Source: Bacteroidales bacterium (GTDB lineage Bacteria > Bacteroidota > Bacteroidia > Bacteroidales > UBA3824). Taken from it: a stretch of DNA of 53,815 bases. The translations under genes were made by a program, and so were the position numbers. Shown one piece after another: positions 1-53,815 of the stretch. The stretch covers positions 1 to 53,815 of the forward strand of contig JAFPYT010000246.1 of assembly GCA_017394445.1 (NCBI GenBank). The letters run 5' to 3'. The first letter of the stretch is position 1. Each line of letters opens with the position of its first letter. Below the pieces are notes generated by a model that was not told the origin of the DNA, did no database searches, and saw nothing but the letters and a program-made list of their open reading frames with translations.

Positions 1-261
1 ATCAACAACACTGTGGTTTATAACCTTTCTAAACAAAAAATGACCGAAAACACCGCTCTTTTTGCTTCCAACGGCAAGGGTCTTACAATTTCTTACTCTG
101 ATTATAAAGATTTTACCTATCATAATTTGCCCTCAAAAGTATCTTTCAATGGTGTTGGAACCGACTTTACTGCCGTTTTCACCTATCAAAAAGTTACATT
201 TGGTAAAAAGATGACCGTTAATTTTTCTATCCCAAACAATTATAAACCCTTTGAATTTTAA
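1..261 (+). CDS. C-terminal part of a DUF4292-like lipoprotein (truncated by window edge)
   Basis: Frame is open from base 1. It ends ...VNFSIPNNYKPFEF, the typical DUF4292 C-terminus, and sits directly upstream of the envC-like gene, the usual Bacteroidota order. Confidence 0.6.
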   Translation: MNNTVVYNLSKQKMTENTALFASNGKGLTISYSDYKDFTYHNLPSKVSFNGVGTDFTAVFTYQKVTFGKKMTVNFSIPNNYKPFEF

Positions 262-1403
262 TGAAAAAGTTTTTAGTAATATTGTTTTTGAGTGTAGTAG
301 GAGAGGGGCTTACGGCTCAGACTTCTATTTATCAGCAGAGTGCCTTTTTGGATTCGCTGATTGCTAATGCTGATAAAGCCAATTTTGATATAGTTTCGCA
401 TATCAGCATTCTCGATACTCAGTTAGAAACAAAAGAAATTTTGGCAAAAAAACTCAAATCTGACATTGTGCAGTTAGATAAAGAGATTTACAATTATCAA
501 ATTTATCACGAGCGACTAAATACGCAATTGGAATACGAGAAGAAAAAATATTCCGAACTGATTGTTCAAGCGGATAAAATCAAAAATTCTATGTATCAGA
601 ATTTCGACCTTTTCTCGTTTGATAATCTTTATAAGTCCTTTCGTCAGTTCCTTTTCATAAAGAACCTCAGCGACTATCGTGCAAAAAAGATTAAACGTAT
701 CAAAGACATCAAAAACGAGATTGCCAACGTAACCGTCTCGCTCGACGAATCTAAAAACAAACGTTCTATACTTGCCGAGCGTCTTGGTGTAGAGCAGTCT
801 TTTATTACAAAATATAAGAATAATCGTCGTGATATAATTGCTCAGTTCAAAGCAGAACTATCAAATAAAGCGCAAGAGAACGCCCAACCTAAGGTAGTTC
901 AAGGTGATATTTACCGTCCCGATTCGGTATCTTTGGCAAAAGCAAGTAAACCCGCCGACACTCACAATAATGTGTCTGAGCAGGATGCATTCCTCTTTGA
1001 AGTTCAAAAAGGTTATCTCGAATGGCCTGTTAAAAATTCGGTTATTATTTCATCTTTTGGTGAGAAAAAGCACCCTGTTTACGATAAAATCACTATTCGC
1101 AACGATGGTATAAACTTCCTTGTTCCGGCTTTTTCCGAAGTTAATGTGGTTTACGATGGCGAAGTTTCCAAGATTGTTTCTTTACCTACCAATCAATTTG
1201 CCATAATTATTAAACACGGAACATACTTTACCGTATATTCCGGACTTGATCATATCAAAGTAGAATCTGGCGACGCCGTTCAAAAAGGCGATATTATCGG
1301 TAATTTTGAGAATTACGAAAACAAACTTATTCTCAATTTTCAGATTTGGCAAGGCACCAACAAAATTAATCCTTATCATTGGTTGAAGCAGAATAAGAAA
1401 TGA
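261..1403 (+). CDS. envC: EnvC-like murein hydrolase activator (coiled coil plus degenerate M23/LytM domain)
   Basis: Signal peptide, long coiled coil, C-terminal KGYLEWPV...FG...NDGINF...IIIKHGTYFTVYSGL...V..GD.IG. The M23 zinc-ligand histidines are absent. Confidence 0.75.
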   Translation: MKKFLVILFLSVVGEGLTAQTSIYQQSAFLDSLIANADKANFDIVSHISILDTQLETKEILAKKLKSDIVQLDKEIYNYQIYHERLNTQLEYEKKKYSELIVQADKIKNSMYQNFDLFSFDNLYKSFRQFLFIKNLSDYRAKKIKRIKDIKNEIANVTVSLDESKNKRSILAERLGVEQSFITKYKNNRRDIIAQFKAELSNKAQENAQPKVVQGDIYRPDSVSLAKASKPADTHNNVSEQDAFLFEVQKGYLEWPVKNSVIISSFGEKKHPVYDKITIRNDGINFLVPAFSEVNVVYDGEVSKIVSLPTNQFAIIIKHGTYFTVYSGLDHIKVESGDAVQKGDIIGNFENYENKLILNFQIWQGTNKINPYHWLKQNKK

Positions 1404-4400
1404 AATCGGAATTTCCAATCATAGAGCAAAAGTTAGATAACTTCATACGTAAGTTCTACACCAACAAGTTGGTGTTGGGCTTGCTGTTTTTTGTGGTTTT
1501 CGGCGTTGTGGCTTTCACCGTTTCATCGTTTGCCGAGTCGTTTCTCTATCTTTCGCCCTTGGTTAAAACCTTCCTATTTTACTCTTTTATCTTTATTCTC
1601 TTTTCGGATTTTGTATTCTTTATCTTATTTCCGCTTTTAAAAATCTTCAAAATCCTTCCCGTAATTTCGTACGAAGATGCATCGTCGATTATTTCAAACT
1701 ATTTTCCTGAGTCAAAAGATACACTTTTGAATCTTATACAATTGCACTATCAGCAACCCGAAAGCGATTCTGAACTTCTACTTGCGGCAGTTAATCAGAA
1801 GTTTGGAATAATCTCTCCGCTTAATTTTTCGTCGGCAATTAATTATAAATCTACACTTCGTTATCTTACTGTTTCACTCCTTCTGATACTTGTTTTCTCT
1901 ATATTTGCCACCACAAATTTCGATAGGTTTAAACGTGGGGCATCGCAGTTTCTCAACTATTCTGCGGCTTACGAACCCGAAAATCCTTACATTTTTACAA
2001 TCTTAAACGATTCCCTCACCATTGGACGAGGTGAAGATTTCACTTTACGTGGCTCAATCGACGGCCCATCTATTCCAAATGATATTTTCGTCAATTTCTC
2101 TGGAAACTCTTACCGTATGAATGTAGATTCTTTTGGTTTTTATTCATACACTTTGCGCAATGTGTCGTCGCCAATTAACCTTAATTTTTCGTATTTGCAA
2201 TATAAAACCGAGGATTATCTTCTCAATGTTTTCGATAAACCCTCTTTAAACGGTTTTAATGTTCGCATTATTCCGCCCGCTTATACCAATCTTAACTCGA
2301 CAGATTTTGATAATACCGGTGATTTGGTTGTTCCACGTGGAGCACAAATTATTTGGAATTTTGATGTTCTGAATGTTTCCACATTGAATTTCTTTACAGA
2401 TTCCGTATTGACAGATACTATTTCAGTGGCTCAAAATCAGGTTTCAGTAAAGAAAACAGCCCTCAAAGATTTTTCTTATCACTATTCTGTCCGCTCTGAA
2501 AATGGTCTTGATTCTACATTTTCGCCTTATAATGTAACTGTTGTTCCCGATGTTTATCCTTCAATTGAGGTTGTCAGTAGTCCAGATTCTTCATCTCTGA
2601 ATGCGATGTTTTTCTCTGGACATATCTCCGATGATTACGGTTTTCACTCCCTTCACTTTATTTATTATGATAAATCTAAACCCAAAAATCCACATTCCGA
2701 AACTATCGAGATTGTGCCTTCTTCCATCAATCAGGATTTCTTTTTCTACTTCGACTTTTCTAAGTTTAATTCTACTGTTAATTACTATTTTGAAGTAAAA
2801 GACAACGATGCTGTTTCGGGATTTAAATCTACCAAGACTGTTTTGAGTAGTTACAACCTCCTCACTGCCGACGAAAAAGAGCAGCGTCTTTCTGACCTTA
2901 ATAATTCTCTTTACGATAAAATAGACCAATCGCAAAACCTTCTTCACGATATAACTAAGGATTTAGAAGATTTTCAAAAATCCGTTTCGGGTAATAACAA
3001 TCTCTCTGATTACGAAAAACAGTTAAAAATCGACAATCTTGTAGAAAAGCAAACCAAACTCGAAGACCTTTTGAAGCAGATTTCTGACGATAATTTCAAG
3101 AAAGATTTGTTTCAAAACCAATCGCAAGAGCTCTCCGAAAAGCAAAAACAAATGCAAAATCTGTGGAATGAACTCCTCAACGATGATGTTAAAAAACTTC
3201 TCGAACAAATCAACCAACTTAAAGATGCCATCAGCGAACGTAATTTCCGCGACCGTATTGATGACCTCAAATTCGATTTTAATCAGATTTCTGAGCAACT
3301 CGACCGTAATAATGAACTCTTAAAATACTTCTCTACCGAGAAAAAACTTAACGACCTTTCACAGGATTTGGAAAAATTATCCAAAGAATATGATAAATTT
3401 TCACGTGAAACATTAACTCCTGATTCAAAAAATAATGATAATAAATCTAAAAAGAATGAGTCAGATAATGATAAAAATTATCAAAAAGGTTCTGATAAAA
3501 ATAATTCAGATAATTTGAATAGCGATAGTAAAGATTCTGAAAAATCCAACGATGATTCTCTTTCGCCAGAAGATTTTAAGGAAAAATTCGATGCTTTGAA
3601 ACAAAAATATGATGAATTAATGAAGCAGAATGCTGAATTAGACAATCTGAAACTTAATATCGACTCTTTGTTCGATAAGTTTGATGAAATTTCTAAGCAA
3701 CTTGATAAGCAGTCAGACCAGTTTGATAATTTGCAAAATCAGAACGATAAATCTCAATCTGATAAAAATAAGAGCGATAATAATAATTCAAAAAGCGATA
3801 AATCAGACTCTCAAAATACCGATAACCGTATGAATGATAATCTAAATACCGGTAATCAAGATAATAATAACTCTGACCAATATAATCAAAACCCTGATAA
3901 TCAGTCACAATCACCTCAGCAACAACGTCAAAACCTTCAACACCAGATGCAAAAGACCGCTGAGGATATGCAACAACTTGCAGAGCAGATGAATGGTCAG
4001 CAAAAAGGTCAGCAAAATAAGAAACAGGCTGAAAATCTTAATGATGTTCGTCAGATTTTGGATAATCTGGTGAATATTTCATTCTCGCAAGAGTCCTTAA
4101 TTAATTATACCAAGACCACCCAAACCAATGCAGCATATTACCAAGATTTAAAAAAACGTCAACTTTCGGTACGCAACGATTTTGCCCTTGTACGTGATTC
4201 TATCTATGCACTCGCCAAACGAGAACCAGAACTTGGTCATTCAGTTTATTCTAAGATTGATGAAATTAACTCTTCAATTACTCAATCTCTTTCTTTTATT
4301 TCTGACAATAATAAATCGCGCAGTGCTATTCAGCAGCAAATTATCCTTACTAATGTAAATGATTTAGCGCTAATTTTTGCCGAAATAGAGCAAAATATGC

Positions 4401-4993
4401 AACAACAAATGCAAAGCGGACAGCAAGGAAATGATTCCGAAGAACCCGTAGAATCTCGTAATAAGAAACGTGCTCAACAGCGTCAACAACAAATGCAGCA
4501 AGCCAAGCAGAATCAGCAAAATCTAATTCGAACCCTTCAACAGATGGTTCAGCAGATGAAAGAGGGTAATAAGCCGTCTTCACAGCAGATGGCTCAATCG
4601 TTACGTATGCAAGAGTTGTTGCAGCAGTATCTGCAAGAGTTACAGCAGGGTTCTTCTACAAATCCTCAAACTAAGCAACTATACGACCAAATGCAGCAAC
4701 TTATAGAGCAAAATAAACGTGATATTATTAATCGTAATATCACCGATTATCTTTTAAACCGCGAAAATCAGGTTTTTAAGAAACTACTCGATTTAGAAAA
4801 CGCAGAAAATCAACAAGAGTTCGACGAGGAGCGCGAATCCCGCTCTGGTAATAATTTCATCAACAAAACCTCTGAGCCTAATTTTCCGTTAAACAAACAG
4901 CAGGGCAGTAAAGAGTTTATTTTTAGAAACTATTTAGATATCGACCTCTTTTACCTTAATAAATATAATAACTATATGCAAAAAATTAAATGA
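1400..4993 (+). CDS. DUF4175-family membrane protein with long coiled-coil and low-complexity C-terminus
   Basis: N-terminal KLDNFIRKFYTNKL plus 3 TM helices, Ig-like beta domains, SDDYG motif, N/D/S/K- and Q-rich coiled coils. Confidence 0.7.
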   Translation: MKSEFPIIEQKLDNFIRKFYTNKLVLGLLFFVVFGVVAFTVSSFAESFLYLSPLVKTFLFYSFIFILFSDFVFFILFPLLKIFKILPVISYEDASSIISNYFPESKDTLLNLIQLHYQQPESDSELLLAAVNQKFGIISPLNFSSAINYKSTLRYLTVSLLLILVFSIFATTNFDRFKRGASQFLNYSAAYEPENPYIFTILNDSLTIGRGEDFTLRGSIDGPSIPNDIFVNFSGNSYRMNVDSFGFYSYTLRNVSSPINLNFSYLQYKTEDYLLNVFDKPSLNGFNVRIIPPAYTNLNSTDFDNTGDLVVPRGAQIIWNFDVLNVSTLNFFTDSVLTDTISVAQNQVSVKKTALKDFSYHYSVRSENGLDSTFSPYNVTVVPDVYPSIEVVSSPDSSSLNAMFFSGHISDDYGFHSLHFIYYDKSKPKNPHSETIEIVPSSINQDFFFYFDFSKFNSTVNYYFEVKDNDAVSGFKSTKTVLSSYNLLTADEKEQRLSDLNNSLYDKIDQSQNLLHDITKDLEDFQKSVSGNNNLSDYEKQLKIDNLVEKQTKLEDLLKQISDDNFKKDLFQNQSQELSEKQKQMQNLWNELLNDDVKKLLEQINQLKDAISERNFRDRIDDLKFDFNQISEQLDRNNELLKYFSTEKKLNDLSQDLEKLSKEYDKFSRETLTPDSKNNDNKSKKNESDNDKNYQKGSDKNNSDNLNSDSKDSEKSNDDSLSPEDFKEKFDALKQKYDELMKQNAELDNLKLNIDSLFDKFDEISKQLDKQSDQFDNLQNQNDKSQSDKNKSDNNNSKSDKSDSQNTDNRMNDNLNTGNQDNNNSDQYNQNPDNQSQSPQQQRQNLQHQMQKTAEDMQQLAEQMNGQQKGQQNKKQAENLNDVRQILDNLVNISFSQESLINYTKTTQTNAAYYQDLKKRQLSVRNDFALVRDSIYALAKREPELGHSVYSKIDEINSSITQSLSFISDNNKSRSAIQQQIILTNVNDLALIFAEIEQNMQQQMQSGQQGNDSEEPVESRNKKRAQQRQQQMQQAKQNQQNLIRTLQQMVQQMKEGNKPSSQQMAQSLRMQELLQQYLQELQQGSSTNPQTKQLYDQMQQLIEQNKRDIINRNITDYLLNRENQVFKKLLDLENAENQQEFDEERESRSGNNFINKTSEPNFPLNKQQGSKEFIFRNYLDIDLFYLNKYNNYMQKIK
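2329..2344. promoter_or_regulatory. parS: parS-like site TGTTCCACGTGGAGCA
   Basis: 15/16 match to the palindromic parS variant TGTTCCACGTGGAACA; lies inside the DUF4175 CDS. Confidence 0.6.
3397..3412. promoter_or_regulatory. parS: parS-like site ATTTTCACGTGAAACA
   Basis: 14/16 match to TGTTTCACGTGAAACA; encodes FSRET. Confidence 0.7.
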
Positions 4994-5000
4994 CTATAAT

Positions 5001-5396
5001 ATGAAAAACTCCATTTCGTTCAGTTCCACTATGGATAACATCTCATTGGTGGAGAATTTTATCGATACTTTCAGTGCAAAGTACGATGTTAATGCCGACC
5101 TTTACGGCAATATTTCTATTGCTACCATCGAGGCTGTTACCAATGCCATTACTCACGGCAACAAAGAGATTTCCTCTAAAATGGTAAATCTTTCATTTGA
5201 GTTAGATGATAATCTTCTCACCGTTACAGTTTCCGACCAAGGTGAAGGATTCGATTATAATTATCTTCCCGACCCAACTGCAAAGGAGAATATCGAAAAA
5301 ACAAATGGTCGTGGTATTTTCTTAATTCGCCAACTTTCCGACGGATTAGAATTTTTTAATAATGGCTCTGAACTCGTAATTAAGTTTAAATTATAA
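5001..5396 (+). CDS. RsbW-like anti-sigma factor / Ser-Thr kinase (HATPase_c)
   Basis: EAVTNAITHGN (N box), VSDQGEGFD (G1) and GRGIFLIRQLSD (G2). Confidence 0.85.
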   Translation: MKNSISFSSTMDNISLVENFIDTFSAKYDVNADLYGNISIATIEAVTNAITHGNKEISSKMVNLSFELDDNLLTVTVSDQGEGFDYNYLPDPTAKENIEKTNGRGIFLIRQLSDGLEFFNNGSELVIKFKL

Positions 5397-5818
5397 TGGC
5401 AATTTCTTTTCAATTTGAGGATGCTAATTTTGAATTTTCTGACCCTAAAAAAGTAGAAAATTGGATTATTAAAACCATAGAAACTGAAAATTGTTTCACG
5501 GGAAACGTAACTTATATCTTTTGTTCAGATGACTATCTCTTAGATGTTAATAGAAAATATCTTAATCACGACTATTTTACTGATGTAATTACATTTGATT
5601 ATGCTAAAAATCGTAAGATTTCAGGTGATATTTTTATTAGTATTGATAGGATAACTGAAAACTCAAAAATCTTTAATGTTTCACGTGAAAATGAACTTCT
5701 CAGAGTTATGATTCACGGTGTTTTGCATCTGATTGGTTACGATGATCAAACCGACGAACAAGAGGAAGAAATTCATAAGAAAGAGGATTTTTATTTGAAT
5801 ATATATAATAGTTTGTAA
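5396..5818 (+). CDS. ybeY: rRNA maturation endoribonuclease YbeY
   Basis: HDYFTDVITF, GDIFIS, and HGVLHLIGYDD zinc motif. Confidence 0.95.
   Translation: MAISFQFEDANFEFSDPKKVENWIIKTIETENCFTGNVTYIFCSDDYLLDVNRKYLNHDYFTDVITFDYAKNRKISGDIFISIDRITENSKIFNVSRENELLRVMIHGVLHLIGYDDQTDEQEEEIHKKEDFYLNIYNSL
5492..5507. promoter_or_regulatory. parS: parS-like site TGTTTCACGGGAAACG
   Basis: 14/16 match to parS consensus; inside ybeY. Confidence 0.55.
5677..5692. promoter_or_regulatory. parS: parS-like site TGTTTCACGTGAAAAT
   Basis: 14/16 match; encodes VSRE inside ybeY. Confidence 0.7.
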
Positions 5819-5820
5819 TT

Positions 5821-7680
5821 GTGAATATAATTGATGAATATGATATTATAGTAGTGGGAGCGGGTCACGCAGGCTGTGAAGCCGCTGCGGCAGCCGCCAA
5901 TCTTGGGGTTAAAACGCTCTTGATTACTATGGATATGACCAAATTTGCACAAATGTCGTGCAATCCTGCTATTGGAGGTATAGCAAAGGGTCAAATTGTG
6001 AGAGAAATCGATGCTTTGGGCGGTTTAACTGGCATTGTTACCGATATGACTTCGATTCAATTTCGTATGTTGAACAAAAGCAAGGGTCCCGCTATGTGGA
6101 GCCCTCGTTCGCAATGCGATAGGTCGCAATTTTCACTCGTTTGGCGTCAACAATTAGAAAAGATTCCAAATCTATATTTTTGGCAGGATACTGTTAAATC
6201 TATAATTGTGGAAAATGGAACGGCTGTGGGTGTTGAAACTGTTTTTGGAGTTCAGTTTCGTTGTTCAAAAGTTGTGCTAACCGCAGGTACATTTCTTAAT
6301 GGTTTGATGCACGTTGGTGACCGAAGTTATAAAGGGGGTAGGATAGGAGAGATTTCTGCTGATACCCTTTCAGGATACCTTTTAAAAGAGGGCGTTGAGG
6401 TTTCAAGAATGAAAACCGGCACTCCTGCGCGTATTGATGGACGCACAATTGATTTCTCAAAAATGCAAGAACAAAAGGGCGATGACGACATCGTTGGTTT
6501 CTCTTTTCTCAACCACGATTTGAGTAAATTGCCTCAAATGAGTTGCTTTATTTCTTATACAAATCCGCAAGTTCACGACGAATTACGCAAAGGTTTCGAC
6601 CGTTCGCCGCTTTTTAATGGAACAATTAAGAGCATCGGACCGCGTTATTGTCCTTCTGTGGAGACTAAAATTGTAACTTTTGCTGATAAGGATTCTCATC
6701 CTGTTTTCCTTGAACCTGAGGGAAATAATACCTGTGAGTATTATCTCAATGGTTTTTCTTCATCGTTACCTTTTGAAGTTCAATACGCCGCAATCCGCCT
6801 TATTCCGGGACTTGAAAATTGTAAGATTTTCCGTCCGGGATATGCCATTGAATACGACTATTTTGACCCAACACAATTGCACCATACATTGGAATCAAAA
6901 GTAGTTAAAAACGTATATTTTGCCGGTCAGGTTAATGGCACAACGGGTTACGAAGAGGCTGCTTGCCAAGGACTCATCGCTGGAATTAATGCAGCCTTAT
7001 CGTTTCACGGGAAACCTGATTTTACGCTCACTCGTAGCGATGCTTATATCGGCGTTTTGATTGATGATTTGGTAACAAAAGGCGTCGACGAACCATACAG
7101 AATGTTCACATCTCGTTCAGAATTTCGTATACTTCTTCGTCAGGATAATGCCGACGAACGTCTTACTGAGAAGTCGCACGAAATTGGTTTGGCTTCAAAT
7201 CATCGTTACGAAACTTTTAAGAATAAGCAAAAACACGTTGAAGAGATCCTTCAATTCTGTGAAACTTATTCGTGCAGTATGAATAAGATAAATCCTTATA
7301 TCGAGAGAAAAGGAGGCAAACCATTGACTCAGGGAAATAAGTTAGTAAACATTGTTTTGCGTCCCGAAGTTTCCTTAACTGAGTTGACTGAGTTTTTGCC
7401 GTTCCTTTCAAAATATTCGAAAATTGAACTTGAATCTGCTGAAATCAAACTTAAATATCAAGGTTATATTGATCGTGAAAATAATTTGGCCGACAAGTTG
7501 TTGCGTCTCGATTATGTAACGATTCCAGATGGCTTTGACTTCTCAAAATTCAAGAGCATTTCCACCGAGGCTCGACAGAAATTGCAACGCATACAACCTA
7601 CTTCGATAGGACAGGCGTCGCGCATTCCCGGTGTAAGTCCCGCCGATATTAATACGATTTTGGTTGCCTTAGGAAGATAA
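5821..7680 (+). CDS. mnmG: tRNA uridine-5-carboxymethylaminomethyl(34) synthesis enzyme MnmG (GidA)
   Basis: GAGHAGCEAA, MSCNPAIGG, SKGPAMW, GPRYCPS, GQVNGTTGYEEAA, EPYRMFTSR and RIPGVSPAD motifs; GTG start. Confidence 0.98.
   Translation: MNIIDEYDIIVVGAGHAGCEAAAAAANLGVKTLLITMDMTKFAQMSCNPAIGGIAKGQIVREIDALGGLTGIVTDMTSIQFRMLNKSKGPAMWSPRSQCDRSQFSLVWRQQLEKIPNLYFWQDTVKSIIVENGTAVGVETVFGVQFRCSKVVLTAGTFLNGLMHVGDRSYKGGRIGEISADTLSGYLLKEGVEVSRMKTGTPARIDGRTIDFSKMQEQKGDDDIVGFSFLNHDLSKLPQMSCFISYTNPQVHDELRKGFDRSPLFNGTIKSIGPRYCPSVETKIVTFADKDSHPVFLEPEGNNTCEYYLNGFSSSLPFEVQYAAIRLIPGLENCKIFRPGYAIEYDYFDPTQLHHTLESKVVKNVYFAGQVNGTTGYEEAACQGLIAGINAALSFHGKPDFTLTRSDAYIGVLIDDLVTKGVDEPYRMFTSRSEFRILLRQDNADERLTEKSHEIGLASNHRYETFKNKQKHVEEILQFCETYSCSMNKINPYIERKGGKPLTQGNKLVNIVLRPEVSLTELTEFLPFLSKYSKIELESAEIKLKYQGYIDRENNLADKLLRLDYVTIPDGFDFSKFKSISTEARQKLQRIQPTSIGQASRIPGVSPADINTILVALGR
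7001..7016. promoter_or_regulatory. parS: weak parS-like site CGTTTCACGGGAAACC
   Basis: 13/16 match; inside mnmG. Confidence 0.4.
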
Positions 7681-7696
7681 TGTTTCACGTGAAATT
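7681..7696. promoter_or_regulatory. parS: parS-like site TGTTTCACGTGAAATT
   Basis: 14/16 match; intergenic, starting on the base after the mnmG stop codon. Confidence 0.75.
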
Positions 7697-7707
7697 ATCG
7701 CAATTTT

Positions 7708-9543
7708 ATGGAAGAACATTCGTTGGAGTACAAAGTAAAGTCCTTGCCGCTGAGTCCTGGTGTTTATAATTTTTTGGACAAGGATGGCAAGGTTATTTAT
7801 GTTGGTAAGGCAAAGAATCTTCGCAATCGCGTATCTTCCTATTTCCGCGAAAAGAATCAAGTAGGCAAAACTGCAATACTTGTTAAGCATATTCACGACC
7901 TTTTGCATATCGTTGTTGATACCGAACAGGATGCCCTTTTACTCGAAAATAAATTGATTAAAAAGTTTCAGCCGCGATATAATATTCTTCTAAAAGACGA
8001 TAAAACATATCCTTGGATTTGCATTAGTAATGAGGATTTCCCCAGAATTTTTTTCACCCGAAGAAAAGTTGACGATGGTTCACTATATTTTGGTCCGTAC
8101 ACTTCGGTGAATGCTATGAAGAATGTTTTGGATATGTTTCGGCGTGCATTTAAACTTCGAACTTGCAAGACCAATATTTTGCTCGAAAATGTTGAAAAAG
8201 GCAAATACGATGTCTGCCTCGATTATCATATCAAAAACTGTTGCGCACCTTGTATAGGCGATGTTTCTAAGGAAACTTACGCCGGTTATATCGATCAAAT
8301 TAAAAAAATTCTCAACGGCAAGACCTACGAAGTTATCAATTATTTGAAAAAACAGATGGCGGAACTTGCCGCTCAATTGCGTTTTGAAGAGGCACAGGAA
8401 ATAAAAGAGCGTTATGATGTTTTGATTTTGTATCACGCCAAAAATATTATTTCGCTCGATTTGCCGCAAACTGTTGAGGTTTATTCAATGATTAAAGATG
8501 GTGCTGGCGAATATCTCTACGTCAATTTTATGAAATTGTCCAATGGTTTTATTATTCGCTCTGTTACTCGTGAATTTAAAATTCGTATGGACGACGATGA
8601 TAAAGATATATTTGCTACTGCGGTAACGGATTTTCATTTCTCTGAATTGAATATCGGAAATAACGCTGTGGAAATTATTCTTCCATTTGAACTTGACTTT
8701 GAACTAAGTAATGTTAAAATAACTATTCCCAAATTAGGCGATAAAAAGACCGTTTTAGAATGGTCTGTAAATAATTGTCGCAAGTATATGGACGAACAGC
8801 AGCGCCAACGTTCGCTTGTAGACCCTGACGCGAGTGTGCGCAATATTATGCGTACTATGATGAACGACTTGCAGTTAGACGAAGAACCTCGGCATATTGA
8901 GTGCTTCGATAACTCTAACATTCAAGGCACTTTGCCTGTATCGTCGTGCGTGGTGTTTAAGGATGGAAAACCCTCGAAAAAAGATTATCGCCTATTCAAT
9001 GTAAAAACAGTGGTGGGAGCCGACGACTTTGCAACGATGAGAGAAGTGATTTTTCGGCGTTACAAGCGACTTTATGACGAAGGTGATGATTTACCTCAGT
9101 TGATAGTAATTGATGGTGGAAAAGGTCAATTACGGTGCGCATACGAAACTTTGTGCGAACTCCACTTAGAGGATAGGATTCCAGTAATCGGCATTGCTAA
9201 GCGATTAGAGGAGATTTTTTACCCGAATGACCCAATTCCACTATACCTGGATAAAAAATCCGTTACGCTTAAAATTATACAGCATTTACGCGATGAAGCG
9301 CACCGTTTCGGTATCACTTTTCACCGAAACAAAAGATCGAAGGCGATGATTCACTCGGTTCTTCAAGATATCCCTGGCATCGGCGATGTTTCGCTTCAAA
9401 AATTGATAAAAAAATTTGGTTCGGTGGACAAAATTTCAGAAGCGTCGGTTGCGGAGTTGTCCGAAGTGCTGGATTTGAAAAAATCGCAGGCTGTCTTCGC
9501 ATTTTTTCACAGTTCGTTGGCAAAAGGCGAAATTTTAGATTGA
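7708..9543 (+). CDS. uvrC: excinuclease ABC subunit C
   Basis: GIY-YIG (PGVY...IYVGKAKNLRNRVSSYF), UVR domain, IECFDNS, DGGKGQL, RDEAHRF and HhH (IPGIG). Confidence 0.98.
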   Translation: MEEHSLEYKVKSLPLSPGVYNFLDKDGKVIYVGKAKNLRNRVSSYFREKNQVGKTAILVKHIHDLLHIVVDTEQDALLLENKLIKKFQPRYNILLKDDKTYPWICISNEDFPRIFFTRRKVDDGSLYFGPYTSVNAMKNVLDMFRRAFKLRTCKTNILLENVEKGKYDVCLDYHIKNCCAPCIGDVSKETYAGYIDQIKKILNGKTYEVINYLKKQMAELAAQLRFEEAQEIKERYDVLILYHAKNIISLDLPQTVEVYSMIKDGAGEYLYVNFMKLSNGFIIRSVTREFKIRMDDDDKDIFATAVTDFHFSELNIGNNAVEIILPFELDFELSNVKITIPKLGDKKTVLEWSVNNCRKYMDEQQRQRSLVDPDASVRNIMRTMMNDLQLDEEPRHIECFDNSNIQGTLPVSSCVVFKDGKPSKKDYRLFNVKTVVGADDFATMREVIFRRYKRLYDEGDDLPQLIVIDGGKGQLRCAYETLCELHLEDRIPVIGIAKRLEEIFYPNDPIPLYLDKKSVTLKIIQHLRDEAHRFGITFHRNKRSKAMIHSVLQDIPGIGDVSLQKLIKKFGSVDKISEASVAELSEVLDLKKSQAVFAFFHSSLAKGEILD

Positions 9544-9718
9544 TAAATAAGTTGCTCAATATTAGATTTTTACAACCTTTATTTAAAGATTTATATCCAA
9601 TATCCTTTCCACGGATTTTTCTTTCCTTTACATCGGTACGGCTCATTCAAAGGATTTTGAGTTATTGGGCAGATTACATTTCTTTTAGTTTAGAAATTAT
9701 AAATGGGTCTGCTACCCC

Positions 9719-9750
9719 AAAAAAAAAGACCGACTAACACAGCCGGTCTT
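9719..9750 (-). terminator. intrinsic terminator after the siaC-like gene
   Basis: Minus strand reads AAGACCGGCT-loop-AGTCGGTCTT (one G-U pair) followed by a T run. Confidence 0.75.
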
Positions 9751-9795
9751 ACTACTCAAAAATCAAACGTACAAGGAAAAACAAAAAATTATATC

Positions 9796-10185
9796 TTAGT
9801 TGAAGACAACGGAGTATCCAATCATTTTAAAGGGAACTCTAATAAGTTCAGAATATTCGTTGCCTGTCTGTTCCATATCTTCATCGTCGTCGGGGTAATA
9901 CCAATTGATTACCACGTTGTTGCCCTCTTTGTACAGAGTTTCTAATTTGTTGAATATTTCGAGAAGTATCTTAGAAGATGCTGTGTTGAAATATTCGAGT
10001 TTGAGGTTAACCTCAGTGCTTTCGCAGGGGGTTAGTTTATATTCGTCTAACCAATCCATTACAGGCTGATAAAACGCTGTAACGTCAGATGGAAAAGATT
10101 TTCCTGCAAATTCCATCACGCCAGTGTTTGGATTAAGGTCGATTGATGGTGTGTCTAATGCCGCTTCTATTTGGTAGTGTGTCAT
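9796..10185 (-). CDS. SiaC / DUF1987 family phospho-switch protein
   Basis: TPSI...G.SFP...FYQPVMDWL...LEYFNTASSK...INWYY..DDEDM..G.EY, including the conserved NT phosphoacceptor motif. Confidence 0.88.
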   Translation of the reverse strand: MTHYQIEAALDTPSIDLNPNTGVMEFAGKSFPSDVTAFYQPVMDWLDEYKLTPCESTEVNLKLEYFNTASSKILLEIFNKLETLYKEGNNVVINWYYPDDDEDMEQTGNEYSELIRVPFKMIGYSVVFN

Positions 10186-10234
10186 ATTTGTCTTTTCTTA
10201 ATTTTTTGTTTTGTTGTATGTACATCTTACAAAA

Positions 10235-10250
10235 TGCAAATCTTATGCCA
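10235..10250 (-). promoter_or_regulatory. sigma-54 (-24/-12) promoter of the siaC-like gene
   Basis: Minus strand TGGCATAAGATTTGCA: GG-N10-GC spacing exact, 50 bp upstream of the ATG at 10185. Confidence 0.7.
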
Positions 10251-10287
10251 AAGTTCTAATTGTTTTTATTTTTTTTCTATTTTTATT

Positions 10288-10677
10288 TTACATTTCTTGA
10301 TAAATTGAACATACAATATTGTCGGTTTGGTAATCGTCGTTGTTGAGGCAGAAGCGGATGCTGATGTCTTTTTCATCGGCGTGTTGCGGCAGTGCGTAGT
10401 AATATACTACTGTGGCGCGGCGTGTGTGATTATTAAATTCGAATGTGGTTTTAGAATCAATATTGGCACCATCTATGTTAGGTATTGCTACAAAGTCCTT
10501 GATTTGCGATGGCGAATAAAGGTTGATAGTGTAGCATAATAGTTTGCCGCTATACGATTCAATTACATTCACATCTTTAATAGTTATCGCCGCATTGTCG
10601 AACGATAAAACGCCTCCAATTTTGAGGGCCGACCCCAACAAAATTACTGATACGATGATTAACCAATTTGCTTTCAT
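10288..10677 (-). CDS. hypothetical protein with N-terminal TM/signal segment
   Basis: ORF with hydrophobic N-terminus. Start placed at ATG 10677 because a TACATTTG -7 element lies at 10718-10725. Confidence 0.55.
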   Translation of the reverse strand: MKANWLIIVSVILLGSALKIGGVLSFDNAAITIKDVNVIESYSGKLLCYTINLYSPSQIKDFVAIPNIDGANIDSKTTFEFNNHTRRATVVYYYALPQHADEKDISIRFCLNNDDYQTDNIVCSIYQEM

Positions 10678-10893
10678 TGTAAAGTATACTGTTATATAAA
10701 CTATATCTTTCACACCGCAAATGTACGAAAATTTTTATATAAAGTTACACTTTAATGAAAATTTTTTATTTTTTTTTGTTTTTTGCTATTTTTTTTGACA
10801 AATAGGCAAGTGCTTTATTATCAATTTGTTAATTTAATTTAACTAAATTTATCCCTTTATTTTCGTGCAAAAATCATTCCAACTATTTTATTT

Positions 10894-12552
10894 TCATTTC
10901 TTGCCGAGTGTTTTTTTATAGAGAATAGCATCTTTTAACACTTGGTTTGCTGCGGTGATATAGGGGTCGTTTTGCAGGGTGTAGCGGATTTCGCCTTGTT
11001 CGTAGTAGTAACGACGTATTATTTCGTATTCAAGTGCTTTTTTAATTTGGCTATCATATTTATTTGTCTCAGAGATTTTTATCTGTTGGATAACTTCTTT
11101 TAAAGCATCGATTTTCTTTTTGATTTCGGGCGATGAAAAATCGTTGGCGGCGGTTTTCTCCAATATTGCGATTTCTTGGTCGGTTATGGTTTTAAAATTG
11201 GTTAAATTGCTGCCTGCTGCTTGCTTTAATTCGTTTATTTCTGCTTGTGTAACGGCAAATTTTTCGGGTTCGGCTATTGTTGCGTTCTTAATGCGATATT
11301 TGGTGGCAAAATCGAAGATTATGTTTTTATCTATCAGATTTTCAACTAAATAACTTAATGTGTCGGTTGCCACTGTAATGTCAGGCATAATTCCGCCGGC
11401 ATCTTTTACGGGACGTCCGTTTGCGGTTTTGAACGTGCGTATGAGTGAATCTGGTATTGATTCTGCCTTGCCTTGCTTGTTTTTGTGCGAATAGTCGAGT
11501 TTTTGTATGCAGCGGCCTGAGGGGATGTAATATTTGGCTGTTGTAATCTTGCATTTTGCGTTGTAAACAAGGTCTTTGGTGGTTTGCACGAGACCTTTAC
11601 CAAAGGTTTTTTCGCCTATTACCACGGCTCGGTCTAAATCTTGCAATGCGCCAGACACAATTTCTGCCGCCGATGCCGATTTGCCGTTAACTAACACTAC
11701 AATAGGTATTTGCGTATCCACAGGATTGTTTTCGGCGCGGAACATTTTGTTCCATTCTTGCACGCGTCCACGCATTTCTACAATGTCTTTGCCTTTGTCT
11801 ACAAAAAGGTTTACGATGTTTACAGCCTCTATAAGCAATCCGCCGGGATTATAGCGGAGGTCTATAATAAGGTTAGTGATTTTTTTCTCGTTTTTGAGTT
11901 TAAGCAAGGCATCTTTAAATTCAGCAGAGCAGTTTTCGGTAAAACTCGAAAGGTTGATATATCCTGTTGTTCCGTTGATTACGCCGTAATAGGGGATGCT
12001 TTTTTGCTTGATAATCTCGCGACGGATATCTTTTGTAATTTTCTCGCCTTGACGCTCTATTTGAAACTTTACAGTGCTGCCTGCTTCGCCTTTTAATATA
12101 AGGTCTATTTCGTTTTCTGATTTGCCTGCGAAGGTTTTGCCATCTGCGCTAATCAATATGTCGCCAATGAGCAGACCGTTTTTGTGGGCTGGAGAATTTT
12201 CTGAAATTTGGGCAATTACAGCCTTGCCGTTCATCATCTCTAATTCTATACCTGTGCCTGCGTAATCGCCTGAGTTCATAAACATTACATCCTCCACGAG
12301 CGATTCTGGATAATAGACAGTGTATGGGTCGAGGTTTTCGAGCATCTTGTCCATTGCGGTTTTAATTAGGTCGCCGCTTGAAGTTTCGTCTACATACAAG
12401 ATTCTCAGGTTTTTAACGAGAGTATGGAAAATTTCGAGGTTTTTGATAAGTTCAAAATCGTCGCCATCGTCGAGCACCTTGAAACTCGAAAAACCCAATA
12501 GTGCCGCAGCCAATGTTGCGGCAAGGGTTCGCCGTAATGTTGGTTTCTTCAT
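10894..12552 (-). CDS. S41 family carboxy-terminal processing protease (PDZ)
   Basis: LDPYT, PDZ domain, DLRYNPGGLL, SASAAEIVSGALQD and TFGKGLVQ motifs. Confidence 0.95.
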   Translation of the reverse strand: MKKPTLRRTLAATLAAALLGFSSFKVLDDGDDFELIKNLEIFHTLVKNLRILYVDETSSGDLIKTAMDKMLENLDPYTVYYPESLVEDVMFMNSGDYAGTGIELEMMNGKAVIAQISENSPAHKNGLLIGDILISADGKTFAGKSENEIDLILKGEAGSTVKFQIERQGEKITKDIRREIIKQKSIPYYGVINGTTGYINLSSFTENCSAEFKDALLKLKNEKKITNLIIDLRYNPGGLLIEAVNIVNLFVDKGKDIVEMRGRVQEWNKMFRAENNPVDTQIPIVVLVNGKSASAAEIVSGALQDLDRAVVIGEKTFGKGLVQTTKDLVYNAKCKITTAKYYIPSGRCIQKLDYSHKNKQGKAESIPDSLIRTFKTANGRPVKDAGGIMPDITVATDTLSYLVENLIDKNIIFDFATKYRIKNATIAEPEKFAVTQAEINELKQAAGSNLTNFKTITDQEIAILEKTAANDFSSPEIKKKIDALKEVIQQIKISETNKYDSQIKKALEYEIIRRYYYEQGEIRYTLQNDPYITAANQVLKDAILYKKTLGKK

Positions 12553-12573
12553 AATGATATGTGTTTTAATGGT

Positions 12574-13020
12574 TTATTCTTCGTCGTCTTCGTCCCAAGC
12601 GCTAATTTGCACGCTTGCGAGACCCTCTTGGTCGAATATAGCCACGAGGTTGAGGTCGTCGAAGTAGAGGTATTTTTCGTTTGTTTCGGTATCTGTTTCG
12701 GTTTCAGGATTTTCGGCTTTGAGGGTTTTTGTGTATTTAATAAGAGCCTCCTCTGAGTCGCCGAATTGGATTTTGTTGTCGATAGAGTAGTCGGGATTTG
12801 ATGTAAGAATAGACGATAGGCGATAAGTTTCGTCTTCTTCGTCGGGTTCAAGCACAAAATCTGTCATAATGTCATCGTAGAACAATGTCAGCGTGTTAGA
12901 ATCCTTGTCGTTTTCGGTTTCGTCGGGTGCGCCGAATTGATCTGTGATATCTTCCTGTGTGGCTCCAAATTGCAAAGGTCCGAGTCCTTGACCGATGATA
13001 ATGTTTAATTTAGTCTCCAT
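12574..13020 (-). CDS. hypothetical acidic protein
   Basis: Compact ORF packed between recO and the S41 gene. GQGLGPLQFG...FGAPD with two similar halves. Confidence 0.65.
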   Translation of the reverse strand: METKLNIIIGQGLGPLQFGATQEDITDQFGAPDETENDKDSNTLTLFYDDIMTDFVLEPDEEDETYRLSSILTSNPDYSIDNKIQFGDSEEALIKYTKTLKAENPETETDTETNEKYLYFDDLNLVAIFDQEGLASVQISAWDEDDEE

Positions 13021-13033
13021 AATATTATGTGTG

Positions 13034-13756
13034 TTAATGAAATACTGATTTTAAAACTGCAAGGCTTTTAACCGAGGCAATATTGTCGAAACGGAAGTGG
13101 TAGTATTCGATAATTTTGTCTAAAAGGAAACTTCTGTCGGCGTTGCTTAGTGGAATAAAGTCGCACGGAATGTAGTCATAGTTGAGAATCCGGCTGAATA
13201 TTTCGCTGTATGGCGGATGAATCACGTGCCGCGACGAAGAAATGTTTCCCGTGAAGCATCCCTTTTCGATGTCGAAACAGGGGCGTAAAATAGAGTATCT
13301 GTTTTGAGGATAAAAGCCTAAGTATTTGGTAATCTGCAACAAAAATTTTAAGTGAAAATTTCGTCCAGGCACCTCGGATTGATCAAAAAGTTTCAGGCTC
13401 GAGGTAATGAATTCGTACAATTCCTCGTTTTGTTCGGCAAACGTTAGCACCTTAGAGAGAATCTCTGTAATAAACATTGCCGTAGCGGTTTTGGTGGTGC
13501 TAAACGGTATCGAAGTGTAGGTGTACGACGTGGAAATTTTTGAAGCCTGTTTAATCTCCGCTTCTGGTGCTGAGGAATATTCTATCTCGTTGATAAACAG
13601 CGGTTGACAGTAGGGTAGGGGAGATGATTTTCGGTTTTGAGGAATTCTGAAAGCAAAAGCAGCCCTGCCAAGTTCGCGTGTATAAGCATTGACAATCAAT
13701 TTGTTGTCGCCGTACTTGGTGTAGTTAAGAGTTATGGCAGTGGCAGTTTGTTTCAT
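13034..13756 (-). CDS. recO: DNA repair protein RecO
   Basis: N-terminal OB fold (KYGDNKLIVNAYTRELGR), PF, FLLQITKYLGFYP and KSLAVLKSVF, as in Bacteroidota RecO. Confidence 0.9.
   Translation of the reverse strand: MKQTATAITLNYTKYGDNKLIVNAYTRELGRAAFAFRIPQNRKSSPLPYCQPLFINEIEYSSAPEAEIKQASKISTSYTYTSIPFSTTKTATAMFITEILSKVLTFAEQNEELYEFITSSLKLFDQSEVPGRNFHLKFLLQITKYLGFYPQNRYSILRPCFDIEKGCFTGNISSSRHVIHPPYSEIFSRILNYDYIPCDFIPLSNADRSFLLDKIIEYYHFRFDNIASVKSLAVLKSVFH
13243..13258. promoter_or_regulatory. parS: parS-like site TGTTTCCCGTGAAGCA
   Basis: 14/16 match; inside recO. Confidence 0.45.
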
Positions 13757-14490
13757 TATTCTTTTGTGTAAAGAAGGGTTATATCAGATACGTCAACGTG
13801 CTTGCTATTAGTGGTTTCGCTATGGTCTAACACCCATCCGCGTATTTGTTTTAGTTCCTTGTTCGGATTTGTCTTTATCATTGCGCTGAAGCGACGTTTT
13901 TCTCCGTCTTTTTTGAAGCCGTTGGTCATTATGCTTTCGTTGGTTCCATCGTAATAATCGGCAATAATTGTTAAGTGAGGATTGGTTGTACCGTCGTCTT
14001 TATAAAATGTAAAATCTGCCGAAATAGTGTATGTTCCTTGGTTTTCGGTAGGAATTTCGTACGCTATAGGGTTTGTCATTCCGTCGGCGGGCAAGTTGTA
14101 ATAAGAGCGCAAGTTCCAAATGTCATTTGCTGCCTTCACGCGGTTTTGGTCATCACGTTCGCGCTGTTTTTCATCCTCGGCGTTTACTACTTTTACAACT
14201 TTTTCGTATAGAGTTTTGTACCTTTCAGGATGTTGTGTGTACCACTCTATTGTTTCAAGAAATTCGGCTTTGGTAACGCCGGTTTCTTTGAAAATATAGT
14301 TGTAATACGATGCGCTGTCGCCTTTGAGGGTGGCATCGTTATATCCTGTTACAAACATTATGGCGTCGGCTTCGTGCATTTTGATAATTAGTTCCACCGC
14401 CTTGCTTTCGCTGATGGGTGGTTCGTTGCCGCACGAGGAGAGTGCGAGTGCAAATGCTGCCGCTATGGTCTTTATCGTGGTTTTGTTCAT
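13756..14490 (-). CDS. DUF4296-domain lipoprotein
   Basis: Lipobox LSSC and IF...GVTKAEF..TIEWYTQHPERY..LY. Start set at ATG 14490, downstream of the -7 element at 14515-14522. Confidence 0.75.
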   Translation of the reverse strand: MNKTTIKTIAAAFALALSSCGNEPPISESKAVELIIKMHEADAIMFVTGYNDATLKGDSASYYNYIFKETGVTKAEFLETIEWYTQHPERYKTLYEKVVKVVNAEDEKQRERDDQNRVKAANDIWNLRSYYNLPADGMTNPIAYEIPTENQGTYTISADFTFYKDDGTTNPHLTIIADYYDGTNESIMTNGFKKDGEKRRFSAMIKTNPNKELKQIRGWVLDHSETTNSKHVDVSDITLLYTKE

Positions 14491-14514
14491 TTCGTTTGGT
14501 TTGATTATTCGCTG

Positions 14515-14553
14515 CAAAGGTAATAGAAATTTTGCATATTATTTTTATTTTTG
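14515..14553. promoter_or_regulatory. divergent Bacteroidota sigma-A -7 elements
   Basis: TACCTTTG on the minus strand (14515-14522) and TATTTTTG on the plus strand (14546-14553). Confidence 0.6.
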
Positions 14554-14575
14554 CGCTCTAAAAAAACATTGACTT

Positions 14576-15328
14576 ATGGCGAACATATTCTCGGGAAAAT
14601 TCGATACTAAGCAAAAGCGCAAGATTGGTGAAATCCGTTCAGTCTTTGAAAAAACGTGCGAAGAGTACCATCTTGTTGAAAAAGGAGATAAGTTCACAGT
14701 CGGAATTTCGGGTGGAAAGGATAGCTTGACACTCCTACATCTGCTGGCTTTCAAGCGGTTAGTGTTGAAAACAAATTTTTCGCTCACAGCCGTGTATGTT
14801 CACGTACAAAATGCGTCATATAGTATCGATTTCGATAAAATAAAACGCTTTTGCGACGACCTTGAAACTCCGCTCGTTGTAAAGAATATTGTTCTCGAAG
14901 ATCTTCGCAATGCCGAAAACCGTTGCTTTATTTGCAGCCGCGTTCGCCGAAAAATTCTCTTCGATTTTACCCGCGATGAGGGGTTTAATAAACTCGCCCT
15001 TGGTCACAATATGGACGATGCTGTGGAGACGTTGATGATGAATATGGTTTATCACGGCGAATTTTGCAGTATTCCGCCCAAGATGGCTTTTTTCGATGGA
15101 CGTTTGGATGTGGTGCGTCCGCTGATTAAGATTAACAAAGATCAGACGAGGCTCTATGCCGACCTCTACGGATTCCCGAAAATTAAGTCGGAATGTGGAT
15201 TTGAAACCGTAACTGCACGTGGACGTTTCCGACAATTTGCCGACTATCTTGAAAAAATGAACCCCGGCGCAAGGGTGAATATCTTTAACAGTATGAGTAA
15301 TATCAATAGTGATTATTTAGTTAAATAA
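14576..15328 (+). CDS. ttcA: TtcA-family tRNA 2-thiocytidine biosynthesis protein (PP-loop ATPase)
   Basis: SGGKDS PP-loop, CFIC..RR, LGHNMDDAVETLMMN and VRPL. Confidence 0.8.
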   Translation: MANIFSGKFDTKQKRKIGEIRSVFEKTCEEYHLVEKGDKFTVGISGGKDSLTLLHLLAFKRLVLKTNFSLTAVYVHVQNASYSIDFDKIKRFCDDLETPLVVKNIVLEDLRNAENRCFICSRVRRKILFDFTRDEGFNKLALGHNMDDAVETLMMNMVYHGEFCSIPPKMAFFDGRLDVVRPLIKINKDQTRLYADLYGFPKIKSECGFETVTARGRFRQFADYLEKMNPGARVNIFNSMSNINSDYLVK

Positions 15329-15352
15329 TTTGTTTAGATAATAGTAATTAAA

Positions 15353-16447
15353 ATGAATATAGACAGTATTATATCTAAGGCTTTGAAGTTGCAACCGCTA
15401 ACATTAGACGAGGGAGTATTTCTCTATAAGAATGCACCCTTAGCACTACTTTCTGCTGCGGCTAACGAAGTAAAGAATAGTTTTAAAAGGCCCGAAGATT
15501 ACAACAAGGTTGGTTGGATTATCGACCGCAATATCAACCTTTCGAATATATGTGTTACGCGTTGCAAGTTCTGCAATTTTTCGCGTTCTAAAAATTCGCC
15601 CGAGGCGTACGTTACCACAATGGAGCAATATCGCGAAAAAATCTCCGCATTGTTTGCCGCAGGTGGAAACCAAGTGCTTCTGCAAGGTGGAATGAATCCT
15701 GATTTTGGAATGGATTTTTATTGCAAACTTTTTAGCGACTTAAAAAGGGAGTTCCCCGGCGTGGTGCTTCACGCACTTGGTCCTGCCGAGGTGGCATATC
15801 TTAGCAAGACTTCGGGGTTAAATTTTCGTGAGGTTTTAGAGCAGTTGCATAATGCGGGACTTGATTCTCTCCCTGGCGCAGGTGCGGAGATTCTTGTAGA
15901 CCGTGTTCGTAAAATTGTGTCGCCGGCGAAGTGTTCGGCAGGGGAGTGGTTGGAGGTTATGCATCAAGCCCACGTGCTAAATTTACCTACCTCTTGCACT
16001 ATGATGTTTGGTCACGTGGAGACAATCGAAGAGCGTATCCAACATCTTATCGCACTTCGCGAAACTCAGGCACGAAAACCAGAGTACAGCCAAGGCTTTG
16101 TTACCTTTATTCCGTGGCCATTTTGCAGCGAAGATACACGTTTGGTTAAAGAATATGGTATGTTCGCACCAGTTTCGGGCGAGGAATATATCCGTATGAT
16201 TGCTATTAGTAGGTTGATGCTCAATAATATAGCTAATATTCAGGCATCTTGGCTCACAGTGGGTAAAGAAATTGCGCAAATTTGCCTTCATTCGGGCGCA
16301 AACGATTTTGGATCTATTATGATGGAGGAACACGTGGTGTCGGCGGCGGGTGCTAATTACAGCCTCGACTCTAACGAAATGATAGCGGCTATTCGCGAAG
16401 CAGGTTTTGTGCCGTGCCGCAGAAATTCACGGTATGAGTTTGTGTGA
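15353..16447 (+). CDS. mqnC: cyclic dehypoxanthinyl futalosine synthase (CofH/MqnC radical SAM)
   Basis: IDRNIN.SNICVTRCKFC, LLQGG, SLPGAGAEIL, TMMFGHVET, FIPW, QASW, GANDFGS.MMEE.VVSAAG. Confidence 0.88.
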   Translation: MNIDSIISKALKLQPLTLDEGVFLYKNAPLALLSAAANEVKNSFKRPEDYNKVGWIIDRNINLSNICVTRCKFCNFSRSKNSPEAYVTTMEQYREKISALFAAGGNQVLLQGGMNPDFGMDFYCKLFSDLKREFPGVVLHALGPAEVAYLSKTSGLNFREVLEQLHNAGLDSLPGAGAEILVDRVRKIVSPAKCSAGEWLEVMHQAHVLNLPTSCTMMFGHVETIEERIQHLIALRETQARKPEYSQGFVTFIPWPFCSEDTRLVKEYGMFAPVSGEEYIRMIAISRLMLNNIANIQASWLTVGKEIAQICLHSGANDFGSIMMEEHVVSAAGANYSLDSNEMIAAIREAGFVPCRRNSRYEFV

Positions 16448-16750
16448 TTATTTATCCAATCTCTTCAATTCTGTTTCCATTTTTTTTGTATATGCTTGTC
16501 CTCGCGATACTAAATATTGAAATGTGACACAATCTCCAACTATTTCGATATGGAATGTAAAGAATGCACGATAGCCGCCTATTCTGATTCGGTAAACATT
16601 GTCATAGTTTACAAGTCGTTTGCAGTCAGTAATATCGGTAATTGTTTGTGCATTTATTACTTCTTGTATTACATTGCTAACGCTCTGCAAATCTTTGCCT
16701 GATAGTTTTTTTACCGCCTTTACAAAACTTTTGGAGTATTCAACATTCAT
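16448..16750 (-). CDS. RelE/ParE-family type II toxin
   Basis: SKSFVKAVKKL...YRIRIGGYR...SRGQAY; 4-bp overlap with the upstream small gene. Confidence 0.85.
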   Translation of the reverse strand: MNVEYSKSFVKAVKKLSGKDLQSVSNVIQEVINAQTITDITDCKRLVNYDNVYRIRIGGYRAFFTFHIEIVGDCVTFQYLVSRGQAYTKKMETELKRLDK

Positions 16751-16995
16751 AGTTTAAGCCATTTTTCAAACTCTTGTTTCTCTTTTGGGTCTACTATATT
16801 TAAACCTTCTGGGTCGTTGGCTTTGAGATAGTTATACATTGAAGCATCTTCGTATGATTCTACCAATTCATCCAGACTTGTTTCGATAAAACGTTTGAGG
16901 TTTGTACCACGGCTTGCGGCAATAATTGATAGTTCGCGGAATGTTTCTGGCTTAATATCAATTACTTTGCGTTTTGTTTTAATTGCTGTTTCCAT
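16747..16995 (-). CDS. ribbon-helix-helix antitoxin
   Basis: RKVIDI...ELSIIAASRGTNLKRFIE RHH pattern with an acidic C-terminus, upstream of the toxin. Confidence 0.75.
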   Translation of the reverse strand: METAIKTKRKVIDIKPETFRELSIIAASRGTNLKRFIETSLDELVESYEDASMYNYLKANDPEGLNIVDPKEKQEFEKWLKL

Positions 16996-17013
16996 ACTTA
17001 GAAATTTTGTGTG

Positions 17014-17045
17014 CAAATATATTATATATATCGTATATATGCAAA
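17014..17045 (-). promoter_or_regulatory. sigma-A promoter of the TA operon
   Basis: Minus strand TTTG-N20-TATATTTG. The spacer is (AT)n-rich and nearly palindromic, a possible operator. Confidence 0.75.
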
Positions 17046-17056
17046 AAAAGTTGCGT

Positions 17057-18004
17057 TTATTCCACGCATCCCTCCAACAATTTCACTTCCATCTTGTCTG
17101 TATCTAATCTTGCCTTTACCCCAATAGGGAAAGTACATCTCGACTGCACGTGTCCAAATGTAAAGTTTTTTACTACTGGAATGTTGAGGTCTTTTATAAA
17201 ATCTTCGATAACGTAATCGAGCGAGAGCGATTCGTTGCCTTGCGCTTCGCAGCCTTTCATTATGCCGAAAATTATACCGCGAATGCCACGGAGTTTTCCT
17301 GCATTTTTTAGGTGCGTTAACATTCGGTCTACCTTGTAGGGTGGCTCGTTGATTTCTTCAAGAAACAATATTTTATTATTAAGGTTGAAATCGTATTCGG
17401 TGTCTAATAGTGATTGAAGTAAAGTTAAGTTGCCACCAAAGAGCGTTCCACGGCATTTGCCTGATTTTAAAACTGTTGGCTCTTGCGAAGATAGTTCCTT
17501 ATTTTGTTTGCGTGGTTCTTCGCAGGTTATTCGGTAATTTTTGTGTCCGTTGGCAAAAATATCCCACATACTATTTTTTGAGTAGTCGGTTTCGTCGGGC
17601 ACAAGCATCGACGAGTGGAATGTTACGAGTCCCGTTTTTTTGTAGATGGCGCAGATAAGTGCGGTAAGGTCGCTATACCCGCCGATTATTTTTGGGTTCT
17701 CTTTTATGAGTTCGTAATCTATCATATCGAGTATGCGGGTGCAGCCGTATCCTCCACGAGCGGCTAATATTGCTTTGATACTTTTGTCGGCGAATATGGT
17801 GTTAATTTGTTTTGCGCGGTACTCGTCGCATCCGGCAAGGTATCCAAAACGCTCTGTGAGGCCATCGGCGCAAACGGGGACATATCCGGCTTTTTCTACT
17901 TTGGCAACGGCAATGCGCATTTGTTTTTCGGTGATAGGTCCGGCGGGGGCAATGATTCCCACTTTGTCGCCTTTTTGCAAGGGGGCGGGCAATATTTTTT
18001 TCAT
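17057..18004 (-). CDS. ldcA: S66 family LD-carboxypeptidase
   Basis: ARGGYG, GYSDLT (Ser), LFLEE (Glu) and FGH (His) catalytic triad. Confidence 0.92.
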   Translation of the reverse strand: MKKILPAPLQKGDKVGIIAPAGPITEKQMRIAVAKVEKAGYVPVCADGLTERFGYLAGCDEYRAKQINTIFADKSIKAILAARGGYGCTRILDMIDYELIKENPKIIGGYSDLTALICAIYKKTGLVTFHSSMLVPDETDYSKNSMWDIFANGHKNYRITCEEPRKQNKELSSQEPTVLKSGKCRGTLFGGNLTLLQSLLDTEYDFNLNNKILFLEEINEPPYKVDRMLTHLKNAGKLRGIRGIIFGIMKGCEAQGNESLSLDYVIEDFIKDLNIPVVKNFTFGHVQSRCTFPIGVKARLDTDKMEVKLLEGCVE

Positions 18005-18036
18005 CTGTCTGTTTTATTTTTAACTATTTATAAGTG

Positions 18037-18063
18037 CAAAGGTAAAAAATTAGATTACTTTTG
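18037..18063. promoter_or_regulatory. divergent sigma-A -7 elements (ldcA and DUF4294-ruvA-sprA)
   Basis: TACCTTTG on minus (18037-18044) and TACTTTTG on plus (18056-18063). Confidence 0.6.
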
Positions 18064-18096
18064 TAGTTTTATTTTTATGCATAAATTTTTGACGAT

Positions 18097-18726
18097 ATGA
18101 AACGGCTGTGTTTATTTCTTATTATATCTCTATGGGCAATAACGTCGCAGGCGCAGCGCATAATCACATTCGACGAGTATCAGGCTATCGAAGACGAGGA
18201 GCGCAAAAACAGCGTGAAATGGCTCCCATACCGAACCGAAGGTGCCGACACAATTCTTATCAAAGAATTTCGTCCCGCCTTGGCACGTCCGCCGTATGTG
18301 TTTAAAACCAAAAGGCAACAGCAACAATACTCAAAACTTCTTTACAACGTTAAGCGCGTTTATCCCTACTCGGTTCTTATCCGCAAGGTGTACGCCGAAA
18401 TTGAAGATTCGCTCAAACATATCAGCGACGAAGACCAACGTAAGGTGTTTATCAAGGCTAAGGAAAAAGAACTGCGCGACCAATTTGAAGACGAACTTAT
18501 ACACCTCACTATTTCGCAGGGCAAGATTCTTATAAAACTTGTTGACCGCGAAACTGGCAACACTACTTATCAAGTGATTCAAGAGTTGAAGGGCGGATTT
18601 AGCGCATTTCTGTGGCAAGGCGTGGCGCGTTTGTTTGGCTCGAACCTCAAATCTGAATACGATGCCGACGAAGAAGACCGAATGATTGAGGATATTATTA
18701 TTAGAATTGAAAACGGACTATTATAA
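18097..18726 (+). CDS. DUF4294 family protein
   Basis: YNVKRVYPY, LTISQGKILIKLVDRETG.T.Y, AFLWQGVARLFGSNLKSEYD. Confidence 0.88.
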   Translation: MKRLCLFLIISLWAITSQAQRIITFDEYQAIEDEERKNSVKWLPYRTEGADTILIKEFRPALARPPYVFKTKRQQQQYSKLLYNVKRVYPYSVLIRKVYAEIEDSLKHISDEDQRKVFIKAKEKELRDQFEDELIHLTISQGKILIKLVDRETGNTTYQVIQELKGGFSAFLWQGVARLFGSNLKSEYDADEEDRMIEDIIIRIENGLL

Positions 18727-18729
18727 ACT

Positions 18730-19311
18730 ATGTACGAATACATTACAGGAAAACTTGCAGAACTTACCCCTTCGTTTGCCGTTATCGACAACAACGGCGT
18801 GGGTTTTTTGATAAACATTTCGCTAAACACCTTTTCGGCGTTGGAAGGCAAGCCCGATGCAAAACTTTTTATTCATCAGGTGATACGCGAAGATGCCAAC
18901 ATTCTTTTTGGATTTGCCGATAAATACGAACGCGAAATTTTCCGCTTTTTGTTGGATGTTTCGGGCGTGGGACCAAACACGGCGCGGGTGATACTTTCGT
19001 CGATGAGTCCTGCCGAATTGCAAAATGCAGTTCTGTCAGACGATGCCAAACTTATTGGCAGAGTTAAGGGCATTGGTCCTAAAACGGCTCAGCGCATTGT
19101 AATTGATTTGAAAGACAAGATGAAGAAGACTTCCGGTGCGGAGGTTTCGATGATAACTCCACAAAATGCCAACCGCGAAGAGGCAATTGCAGCCCTTGTA
19201 ATGCTTGGCTATCCAAAACCCGCCGCCGAAAAAGCCGTGGGAGCAGTATTAAAGTTAAACCCCTCGCTCAGTGCAGAAGATTTAATTAAACAGGCGTTAA
19301 GGAGCGTATGA
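18730..19311 (+). CDS. ruvA: Holliday junction branch migration protein RuvA
   Basis: REDA..LFGF, VSGVGP, VKGIGPKTAQRIVIDLKDK and ALVMLGY. Confidence 0.97.
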   Translation: MYEYITGKLAELTPSFAVIDNNGVGFLINISLNTFSALEGKPDAKLFIHQVIREDANILFGFADKYEREIFRFLLDVSGVGPNTARVILSSMSPAELQNAVLSDDAKLIGRVKGIGPKTAQRIVIDLKDKMKKTSGAEVSMITPQNANREEAIAALVMLGYPKPAAEKAVGAVLKLNPSLSAEDLIKQALRSV

Positions 19312-19339
19312 TTTTTGCAATTAAACTAACTAACTATTG

Positions 19340-22300
19340 ATGAAACACATAAGAAGAACTCTCGGAATGGCGGGCGCGGTTGCAGTTTTTGCAGCGGCGG
19401 TGTTTACCTCTTCGCCGTCAAACGCAGGTATCAACCGACACTCCCTGTGGCAACGTCCCGGAATCGACGGCGACACCGACCGTATCCGTCAAAATTCTCC
19501 AATTCAACTTAAAGACCCCGACAATATCTCCACTCAAACCGAGTACGATTACAAAACCGGCACTTACACCACGCAGAAAAAAGTAGGTGGAATGGATGTT
19601 GGTCGTCCCGTAACCTCCGACCGTCAGAGCCACGATTCTGCCGAAAACCGCACCGAAATGCGCGAATATTGGCGTCAACAGATGTTGATGCAGAGCGCAA
19701 GAAGCGACGGAGGCAGCCGCAATGGTCTCGACCGTTATCTCAACCCTCGTATCAATGTGGATATCCGTGGATTCGACCGCGTGTTTGGTACAAACGTTAT
19801 CGATATTAAGGCTCAGGGTAACGTGCAGGTGCTGTGTGGTGTGGATATTACCAAAATCGACAACTTTACGCTTCCCAAAAAGCAGAGAAACGATGTGTCG
19901 TTTGATTTTGATATGAATATGCAGGTGGGCGTTACCGGCACTATCGGCGACAAGATGAAAATTGGTCTCAACTACAACACCGAAGCCACTTTTGAATTTG
20001 AAAACAAGCAAAACATCGAATACATTGGTCACGACGACGAAATTATCCAACGTATTGAGTTTGGTAACGTGTCGATGCCGCTCGAAGGTACTTTGATTCA
20101 AGGTAGTAGCACTCTTTTTGGTGTAAAAACCGACTTGAAATTTGGCAAACTTACCGCCACAGCCGTGCTTTCGCAGCAAAAAGGCGAAACCCGCACAATT
20201 GAGGTAAACGCCGGAGCGGTAACAAACGAATTCCGCATTCAAGCCAGTGATTACGAGGCAAACCGTCACTTTTTCCTCAACCATTTTTTCCGCGACAATT
20301 ACGAACGTGCTCTTGCTAATCTGCCCATAATTTCGTCGGGTATTAACATTACAAATATCGAGGTTTGGGTAACGAATAAAAAACTTGCCACCGACGACAC
20401 CCGAAACTCTGTGGCTTTCCTCGACCTTGGCGAGCCTTCGCAGATTTATAACCATACCGCCGTTCATTCTTCGGGAATGTCGAACGGAATGCCCCAAAAC
20501 TCTGCCAACAACCTTTATAATGTGCTTACTGGTTCGTACAAAGCCGTCCGCGATATTAATAGCATCACAAGCACCCTCAACGGACGTTTTGAACCCGGCA
20601 CCGATTACGAAAAAATTGGCAACGCCCGAAAACTTGGCAACAACGAATATACTTTTAATTCGCAACTTGGTTTTATCTCGCTAAACTCTGCCCTTCAAGA
20701 CGATGAGGTGCTTGCCGTGGCTTACGAATATACTTATAGAGGCAAAACCTACAAAGTGGGCGAATTTAGTTCCGAAGTGCAGCCGTCGCAAACTCTTATC
20801 TTAAAACTTTTGCGCGGTACATCGTTTTCGCCCGCACTGCCCAACTGGAAGTTGATGATGAAAAACGTCTATTCGCTCAACGCTTACCAAATCGACAAAG
20901 ACAACTTCCGCCTACATATCAAATACCACAACGACAAAACCGGCACCGAACTCAACTACCTCAACGCCGGCGACATAGATGGAAAAGTTCTTCTCCGTGT
21001 AATGAACCTTGATAATGCCAACACGCAGTTGGAATCAACACCCGACGGTATTTTCGACTTTATCGACGGCGTTACCATAAATGCCGAGCGCGGACGTGTT
21101 TTCCTTCCTATGCTTGAACCATTCGGCAGTTATCTCGAAAATAAAATCAACAACAGCGGCGATGCTGCCAAATATTGTTACAACCAACTTTACGACAGCA
21201 CCAAAACTATAGCCAAGCAAAATGCCGAGCGCGACAAGTTTTACATTACTGGTAAATACAAATCGTCGGCAGGTAGCGAAATTTCGCTCGACGCTATGAA
21301 CATTCCCGAAGGTTCGGTAAAAGTTACCTGCGGCGGAATGCAGTTAAAAGAGGGTAGCGACTATTCGGTAGACTATCTTCTCGGAACGGTAAAAATTCTC
21401 AACGAATCTATCCTTTCGTCGGGTAACAAAATCCTCGTTTCGGTAGAGAGCAACACCACGTTTAGCAGCACCACCAAAACCCTTATGGGAACGCACCTCA
21501 ATTATCAGTTCAACAAAAATTTCAACATTGGCGGTACAATTATGCGCCTTTCGGAAAAGACCCTTACCAATAAGGTAAGTTTTGGCAACGAACCCATCAA
21601 AAACACTATCTGGGGATTGGATATGCGCTACTCGCTGCCCTTGCCCGGATTAACCAAAGCCATCGACCGCCTTCCATTAATTAGCACCAAAGCCGAATCG
21701 CGATTAAGTTTTGAGGGCGAATTTGCGCAACTTATCCCTGGTCATAGTCGCTCTATCGACAAGGCGGGAACTTGCTACATCGACGATTTTGAAAGTGCCC
21801 AAACCAAAATTGATGTTAAATCGGTAAGCCAATGGGTTTTGGCATCCACTCCGGCTGGAACAAAAAATTTCCCCGAGGCTAAATTCAACAACGACCTTAG
21901 ATATGGTTTCAACCGTGCGCGTTTGGCGTGGTATAATGTGCTGAGCGACCTTCAAGGCACAGCCACAAGTAGTTACGGCATTACACCTTCTTATATTAGT
22001 AAAGACGACCAAAGCAACCATTACATCCGTGCCGTTTACGAACGTGAAATTTTCCCAAATGCACAGTCTATCAGCGGAATTTCTACACAGTTGACCATTC
22101 TCAACCTTGCATATTACCCCACCGAGCGCGGACCTTATAACTATGATGTGGAAGGTGAGCCCGGCGTGTCGGCAGGTATCAACGAAGATGGTTCGCTCAA
22201 AAATCCGTCAAACCGTTGGGGCGGCGTAATGCGCGAACTTACCACCACCGACTTTGAGGCGTCTAACATCGAATACATAGAATTTTGGATGCTCGACCCC

Positions 22301-25300
22301 TTTATCTACGAGCAAGAGGATATGGGTGCCGACCTTTATTTCAACCTTGGTAATGTGTCGGAAGATGTGCTAAAAGATTCGCGCAAAAGTTTTGAAAACG
22401 GTCTGCCTTATCCGCCCGACCCGCAATTTATCGACACCACCGCTTGGGGCTTGGTTTCTAATAAAACCTTCCTTGTTAACGCATTCGACAATAGCAACGG
22501 CGCAAAAGATGTTCAAGACCTTGGTTTCGACGGTTTGGACGACGATCAAGAACGCTCGTTCCACAATAATTTCTTAGACCGTATCTCCAACGTTTTCGGT
22601 ACATCGTCTAAAGCATACGCCGATGCTTACAACGACCCGTCGAGTGATAACTACCATTTTTTCCGCGGCTCTGATTACGACGAACAAAAACTCTCCATTG
22701 CCGACCGTTATAAACATTACAACGGCACACAAGGCAACTCGCGCGATTTTTCTACTTCGTCGGCATACTCCACCATCAAAGACCGTTACCCCGACGTAGA
22801 GGATATCAATCTCGACAACACCCTCTCCGAAACCGAATCGTATTATCAATATAAGGTGCACCTTTCGCCCAACCAAATGCAGGTGGGACAAAACTACATC
22901 ACCGATATGATTGAAAGCAACGTAAAGACTGTTAACGGTCAAACCGAAACCGTAAAATGGTATCAATTTAAAGTGCCTATCTACGAACCCGATAGCACCG
23001 TTGGTTCAATCTCCGACTTTAAGTCGATCCGCTTTATGCGTATGTATCTTACCAACGCCAAAAAAGATATTATCCTACGTTTTGCCGAAATGAACCTTGT
23101 GCGTGGCGATTGGCGCAAATACAACGCCGCTATGACATCGGCTGGCGAAGTGGTTACCGACCATCAGTATAGCGACGGACTTTTAGACATATCTACCGTG
23201 AGCCTCGAAGAAAACGGCAGCAAAACTCCCGTTAATTATCTTCTTCCTCCCGGCATCGACCGCGAGCGCGACTATCAAACCAACCAAGTGGTAGAAGAGG
23301 ACGAAAAATCTATGGCACTCTCGGTAACAAATCTTCCCGACGGACAATCGGTGGCAGCATACAAAACCGCTGTTTTGGACCTTCGCCAATACCGAAAACT
23401 CAAAATGTTTGTTCACGAAGAACAACCCGCCGGCACAGTATTAAACGACAACGACCTTAGTATTTTTGTCCGTCTCGGTAGCGACTACAAAGAAAACTAT
23501 TACGAATACGAACTCCCCTTGAAGGTAACGCCCGAAGGTTATTACACCAACGACGAAAATGGTCGCCTCGGTGTTTGGCCGCTCGAAAACAATGTGGAGA
23601 TAGTTTTTGCCGACCTTCAAGATGTTAAGGTAATGCGCAATAATGCAGCACGCGAGGCTGGGTCAACTGTTTCGGTAACAATGCCTTATACCCACGTAAA
23701 CGAAAACGGTACTAAAATTACCGTTATTGGTAACCCCAACGTCAGCAATATCAAGACTATAATGATAGGTGTGCGCAACCCTTCGCAAGAAACCAATCCA
23801 TTCTCTGACGACGGAATGTCCAAAACCGCTGAAATTTGGGTAAACGAACTTCGCCTTACCGACTTTAACGAAGATGGCGGATGGGCTGCCAAGGGAAAAG
23901 TAGAATTGCAGATGGCAGACCTCGCCACGGTTTCGGTGGCAGGTTACACACATACGCCCGGATTTGGAAGTATAGAAAAGAGGGTAGGGGAGCGTTACCA
24001 AGAAACCGTTTACCAATACGACCTTACATCGCAGGTGCAGATGGGCAAATTTTTTAATAATGATTACGGAGTAAAATTGCCGGTTTACTTTGGATATTCC
24101 GAAAACTACGAAATTCCCCGTTACAATCCTCTCGACCCTGATATCGAACTAAAAGAGACTCTCAACAATCCTCATCTTTCAAAAGAAGAAAAAGACGAAA
24201 TCCGCGACCAAAGTATCACCTTTGAACGTCGCAAAAGTTTCAACGTTACCAATATGCACATTGAGGGACGAAGCAAGGAGGCAAAAGAGGAGGCTCGCCT
24301 ACGCAAAGAGCAGAAAAACGCCGAAGCCAATGCCAATGTGCCCGTTACCCCTGAGGAGAAAAAACAGCAGCAAAAGAAACCGCTCGTTAACCAAAAGCCA
24401 TTTTACCACGTGTCGAACTTTACGGCGGGTTTTGCTTACAGCGAGTATTATATGCACGATGTAACTATTAAATCGCAGTTGGAGAGAATTTTACAATCGT
24501 CGTTGGAATACAACTTTACCTATAATCCCAAAAACTACAAGCCGCTCTCAAAGGTTAAATTTTTGCGTAATAAACATCTTGCATTGATTCGCGATTTCAA
24601 CTTCTATCTGTTGCCTACAATGGTGGCTGCGTCGGCTAATATCGACCGTATGTATTCTACCATCAATTATCGCAATATCAACGAAGACGATGGTTTCCTC
24701 GACCCCACGTTCCAAAAAGATTTCCGTTGGCGCAGAAATTACCAAGTAAATTACAAGTTGTCGCAAAATCTGCAAATGAACTTTACCGCCAACAACGAAA
24801 GCCGCGTTAATCCCGATGGCATACTCGACCGTTTTGGCGAAGAAACCGCCCGCGAAAAGGATACGCTCTTTATGAAATTTCTCGACCTTGGTTACAATAC
24901 ATCTTACAAGCAGAATGTAAAATTCCAATACCAAGTGCCGCTCAACAAGATTCCGCTTTTGAATTGGGTTTCGGCTAATGCCATTTACAGCAGCGACTAC
25001 AATTGGCAGCGCGGTATCGAACCTGTGGAAGTAGCCGCCACCGACACCACTCCGGCTTACACCATTAGTCACGGCAACACTATTGCCAACAACGGAGTGC
25101 TTACCCTCAACGGCTCTACCAACCTCGAAAACCTCTATCGCAAAACACCTTATTTTAAAGATGTATTAAAACGATTCTCAAAAGACGGTCGCAAAAACGC
25201 CACCAACGAAAAACGCGAGGTAACAGCCACCAAAAACAATCTCCGTTTTACCAAAGGCGTAGGCCGAATTATTTACCACAATCTTGGCACCACCGATGTG

Positions 25301-26878
25301 GAGGCTGAAATAACGGATATCGACGGTCAGCCCGTAAAAGGTAGCACCAGCATTGTTGATAAAAACCGCATCCGCTTTACTGCCGACGACGATTACGAAG
25401 GCTGTACCGCTGTGGTAAAAGGCAAAAAGCCTGTCAACGATAGTCCGTTCCTTGTAATTTCCGATTATCTTGCTTACACACTTATGAGCGTCCGCAATAT
25501 TTCGGTAACTTATAAAAATCAACGTTCAAACACACTTACAGGCTATCAGCCCGATACTAAATTGTTTGGCTCGTATTATTCGGGCGGAGTAATAATGCCG
25601 GGCATAGATTATTTAATGAGTCTCAACGACGATGATTTCCATCTTTACGCCGCCGACAAGGGTTGGCTTATCAAAGATTCCACCCTTGCCGACCCTGTGA
25701 TGTATACCAAAGGCAACAGCATTGGCGTGCGTGTGGCTTTGGAACCCATCAACACATTCCGCATCGACGTAAGTTTCGACCGTAGCATTGTATACAACAC
25801 CGAGGAGTTTTTTGCCTACGCCACCGATATTGACGGATGGCAGACATCGAGCCGCGTTAAGCACGGTAACTTCCGCATAAGTTACAATATGCTTAAAACA
25901 TCGTTTAAGAAAGTTGGCGATGATTACAGTTTGGAAACCTACAACAAGTTTCTCGACAACCGCGAAATAATAGCACAACGTCAAGCCGACCGTCGAATGG
26001 GTCTAAAAGAATACGACCCCACTCCGCAAGTAGACGATGAGGGCAATCTGCTTTATGGCAATTATCCCAATGGATACAGCAAAACCCATCAAGATGTGCT
26101 CTTACCAGCATTTCTTGCAGCATACGCAGGCACAAGTCCGCAAAAAATCCGTCTCGACCCGTTCCTCAAAATTCCTTTGCCCAATTGGCGCATTAATTAT
26201 AAGGGTCTCGGTAATATTCCATTGCTTAAAAATGTGGTTCGCTCGGCAATGTTGACCCACGCTTATTCGTCGTCGTACTCGATATCCAACTTCAAAAACA
26301 ACGCTGATTACAGTTTTGATGATGAATACAACTGGGGACGCTCGTTTGCTCGCTACGAAGCCAACAACCTTTTTATTCCGCAATACGAAATTGCCGCCGT
26401 TACTCTCGACGAAAAATTTGCGCCTCTTGCCGGAATCGACATTTCGTGGGTAAACCTTATGAGCACCAAATTCGAGTATCGTCGCACCCGTCAGATTACT
26501 CTCGGATTTGCCAACAGCCAAATATCCGAAATGTACCGCAAGGAGTGGATTATTGGCGTAGGATATAAGTTTGCACAGTTGCCCTTGAATATTCGCACCT
26601 CGGGCGGCAGCAACCGATTTAAGAGCGATCTCGACCTCCGTGCCGATTTTGTTATTGACGACGACAAAACCATCATCCGCGAAATCGAAAACCTCTACGA
26701 CCAAATATCAGCAGGACAAAAGAGTTTTTCGATAAAATCTACGGCTGATTACAGACTCTCTCAACGTTTTAAAGTGCAATTGTATTACAACCATCAGATA
26801 ACCAATCCGATAATCTCCACAAGTTATCGCACAAGCAACATAAAGTTTGGGTTTAGCATTACGATGAGTTTGGATTGA
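19340..26878 (+). CDS. sprA: type IX secretion system translocon SprA (Sov)
   Basis: About 2500 aa, directly after ruvA. Contains IQRIEFGNVSMPL, YIDDFE, RWGGVMR, EYIEFW, WVNELR, GFGSIE and PNWRINY motifs. Confidence 0.95.
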   Translation: MKHIRRTLGMAGAVAVFAAAVFTSSPSNAGINRHSLWQRPGIDGDTDRIRQNSPIQLKDPDNISTQTEYDYKTGTYTTQKKVGGMDVGRPVTSDRQSHDSAENRTEMREYWRQQMLMQSARSDGGSRNGLDRYLNPRINVDIRGFDRVFGTNVIDIKAQGNVQVLCGVDITKIDNFTLPKKQRNDVSFDFDMNMQVGVTGTIGDKMKIGLNYNTEATFEFENKQNIEYIGHDDEIIQRIEFGNVSMPLEGTLIQGSSTLFGVKTDLKFGKLTATAVLSQQKGETRTIEVNAGAVTNEFRIQASDYEANRHFFLNHFFRDNYERALANLPIISSGINITNIEVWVTNKKLATDDTRNSVAFLDLGEPSQIYNHTAVHSSGMSNGMPQNSANNLYNVLTGSYKAVRDINSITSTLNGRFEPGTDYEKIGNARKLGNNEYTFNSQLGFISLNSALQDDEVLAVAYEYTYRGKTYKVGEFSSEVQPSQTLILKLLRGTSFSPALPNWKLMMKNVYSLNAYQIDKDNFRLHIKYHNDKTGTELNYLNAGDIDGKVLLRVMNLDNANTQLESTPDGIFDFIDGVTINAERGRVFLPMLEPFGSYLENKINNSGDAAKYCYNQLYDSTKTIAKQNAERDKFYITGKYKSSAGSEISLDAMNIPEGSVKVTCGGMQLKEGSDYSVDYLLGTVKILNESILSSGNKILVSVESNTTFSSTTKTLMGTHLNYQFNKNFNIGGTIMRLSEKTLTNKVSFGNEPIKNTIWGLDMRYSLPLPGLTKAIDRLPLISTKAESRLSFEGEFAQLIPGHSRSIDKAGTCYIDDFESAQTKIDVKSVSQWVLASTPAGTKNFPEAKFNNDLRYGFNRARLAWYNVLSDLQGTATSSYGITPSYISKDDQSNHYIRAVYEREIFPNAQSISGISTQLTILNLAYYPTERGPYNYDVEGEPGVSAGINEDGSLKNPSNRWGGVMRELTTTDFEASNIEYIEFWMLDPFIYEQEDMGADLYFNLGNVSEDVLKDSRKSFENGLPYPPDPQFIDTTAWGLVSNKTFLVNAFDNSNGAKDVQDLGFDGLDDDQERSFHNNFLDRISNVFGTSSKAYADAYNDPSSDNYHFFRGSDYDEQKLSIADRYKHYNGTQGNSRDFSTSSAYSTIKDRYPDVEDINLDNTLSETESYYQYKVHLSPNQMQVGQNYITDMIESNVKTVNGQTETVKWYQFKVPIYEPDSTVGSISDFKSIRFMRMYLTNAKKDIILRFAEMNLVRGDWRKYNAAMTSAGEVVTDHQYSDGLLDISTVSLEENGSKTPVNYLLPPGIDRERDYQTNQVVEEDEKSMALSVTNLPDGQSVAAYKTAVLDLRQYRKLKMFVHEEQPAGTVLNDNDLSIFVRLGSDYKENYYEYELPLKVTPEGYYTNDENGRLGVWPLENNVEIVFADLQDVKVMRNNAAREAGSTVSVTMPYTHVNENGTKITVIGNPNVSNIKTIMIGVRNPSQETNPFSDDGMSKTAEIWVNELRLTDFNEDGGWAAKGKVELQMADLATVSVAGYTHTPGFGSIEKRVGERYQETVYQYDLTSQVQMGKFFNNDYGVKLPVYFGYSENYEIPRYNPLDPDIELKETLNNPHLSKEEKDEIRDQSITFERRKSFNVTNMHIEGRSKEAKEEARLRKEQKNAEANANVPVTPEEKKQQQKKPLVNQKPFYHVSNFTAGFAYSEYYMHDVTIKSQLERILQSSLEYNFTYNPKNYKPLSKVKFLRNKHLALIRDFNFYLLPTMVAASANIDRMYSTINYRNINEDDGFLDPTFQKDFRWRRNYQVNYKLSQNLQMNFTANNESRVNPDGILDRFGEETAREKDTLFMKFLDLGYNTSYKQNVKFQYQVPLNKIPLLNWVSANAIYSSDYNWQRGIEPVEVAATDTTPAYTISHGNTIANNGVLTLNGSTNLENLYRKTPYFKDVLKRFSKDGRKNATNEKREVTATKNNLRFTKGVGRIIYHNLGTTDVEAEITDIDGQPVKGSTSIVDKNRIRFTADDDYEGCTAVVKGKKPVNDSPFLVISDYLAYTLMSVRNISVTYKNQRSNTLTGYQPDTKLFGSYYSGGVIMPGIDYLMSLNDDDFHLYAADKGWLIKDSTLADPVMYTKGNSIGVRVALEPINTFRIDVSFDRSIVYNTEEFFAYATDIDGWQTSSRVKHGNFRISYNMLKTSFKKVGDDYSLETYNKFLDNREIIAQRQADRRMGLKEYDPTPQVDDEGNLLYGNYPNGYSKTHQDVLLPAFLAAYAGTSPQKIRLDPFLKIPLPNWRINYKGLGNIPLLKNVVRSAMLTHAYSSSYSISNFKNNADYSFDDEYNWGRSFARYEANNLFIPQYEIAAVTLDEKFAPLAGIDISWVNLMSTKFEYRRTRQITLGFANSQISEMYRKEWIIGVGYKFAQLPLNIRTSGGSNRFKSDLDLRADFVIDDDKTIIREIENLYDQISAGQKSFSIKSTADYRLSQRFKVQLYYNHQITNPIISTSYRTSNIKFGFSITMSLD

Positions 26879-26934
26879 TAATGTGTAACTTAAAATTTTT
26901 ACAATTTTATAGTGTTATTTACATTTAGAATGAT

Positions 26935-26942
26935 TACCTTTG
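26935..26942 (+). promoter_or_regulatory. sigma-A -7 element directly before the DUF4271 ATG
   Basis: TACCTTTG ends 6 nt before the in-frame ATG at 26949. Confidence 0.6.
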
Positions 26943-26948
26943 CAATTA

Positions 26949-28133
26949 ATGAGATTTAGGATTGTCATATTGATGATGTTGCTGTCGTTGGCAGCAGAAG
27001 CCGTGCCGCCCCAAAAGAGTGTTAAACAACCTGTTGGAAGCGACAACACTTCGTATCTATATTACAACTCCGATCCATCGGTTAATTTTCTCTATTGGGA
27101 AAAAAATGTAAGAATTGCGCCTCCGCCACCGCCGCAGATTACCGTTTCGCCTTTGGTAGATTCGCTGTGCGCTATTCTCAATGCTGATACTACCGCGTTG
27201 TTTTCGATTCCATCTGTTCGCCCGAGAGTGCCGAGCAATGTAGTTACTTTTGAAATCAACGAAACAGAGTATCTTGTGGGTATTCCCACCGACAAAACTT
27301 CGTATATCTACCTTCCTAAAAAGCGTTACGAATTTACACACGCCGATTCGCTTGCAATGTACACCCCGTTTGACCTTACAAAATTGGGAATCTACACATT
27401 GTCGTTTTATGGCGTAGACGCTTGGCATATCAATGTGGAAGAAAAAATACCTGAGCGGTTTTATATTGACCTTGGTAGTGAAAAAAGCACCCTTGTGTTT
27501 CCTACCGAGATTCTTGTGCCGATGATTATAAGTTTAATTTTGATACTTATCGCCAACTTTTATTCGCGCGGATATATTCATAGGCTTTTGCTCATAGTTT
27601 GCTTTTACAACGCATTTAACAATGCCGCATCAGAGCGCAATATCTCTGCCGAAAAAGCTGGTTGGATGCTGTTTGCCAATTATATTCTCAGCGTGTCGAT
27701 TTTTGCATTTATATTAATTACAAAGTATGGCATAGAGCAACCGTTTAATTGTTTTGTTGCTTTGGCAATTGGTTGCGGGTCAGTGTTTTTGATATATTTA
27801 ATTAAACTATTGGTTTCAATGTTTTTTAGCAATCTGTTTCTTTGTCGCGACACCTTTTCGCTTCATTACACCAATGTATCATACATATTGCAGATACTCG
27901 GCGTTGTGCTTTTGCCTGTAAATTTCTGTATGGTGTATATCGGCTACGAATTTACTGTGGAAACTCTCTTTGTGATAGGAGCTGGGGTGTGCATTTTGGC
28001 AGAATTGATGAAATTAATAAGGTTGTTTAAAATAATATTTGATAAACATTTTTCTACTTTTTATTTATTTTTGTATCTTTGCGGCGTGGAATTTTTACCT
28101 GTATTGCTTGCGGTTAAAATACTGTCCCGTTAG
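26949..28133 (+). CDS. DUF4271 family membrane protein
   Basis: Signal peptide, multiple C-terminal TM helices and FLYLCGVEFLP motif; upstream of hemD as usual in Bacteroidota. Confidence 0.85.
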   Translation: MRFRIVILMMLLSLAAEAVPPQKSVKQPVGSDNTSYLYYNSDPSVNFLYWEKNVRIAPPPPPQITVSPLVDSLCAILNADTTALFSIPSVRPRVPSNVVTFEINETEYLVGIPTDKTSYIYLPKKRYEFTHADSLAMYTPFDLTKLGIYTLSFYGVDAWHINVEEKIPERFYIDLGSEKSTLVFPTEILVPMIISLILILIANFYSRGYIHRLLLIVCFYNAFNNAASERNISAEKAGWMLFANYILSVSIFAFILITKYGIEQPFNCFVALAIGCGSVFLIYLIKLLVSMFFSNLFLCRDTFSLHYTNVSYILQILGVVLLPVNFCMVYIGYEFTVETLFVIGAGVCILAELMKLIRLFKIIFDKHFSTFYLFLYLCGVEFLPVLLAVKILSR

Positions 28134-28194
28134 CCGTTTGTTACAGGATTCCGCCTGGGACAGAAGGGATAGTTTTAATTTAAAATAAAGAGTT

Positions 28195-28950
28195 TTGAAA
28201 ATTACTAATTTGCTGATTTCGCAGCCAAAACCGACGGGAGACAGCAGTCCCTATTTTGATTTGGCCGAAAAGTTGAAACTAAACGTTACATTCCGTCAGT
28301 TTATCAAAATTGTCGGAGTTAGCACAAAGGATTTTAGGGCTCAGCACATCAACTTGCCCGACTACACAGCCGTTATCTTTACAAGCAAAATCGGTATTGA
28401 TAATTTTTTCCGTATTGCCAAAGAGGTGAAATACGCCGTACCTGAATCTTTGAAGTATTTCTGCACCACCGTGCAGATAGCACTTTATCTTCAAAAGTAT
28501 ATAGTTTATCGCAAACGTAAGATTTTTCACGGCAAGCAGAATCTCAACGACGCTGTTGAAGCTCTTAAAAAGAACGCTGCCGAAAAATTCCTCATCGTTA
28601 CGAGCGATGTTAGCAGCAACGAAATACCCGATTTTCTCAACAGCCTTGGCATAAAGTACGATAAAACTGTTATGTATCAGACTGTGAGTGCCGAATTGGA
28701 CGATTTGAAAGCAGATTTTCCGAATTTCCAAGTGCTTGTGTTCTTTACTCCTGCGGGAATCAAGAGCCTTCACGAAAACTTCCCCGATTTTGAACAGGGC
28801 GACGTTAAAATTGCTGCCTTTGGACATTCGGCGTGGGAGGCTGTGGAAAAATACGGCTACCGTCTAGATATCAAGGCTCCCACTGAGGAGGCTAAGAGTA
28901 TGCCTGCCGCTTTGGAGCAGTTTATTATAGCAAACAACAAGCGTAAATAA
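28195..28950 (+). CDS. hemD: uroporphyrinogen-III synthase (Bacteroidota HemD family)
   Basis: LISQPKP, SPYFDL, IALYLQKYIVYRKRKIF, FFTPAGIKSL..NFPDFEQ; TTG start. Confidence 0.9.
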   Translation: MKITNLLISQPKPTGDSSPYFDLAEKLKLNVTFRQFIKIVGVSTKDFRAQHINLPDYTAVIFTSKIGIDNFFRIAKEVKYAVPESLKYFCTTVQIALYLQKYIVYRKRKIFHGKQNLNDAVEALKKNAAEKFLIVTSDVSSNEIPDFLNSLGIKYDKTVMYQTVSAELDDLKADFPNFQVLVFFTPAGIKSLHENFPDFEQGDVKIAAFGHSAWEAVEKYGYRLDIKAPTEEAKSMPAALEQFIIANNKRK

Positions 28951-28957
28951 TTGATAA

Positions 28958-29341
28958 TTGCATAAGACCTACACATTGGGCAAGGCCGAAAGGCTCAAAA
29001 GTGTTGTCCGTATCGAAAACCTTTTTAAATCGGGAAAGTCGTTTGTGGCTTTCCCTTTTATAGTTTACTATACTGTGGATTCGGATTTTGATAAGGAGGG
29101 CAGTCAAATGATGGTTTCGGTAAGCAAGAGACAGTTTAAACACGCCGTAGACCGCAATCGCCTCAAACGTCTTACTCGTGAGGCATTTAGATTGCGTCGT
29201 CAAAGATTCAACGATTTGTTTCCTGCTCATTATAGTGTTGCTTTTGTGTATAAAGGTCGTCAGATGACGAGTTTTGATGTAGTGTCGCAGGCTATGGACG
29301 CAATTGTTCAAAAATTTTCTACGATATTACAAGAGCAATAA
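28958..29341 (+). CDS. rnpA: ribonuclease P protein component
   Basis: KAERLKS and SVSKRQFKHAVDRNRLKRLTREAFR (RNR motif). Confidence 0.95.
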   Translation: MHKTYTLGKAERLKSVVRIENLFKSGKSFVAFPFIVYYTVDSDFDKEGSQMMVSVSKRQFKHAVDRNRLKRLTREAFRLRRQRFNDLFPAHYSVAFVYKGRQMTSFDVVSQAMDAIVQKFSTILQEQ

Positions 29342-29353
29342 AATAATATAACA

Positions 29354-29391
29354 AACAAAAAAGCCCTGCCAAACGGCGGGGCTTTTTTGTT
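29354..29391. terminator. bidirectional intrinsic terminator
   Basis: AACAAAAAAGCCCTGCC-aaac-GGCGGGGCTTTTTTGTT between convergent genes. Confidence 0.85.
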
Positions 29392-29410
29392 GATACTTTA
29401 ACTATTCCTT

Positions 29411-30040
29411 TTAGAATGTGTCTTCTTCGGTTTCGCGGTCGATTACGTAAACTGTAACACAGCCTTTGTTTTTTTCAACCGGTACTGCAAAACCTTCGTC
29501 GGCAGCAGGTTGTTGCTGTTGTTGTTGACGAGGTTGCTCATAGTCGTAATCAGAGTAACTATACTCCTGAACTTGCTCTTGGGGTTTTTCAACCTCTTTT
29601 ACATCGAGCATAATTTTAAGCGATGTAGAAGATACTGGGCTGAAATCGAAAAACGGGTGAATGAACTTGTTTTTCTTGATATCCATAAACTCCTGCAGAG
29701 CGGTCTGCTGGGGGCTTACAGGCTCATTACCCTCCGAAAGTTTGCCTGGTACATTTACTACTACCTCTCCTGTGCTCATATCGATGATTTTGACATCGAT
29801 ATTGTTGTTGAATACCGTGCTTGCAAAAAACTGTATTCTATAGTCCATACCTTTGGTAATCGGAAGCACAAATTCGTATTTGCGACCTGTCTGGCACATT
29901 GCACTTTTTGACGCGGTGTTATAGCGGTATGGTGCAACTGGCTTGCGCATTTTCATCTGGTCAGCGCAAGTGTTTTGTGCTTGTAGACCCAAAGGTAGTG
30001 ATACTAAAACAACAAGTAAAAATTTAATAACATTTTTCAT
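29411..30040 (-). CDS. hypothetical secreted protein
   Basis: Signal peptide (..LQA-QN), three cysteines, beta-rich, with a Q-rich insertion near the C-terminus. Confidence 0.7.
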   Translation of the reverse strand: MKNVIKFLLVVLVSLPLGLQAQNTCADQMKMRKPVAPYRYNTASKSAMCQTGRKYEFVLPITKGMDYRIQFFASTVFNNNIDVKIIDMSTGEVVVNVPGKLSEGNEPVSPQQTALQEFMDIKKNKFIHPFFDFSPVSSTSLKIMLDVKEVEKPQEQVQEYSYSDYDYEQPRQQQQQQPAADEGFAVPVEKNKGCVTVYVIDRETEEDTF

Positions 30041-30065
30041 ATTTGTAGAAGTTTTAATATTTTAC

Positions 30066-30959
30066 TTATTTAACGTTGTTTATTGTGATATTATTTCTCA
30101 CAGAGGTAATAGTTTCTTTAATTTTATTAAAATTATTTTCTGTCATCTTGATTTTCATGCCTCCGCCCACTTTGATGGCACCGCTGTTGTTGGTAGAAGA
30201 TGTAGTATTATTCTTTTCAACTTCTAACTGAGCAAAAGCCTCTTTGAGGGGAGCAAGTTCGGCGATGGTAGATTTAATACTTGGGTCGCTCTGCTGCTGC
30301 TCTAAACGGAGCATAAGGTTGTCGAAGATAATTTTTTGGTCGGCAATGCGCTGGATTGTGGGGTTTTCAGCTTCGTATTTGTCTACCGAGTTTACAATAA
30401 TGTAGAGAAATTCGAGCCATCCGCCTGTGGAAATCAGCGACATGGTTTTTGCGCGGTTTTTAGAATCGAGGAAGTTTTGAATATCAAGGTATATATCGCT
30501 CGAAATCTGTTTAAGCGAGTCGCGGTCTTCTTTAACGTTGTCGATGCGGTTGATGAGGCTTTGTGTAAACACGTTTCCAATGCCAATTTCGTCGGATAGT
30601 TGACGTACGATTTTAAACTCTTTGAGCGATTCCTGATATTTGCCAAAAGCGGTGCTGTATGCCATGTCGGCGCTGTATGTACCAAAGTTGATCTCTTTAG
30701 ATCTGTTGTCAACATACTTGTCGATGTTTTCGATTGGGTTTACAAGACCTGGTACAAACTGAAGGTTCTTGTCTTTTGTAAAGGCGAAGAGGTCTTCGGG
30801 AGAGGGTATCAGATAGAAGTTGTTTTCGTTTGTCTGACTTGTTTGGGTCTGTTGCTGTTGTTGTTGATTGTTCTGATTGTTGCTGTCGCCTGCGCACGAC
30901 TGAAACATTAATGCCGAGGCTGCTACGATGGCGCAGATTGGTGTTGCTTTAACTTTCAT
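30066..30959 (-). CDS. hypothetical all-alpha lipoprotein
   Basis: Lipobox FQSC, N/Q linker, IPSPE, NFGTYSADMAY, GGWLEFLYI and RIADQK motifs. Confidence 0.75.
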   Translation of the reverse strand: MKVKATPICAIVAASALMFQSCAGDSNNQNNQQQQQQTQTSQTNENNFYLIPSPEDLFAFTKDKNLQFVPGLVNPIENIDKYVDNRSKEINFGTYSADMAYSTAFGKYQESLKEFKIVRQLSDEIGIGNVFTQSLINRIDNVKEDRDSLKQISSDIYLDIQNFLDSKNRAKTMSLISTGGWLEFLYIIVNSVDKYEAENPTIQRIADQKIIFDNLMLRLEQQQSDPSIKSTIAELAPLKEAFAQLEVEKNNTTSSTNNSGAIKVGGGMKIKMTENNFNKIKETITSVRNNITINNVK

Positions 30960-30983
30960 TTTTTGAATTTTTTGATTTTTTGT

Positions 30984-31433
30984 TTATATATTATTGTTGT
31001 CTTGTCTGTTCCATACAAGTTTTTTGCCGAAACCTAAGCGGTTGTCTGTAAGTTTGTAATAATTTGGCTCTAAAACCACGTATGTGCCCGGTACGGCTAT
31101 TGCGTAGGGGTATTTTTTGAGGTAAGTCTTTTTTGCTTGCGATAAATAATCGTCTTCGGGTATTACCGCTTTGGCGCATATTTGAAGTCCTTGTAACTTG
31201 CCCACTTCTTTGGTTTCTAACACTATCGAGGCGGCTATGTTGCTGTTTTGTGCTATCTCTTTCATATGACGGGTGTTTTCGGCATCGGTCTTTATTATAA
31301 AGGTGTTGCGCTCAGCGTCGTAGGCGTAAAAGCAGTCGCAGCAATATGGCTGACTGTCGGCGCAGGTGGCAAGTACCAATACGTGATGGTTGCCGATAAA
31401 CTCCGTTATTTTATTGTCTAATTTTTCGTCCAT
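30984..31433 (-). CDS. YhbP-like pyridoxamine 5'-phosphate oxidase family (FMN split barrel) protein
   Basis: HHVLVLAT...PYC..CFY, TRH, LQGLQ, KLTDNRLGFGKKLVW. Confidence 0.85.
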   Translation of the reverse strand: MDEKLDNKITEFIGNHHVLVLATCADSQPYCCDCFYAYDAERNTFIIKTDAENTRHMKEIAQNSNIAASIVLETKEVGKLQGLQICAKAVIPEDDYLSQAKKTYLKKYPYAIAVPGTYVVLEPNYYKLTDNRLGFGKKLVWNRQDNNNI

Positions 31434-31447
31434 TTGGTTGCATTAGT

Positions 31448-33451
31448 TTAGTTGTCGGAGCCGAAAGGTATTCCGTTTTCAATCTCCTTAAAGTCGGTGC
31501 TGATAACGGCAAATTCTGAACGACGGTTTAACTGGTGGCAGATTTCCTTATCTTGGTTAGATGTAAGATTGTTGATAAATGCCTCGCTGAGCACGTCGCC
31601 CTCTTTGAGGAAGGGATATTTGTCGGCTATCTTTTTGGTAACTTTTACGGGGTTGCTTTCGCCCATACCTTTTGATGTGAGGCGGGCTGGATTGATGCCT
31701 TTTGAAACAAGGTAGTTAACAACGCTCTTGGCACGCTCGTCGGAGAGTTTGAGGTTGGCCTCATCGTTGCCACGGAAGTCGGTGTTGGCACGCAACTCTA
31801 TGGTAATATTGCTGTTAACGTTTAGCACTTCAACCAATTTGTCGAGACTTACCATCGACTCTTCGCGGAGGTTTGCCTTGTTAAAGTCGTACTCTATGTT
31901 CTCTATCTCAATTACCTGATTAATAGGCGACATAAGTATTTCGATATGGAGCACTGTGTTTTCGGTTAAGCCTTTGGTGGTTTCTTTGCCAACGCCTTTG
32001 AGAAATCCCGGTTTGTTGGTAACGAACATATAATCAAGGTTTTCGGTAAGTTTAAAGTTGAATGTGCCGGTGTTGTTGGTTTTGGATTCCAACTGAGTGC
32101 CATCGCTGGCGGTGAGTTTTACTTCGGCGTCGGTGATTACCACGGTGGTTTCCTCGTTTTTAACCACACCCTCGATGCTTACCTCGATGGGAGGGAGGTA
32201 GAATGCGTAAATATCGTCGCCACGGCTGCCTTCACGGTTGGATGAGAAGTAGCCTTTTTGAAATTTTTTGAAGAATGTGATGCCAAAATCGTCGCCGGCT
32301 GAGTTGATGGGCACTTGCATATTTTCGGTGTGGGTTACGCCGTCTTTGGTGTAATGCTTAAAGATGTCTAAACCACCGAGACCACCGCGTCCATTGCTCG
32401 AAAAATAGAACGATCCGTCGGCTGCCGCAAAGGGATAAAGTTCGTCGTCTTGTGTGTTGATGCTTCCGCCAAGGTTTTGAGGTTCACCCCATTTGTTTTT
32501 GCCTTCGCGTGTGGCTTTCCAAATATCTCTGCCGCCGAGACCGCCCGGAGCGTCGGAGGAGAAGTAGAGTGTGCGTCCGTCGGGACTTAGGCAGGGGTGT
32601 CCTACCGAAACGGCAGTGTCTTGAAACAATTGTACCTCCTCAGGTGCCGACCAAGTGGCGTTTTCCATCAATGTGGCTGTGTAGATACGGCAGCCGAGAT
32701 TTTGGTTTTTGATGTTTTTGCACGATGTAAAATACATTGTCTGTCCATCGGCAGATATGCAGGGACTACCTTCGTCAAAATTGGTGTTTACAGCACCCTC
32801 GGCAGGGATTGGAATACTCCATTTGCCTTTTTTGTCGCGTTTGGAGTAGAAAATATCGGTGTAATACATTCCGCTGTTGGCGTTACGCTCGTTGCCTGTG
32901 GCGCTTTCGCGAGCCGATGTGTAGAAAATTTCGGTTGAGTCGGTTCCGAAAGCGGGAGCAAAGTCGCTCTCTTTGTCGTTGAGCCAACGTGCGGGGTAAA
33001 CAATGTATCTGGTGGGTTTCTTTTCCCATTGGAGGGCTGTTTCGCAATCTTTTACGCCTTGTTCGCCGCGTTTGTCGTCGGGAACGAGGTCGATGTAACT
33101 ACTATAAGTGGCTGAGGCGTCTTCGTAGTTGCCACGCATTTTGAGAGCGTCGGCAAGGTAGAGAGTAGCCAAGGGGTTAGAATATTTTGCTTGGACAGCC
33201 TTTTTGTACCAACGTTCGGCGTTGCGAGGGTCGCTGGTTTTGCGGGCGCATTCGCCAAGGTAGAAACAAATTTTGCCTTTTGTAGGACGGTCTTTGGTTT
33301 TGGGATAAAGTTTCACAAGCATTTCGGAGCATTTGGTGTATTCTCCTGAGTTGAAATAGGTGAGAGCCTTATCCACCTTTTTGTTCTGAGCCATTGCCTG
33401 CGGAATAGCCGCCACAAGAATCAGAGCCACTATTGTAATAATTGATCGCAT
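31448..33451 (-). CDS. PorE-like OmpA family protein (TPR, PD40 repeats, carboxypeptidase-regulatory-like domain, OmpA_C)
   Basis: TPR N-terminus, PD40 repeats (SPDGRTLYFSSDAPGGLGGRDIW), NIEYDFNKA, NLKLSDERAKSV and NRRSEF. Confidence 0.88.
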   Translation of the reverse strand: MRSIITIVALILVAAIPQAMAQNKKVDKALTYFNSGEYTKCSEMLVKLYPKTKDRPTKGKICFYLGECARKTSDPRNAERWYKKAVQAKYSNPLATLYLADALKMRGNYEDASATYSSYIDLVPDDKRGEQGVKDCETALQWEKKPTRYIVYPARWLNDKESDFAPAFGTDSTEIFYTSARESATGNERNANSGMYYTDIFYSKRDKKGKWSIPIPAEGAVNTNFDEGSPCISADGQTMYFTSCKNIKNQNLGCRIYTATLMENATWSAPEEVQLFQDTAVSVGHPCLSPDGRTLYFSSDAPGGLGGRDIWKATREGKNKWGEPQNLGGSINTQDDELYPFAAADGSFYFSSNGRGGLGGLDIFKHYTKDGVTHTENMQVPINSAGDDFGITFFKKFQKGYFSSNREGSRGDDIYAFYLPPIEVSIEGVVKNEETTVVITDAEVKLTASDGTQLESKTNNTGTFNFKLTENLDYMFVTNKPGFLKGVGKETTKGLTENTVLHIEILMSPINQVIEIENIEYDFNKANLREESMVSLDKLVEVLNVNSNITIELRANTDFRGNDEANLKLSDERAKSVVNYLVSKGINPARLTSKGMGESNPVKVTKKIADKYPFLKEGDVLSEAFINNLTSNQDKEICHQLNRRSEFAVISTDFKEIENGIPFGSDN

Positions 33452-33552
33452 CTTGTTTAGAGTTTAGAAAAACGTTTTGTCAATAAATTACAAATTTTGT
33501 TCTTTTTTTTGAGAAAACAAATTTTTTTGATGATTTTTTTGATTTTTATAAA

Positions 33553-33589
33553 AAACGCGCAGACAAAAAACTGATTTGTCTGCGCGTTT
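33553..33589 (-). terminator. intrinsic terminator
   Basis: AAACGCGCAGACAAA-N7-TTTGTCTGCGCGTTT inverted repeat after the 33616 gene. Confidence 0.8.
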
Positions 33590-33615
33590 GGAGATAATTT
33601 ATGTCTAACGATTGT

Positions 33616-34212
33616 TTAAAATCCGTTGCCGTTCCATTTAACTTTTTTGTAATTGCCCGACTTGGGGTCGTAGTATTCGATGTCGCGGCCTTCGCAGGGA
33701 AGTGAAGGATAGCCTTTGCCTACTTGGTCCATCACTTTTTTTGTGATGTCGGCACGGGGCGAAAGACGGTTTTTGGCGGTTTCATATTCGTAAAACATCA
33801 ATACGTTGTGACATTCTGCATCCTCGTCTTCACCGCAGTTGCCACACTCATGGCATTGTGTGATGTAGATGCCCAGAAGTTTGTTGCCGTTGGGAAGATT
33901 CCAAAAACAGGTTTCGAGAATGTTGTCGAACTGCACCTCTTCGAGAATCTTCATATAGCCGTTTTTGGGTTTGTAGTTTACCTGGTAACCATCGATGTTT
34001 TCGGCGGGGGCTTTTTTGTACTTCTTGTAGATGTTGACAAAGTCGCCGGGATTAACATCAGCCCAAGCGGTAAAGAGTTTGTCTAATGTGGTAGACTGGG
34101 CGTTTTTTACAGGGATGGTCATCTCCCAATTGTTTTTAAGGTCTTCGGCATTCTGGGCGAAGACGCTGCCTGTGAGCATTACGGCAATAGCCGAAACTAA
34201 AAGTTTTTTCAT
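33616..34212 (-). CDS. hypothetical secreted protein with Cys-rich acidic loop
   Basis: Signal peptide (VFA-QN), CFWNLPNGNKLLG, CHECGNCGEDEDAECH, ends WNGNGF. Confidence 0.7.
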   Translation of the reverse strand: MKKLLVSAIAVMLTGSVFAQNAEDLKNNWEMTIPVKNAQSTTLDKLFTAWADVNPGDFVNIYKKYKKAPAENIDGYQVNYKPKNGYMKILEEVQFDNILETCFWNLPNGNKLLGIYITQCHECGNCGEDEDAECHNVLMFYEYETAKNRLSPRADITKKVMDQVGKGYPSLPCEGRDIEYYDPKSGNYKKVKWNGNGF

Positions 34213-34347
34213 TTTGGTGTTATTTTATGTGATTTAACTAATAAAAAACGCTGATTTTGGGCGGTTTAGTATGGAGAGGATAGGGAAATATCGTTTGTAG
34301 TTTTATAGTTTATGTAAGGATTTTTTGTGGATTGCAAAAAAAAGTTT

Positions 34348-35220
34348 TTACAAATTTCCCATTATCGCAGGTATCAGCGATGAATCCAAGATTTCAAAAG
34401 CAAAGCATTTTTTGCCTAAGTCTTTGAGAGATGCGCCGATGTGATAAAGGGTAGTGTTGTCGATAATTAGAAAACGGTCGTGCATTGTGGCTGTTTGCTT
34501 AAGGGTTAATGTTGGATATTGGGCGTTGAAAGTTTGAACATCTTGTGCAGTGAGAGGTGTGTTGTTTTTTGTGTAGATTGTAACTTTAACACCAGGTTGC
34601 TTTTTGGTGAGACGTTGTAATATGCTAAGATCCACGTAGTTGTCTATTAAGATAATCTCCTTTGTAGCGGCTTGTAAAAAACTCTCAAATTTGGCGTATG
34701 CGTCGAAGATTTGACCTTGAAAGAATATGCCCTGTGTATCGTCGATTGCGTATTTGTCCATACGTTCAAAAAGTTCGTCGATGCGGTGGTCTGCATTCAA
34801 TTGATGATGCTTGATAGCAACTATTTCGTCAAACAACATCAAATTGTTTTGCAAAAACTTTCGCATTGCTACAAAAGCGTTCATTATCTGTATGCTGACA
34901 TTTACCGCAGTGTTGCTTTTTAATACTGCGCTAAGCATTGCCACGCCTTGCTCCGTGAAAGCATACGGTGGGCGACGCAAACCCATTTTGTCAGAATTGG
35001 AGGTCACAATTTGTGACCTCCAATTTGTAAATTCAGTATTATTCAACTGAAACATAAAGTTTTGCGGAAACCTTTCGATGTTTCTTTTTACGGCTTGGTT
35101 GAGGACTTTTGTCTCCACACCGTATAACTCCGCCAAATCACGATCGAGCATTACTTGCTGTCCCCTGATAACGAGGATTTTGTTTTCTATATTGATGGTT
35201 TGCAACGGGTTGTTTGGCAT
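34348..35220 (-). CDS. ORF6N DNA-binding domain protein with C-terminal PLD-like (HDRF) domain, copy 1
   Basis: IRGQQVMLDRDLAELYGVETK.LNQAVKRN.ERFP..FMFQL and AFTEQGVAMLS (ORF6N). C-terminus has IILIDNY and HDRFLIID...HIGASLKDLGKK. Confidence 0.9.
   Translation of the reverse strand: MPNNPLQTINIENKILVIRGQQVMLDRDLAELYGVETKVLNQAVKRNIERFPQNFMFQLNNTEFTNWRSQIVTSNSDKMGLRRPPYAFTEQGVAMLSAVLKSNTAVNVSIQIMNAFVAMRKFLQNNLMLFDEIVAIKHHQLNADHRIDELFERMDKYAIDDTQGIFFQGQIFDAYAKFESFLQAATKEIILIDNYVDLSILQRLTKKQPGVKVTIYTKNNTPLTAQDVQTFNAQYPTLTLKQTATMHDRFLIIDNTTLYHIGASLKDLGKKCFAFEILDSSLIPAIMGNL
34995..35025. repeat. perfect 31-bp intragenic palindrome
   Basis: AATTGGAGGTCACAA-T-TTGTGACCTCCAATT, 15-bp arms. Confidence 0.95.
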
Positions 35221-35242
35221 TTTTTGATTCGTTTATTTTCGG

Positions 35243-35274
35243 CAAAATTACTGAGTTTTTTTGTGCCTTCCAAA
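35243..35274 (-). promoter_or_regulatory. sigma-A promoter of ORF6N copy 1
   Basis: Minus strand TTTG-N20-TAATTTTG. Confidence 0.7.
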
Positions 35275-35290
35275 AAAATCTCTTCAAAAT

Positions 35291-35322
35291 AAAGGCAGCA
35301 AACCCAACGGTTTGCTGCCTTT
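35291..35322 (-). terminator. intrinsic terminator after the M56-TonB gene
   Basis: AAAGGCAGCAAACC-caac-GGTTTGCTGCCTTT. Confidence 0.8.
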
Positions 35323-35345
35323 GTATTCATATTGTTTATTGTTTA

Positions 35346-36857
35346 TTATTTCTTTGTAGAAAATCTTATCGGCATTGACATCGGAACGTCAACTGGCTTG
35401 TTGTCTTTGATGCCGGGGTTAAAGTGGGGGAGCATTTCAATTACTCTTTTTGCCTCTTGGTCAAGCGATTCGTCACCGGCACTTCTTAATAATGTGATGT
35501 TGGTTACTTTGCCTTGCTTGTTTACCATAAATCTGTAATAGGCTGTGCCTGAGATGCCTTTTGATTTTGCCTCTTCGGGATATTGTATATTTTCGTTAAT
35601 GAAATTGAAGAGGGCTTTGTCGCCACCGGGAAATTGGGGCATTACATCTGGGGTAACGTATACTGAATCTTCATCGTTTTGTGGTGTTGTTACCCTGATT
35701 TTTACGGGATTAGCATTTTGCTCTTTGGATTTTTTGGTGGTGACGATTATTACTCCGTTAGCACCTTTTTCGCCGTATGCGTCTATGGCAGATTGGTCTT
35801 TGAGAACCATTATGCTTTTAACATTAGAAGCGTCAACGTCGTCCATCGTTCCCTCTTTGCCGTCGATTATTACAAGAGGCGATGAGGGTAGGGTAGAAAT
35901 GTCCATTTTTATGTTGTGATCCTTATCAATGGTTGCGGGACCGATAATGATTTGCTCTGAGGGTAACTTTGGTTCTGTGTTTACTACATCGTTAGGATTG
36001 TCGGACGGTTCGCTTTTTTTGGTGGTGATTTCAATTACGCCGTTTTGGGCATCATCGCCGTATTTGTCGGTTGCAGATGTGCCTTTATAAACGCTGATTG
36101 ATTTAATTTTTGACGATTCCACGGCTGAGGTGGTACTTGGTTTGCCATCGACAATTACAATGGGATCTTGCGGCGCAGTTTGGATATTCAAATTTAAATG
36201 GTTATCTTTGCTGCTGGTTACAACGATGGTTTGGGCGTTGCTTTCGGCGAATTTTGCTGTCAACAGTGCCGAAACTGCTATTGGCAATAGTACTTTGATT
36301 ACTGCCAATGGTGACGATTTTTTACTTGACATCATAGTTATACGTTTTTTTAAATTACTGTGATTCAGGCTGCTGGCTACTGAACTCCACTTCCTGCCGG
36401 CGGCCTTTTTTATTAATAATGTTTGATATTGTTTTGCATTGAATCCGGAGGCTATTACCTCGTGGTCGGCTTGATATTCGTGTACGGCACGCAATTCGCG
36501 TTTAAAGAGCCATATTGCAGGGTTGAACCATTGCAGACAGCAAGCCAAATCTATAAAAATCAAGTCGATAGAATGTCGTTGTGTGATGTGTGCCATTTCG
36601 TGAGTTAGCACTTCGCGCGAGTTTTCTTGATAATCGTGCGAGTTCATAAAAATATATCTTAACCAACTCACTGGCGATTTAATGGCTTCTGAGATAATTA
36701 GTTTGACACCTTCTCTTAAATTAATTTTGTGGCTGAATGCTACTTTGCCTATGATAGACAGCGTGGTAACTATGTATTTTAAGAAAAATAATGCTATGCC
36801 AACTGCTAAGATGTACGGAATAATTTCGGTAAAAGATATTTGTTATTCCGTTTCCAT
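35346..36857 (-). pseudogene. BlaR1/M56 peptidase with two plug-like repeats and TonB_C; in-frame TAA at codon 5
   Basis: ATG at 36857 just after blaI reads METE*QISFTEIIPYILAVGIALFF..., in frame with the 36671 ORF. HEMAH zinc motif, HEYQAD, two DGK...YG..G.NGVI.ITTKK repeats and TonB_C (MPQFPGG). Confidence 0.7.
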
Positions 36858-36862
36858 AGCGT

Positions 36863-37231
36863 TTAAGATTGAGCGTTTTGGTTTTCGATTTGCTGCAAAA
36901 GGTCTTTGATTTCGTCAGACGAAAGTTCGCCGTCGTCAACAAGAGCCGACACTGCGTTGGTGTACGAATTGTTGAAATACTCTTTGATAATGTTTTTGAG
37001 CGACTTGCGTCCAAAATCGCTGCGCTGTACTGTGGCGTAATACTGATAGGTGTTGCCATACGCCTTGTGACTTACAAAACCTTTTGACTCTAACATTCTT
37101 ACCATTGTGGAAACGGTGTTGAAATGCGGTTTGGGTTCGGGCATTAGGTCGAGAATGTCTTTTACAAACATTGGTCCTTTGTCCCAAAATAGGTTCATCA
37201 GTTCATCTTCTTTCTTTGTAAGTTTTTCCAT
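36863..37231 (-). CDS. BlaI/MecI/CopY family repressor
   Basis: LTKKEDELMNLFW, PKPHFNTVSTMVRMLESKGFV and YFNNSY..AVSALV. Confidence 0.92.
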   Translation of the reverse strand: MEKLTKKEDELMNLFWDKGPMFVKDILDLMPEPKPHFNTVSTMVRMLESKGFVSHKAYGNTYQYYATVQRSDFGRKSLKNIIKEYFNNSYTNAVSALVDDGELSSDEIKDLLQQIENQNAQS

Positions 37232-37261
37232 CTCTATTCTGTTTTGATTTATTTTACGCTG

Positions 37262-37326
37262 CAAATATAAACATATATTTTTAAATTCAACTACTTTTTA
37301 TAGTTTTTTAACTAAATATTTTAGTT
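37262..37326 (-). promoter_or_regulatory. blaI promoter (-7 TATATTTG at 37262-37269) with two AACTA-N7-TAGTT operator-like palindromes
   Basis: AACTACTTTTTATAGTT (37289-37305) and AACTAAATATTTTAGTT (37310-37326), 21 bp apart start to start. Confidence 0.65.
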
Positions 37327-37364
37327 AGTTTTTTTTAACAACGAATGAAACGAATGGAACGAAG

Positions 37365-37398
37365 AAAAAAAGGCAGCCTAAGATTTTTAGACTGCCTT
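37365..37398 (-). terminator. intrinsic terminator after the beta-helix lipoprotein gene
   Basis: Minus strand AAGGCAGTCTAA-loop-TTAGGCTGCCTT followed by a T run. Confidence 0.75.
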
Positions 37399-37419
37399 AT
37401 TATAAAGTGTGCAAAATGA

Positions 37420-38703
37420 TTAATCCATCTTGATTTTGTCTAAGCCGTCGAGGGTGGCTTCGTCGTCGATAACGCCTTCGATACCGGTGTTGACTATTAC
37501 TTTGGCTGATGAGGCGTCGGAAATGGTGATGTTGTCGCATCTCATATTGTCAACAAAGTTGCCGGCATTTTCTACGCGGACACCGTATTTTGCTTTGATG
37601 CGCGAGATGTTGCAGTTAGAGAATTTAAAGCCTGCGTCGGTAGAGATTAAAAATGCGCAGTCGTCGAAGAAATCTTTGCTGCCTGCGTTTTCAAAGTTGC
37701 AATAAGCAAAAACAGATTCGTCGTTTTGTTCGGTGCGGATTTCTGCGCCGTCCCAAGATCCGGGTTTGTCTTCTGCGCCTGCAAAAACAATTGGGTCGGC
37801 GGCTGTGCCTTGCGCCTTTATAATTGTTTCAGGACCTACGTAGAGTCTTGTGCCACGGTTGAAGGCAAATTTTGCACCCGCCTCGATTGTTGTGGTGGTG
37901 CGGTTGTTGAGTTCCAAACCTTCGTCGCAGAAGTAGGGTATGGATTCTTTGAGGAATGTGTATGATTTGCTGTCTTCGTCGAAACGAAATCTGGTTTTGA
38001 TGTAGTTTTTGCCGTTGTTTTGGTAGGTGTTGTTTTTGCCGCCCAATGTGGTGTTCTCTGTCCAAGTGTCATAAACTACGGGGAACTCTTTGCAGTTTTT
38101 GATGGTGTTGTTTTCAAAAGCGGTGGTTTTGAGTATGTAAATGCCGTTTTGTTCTGCGCCGTCGATAGTGCAGTTTTTAACCGAAGCCGAACCAGCAATT
38201 TTTAGTGCAAAATCGCTTGCACCGCCGTTTTGAAGGGTTACGTATTCAAGAATGTTGTCGGAGCGTTTAGATAGGATTTCCACAAAGCCCCAACTGCCTA
38301 CGTTTTGATTGTTGGTGGGTCCTGTGAGAACGATTGGCTTGTCTTGTGTGCCTTGCATTTTGATGCCTGCGTTTTCGCCAACAAAGATTCTGCCGTCGGT
38401 GCCGGTGAACATAATGGTAACGCCGGGTTCTACTGTAACGAGCGAGTTGCCGTTGAGATAGAGTTCGCCTTCTACGATGTAGTCAACGGGCAGTCCGAGG
38501 TCTTTCCAAGTAACGTTTTTGTCGATAGAGCCTGAGAGCACTACCTGACCGTCGGCGTTTTTAGGAGCGTCGGAAGGGTTTTGTTCGGTAATACCGTTGT
38601 CGTTGGTTTCGGGCGATTGAGCACCCTGATTGTTGTTGCTGCCACCCCCGCACGAAGCAAGGATAAGGGCAGAGGCTGCGATTAAAAATGGTGTCTTTTT
38701 CAT
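37420..38703 (-). CDS. lipoprotein with right-handed parallel beta-helix repeats
   Basis: Lipobox LASC. Two repeats of T(V/I)E.G..(I/F).F...QGT..DPIV..G.....GSW; NCTI/NNTI ladders. Confidence 0.75.
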   Translation of the reverse strand: MKKTPFLIAASALILASCGGGSNNNQGAQSPETNDNGITEQNPSDAPKNADGQVVLSGSIDKNVTWKDLGLPVDYIVEGELYLNGNSLVTVEPGVTIMFTGTDGRIFVGENAGIKMQGTQDKPIVLTGPTNNQNVGSWGFVEILSKRSDNILEYVTLQNGGASDFALKIAGSASVKNCTIDGAEQNGIYILKTTAFENNTIKNCKEFPVVYDTWTENTTLGGKNNTYQNNGKNYIKTRFRFDEDSKSYTFLKESIPYFCDEGLELNNRTTTTIEAGAKFAFNRGTRLYVGPETIIKAQGTAADPIVFAGAEDKPGSWDGAEIRTEQNDESVFAYCNFENAGSKDFFDDCAFLISTDAGFKFSNCNISRIKAKYGVRVENAGNFVDNMRCDNITISDASSAKVIVNTGIEGVIDDEATLDGLDKIKMD

Positions 38704-38890
38704 TGTGATGTGAGTTATTTGTTGTTTATTATTTTCTCCAAATATACAAAAAAACTCAATCCGTATAAAGGAAAAATATTGTAATTTTCTGAAACTTTTA
38801 TTATAACATTCGTAAAAGTTACTTGCATAGCACGGTTTTTGATTAATACTAATAATTTTGTATCAAATGGCAATCTTTACTTAACCTATT

Positions 38891-39819
38891 ATGAAGCACG
38901 GTATTTGTCCATATCCCGGTCTGCGACCGTTTACCGAAGAGGAGAGTATCTTCTTTAAAGGCAGGGATTTGCATATACGTCAGATTGTGCGGCTCTTGGA
39001 AGAAAACAAGATGGCGTTTATCACCGGTGCATCGGGCGATGGAAAATCGTCGATGGTGTATGCCGATGTTGTGCCGTATATTAGGGCAGGATTTTTTAAG
39101 GCGGATTTCAATAGTTGGATTATTACCGACTTTAAGCCGCAGCGCAACCCACTCGCCTCGCTTGCCGAAGCGCTCTCTAATACAGCGGCTATATCAATTC
39201 GGCTGTGCTTTCTAACGACAAGACCAAAATAGTTCCCGCTCTTGATGATGGCGAAGTTTTTATCTATTATGCACAATCGCTTGATAAAAAATCTGTTGCA
39301 AATGCTAATCTAAACAAAAAGATTATATCAATTGCCTCGTCTGGCAATAATGATGAATACTATGTTTTGATGCACACAGGCGAACTTGTTAAATGGAATT
39401 CTGCCAACAATAATACAAAAGAGGTGTTCTCTCGTTCTCGCCATATTGCCTCGTCCTTAACCGCTATTCTTGACAAAAATCTGCTTGTGGTGTGCTATGC
39501 CGACGGTACTATTTTTTATTTTGATATCCAGTTGCTTGCCATCATAGGTTCCGATAAGCGCATAACATTGCTCGACACCAAAGATTTTGCGTCGCAGCCG
39601 TTTTACATCGAAGAAAACAACCTTCGTAGCAGTCGTGTCAACGCTGTTAGGTTCAACCAAAAAGGCATTCTCTTTGCCCTCACCGACAAAAACCAAATAC
39701 TCTATTGGGATTCCGACATCAACCAATACGCCAAATCGTTAGAAACCCTCAACTTGCAGCCGCTAACAGCAAATGAAAAGAGTTTGGTATTAGGACGAGA
39801 GTTTGCAGGGGGGTGGTGA
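38891..39819 (+). pseudogene. STAND NTPase (nSTAND1-like) / WD40 protein remnant with large internal deletion
   Basis: N-terminal CPYPGLRPF..EES.FF.GR and Walker A GASGDGKSS end after about 96 aa. This abuts, out of frame near 39178, a WD40-like C-terminal fragment. Confidence 0.75.
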
Positions 39820-42800
39820 TTATATTACCTCTTTCATTCTTGCATAATGCATTACGCTGGCAGGTATTTCATCCACCATTTTCCACCGAATTTGCATTTG
39901 ATAACGTGTGCCAAGATTTTTGTATTCCCAATCTTTGAGAGTAACTTTTCCTAAATAGACATATCCCATGGTGCGCGATTTGTCTTCGGCAAAATTCTTC
40001 TGCTCACGAACAAATAAAAGCATGGTTTGTGTTTGATTGATATATGCCTAACCTTCGTTTGAATCAGGACGTACACGATTTTGTGTGTCCCATTGAAATA
40101 GACTACTGGTCAAAGCCTTATCGTCGTAATCTGTTGTAGAACCCTCTTCGCGATTTTTGATAATATCCACAAACATGGCTTCTACTTTTGTGTTTTTGTT
40201 GCGTTCTACACCTTCTCGTGCCGGTGATTTTTTTTCGAGTGTGGATGTGCCGATAGCAACCTGAATTTGTGATTTTGTATAAATTCCATGCAGTTTGAGC
40301 GGAAAATTCATCAGTTGCGAATTGTCGGGCTTTTCGTAAGCATTATTGTTTTTTTGCAATAGTGGCACAACTTGTTTCATTTCGTCGCAAAAACATGAAT
40401 CCTTAGCAAGTGCATCTACCATTTCTTGAAGACTCGTATATTTGCCCGAAGTTTCAAAAAGGTCGTAATAAAACATCAATAGCCTTGTTTGGTCAACGGC
40501 TGACAGTTGTTTTACGTTGATTTTAAATGATTTTTGTGCTATTGAGTTTATGAAACTTAAATAAGAATACGAATCTGTGGCCAACCATTTGCGGTATACA
40601 GCCCGGCTTAATTCTTCGTTGTAATTTGATTGTGTGTTTACGATGTTAGATTCGTTTAACAGTTGATTCCACGTTCTTCCTTTGTATAATCTCTCCAATG
40701 GAATTTGGTATATATCTACAAAGTTTTCGAGATTGAGCGGCACTGAATGATTACGATCAAAATTTTGAATTAAAGCCGTAAGTTTGCGTGAATTATAATT
40801 TAAGATTGCATTTTTAAGGTTGTTTACAATATATTCCTTGGCTTTTGGCTCCAAAATTATTTGACATTTTAACGGCAAATGTGGGCAGTTGAGATTTAAT
40901 TCTTCTAATACGCTCATCGAAGTTCGTCCCATCATTGTTCGCATACGGTCGGTATAGTTAAATTCTGCACGACTATTGCCTACATAGTCTAAGATATTTA
41001 CATATTCCTTGCCCGGTGCTTTGCGCAATCCACGTCCAAATTGTTGGATAAACACTGTGAGACTTTCTGTTGGTCGTAAAAATAAAATTGTGTCCACTTC
41101 CGGAATATCAACACCTTCGTTGAACATGTCTACTACAAACAGATAGTTTATGCTTTTGGTTTTAAGCCTGTTATATAAAACTGTACGCATTGGGGCGTTG
41201 TCGCTTGTAAGAACATCCGCTTTTAATCCGCATAATGTAAACTTTGATGCCATATATTTTGCATGTTCTTGGTCAACACAAAAACACAATGCCCTTACAT
41301 CGCGAATGTTATCCAAATATTTTTGCAACGAGCGTAATATCACCTCGGTACGTGCGTCGTTGTATCTATAAATTTTTGAAAGTTCGGATATTACATAATG
41401 ACCTTTGTCCCAAGCCACTTCGGAATAATCAACACTATCTGTAATACCATAATAATGAAATGGAGCAAGCAATCCTTTATTTAAAGCATCGTCGAGACGT
41501 ATTTCCGCCGAAATAGTTCCGTCAAAATCATGTTTAATATCCATTCCATCCATACGTTCGGGAGTGGCGGTTAGTCCCAATAGTATTTTGGGTTTAAAAT
41601 AATCAATAATTTTTCGATACGATGAAGCGTAGCGTGATGCACTTCGTCGATAATGATATAATCATAATAATCCGCAGGAAGATTTATCTTATCCAAACGG
41701 TTGTTTAAGGTATCTTTTGAAGCAAAAATGTATTCAAAATTGTTGGGTTCTTGGCCGCTATACCATTTTTCACCAAAGTTGTAATCGCAAAGAACTTGTC
41801 GAAAAGTATTGATACTCTGTCTGATAATTTCTTCACGGTGAGCCACAAACAATAATCGAGCACGGTCGTGTTTATCAGCAAACTGTTTATAATCGCTGGC
41901 TGCCATTACCGTTTTACCTGTTCCTGTTGCCGCTACAACAAGATTTCGCCAATGATTGCGAACTTCGCGTTCTACTTGTAGACGTTCTAATATTTCACGT
42001 TGATAATCAAACGGACGGATTAATCCTGTTAAATTTGAAAAATCTATTTCGTTGTTAATCTTGCCGTTGAGTGCTGATTTTAAACGTGCATCATCTTTAC
42101 CATTGATAAAAGTTTCATAACTTTCAGCCCACCACGATGCTTTGAACGAATTGCAGATTGTTTTCATCATCTGCGGCTGTTCGTATTGCGTAATCTTTAC
42201 ATTCCACTCTGCGCCTGTATCCAGAGCCTGTTGTGATAGATTCGACGAACCAATGTAAGCCGTATTAAAACCTGTATCGCGTAGAAAAATATAAGCCTTG
42301 GCGTGAAGGCGTTCGGAAGTTTCGTCGTAGGTAATTTTAATTTCGGTATTTTTAAGTGTCGCAAGTTGTTTAACGGCCTCAAAATCGGTGGCTTGTAAAT
42401 AAGTAGTGGTTATTACTTTCAAATTCCCGCCGCGGTTTGTAAATTCTTTAAGTTGTGGCAACAGCAAAGCAAGTCCACTTTTCTTGATAAACGATACCAT
42501 AAAATGTATTTCATCGGCAGAAGCAATTTCTTTTTGCAATTCGGTGTAAAGTTTCATGTCCTTACCTGTAAACAACGCTCCGTTAACGAGCCCTTTTATA
42601 GGCATGATTTCTTGCAATCTCTTTGCTAAATCGGGATAATCAGATTGTGTTTTGTCTATTACCGCGGTCAATATTTTTGCTTGCGCCGAAACCAAATTGC
42701 CTGATTCTAAATTAAACTCGTTTACCAATTTTTTGATAATTGCATTTGCCAAGTTTATTCCTTTGAAAATGGAGTTTGATGGTAGCAAATCTTCATCATC

Positions 42801-42983
42801 CTCGTCTAAATCAGAGTCGGTTAATACCTGTTCAAAAATATTTGTAAGGTACATAGATAAAAGTTTAGCAACCTCGTGTTTTTCAATAGTTCTTTCTCCG
42901 ATGTAAAAACGGTTTTGATCTATTGCTGATATTTTTTCTTCAAATAGTTGATTAATTATTTGTTCGTAAATACCGGTCTGCAT
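39820..42983 (-). pseudogene. SauUSI-like PLD nuclease / SF2 helicase / DUF3427 protein, disrupted
   Basis: RLHAKAYIF..GSSNLS (HKD-like), ATGTGKT, DEVHH, GLTATPER, DMFNEGVD, QQFGRGLR, DY.D.A...LFQW.TQN. One-base frameshift near 41630 and in-frame TAG at 40048-40050. Confidence 0.85.
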
Positions 42984-43012
42984 AAATTTTATGGTATGTA
43001 AAAGTATCTATG

Positions 43013-43043
43013 CAAAACTATTGTTTTTTTCTTTTAGAGCAAA
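43013..43043 (-). promoter_or_regulatory. sigma-A promoter of the PLD-helicase gene
   Basis: Minus strand TTTG-N19-TAGTTTTG. Confidence 0.6.
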
Positions 43044-43083
43044 AGAAATTGGGGATAAAATTTTGGGGATTGCAAAAAAGTTT

Positions 43084-43974
43084 TTACAAGTTTCCCATTA
43101 TTGCCGTTATCAGCGATGAATCCAATATTTCAAATGCAAAGCACTTTTTGCCTAAGTCTTTGAGTGATGCGCCGATGTGGTAAAGGGTGGTGTTGTCGAT
43201 TATCAGAAAACGGTCGTGCATTGTGGTGGTAGGTCTGACTGTTAGGGTGGGATATTGGGCGTTGAAGGTTTGAATGTCTTGGGCTGTGAGTGGGGTGTTG
43301 GGTTTTGTGTATATGGTAACGTTAACGCCCGGTTGTTTTTTTGTAAGGCGTTGTAATACACTTAAATCCACATAGTTGTCTATCAAGATAATTTCTTTTG
43401 TTGCAGATTGAATAAAACTCTCAAATTTGGCGTATGCGTCGAAGATTTGACCTTGAAAGAATATGCCCTGAGTATCGTCGATTGCGTATTTGTTCATACG
43501 GTCAAAGAGTTCGTCGATGCGGCGGTCGGATTCTTTTTGATGAATATTTACTTTAAGCAACTGATTTTTAATCGTATTGATTTCTGTAAAAATCTGAGCG
43601 TTATTGTGCAAGAAATGCCGCATAGAAACAAACGCCCGCATAATTTGAATGTTGACCTCAACCGCCTTTTGTGATTTCAATACCGATGATAGCATCGCCA
43701 CACCTTGTTCTGTGAAAACAAAGGGTAATGATGGAGAAAATTTCAATGCTTGGAGGTGGTCGCAAATTGCGACCACCTCGTCTTTCTCGGTTTTGTTCAG
43801 CGAAAACATAAAATCCTCAGGAAATCGCTCGATATTGCGTTTAACTTGTTCGTTGAGGCGTTTTGTCTCCACACCGTACAACTCCGCCAAATCGCGGTCG
43901 AGCATCACTTGCTGCCCACGGATTACGAGTATTTTGTTTTCGATATTGATGGGTTGTAATGAGTTATCGAGCAT
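43084..43974 (-). CDS. ORF6N DNA-binding domain protein with C-terminal PLD-like (HDRF) domain, copy 2
   Basis: Same motifs as 34348-35220. Start set at ATG 43974 by alignment with copy 1 and by promoter position. Confidence 0.9.
   Translation of the reverse strand: MLDNSLQPINIENKILVIRGQQVMLDRDLAELYGVETKRLNEQVKRNIERFPEDFMFSLNKTEKDEVVAICDHLQALKFSPSLPFVFTEQGVAMLSSVLKSQKAVEVNIQIMRAFVSMRHFLHNNAQIFTEINTIKNQLLKVNIHQKESDRRIDELFDRMNKYAIDDTQGIFFQGQIFDAYAKFESFIQSATKEIILIDNYVDLSVLQRLTKKQPGVNVTIYTKPNTPLTAQDIQTFNAQYPTLTVRPTTTMHDRFLIIDNTTLYHIGASLKDLGKKCFAFEILDSSLITAIMGNL
43753..43779. repeat. perfect 27-bp intragenic palindrome
   Basis: GAGGTGGTCGCAA-A-TTGCGACCACCTC, 13-bp arms. Confidence 0.95.
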
Positions 43975-43998
43975 AATATTGATTCTATCAATTTTCAG

Positions 43999-44030
43999 CA
44001 AAGTTACTAACAATTTTTGTGTCTTGCAAA
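43999..44030 (-). promoter_or_regulatory. sigma-A promoter of ORF6N copy 2
   Basis: Minus strand TTTG-N20-TAACTTTG. Confidence 0.7.
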
Positions 44031-44086
44031 AAAAGTTTCTCATCTCTTGTGCAACTCTTATTCTATTTATTCCGTATCTTTGCCTT

Positions 44087-45262
44087 ATGAAACAGTACAT
44101 TCTAATTTCAATATTACTATTAACTTGGGGTGTTGTGGCGGGTCAAAATGATACTACAAGGCACGGCGGCTATATTCCGCTGTTCGACAACCTTACTTCG
44201 CCCGATGTGCCGCTGCCCAATGATTACAATGGTAAATTGCGCACTACTAATTCTGATAGCATTCAGGTGAGCGTGGAGGAGGCTGTGGAAAACCTCCGAA
44301 ACCTCTATAATGCCGGTAGGTTTAGCGAGGCGCTCGGATATGCGTTGTATGTGCGTATGCGCAAGCACGAAGACCGTTTTACCAAGGAAGAAACCGAAGT
44401 TTTTCATAAATATGCCATTGCCTCTATGAAGGAGATGGGTTTTGACTATAAGGCCGATTCGCTTATGAAGATTTTTTGCCGTCAAAGTCCTTTTTACGAG
44501 GTAAAAGATGATGATCCCGATGCGTTTGTAAAACTAAAAGATAAATTTGTTACACGTCCTATACTCGGCATAAGGGTTTCGAGTAGCAAGGATTACCCTA
44601 TAATTACTCTCGACACTGTGTACACCGTGCGCGATAAGGAGACAGGCTATAAGTACCAAAACTTTAAGGGTTCGTCGTTTGGGGCAGATGTGGTTTATTA
44701 CCCGATGAAAAATTTGGAAGTGTCGACAGGTGTGATGTTTTCTAAATTGGGCTTTACACGATTGGAACATAGTCAAAAGGTGAAGTTTTCGTATACCGAA
44801 AATGATCGTCTGATTTCGTTTCCCTTAGAGGTAGGATATTGTTTTAAGCCGTTTTGGGGATTGGTAATTCCCGAATTTTTTGCAGGAGCAAGGCTGTCGC
44901 TATTGCACAAAAGCACCTACGAGGTAAGCGACCAAGTGTTTAAACTCAACTCGGTGGGCAGCACTACCGAAGATGTTGCTTGCGAAGGTGATTTTGATAA
45001 TGTAAAAAACTCATTTGTAACTCTTTATGGTGGATTTAGGCTAAATTACGAAATTCGTAGGATATGTTTTTTTGCAGGAGCATATTACGGAGCGGCTTTG
45101 GGCGAATTACGAAAACCTGAGGATAATTACACAAATGTAGAACTTATTGTAAACCATCGTTTTATGCCCGACGCTATACGTGTGGGACAAGTTTCGGTAA
45201 ACCTTGGCGTTAAAGTAAACCTATATTATAAGACGTTTGCCAAATACGGTTACGGCTATTAA
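44087..45262 (+). CDS. PorT-like outer membrane beta-barrel protein with helical N-terminal domain
   Basis: Signal peptide MKQYILISILLLTWGVVAG and an amphipathic beta-strand C-terminal half (ISFPLEVGY, PEFFAGA, VNLGVKVNLY). TATCTTTG lies at 44075-44082. Confidence 0.65.
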   Translation: MKQYILISILLLTWGVVAGQNDTTRHGGYIPLFDNLTSPDVPLPNDYNGKLRTTNSDSIQVSVEEAVENLRNLYNAGRFSEALGYALYVRMRKHEDRFTKEETEVFHKYAIASMKEMGFDYKADSLMKIFCRQSPFYEVKDDDPDAFVKLKDKFVTRPILGIRVSSSKDYPIITLDTVYTVRDKETGYKYQNFKGSSFGADVVYYPMKNLEVSTGVMFSKLGFTRLEHSQKVKFSYTENDRLISFPLEVGYCFKPFWGLVIPEFFAGARLSLLHKSTYEVSDQVFKLNSVGSTTEDVACEGDFDNVKNSFVTLYGGFRLNYEIRRICFFAGAYYGAALGELRKPEDNYTNVELIVNHRFMPDAIRVGQVSVNLGVKVNLYYKTFAKYGYGY

Positions 45263-45273
45263 AACTATTGACA

Positions 45274-46567
45274 ATGAAAAAATTATTGATATTATTTTTG
45301 GCAATGGCGGCTGTTGGTTGCAAAGAGGGCGGCATACTCAACGACCACAACGTGTTTATGTCCGATTCGTTGGCGTCTGCCGTTAAAAAAGTGCCGATTC
45401 GGTTTGAAGCCTCTATGCCTATGTATGTTACCGACGATGGAGGATTGCTTTTGGTTGAAGATTTTGTATCTTCTGTTGCGGGCGACCAAGAGATGAATTC
45501 TACACGAATAGCCAAAATTTTGCCCGATGGTTCTAAAACGTTTATGAAAATGCCCGAACCTCATTGGATTGCCAATGGCGACATTCCGCAAGAAACAATT
45601 GAACAGTTTGCTCCTGATATTCAACCTATCAACAATTTGTTCAAAGGGTCGGACGGCTGTTTTTATTCTCTTGGAATTTCGCAACCAAGGTTTCAAAGCG
45701 AATTTTTGGCACTTGCCCTAACCAAGTTTGATAGCGGTTTGAAAATTGTTTACGATTATTGCGCTGTTTTTTCGCTTGACGACGATCATCCTCTGCCTTA
45801 CAGTTGGCGTTCCGCTCGACAACGGACGTTTTGCCATCCTTTTAAAAATGGGCGACGAGTGGCAAAATCAGGCGGTTTATTCGGCTATAATAATTGCTGT
45901 CGATGGAACGGTGGAAAACGAAATTCAGTTTGACCCCGAATTTGGTGAATATCCTGATGGAACTGTCTATTCTTGCGGCGACAATATTATCCGCGACTGT
46001 ACCGATTTTTCTAACGAACAGCATATTAGGTCGTTTTCGAGCAAGGGAGAATTTTTGTACGAACAAATTGCTTCTGGTAAATGTGCAAGAGTATCATACA
46101 CGGGCAAAAACACCATTCTTACCTGCTTTGAGGAATATGAGCCGAAATATGTTGAAGGTCCCAACGGTTATCAGATTACTGTTATGAACGGAAAATTTTA
46201 TTACACCGATATTACACCCGAATTAACAGGCACTGAGGTGAGAGATTTTAATGGAAGTGATTCTACCTACATTGTGATGGGTGGTGTTTATTGCGGTGGA
46301 AGTCAAATATTGTACGGTTATTGCAGGCAATGTTTTAGGTCGAATTTCGGAGTAGATTATTTTTACAACGAAAACGATGCTAAGGGCTTTATTATTAAAG
46401 ACGAAAAGTTGTACACTGTGACTGGAACATCTTCTAAGGCCATTCTCGGCGTTTGGTACAGCGGTGGCACTTACACCGTTTACTACGACGAGCGTTTGCC
46501 CGAAGCCGATTGGAACAGGTATGTAACTATTATAAAAACCAACGATTTAAATAAACTCAACAATTGA
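45274..46567 (+). pseudogene. lipoprotein (beta-propeller-like), frameshifted near 45795-45805
   Basis: Lipobox AVGC. ORFs 45274-45933 and 45746-46567 join into one beta-rich protein if one base is removed. Confidence 0.65.
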
Positions 46568-47732
46568 GCACATTAGATATTATATTAATTATTTTGCTTT
46601 TGGCGGCTGTGTCGGCTGCGGTATATTTTGCATCCACAAGGCGCCGAAAGGCTGAACGCGCTGTTGCCGATTATGGCGAAGACCTTAAACGCGAAATTCG
46701 TTTCTCGTCTGATGAGGTGCTGCGCTACAAATCGCTTTACGAAAAACTCAAAAACTCTGAAAAACAAGCCGATGAGTTGCCCACTTTGACCGATGGCGTT
46801 ATGCCCGACGAGGTGCTGATGACCGCCGAACGAATTATGCTTGAACAGCAGAAACTCGAACTCGAAAAAAACGAAATCTCCGAACGCAACCGCAAACTGT
46901 GGGATATGTCGCTATTGATTGAAAAAAAGCGTGAACATATCTCTGCCCTCAAACGCGACATTGAGGAAAAACACCGAGCCGTTACCGACAGCATCACCTA
47001 CGCCAAACGTATTCAATTGGCTGTTTTGCCCGAAAGCCGTTTGCTTAGCGAGTGCTTTGGCGATTATTTTATTTTTTGGCGGCCTAAGGATATTGTTTCG
47101 GGCGATTTTTATTGGATGAAACGTATTGGCGACATTGTGGCGTTTACCGTGGCAGACTGTACGGGTCACGGCGTTCCGGGCGCGTTTATGAGTCTTCTGG
47201 GTATAACGTTTCTCAACGATATTTGTATGAAACTTGATGAGGATACCCAGCCGAGCGATATTTTGGAACTTTTGCGCAGCGATATTATCTACGCATTTGG
47301 TCAGGAAGGTGTCAACGAGCGTCCAAACGACGGTATGGATATGGCGCTCTGCATTCTTAACCTGCGTACCAACAAACTGCGCTTTGCCGGAGCCAACAAT
47401 CCTATGTATCTTATGCGCAACGGCGAATTGCAAGAATACAAGTCGGTAAAGAATCCTATTGGCAATTATGCGTTTTCCGCGATTTTTCGTCGGTGGAAAT
47501 CGACGTGCAGACGGGCGATTGGATCTATATGTTTTCCGACGGTTATGCCGACCAATTTGGAGGCGAAGAAAACCGCAAACTCAACTACAAACGTTTCCGC
47601 GCCCTTATGACCGAAATGTCGCTTCTCAACAGCGAACAGCAAATGATACGCTTAGGCAAATTCCTCGACGAATGGAGGGGCAATACACCACAATTGGATG
47701 ATGTGATGGTGGCTGGATATAGGGTGAGGTGA
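46564..47732 (+). pseudogene. membrane-anchored SpoIIE/PP2C (RsbU/SiaA-like) phosphatase, frameshifted in T4 at 47473-47476
   Basis: DSITYAKRIQ, PKDIVSGDFYW, ADCTGHGVPGAFMS and DGMDMA. After the shift: FSDGYADQFGG and QLDDVMVAG. Confidence 0.85.
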
Positions 47733-47784
47733 TTAATTTTTTTTAATAATTGTTGTAAAAAATTGTTTTTTATATCAAAATCTC

Positions 47785-47792
47785 TATCTTTG
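47785..47792 (+). promoter_or_regulatory. sigma-A -7 element of rloAB
   Basis: TATCTTTG with TTG about 20 bp upstream. Confidence 0.6.
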
Positions 47793-47816
47793 CCGTGAAT
47801 TTTTAACGGAATCGCT

Positions 47817-49133
47817 ATGCTTTTAAGATTTATAGTAGATAATATATCATCAGTTAAGGACGCAACGGAATTTGATATGTTTCCGTCGAGCAAAAGTCAC
47901 AGCCATGATAATCACAAAGTTGAATGTGGTCATGCTACTGTATTACGTATGGGCGCTATTTATGGCGCAAATGGTGCGGGTAAAAGTAATCTTATAAACG
48001 CACTACGTCTTTTGCAAGAAATTGTTGTGTCAGAAACTCTTAACAATATAGTAGTATACGATTTGCCTTTTAAAATGAATGCTCAATCTCAGGAAAAACC
48101 ATCAGGTTTTGCGATAGAGTTTTATTATAATAGTAATGTGTATTATTATCACATTGAGTTTTCAGGAAAAATAATTACATTGGAAGAATTACTATTGAGC
48201 AAAAATAATAGGGATTTGGAGTTGTTCTCACGTAGCGATTTAGATATTTCCATTAAATCCAAATATATTGGAAATGGTATTAGCGAACAATTTAAAGATG
48301 CTTTGCAAAGAATGGTTCGCCCTGATATGCTGTTGCTTTCTTTCTTAGGTAAATATTATCCTAATGAAAGTCCGATTGTTGCTGATGCCTACCAATGGTT
48401 TGTGAGTAAATTACGTATTGTTCTTCCCGATTATGCATACGGCTTTGTGCCCCATTTGTTAGATACAAATGTCGATTTTGCAAACCTCATGAATACTACT
48501 TTACCCGAATTTAAGACAGGTATCCATCAATTAAGAGTTAAAAAGAAAATAATTGACGATAAAGACGTCAATGATGAGAATCTGTTGCAATTTATTAAAT
48601 GGGCAAAGGACCATCCTAATGAACCAAAATCTTTTTTTATTGGTGAAGATGAAATTAATATTATTTATGAAGATGGTAATGTAATTTTAAAATCATTAGT
48701 TGCAGTTCACAAGAATTTAGATGGAACAGAATGCTCTATATTATTTCCAAATGAATCAGATGGTACTCGACGCTTGATAGAATATATGCCGTTGTTATTT
48801 AATATTCTTCAAAAAGATTTTGTTTACGTCGTCGACGAAATCGAGCGCAGCCTTCATCCGATAATGATTAAGGATATAATTAGCAAAATCTCCGAAAGCA
48901 AGACAGCCAAGGGGCAATTGATTTTCACTACCCACGAATCGTGTTTGCTTGACCAAAATATTTTCCGCCCCGATGAAATTTGGTTTGCTCAAAAGGATGT
49001 AGAACAAGCCACGCAACTTTATCCGTTGAGCGATTTTAATATTCATAAAACAGCAAATATCGAAAACGGCTATCTAAATGGACGTTACGGTGGTATTCCT
49101 TTTTTGTCGAACCTTAAAGATTTAAATTGGTGA
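47817..49133 (+). CDS. AAA_21 / RloA (AbiLi-like) ABC-type ATPase
   Basis: IYGANGAGKSN, ESDGTRR, VDEIERSLHP, QLIFTTH, RPDEIWF and YLNGRYGGIP. Confidence 0.9.
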   Translation: MLLRFIVDNISSVKDATEFDMFPSSKSHSHDNHKVECGHATVLRMGAIYGANGAGKSNLINALRLLQEIVVSETLNNIVVYDLPFKMNAQSQEKPSGFAIEFYYNSNVYYYHIEFSGKIITLEELLLSKNNRDLELFSRSDLDISIKSKYIGNGISEQFKDALQRMVRPDMLLLSFLGKYYPNESPIVADAYQWFVSKLRIVLPDYAYGFVPHLLDTNVDFANLMNTTLPEFKTGIHQLRVKKKIIDDKDVNDENLLQFIKWAKDHPNEPKSFFIGEDEINIIYEDGNVILKSLVAVHKNLDGTECSILFPNESDGTRRLIEYMPLLFNILQKDFVYVVDEIERSLHPIMIKDIISKISESKTAKGQLIFTTHESCLLDQNIFRPDEIWFAQKDVEQATQLYPLSDFNIHKTANIENGYLNGRYGGIPFLSNLKDLNW

Positions 49134-49134
49134 T

Positions 49135-49821
49135 ATGGCAATAGAACGTAGAAGGGATTACGGCAAAAAAGCACCTTCACGAGATGCTCATAAGGTGTAT
49201 ATAATATGCGAGGGTAGTGTTACTGAACCTCGTTATTTTACTTTTTTTGAAGGATTATCTTCTAATTTACAGGTTATTACCATTCCTTCAAAAGATGGTG
49301 AAACCGACCCGTTGAAACTGAGAGATTATGCCAAGCAAAAGTTTTTAAAAAATGGTAAACCTAATAAATTGGAATATCAAAATGGTGATACCGTGTGGTT
49401 TGTAATTGATACCGATTCTTGGGAGCACGAGGGTAAAATTGATCCTTTACGTGATTTTTGTTCTTCGCAGAATAAATCTATTGCCAAACGTTTATCATAT
49501 TCCGCTTGGAATGTGGCACAAAGTAATCCATGCTTTGAAATTTGGCTCTATTATCATATTATGGAAAATCCTCCGAAAGATTTTGATGTTGATAAAGAGA
49601 CATTTAAAGCATACGTAGATAGAGTTTTACCCGGAGGTTTTAAATCCGAGCGACATCCTCAATATTTAGAAGATGCTATTAGAAATGCACAAAACAACTT
49701 TTACCGTGATTCTAATGGTAAATTGAGTCTGTTTTCTACCGAAATGTATGTGTTAGGTACAGAGATTCTCCATTTTGTTAAACGCGATTTAGATAAATTG
49801 AAAAACAAGATGTTGGGATAA
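49135..49821 (+). CDS. RloB family (TOPRIM-like, AbiLii-like) protein
   Basis: IICEGSVTEPRYF, VWFVIDTD and SNPCFEIWL..H. Confidence 0.9.
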   Translation: MAIERRRDYGKKAPSRDAHKVYIICEGSVTEPRYFTFFEGLSSNLQVITIPSKDGETDPLKLRDYAKQKFLKNGKPNKLEYQNGDTVWFVIDTDSWEHEGKIDPLRDFCSSQNKSIAKRLSYSAWNVAQSNPCFEIWLYYHIMENPPKDFDVDKETFKAYVDRVLPGGFKSERHPQYLEDAIRNAQNNFYRDSNGKLSLFSTEMYVLGTEILHFVKRDLDKLKNKMLG

Positions 49822-49832
49822 TAGGGAAGGAG

Positions 49833-52800
49833 TTAATTTCCCATTCTAATTCCAAATCCTGCCATATCTGCGCCTACCCACATTTTGGTGCGGCGGTAGG
49901 TGCCGGTGCGCTGGTCTTCGGTGTGAAGGGTGATATTGAGCGGAAGGTTGCGCAACTGTATTTCGCGAAATTTGATGTGCGTAGAGCCGGTGAAATGTCC
50001 GTTGGCATCGGTGGTGATGGCGGTGTGCTGTCCGCTTTTTTCTCCCAAGAATGGCTGAAATCCCGTTCCTTCGGAGTGGTTTTTGGCGGCGGCTATTACT
50101 CTGCCTATTAGAGGCACTCCTTCGGCTTTTTGTGTCATATAATCGGCAACGCGACTGGTGAATCCGCCTTTGTCTTTGATTCTTTGTTGGTCGGCAAGGG
50201 TGAGGTAGCCTGTGGTGGTGGTTTCACCGTTTGAGAGATTCCATTTTTTGTTGGTGCCGGTAAATACGTTGCCCTCGTTGGTGATAGATATGTCGCCATT
50301 GGATTCGCGGCGGAGACCAATTCTGCCGAGCGGACCAGCGTCGAATCCTACTTCGATCCAAGGTCTTTCTTTTTCGCCGTAGGTTTTGAGGTAATGGTCG
50401 CCTGTGCCGAGACCGTCGGAACCGCCTGCGCTCATTTGCTGAGGAGGTTGCGGAGGGTCGGGCGGAAGTTCGGCAAGTATTTCGTAGAGACTATCGCGTT
50501 CGCGGCGTGGACGTTCTACCCAAAGGTCCCAATTGTTTTGAATCATTTTGCCGTTTTCCCAAGCCTTGCGGTAATTATTGTCGAGCCACGATAGGTTGGC
50601 AGCGTGAAGAACGTCGTTTTCAAAATATTCCATTACTGCGTATTTGTCGCAATATGCTCCCATAGCAATTGTCTTTTGCCACCATTCTTCAAGTGTTGGT
50701 TTAATTTCGCGATTGTAACACTCTTTGTATTGGTGCATTATGTCGATGTAGTGACTTTGCACTTTTCCTCTTACATAGGTTTCGCCGGCATCCATTTTTT
50801 GTTGAGCGGCGTTTATTTGACAGCGTACTTGTCCACGTTCGGTTTTGGCTTTTTCTAAACATTTTGCCAGATCCTTGTCTATCTCTTCGAGACGCTTTTT
50901 GTGGTTGTTGAATGCAATTTCGAGGTTGTTTTCCAAGGCTTTAAACTTGCTATTCATAGCGGGATAAATGGCAGGATAGTTAACAGGATTGCCCTTGTCG
51001 GGGTCGTACCAAAAGCCTTCGTGGTATTGAAGCATTATTTCGTAGTAACATTCCCACATTTTTAAGCACCAAAACTGACGTGCGTCGGGGTAGTAGATTA
51101 CCTCGTTGTCGTTTGCCATTTGATTGCTAATTCGTTGGTACATATCGAGTTCTGGTAAATGCAGCGAAACGTTTTTCTCTGACAATTGGTTGATAATTCC
51201 TTCGGTGCGTTCAAGTTCTTTGTCAACGTTTTGCATACCCATCGATTCGTAGTAGAGTATTGCGTAACGGTCTTGATCCATCACCTCTTTGTTGCGTTCG
51301 TTGAGTTTGGTGAGGGCATTGGATACTTTGTGGTTTGATTTGCTTAGATACGATTCGTGAAGTTGCCAAATTTCAGCATTGTTGACGGGCCAAGAAAATT
51401 CTTTCATATTTTGGATAACGTCCTGACCATTAGATACTCCGCCTGCTTTGGTGGCTCGGGTAAGGCTTTCGAGGTTTTCTTTGGTAAACACCTTGTTAAC
51501 TACGTTCATATAGGGGTAGGAGGGGTTTTCTGCCACTTTGTACTGTTCTACCTTGATGTTGTAGATGAGCGAGAAAAACTGCATTGCCGTAATGTCGTTG
51601 AAAAAGGTCTCGGCACTTTTAAACAATGTTGTGGTGGCTTCGTAAAACTTGTTTTCTTTGATATTTACGCCAGTGAGTATTTGGTATGCCTCGCCAAAAT
51701 CGGGTTGAGTAGAAAGTGCGTTCTCGGCATATTTGCGAGCGTTGATCAAATCGCCTTTTTCGAGGTAATAGTTAGCCAAATTTACTTGAACAATAGCGTT
51801 TTGGTTGTCGATAGCGAGCGCCTGCATAAATAGGTCTTTGGCATTTTCTGTTTCGCCCTTGTAAGCCATCAAAATACCGGCGTTGTTGTAGTTGAGCGCC
51901 GTAGGATTCACCACGCACAATGCAAGCGAGTATTCAATAAGAGATCCATTTACAAGGTTGAATTGAATGGCAGTCATAATGTCGGACGAGGCTTGTGTCA
52001 TATACTTTTCGATTTGCTCTACCGACATATTGGCAAATTTCTGGTCGAGTGCTTGCAACTGTTGTTTTACCCCCTCCTCGGTAACCTCCATCGACGGATT
52101 GAACACGCCTTGTGTTTTTGGTTTTGAAAATTTTGACGCATACACAGGAGTGGTAAGATACTTGATGTCAGTGATTTGAATATTGCTATACGATGTTGGG
52201 TCTGCCAAATCGTTCGACGGCGACGGGTCGTTGTAAGGCTGGGCACATTTTGGCGGTTCAATGGCAGGAGTTGTGGGACGGTTTTGAGCCGCACCTCCGT
52301 TCATACGGCCGAGAGCCATATTTATCATATCGTCAACGGTCATTCCCGGGGGAAGGTCGTTAGGGTCGATTTCTTTGCGCATTTGCTCAATAATCTGCTG
52401 CTGCATATTGTTGGGCACGCCCCCTGCACCGCCTCCCGACGATTTCCATTCGGGCGATAGGCAGAGTATCATATTTTGCGGAATTTTTTTGTCTAACGTG
52501 CTGATATTCACCACTGGCATTTCTGGCGCACCAAAATCCACAGCGGCTATTTTGGTAGAATTGTAAAAAAAGCGCACCTTATTGCCTAAGGTTGAGCGGT
52601 ATTCGTCGAAATAGAAATCTTTGCCGTTGAGTTTGCAAGTGCCTTGCTTTTGAAACGTCAGCCTGCCGATATTAAAAGTTTGATTAGTTTGATTAATCAC
52701 TCGGTAGGTTTTGGCTTTGACATCGAGCATAAACGTGCCTTTGGCGGTATTGAGCGTAATGGCGTCGGCACTTTCGTTGAGAGTGCACGAAACGCCGTCT

Positions 52801-52997
52801 TTTACCGCGGTGGCAATCTGCATTTTGATGTCGGTATTTTGTTCGGGGTCGTGCACCTTGCCGTCGAAACGTATGAAGTAGTGCCCCGACGAGATGAGGT
52901 CGGCAGCGGGTTTTGACACGTAGGTGTTTTGAGCCAATGCGGCGAGTGGCATCAATAGCATTGCCGTAGCAATAATGTGGGTTGTTATTCTGTGCAT
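49833..52997 (-). CDS. large secreted TPR-containing hypothetical protein
   Basis: Signal peptide (ALA-QN), G/P/Q linker, TPR repeats (NNAG..AKDLF.QALAID; NLANYY..ALSTQPDFGEAY), helical region and beta-rich C-terminus. Confidence 0.75.
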   Translation of the reverse strand: MHRITTHIIATAMLLMPLAALAQNTYVSKPAADLISSGHYFIRFDGKVHDPEQNTDIKMQIATAVKDGVSCTLNESADAITLNTAKGTFMLDVKAKTYRVINQTNQTFNIGRLTFQKQGTCKLNGKDFYFDEYRSTLGNKVRFFYNSTKIAAVDFGAPEMPVVNISTLDKKIPQNMILCLSPEWKSSGGGAGGVPNNMQQQIIEQMRKEIDPNDLPPGMTVDDMINMALGRMNGGAAQNRPTTPAIEPPKCAQPYNDPSPSNDLADPTSYSNIQITDIKYLTTPVYASKFSKPKTQGVFNPSMEVTEEGVKQQLQALDQKFANMSVEQIEKYMTQASSDIMTAIQFNLVNGSLIEYSLALCVVNPTALNYNNAGILMAYKGETENAKDLFMQALAIDNQNAIVQVNLANYYLEKGDLINARKYAENALSTQPDFGEAYQILTGVNIKENKFYEATTTLFKSAETFFNDITAMQFFSLIYNIKVEQYKVAENPSYPYMNVVNKVFTKENLESLTRATKAGGVSNGQDVIQNMKEFSWPVNNAEIWQLHESYLSKSNHKVSNALTKLNERNKEVMDQDRYAILYYESMGMQNVDKELERTEGIINQLSEKNVSLHLPELDMYQRISNQMANDNEVIYYPDARQFWCLKMWECYYEIMLQYHEGFWYDPDKGNPVNYPAIYPAMNSKFKALENNLEIAFNNHKKRLEEIDKDLAKCLEKAKTERGQVRCQINAAQQKMDAGETYVRGKVQSHYIDIMHQYKECYNREIKPTLEEWWQKTIAMGAYCDKYAVMEYFENDVLHAANLSWLDNNYRKAWENGKMIQNNWDLWVERPRRERDSLYEILAELPPDPPQPPQQMSAGGSDGLGTGDHYLKTYGEKERPWIEVGFDAGPLGRIGLRRESNGDISITNEGNVFTGTNKKWNLSNGETTTTGYLTLADQQRIKDKGGFTSRVADYMTQKAEGVPLIGRVIAAAKNHSEGTGFQPFLGEKSGQHTAITTDANGHFTGSTHIKFREIQLRNLPLNITLHTEDQRTGTYRRTKMWVGADMAGFGIRMGN

Positions 52998-53010
52998 AGG
53001 GGTGGGTGTT

Positions 53011-53322
53011 TTAAAATACTGCTGCTATTTTCTTGATTTGGTTGAGTTTGTCGATAAAATTCTTATCCTGACGTGCTGTCTGCATATTATATTTGGTCTG
53101 CATCTGCATTAGCGAATCGGCGGGAATGTCAAGCGCAGCCTCTAACATAAGTGCAATTTCTGCCGTCAGAGGCTTTTTGGCAGACAGAATATCTTGAAAA
53201 GATTCTGTCTGAACTCCAATATAAGACGCCAATTTTTCAGGTTTAATATGTCTGTACTCAATTTCTTCTGTCAAAATCTCTCCCGGATGAGTGGGGTAGA
53301 ATCCATAACCTAAGTTGCTCAT
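53011..53322 (-). CDS. higA: HigA family antitoxin (HTH)
   Basis: PTHPGEILTEEIE...PLTAEIALMLEAAL.IPAD..M.MQ..Y. Confidence 0.9.
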   Translation of the reverse strand: MSNLGYGFYPTHPGEILTEEIEYRHIKPEKLASYIGVQTESFQDILSAKKPLTAEIALMLEAALDIPADSLMQMQTKYNMQTARQDKNFIDKLNQIKKIAAVF

Positions 53323-53329
53323 AATTAGT

Positions 53330-53647
53330 TTATTTATAATGGTTTGACAATTCAATAATGCTGCATATTACAATTCTTGTTTCTTTTTCGGAAGGATATG
53401 TTCTGAATTCAATACGATATTTGTCGTTTATCCTTACCGATTCTGTTCCTTCCTTGTCGCCAAGGAGTTTTTCGTAGTTCAATGCGCGGTATTTGTAAAG
53501 GTCATCGGGTTTTTGAATGCTTTCAAGTAAGTTCACAGTGTTGATGTATTTTTTTACTATCTGTGGTTGAAAACGATGCTTTTTGTCTCCCGAATCACCT
53601 TTATAGTATAATTGGCTTAAATACTCCTTCTCAAAAACAATTTCCAT
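53330..53647 (-). CDS. higB: HigB family toxin
   Basis: ALNYEKLLGD..G.ESVRINDKYRIEF...IIELSNHY; toxin-first gene order. Confidence 0.9.
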   Translation of the reverse strand: MEIVFEKEYLSQLYYKGDSGDKKHRFQPQIVKKYINTVNLLESIQKPDDLYKYRALNYEKLLGDKEGTESVRINDKYRIEFRTYPSEKETRIVICSIIELSNHYK

Positions 53648-53666
53648 ACAATATCAGATTATTTTG

Positions 53667-53674
53667 CAAATATA
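53667..53674 (-). promoter_or_regulatory. sigma-A -7 element of higBA
   Basis: TATATTTG on the minus strand about 20 bp upstream of the ATG. Confidence 0.6.
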
Positions 53675-53716
53675 CCCTTAATTCCGCAACACTTTGATTT
53701 AACTTTATTTATAAGT

Positions 53717-53743
53717 TCCTGAGCAACAAAAAGTTGCTCAGGA
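53717..53743. repeat. perfect inverted repeat upstream of higBA
   Basis: TCCTGAGCAAC-AAAAA-GTTGCTCAGGA. Confidence 0.8.
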
Positions 53744-53815
53744 TTTTGCCATGTCAGATTTTTCACTTATCTTAGTGTTGCAAATCAAAACAAGCGTAAA
53801 TCGTAACAAGACATG

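Follow-up and report, generated by a model that had tools for sequence, protein, structure and literature searches.

Most genes of the ORF6N family carry a palindrome within their coding sequence; each palindrome is probably the cognate site, on duplex DNA, for the helix-turn-helix domain that its gene encodes, a conclusion reached without binding data. Two such genes, paralogs that both lie on the minus strand, are found in the window (the whole stretch of DNA that was analysed, 53,815 nucleotides from a Bacteroidales bacterium). The features of the two genes are as follows.

34348..35220, minus strand: copy 1 gene, an ORF of 290 amino acids with ORF6N at residues 13-99, long helices at 103-156 and a C-terminal PLD-like domain at about 160-290.
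35083..35112, minus strand: predicted recognition helix of copy 1, codons 37-46 (TKVLNQAVKR), which holds K38, V39 and Q42.
34995..35025, no strand: in-gene palindrome of copy 1, A-type core GTCACAA-T-TTGTGAC, 15+1+15.
43084..43974, minus strand: copy 2 gene, an ORF of 296 amino acids from the ATG at 43974, with the architecture of copy 1 and belonging to the alternative-frame subfamily.
43837..43866, minus strand: predicted recognition helix of copy 2, codons 37-46 (TKRLNEQVKR), with R39 and E42.
43753..43779, no strand: in-gene palindrome of copy 2, G-type core GTCGCAA-A-TTGCGAC, 13+1+13, read in the other frame as E-V-V-A-I-C-D-H-L.

An earlier note, made from the sequence alone, had claimed a perfect palindrome in each gene, and its coordinates and sequences proved exact: AATTGGAGGTCACAA-T-TTGTGACCTCCAATT at 34995-35025 in copy 1 and GAGGTGGTCGCAA-A-TTGCGACCACCTC at 43753-43779 in copy 2, both with arms that are 100% complementary. 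Both palindromes fall within the Pfam ORF6N domain (PF10543) and, as had been claimed, are flanked by the FMFxL and FTEQG blocks. The claim of a shared core, GTCRCAAWTTGYGAC, read in different frames (WRSQIVTSN versus EVVAICDHL) also held, as copy 1 reads ...TGG AGG TCA CAA ATT GTG ACC TCC AAT (NWRSQIVTSN) and copy 2 reads GAG GTG GTC GCA ATT TGC GAC CAC CTC (EVVAICDHL). The claimed spacing of 30 versus 29 residues between the anchors held in part, in that 28 residues were counted in copy 1 and 27 in copy 2 and the one-residue difference stands. With up to two mismatches allowed, the core GGTCRCAAWTTGYGACC occurs within the window only at the two palindromes, and it was found in 0 of 100 dinucleotide shuffles of the window. 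The scan for further core sites that the note had proposed returned only two exact matches to GGTCRCAAWTTGYGACC in the 3.92-Mb genome, namely the two in-gene palindromes. In five RNA libraries only 5-10% of the words sampled were present, in each case within assembled contigs, from which ends, strand and level cannot be read; several of these contigs match the palindrome only (34995-35029) and come from other genes.

The palindrome is conserved across the family. Matches to ORF6N were present in 129 of the 401 Bacteroidota genomes sampled, and the wider comparison was based on 133 unique segments spanning the FxFxL and FTExG anchors, drawn from 192 loci after five loci without an anchor match were dropped. 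The hosts sampled were bacteria, archaea and viral contigs, with records from WOR-1, Omnitrophota, Planctomycetota, Patescibacteria, Firmicutes, Proteobacteria, Woesearchaeota, Methanosarcinales and IMG/VR contigs. The mean palindrome score of the 133 segments was 11.5, versus 4.8 for codon-resampled versions, and scores of at least 10 were reached by 95/133 segments versus 18/6650 resamples. In this codon-controlled comparison, which the note had also proposed, the palindrome was clearly enriched, with 109/133 segments exceeding all 50 of their own resamples. A palindrome scoring at least 8 occurs at the same spot in 124/133 segments and is centered on the first base of an I/F codon in 103 of those 124. 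The remaining 9/133 segments score below 8, and thus the in-gene site is not indispensable. The sister family Bro-N, whose segments were extracted by a phmmer-based method, shows the same in-gene feature in the same genome.

Pairing of the arms overrides the peptide: synonymous sites and amino acids co-vary while the arms stay paired. The codon pairs found on opposite arms include Arg AGG/Thr ACC, Lys AAG/Thr ACT, Lys AAA/Ile ATT and Met ATG/Thr ACA, as well as Ile ATA/Ile ATA, Ser TCA/Val GTG and Ser TCG/Ala GCG. A second subfamily of seven members (6/177 unique domains plus locus L255) reads the core in the alternative frame, as V-[AT]-[NI]-C-D; its members are about 56% identical to each other, and all have kept the palindrome. 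As 6/7 of these members belong to the RE class (defined below), the alternative frame provides one independent contrast only. A structure prediction of the alternative-frame N-terminal region from five sequences gave a pLDDT of 48.9, too low to show the fold. Arm covariation and the use of two frames in two subfamilies bear out, family-wide, the claim that it is the dyad, not the peptide, that is under selection.

A palindrome in coding sequence might be kept for the hairpin that it forms in the sense mRNA, as a control of translation, stability or processing, without being a protein-bound DNA site. In support of this rival, which was among the options that the note had listed, RNAfold predicts a strong local hairpin for almost all homologues, the stem is kept paired by compensatory changes, and some of the upstream copies described below would fall in the 5′ leader. 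However, among 1750 stem positions there are 9 sense G.U pairs versus 34 A.C pairs, the reverse of what is expected from selection on an RNA stem. The innermost pair, which is unable to form in a hairpin, is still complementary: the Gln codon at the site is CAA in 114 cases and CAG in 4, versus 396 : 278 for the other Gln codons of the same domains. Symmetry is thus kept up to the center, where a hairpin could not pair. Nor does a hairpin account for the way in which base pair 4 of the site can be predicted from two helix residues. Rfam covariance models searched over 34300-44100 at E <= 1 gave no match at the palindromes and only a chance-level one (tsr25, 35291-35427) away from both. The mRNA hairpin is therefore disfavored and considered very unlikely.

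The strongest evidence for a protein-bound site is a residue-to-base rule. Positions 39 and 42 (copy-1 numbering) are separated by one turn of the predicted recognition helix, and in 137/137 sequences base pair 4 of the in-gene site can be predicted from the residues at these positions: xQ goes with A in 85/85, RE with G in 39/39 and x[R/K] with C in 13/13. In addition, position 38 tracks base pair 7 of the site. These pairings (Gln-A, Arg-G and, on the other strand, Arg/Lys-G) correspond to the usual contacts between amino acids and bases. The AF2 model of copy 1 (pLDDT 80.9) predicts that residues 37-46 form the second helix of a helix-turn-helix, and that the residues encoded by the palindrome (N-W-R-S-Q-I-V-T-S-N, residues 66-75) pass from the end of helix 61-70 into the start of a low-confidence loop (pLDDT about 41). 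Because residues 39/42 predict base pair 4 without exception, the palindrome is most likely the protein's own cognate site. The note's option of an intragenic operator bound by ORF6N itself is accordingly the best supported of those it offered, on the strength of this rule and of the upstream non-coding copies, again in the absence of binding data.

Mutual information with site position 4, of a possible 1.27 bits, amounts to 1.27 bits for domain column 29 and 1.22 bits for column 26, and is at most 0.24 bits for columns 31-50, which lie between the helix and the site. The low values of these intervening columns show that the residue-base link is not a linkage block. All 20 of 20 disjoint closest pairs that differ at site position 4 also switch residues, being 75-88% identical elsewhere. 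A tree built on the 61 remaining columns is weak, with 2 independent contrasts on supported branches versus 27 on all branches, and the case for covariation is based not on tree contrasts but on the mutual-information profile and the 20 contrasts between closest pairs. Since residues 39/42 predict base pair 4, copy 1 (V39/Q42, GTCACAA) and copy 2 (R39/E42, GTCGCAA) are likely to have different, probably orthogonal specificities, for which there are no binding data.

The arms are perfectly symmetric to 13-17 bp although their outer positions vary. This is longer than expected for a simple helix-turn-helix dimer footprint, and so leaves room for a hairpin or cruciform or for template-switch correction. 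With regard to the last of these, the palindrome could be without function, kept by template-switch (quasipalindrome) correction, the apparent code being due to hitch-hiking linked variants. Template switching copies one arm onto the other, center included, and can introduce paired changes or insertions in one step. Symmetry at the innermost pair would thereby be explained. It cannot explain the 137/137 association with residues about 75 nt away across columns of such low mutual information, the 85-fold excess of this core in upstream DNA, or the persistence of the palindrome in both reading frames and in two protein families, and it is rated very improbable.

Upstream copies were sought within 400 bp of 134 unbiased genes as strict sites, defined as CAA-N-TTG plus three more perfect pairs. 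There are 17 such sites, in 14/134 genes, versus 0.2 expected by chance, which is the 85-fold excess referred to above. In one gene (L193) the same 12-bp arms are repeated 31 bp before the ATG, and upstream repeats of a gene's own arms are also present in two others (L060 and L094). A promoter-proximal copy, some 236-262 bp from the in-gene site, is present in about 10% of ORF6N genes. The class of the upstream site is that of the adjacent protein in 8/17 cases only. Cross-regulation by a resident paralog was considered as the cause of upstream sites of another class and is unsupported in two genomes: G243 has a single ORF6N gene (VQ class) and yet a G-type site 29 bp before the ATG, and in G375, with G-type sites upstream of the intact gene, the sole other ORF6N copy is an AQ-class pseudogene. 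Cross-regulation of this kind therefore does not account for those cases.

The non-coding copies bear on a further rival, in which the palindrome would serve replication, recombination or mobile-DNA transfer as a cruciform or single-stranded DNA hairpin and be recognized by its shape, not by the ORF6N helix. The arms are long and perfect, their AT-rich center (AAWTT) would favor extrusion, the outer arms vary and remain paired, and the family has been widely transferred between phyla, across which ORF6N identity is 60-83%. Against this, the sequence of the core GTCRCAAWTTGYGAC is itself conserved, in the non-coding copies as well, the genes that bear the site occur in many contexts and with many C-terminal architectures, and an unsystematic look found no consistently adjacent partner enzyme. 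Recognition by shape also gives no reason for the residue-to-base rule, and it too is rated very improbable.

The two window proteins are clear members of the family. Copy 1 matches Pfam PF10543 ORF6N with 123.7 bits over residues 13-99 (3.7e-36) and copy 2 with 112.6 bits over residues 14-99, the curated gathering cut-off being 27.8 bits. A PDB sequence search with the domain profile gave a chance-level match only (E 0.55), so that no solved relative is recognized by sequence. Both match the PADLOC PDC-S05 profile PDLC04869 (306 positions) over its full length, copy 1 at 12-290 (E 2.4e-120) and copy 2 at 12-296 (E 9e-116), and no PADLOC models other than those for PDC-S05 matched either protein. 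This agrees with the note's suggestion of a defence module, defence itself not being shown. In a preprint (10.1101/2024.09.26.614923), one PDC-S05 representative gave an approximately 1000-fold drop in EOP for T7 and T5; that representative is described with a Virulence_RhuM domain, and the presence of ORF6N in it is not established. A Pfam scan of both proteins found no KilA-N match and, beside ORF6N, a sub-threshold Rha match. Homology to BstA, in the sense of a KilA-N-like N-terminus together with a BstA C-terminal domain, was likewise not detected by the Pfam and PADLOC scans.

The note's claim of a nuclease-like domain held at the level of fold. Foldseek matches for the copy 1 model comprise Nuc, NucT, Zucchini and TrmBL2, and a PLD fold is supported by NucT (6ehi_B, E 1.7e-4, TMt 0.54), Nuc (1byr, E 2.2e-4, TMt 0.56) and Zucchini (4ggk, TMt 0.52). 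The catalytic motif of the PLD superfamily is HxK(x)4D (HKD). Residues H247, D248, R249, D254, H260, G262, S264 and K266 are invariant across 21 long forms, and the catalytic motif is not met, since Arg replaces its Lys (H247-D-R249). Pfam PLDc models did not match either protein at E <= 0.01. The fold raises the possibility that the site is the cleavage target of this domain, in a restriction-like system whose own gene carries the recognition site. In its favor are the PLD fold shared with Nuc, NucT and Zucchini, the combination of a DNA-binding domain with a PLD domain, and the status of the family as a PADLOC defence candidate. However, most palindrome-bearing genes (94/132 ORFs) are short forms of 160-200 amino acids without the PLD-like domain, the HKD lysine is replaced and the PLDc models are unmatched. 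A self-targeting nuclease would also need a protection mechanism, of which there is no sign. A cleavage target is thus a remote possibility.

The top-ranked Foldseek match for the whole copy 1 model is TrmBL2 (5box_A, E 4.1e-6), and the two have in common a winged-helix-type DNA-binding domain at the N-terminus, long helices and an alpha/beta domain at the C-terminus. They superpose poorly (TM 0.31, rmsd 20 A) and are unrelated in sequence, and to our knowledge no in-gene site has been reported for TrmB proteins.

In the explanation favored here, that of a cognate site for the encoded domain, the site would be embedded in codons for a structurally tolerant part of the ORF6N domain. As it lies within the domain's own codons, protein and site would be inherited as one unit. 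The protein is inferred, not shown, to bind as a dimer across the dyad. What occupancy would do is likewise inferred. It may repress the gene by a roadblock, or by looping where upstream sites exist, a proposal held only tentatively; neither window gene has an extra site near its promoter with at least 10/12 core matches, and therefore the looping model does not apply to them. Alternatively or additionally, the site may label the gene's own replicon as 'self', to be recognized as such by a defence protein, in the manner of aba and BstA; this rests on analogy and is likewise tentative.

BstA is an abortive-infection (phage-defence) protein with an N-terminal KilA-N-like DNA-binding domain, and aba is a short DNA element in the bstA locus, cognate to each homologue, that gives self-immunity and is inseparable from the BstA gene because it overlaps it (Owen et al. 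2021, PMC8585504). For ORF6N, a cognate element within the gene is supported by the residue-to-base rule, with immunity inferred only by analogy. The aba element, 63 bp long, spans the start codon and requires direct CCCGCC repeats at its ends; it is not a palindrome, and that word is absent from the text of the paper. The ORF6N element is a perfect palindrome of 27-31 bp in the middle of the domain's coding sequence, and most members of the family have it. The sections of that paper that bear on the question do not show that BstA binds aba.

Binding sites within the binding protein's own coding sequence are known from parS inside spo0J/parB and the lambda ori iterons inside gene O, which are single well-studied loci with partition or replication roles. 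Unlike these, the ORF6N site is family-wide, travels with the domain, is read in two frames and diversifies with the recognition-helix residues. Intragenic auxiliary operators that co-operate with a promoter operator are also known, such as lacO2 in lacZ and galOI in galE. The roughly one-tenth of ORF6N genes that pair the in-gene site with a promoter-proximal copy resemble these, but lacO2 and galOI lie in the regulated gene and not in the regulator's own DNA-binding domain, and most ORF6N genes, both window genes included, have the in-gene site only. The note knew of no description of such a palindrome, and none was found for the ORF6N, Bro-N or KilA-N families in the literature searched (titles/abstracts); in a bioRxiv paper on B. 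fragilis cardiolipin synthases an ORF6N gene appears merely as a neighbor.

A bolder reading, possible when its parts are taken jointly, is that ORF6N, and apparently Bro-N too, are portable cassettes of a protein plus its own address, in which the gene would be its product's docking site. The DNA site would be under stronger constraint than the encoded peptide, and would thus survive a change of reading frame. The simple code linking residue 42 to base 4 and residue 38 to base 7 would diversify into classes that are orthogonal to each other. Within a defence island, of which this is one, each defence protein would be silenced on its own replicon by the in-gene site, acting as a self tag; this would be BstA/aba in a general, palindromic form, with the window paralogs as two orthogonal immunity specificities. 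If this is true, a very widespread and almost uncharacterised family gains a predicted binding site and a readable specificity code, and any ORF6N gene states its own target sequence, which is directly testable. It would also be a clear natural case of a DNA signal that dictates protein sequence, with the same signal read in two frames and amino-acid pairs co-varying through the need of their codons to pair. It would further supply candidate defence genes (PDC-S05 and, in the case of Bro-N, PDC-S13) with a mechanism parallel to BstA/aba, the one example studied by experiment.

Between codons 9 and 52, copy 1 and copy 2 differ by 15 synonymous and only 3 non-synonymous changes (V39R, Q42E and A43Q). 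Over their first 52 residues the window paralogs therefore differ almost only at specificity positions, which is likely to make them a suitable pair for testing orthogonality.

The palindromes lie within two paralogous genes, termed copy 1 and copy 2, whose products are 79% identical and carry the DNA-binding ORF6N domain (Pfam PF10543):

34348-35220, minus strand: copy 1 gene, 290 aa, N-terminal Pfam ORF6N
34995-35025: copy 1 palindrome, AATTGGAGGTCACAA-T-TTGTGACCTCCAATT, arms 100% complementary about one central base
43084-43974, minus strand: copy 2 gene, 296 aa, N-terminal Pfam ORF6N
43753-43779: copy 2 palindrome, GAGGTGGTCGCAA-A-TTGCGACCACCTC, arms 100% complementary about one central base

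When the window was re-read, the coordinates and sequences reported for both palindromes in the earlier note held exactly. Its spacings of 30 and 29 aa between the flanking FMFxL and FTEQG peptide blocks did not, as 28 residues are counted in copy 1 and 27 in copy 2; the one-residue difference stands. The two palindromes are the sole occurrences in the window of the common core GGTCRCAAWTTGYGACC with up to two mismatches (0 of 100 dinucleotide shuffles contain it), and the only exact matches in the 3.92-Mb genome. No additional site was found near the copy 1 or copy 2 gene. A dyad at 35291-35316 (GGCAGCAAAC-CCAAC-GGTTTGCTGCC), just 3′ of a BlaR1/TonB-type gene and upstream of copy 1, is apparently an ordinary terminator hairpin and has no relation to the ORF6N site.

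Three collections of homologous loci were made, all without selection on codon choice. A Pfam-profile search of 401 Bacteroidota genomes found a match in 129, and 30 loci were retrieved. A degenerate-peptide scan, covering bacteria and archaea at one genome per species, gave 80 loci, and the identical scan of IMG/VR viral contigs gave another 80. The 192 loci available at that stage, less five without a peptide-anchor match, yielded 133 unique inter-anchor segments. The best palindrome per segment was scored at +1 per matching pair and -2 per mismatch, and control segments kept the peptide with every codon redrawn from pooled usage (50 resamples per segment). The mean score was 11.5 in real segments versus 4.8 in the resampled versions, and scores of at least 10 were reached by 95/133 real segments versus 18/6650 resamples. 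The enrichment over codon-shuffled controls expected of homologues was borne out, with 109 of the 133 segments exceeding all 50 of their own resamples. Nine segments do not fit the pattern, scoring below 8; among the 124 scoring 8 or more, the centre is the first base of an Ile or Phe codon in 103. Hosts by record in the peptide scan include WOR-1, Omnitrophota, Planctomycetota, Lentisphaerota, Patescibacteria groups, Chloroflexota and Firmicutes, together with several proteobacterial classes, one Woesearchaeota and two Methanosarcinales archaea. The palindrome belongs to the ORF6N domain and not to its fusion with the C-terminal domain, since most relatives that carry it (94/132 ORFs) are short forms, 160-200 aa in length, that lack the C-terminal domain. 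In six loci (L015, L032, L061, L085, L102 and L215) the palindrome-encoding motif is tandemly duplicated inside the domain, as in ...MRSQIALS...LRSQFVIL... of L032.

Stems are variable among family segments, yet both arms change in concert. A single frame runs through both arms, so that complementary codons tie amino acids to one another, as seen in the residue pairs Arg AGG/Thr ACC, Lys AAG/Thr ACT, Lys AAA/Ile ATT, Arg AGA/Ile ATC, Met ATG/Thr ACA, Ile ATA/Ile ATA, Ser TCA/Val GTG, Ser TCG/Ala GCG and Phe TTC/Gly GGA. At this site, then, the nucleic acid constrains the protein sequence. The core encodes R-S-Q-I-V-T in copy 1 and, one base out of register, V-V-A-I-C-D in copy 2. An alternative-frame subfamily with core V-[A/T]-[N/I]-C-D comprises copy 2, L088, L193, L196, L203 and L204 (6/177 unique domains), and additionally L255. 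Over 130 residues its members share only about 56% identity with copy 2, and the palindrome is kept in 7/7; the frame switch is therefore a property of two old subfamilies. The claim that the palindromes are conserved as DNA but read in different frames accordingly held, and extends beyond these two genes.

The site also varies together with the protein, and this apparent recognition code is the decisive result. For this comparison 145 unique near-full domains, including 30 loci retrieved by DNA pattern, were aligned to a profile, and the 137 with a palindrome score of at least 8 were used (the remaining 8 were excluded). Position 4 of the site, counted from the centre, takes three values, which define A-, G- and C-type cores. 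Mutual information with this position peaks at domain columns 29 (1.27 bits) and 26 (1.22 bits), the maximum possible being 1.27; the residue encoded by the site itself reaches 1.11 bits, and each of columns 31-50, between the helix and the site, at most 0.24 bits. Gln at residue 29 accompanies A at position 4 (85/85), Arg26 with Glu29 accompanies G (39/39), and Arg or Lys at residue 29 accompanies C (13/13), with no exception in the contingency table of 137 sequences. Gln-adenine and Arg-guanine are textbook contacts. The rule is obeyed by 7/7 alternative-frame members, six with Arg-Glu (RE) and G, and one with Val-Gln (VQ) and A. A looser match links column 25 to position 7 (Lys with G, 60/61; Arg or Ser with A, 41/48).

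Could shared ancestry account for this match? In 20/20 disjoint closest pairs that differ at position 4 the residues also switch, at 75-88% identity elsewhere. A FastTree phylogeny on the 61 remaining columns required 37 state changes; it is poorly supported (2 contrasts on supported branches, 27 on all branches), so that the phylogenetic argument has to rely on the closest-pair test and the signal-free intervening columns. In copy 1, columns 25, 26 and 29 are residues 38, 39 and 42. An AlphaFold model (pLDDT 80.9), for which 21 long-form homologues were used, places all three on helix 37-46, predicted as the second of a helix-turn-helix; in the same model the stretch encoded by the palindrome takes in the end of helix 61-70 and passes into a loop (pLDDT about 41). 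Copy 1 combines V39/Q42 with GTCACAA, and copy 2 R39/E42 with GTCGCAA. Across codons 9-52 the two differ by 15 synonymous and 3 non-synonymous changes (V39R, Q42E and A43Q). The paralogs are therefore old enough for silent changes to have accumulated, yet the N-terminal half of the domain has diverged only at the specificity positions, and each copy has a matching site of its own.

Copies of the site are also encountered outside the domain. The 15-mer GTCRCAAWTTGYGAC is present in 61/401 Bacteroidota genomes, the reversed-pattern control giving single matches in 21, and many of the matches cluster by ORF6N genes outside the domain. Strict sites (CAA-N-TTG plus three more perfect pairs) were counted in an unbiased set of 134 unique full domains: 96 lie within the domain, 17 in the 400 bp upstream (in 14/134 genes, with 0.2 expected by chance), 6 farther upstream, 12 in the first 700 bp downstream and 3 beyond. 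At locus L193 the in-domain 12-bp arms recur 31 bp before the ATG, and L196 carries a site at 29 bp before its own. L060 and L094 each have their unusual arms again upstream, and L014 has four sites within 230 bp. The class of the upstream site equals that of the adjacent protein in only 8/17 cases, a poor fit, and no resident ORF6N paralog of the other class was found in the two genomes G243 and G375. Arrays of 2-4 sites of differing classes occupy 80-230 bp of non-coding DNA at G095:C15:49878-49955 and upstream of L014 and L204. The window's own genome (G000) holds two further elements:

Contig C13, 3235-3255 (L197:1498-1518): solo G-type site GATGTCGCAATTTGCGACATC, between the 3′ ends of two convergent ORFs
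Contig C127, 2082-2264 (L003/L224): third ORF6N copy, truncated by a stop codon just after ...NLRFQNGTSSWGGTR

No ORF6N gene was found within 1.5 kb of the solo site. In the truncated copy the arms AACTTGAGGT / ACCTCAAGTT remain paired where the family has its palindrome, and the C-type core agrees with the helix residues A and K. Other genomes contributed four more solo sites (L198, L219, L220 and L221), likewise with no domain nearby.

A palindrome within a gene might alternatively reflect selection on a stem in the sense RNA. This is unlikely: among 1750 stem positions there are 9 G.U-type pairs on the sense strand versus 34 A.C-type, the opposite of what a selected RNA stem predicts, although one redundant viral family contributes part of the A.C and A.A counts. 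Moreover, symmetry is maintained at the innermost pair, a pair that no hairpin can form: for Gln at the site, CAA is used 114 times and CAG 4 times, versus 396 and 278 for other Gln codons of the same domains. Pair-type counts, innermost-pair symmetry and the non-coding copies together make a duplex DNA site the likely reading. One misfit is that the arms extend farther, and with more perfect symmetry, than we would expect of a simple dimer footprint.

The sister family Bro-N (Pfam PF02498; PADLOC PDC-S13) has two genes in the window's genome, with in-gene palindromes that share the central ACAA-W-TTGT of ORF6N:

Contig C61 (L223:1507-2361), minus strand: Bro-N gene 1, in-gene palindrome AGTTGGTAACAA-T-TTGTTACCAACT
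Contig C127 (L224:1145-2029): Bro-N gene 2, in-gene palindrome GGTTACAA-A-TTGTAACC

Both coincide with the peptide [L/T]-V-T-N-C-[Y/N]-Q-L. Gene 1 has a further palindrome, GGGGGACAA-A-TTGTCCCCC, 35 bp before its ATG (centre 2396 of L223), of a class that is in-gene in the Bro-N homologues L242 and L252 and also lies about 840 bp 3′ of ORF6N genes on three viral contigs (L115, L116 and L152). A search of 301 Bacteroidota genomes supplied 31 unique homologous segments, of which 28 reach a score of 8 or more and 20 exceed all 50 of their codon resamples; here too the arms vary together, and the peptides differ. The phenomenon therefore appears to include this sister family.

The site is conserved, independent of frame, present in non-coding copies and matched to a protein helix. 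From these properties the ORF6N domain is inferred to bind, probably as a dimer, to the palindrome that its own gene contains; there are no binding data. The leading interpretation of the earlier note, an intragenic operator for the ORF6N domain itself, is thus supported computationally, the function of the site being undemonstrated. Autorepression is one inferred role, which we put forward with the balance slightly against it: a dimer sitting on the site would obstruct transcription within the gene, and might loop to promoter-proximal copies where such copies exist (site centres are some 236-262 bp apart in measured cases). A self tag is a possibility ranked just behind, by analogy with BstA, whose locus contains a DNA element, aba, that is cognate to each homologue and, carried on a replicating element, suppresses the defence protein (PMC8585504). 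BstA is the one studied relative, and a relative by analogy only. The two roles are not mutually exclusive. A site embedded in coding sequence cannot be parted from its protein by horizontal transfer, an arrangement that suits either.

Cases in which a binding site lies within the gene for the protein that binds it are already known: parS in spo0J, lambda ori in gene O, intragenic auxiliary operators, and aba in bstA. In the literature searched, at title and abstract level, we found no description of such a site as a family-wide attribute of a DNA-binding domain, positioned inside that domain's own codons, surviving a change of reading frame, or diversifying with a readable residue-to-base rule.

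Along their entire length both proteins match PDC-S05, a candidate defence family of PADLOC (E 2.4e-120 and 9e-116). By structure comparison of the model, the C-terminal domain has the PLD fold (Nuc, NucT, Zucchini, PLD3 and the pseudo-enzyme FAM83); neither protein matches a Pfam PLDc model. The invariant C-terminal motif is H247-D-R249-x4-D254...H260-x-G262-x-S264-x-K266, and in the long forms arginine replaces the lysine of HKD enzymes. The domain may be a nuclease, its activity being undecided. The best structural match of the whole model is the archaeal chromatin protein TrmBL2, with poor superposition. Downstream of the palindrome copies 1 and 2 diverge more strongly, and their C-terminal 140 residues are nearly identical again. 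The most diverged part is a predicted long helix (127-156), within which lies a seven-residue indel, that is one heptad (copy 1 residues 138-139, about 34804-34809; copy 2 residues 138-145, about 43540-43563). These differences may bear on pairing between copy 1 and copy 2.

The DNA between the copies has a content that is, in part, typical of a defence island:

Between the copies: BlaR1/TonB-type fusion and its BlaI-type repressor
Between the copies: beta-helix lipoprotein
38891-39819, plus strand: nSTAND1 NTPase and WD40 propeller fragments
40048-42983, minus strand: Type IV methyl-directed restriction-like gene (PLD/NgoFVII, ResIII, Helicase_C, DUF3427)

The fragments at 38891-39819 are two short overlapping ORFs that between them contain the first 90 positions of an nSTAND1 NTPase profile and part of a WD40-type propeller, and are likely the remains of a single broken STAND gene. 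The restriction-like gene is split at 41571-41580 into two overlapping ORFs that match positions 17-362 and 365-873 of the 945 in PADLOC mREase_IV, for which either a frameshift or an assembly error is possible.
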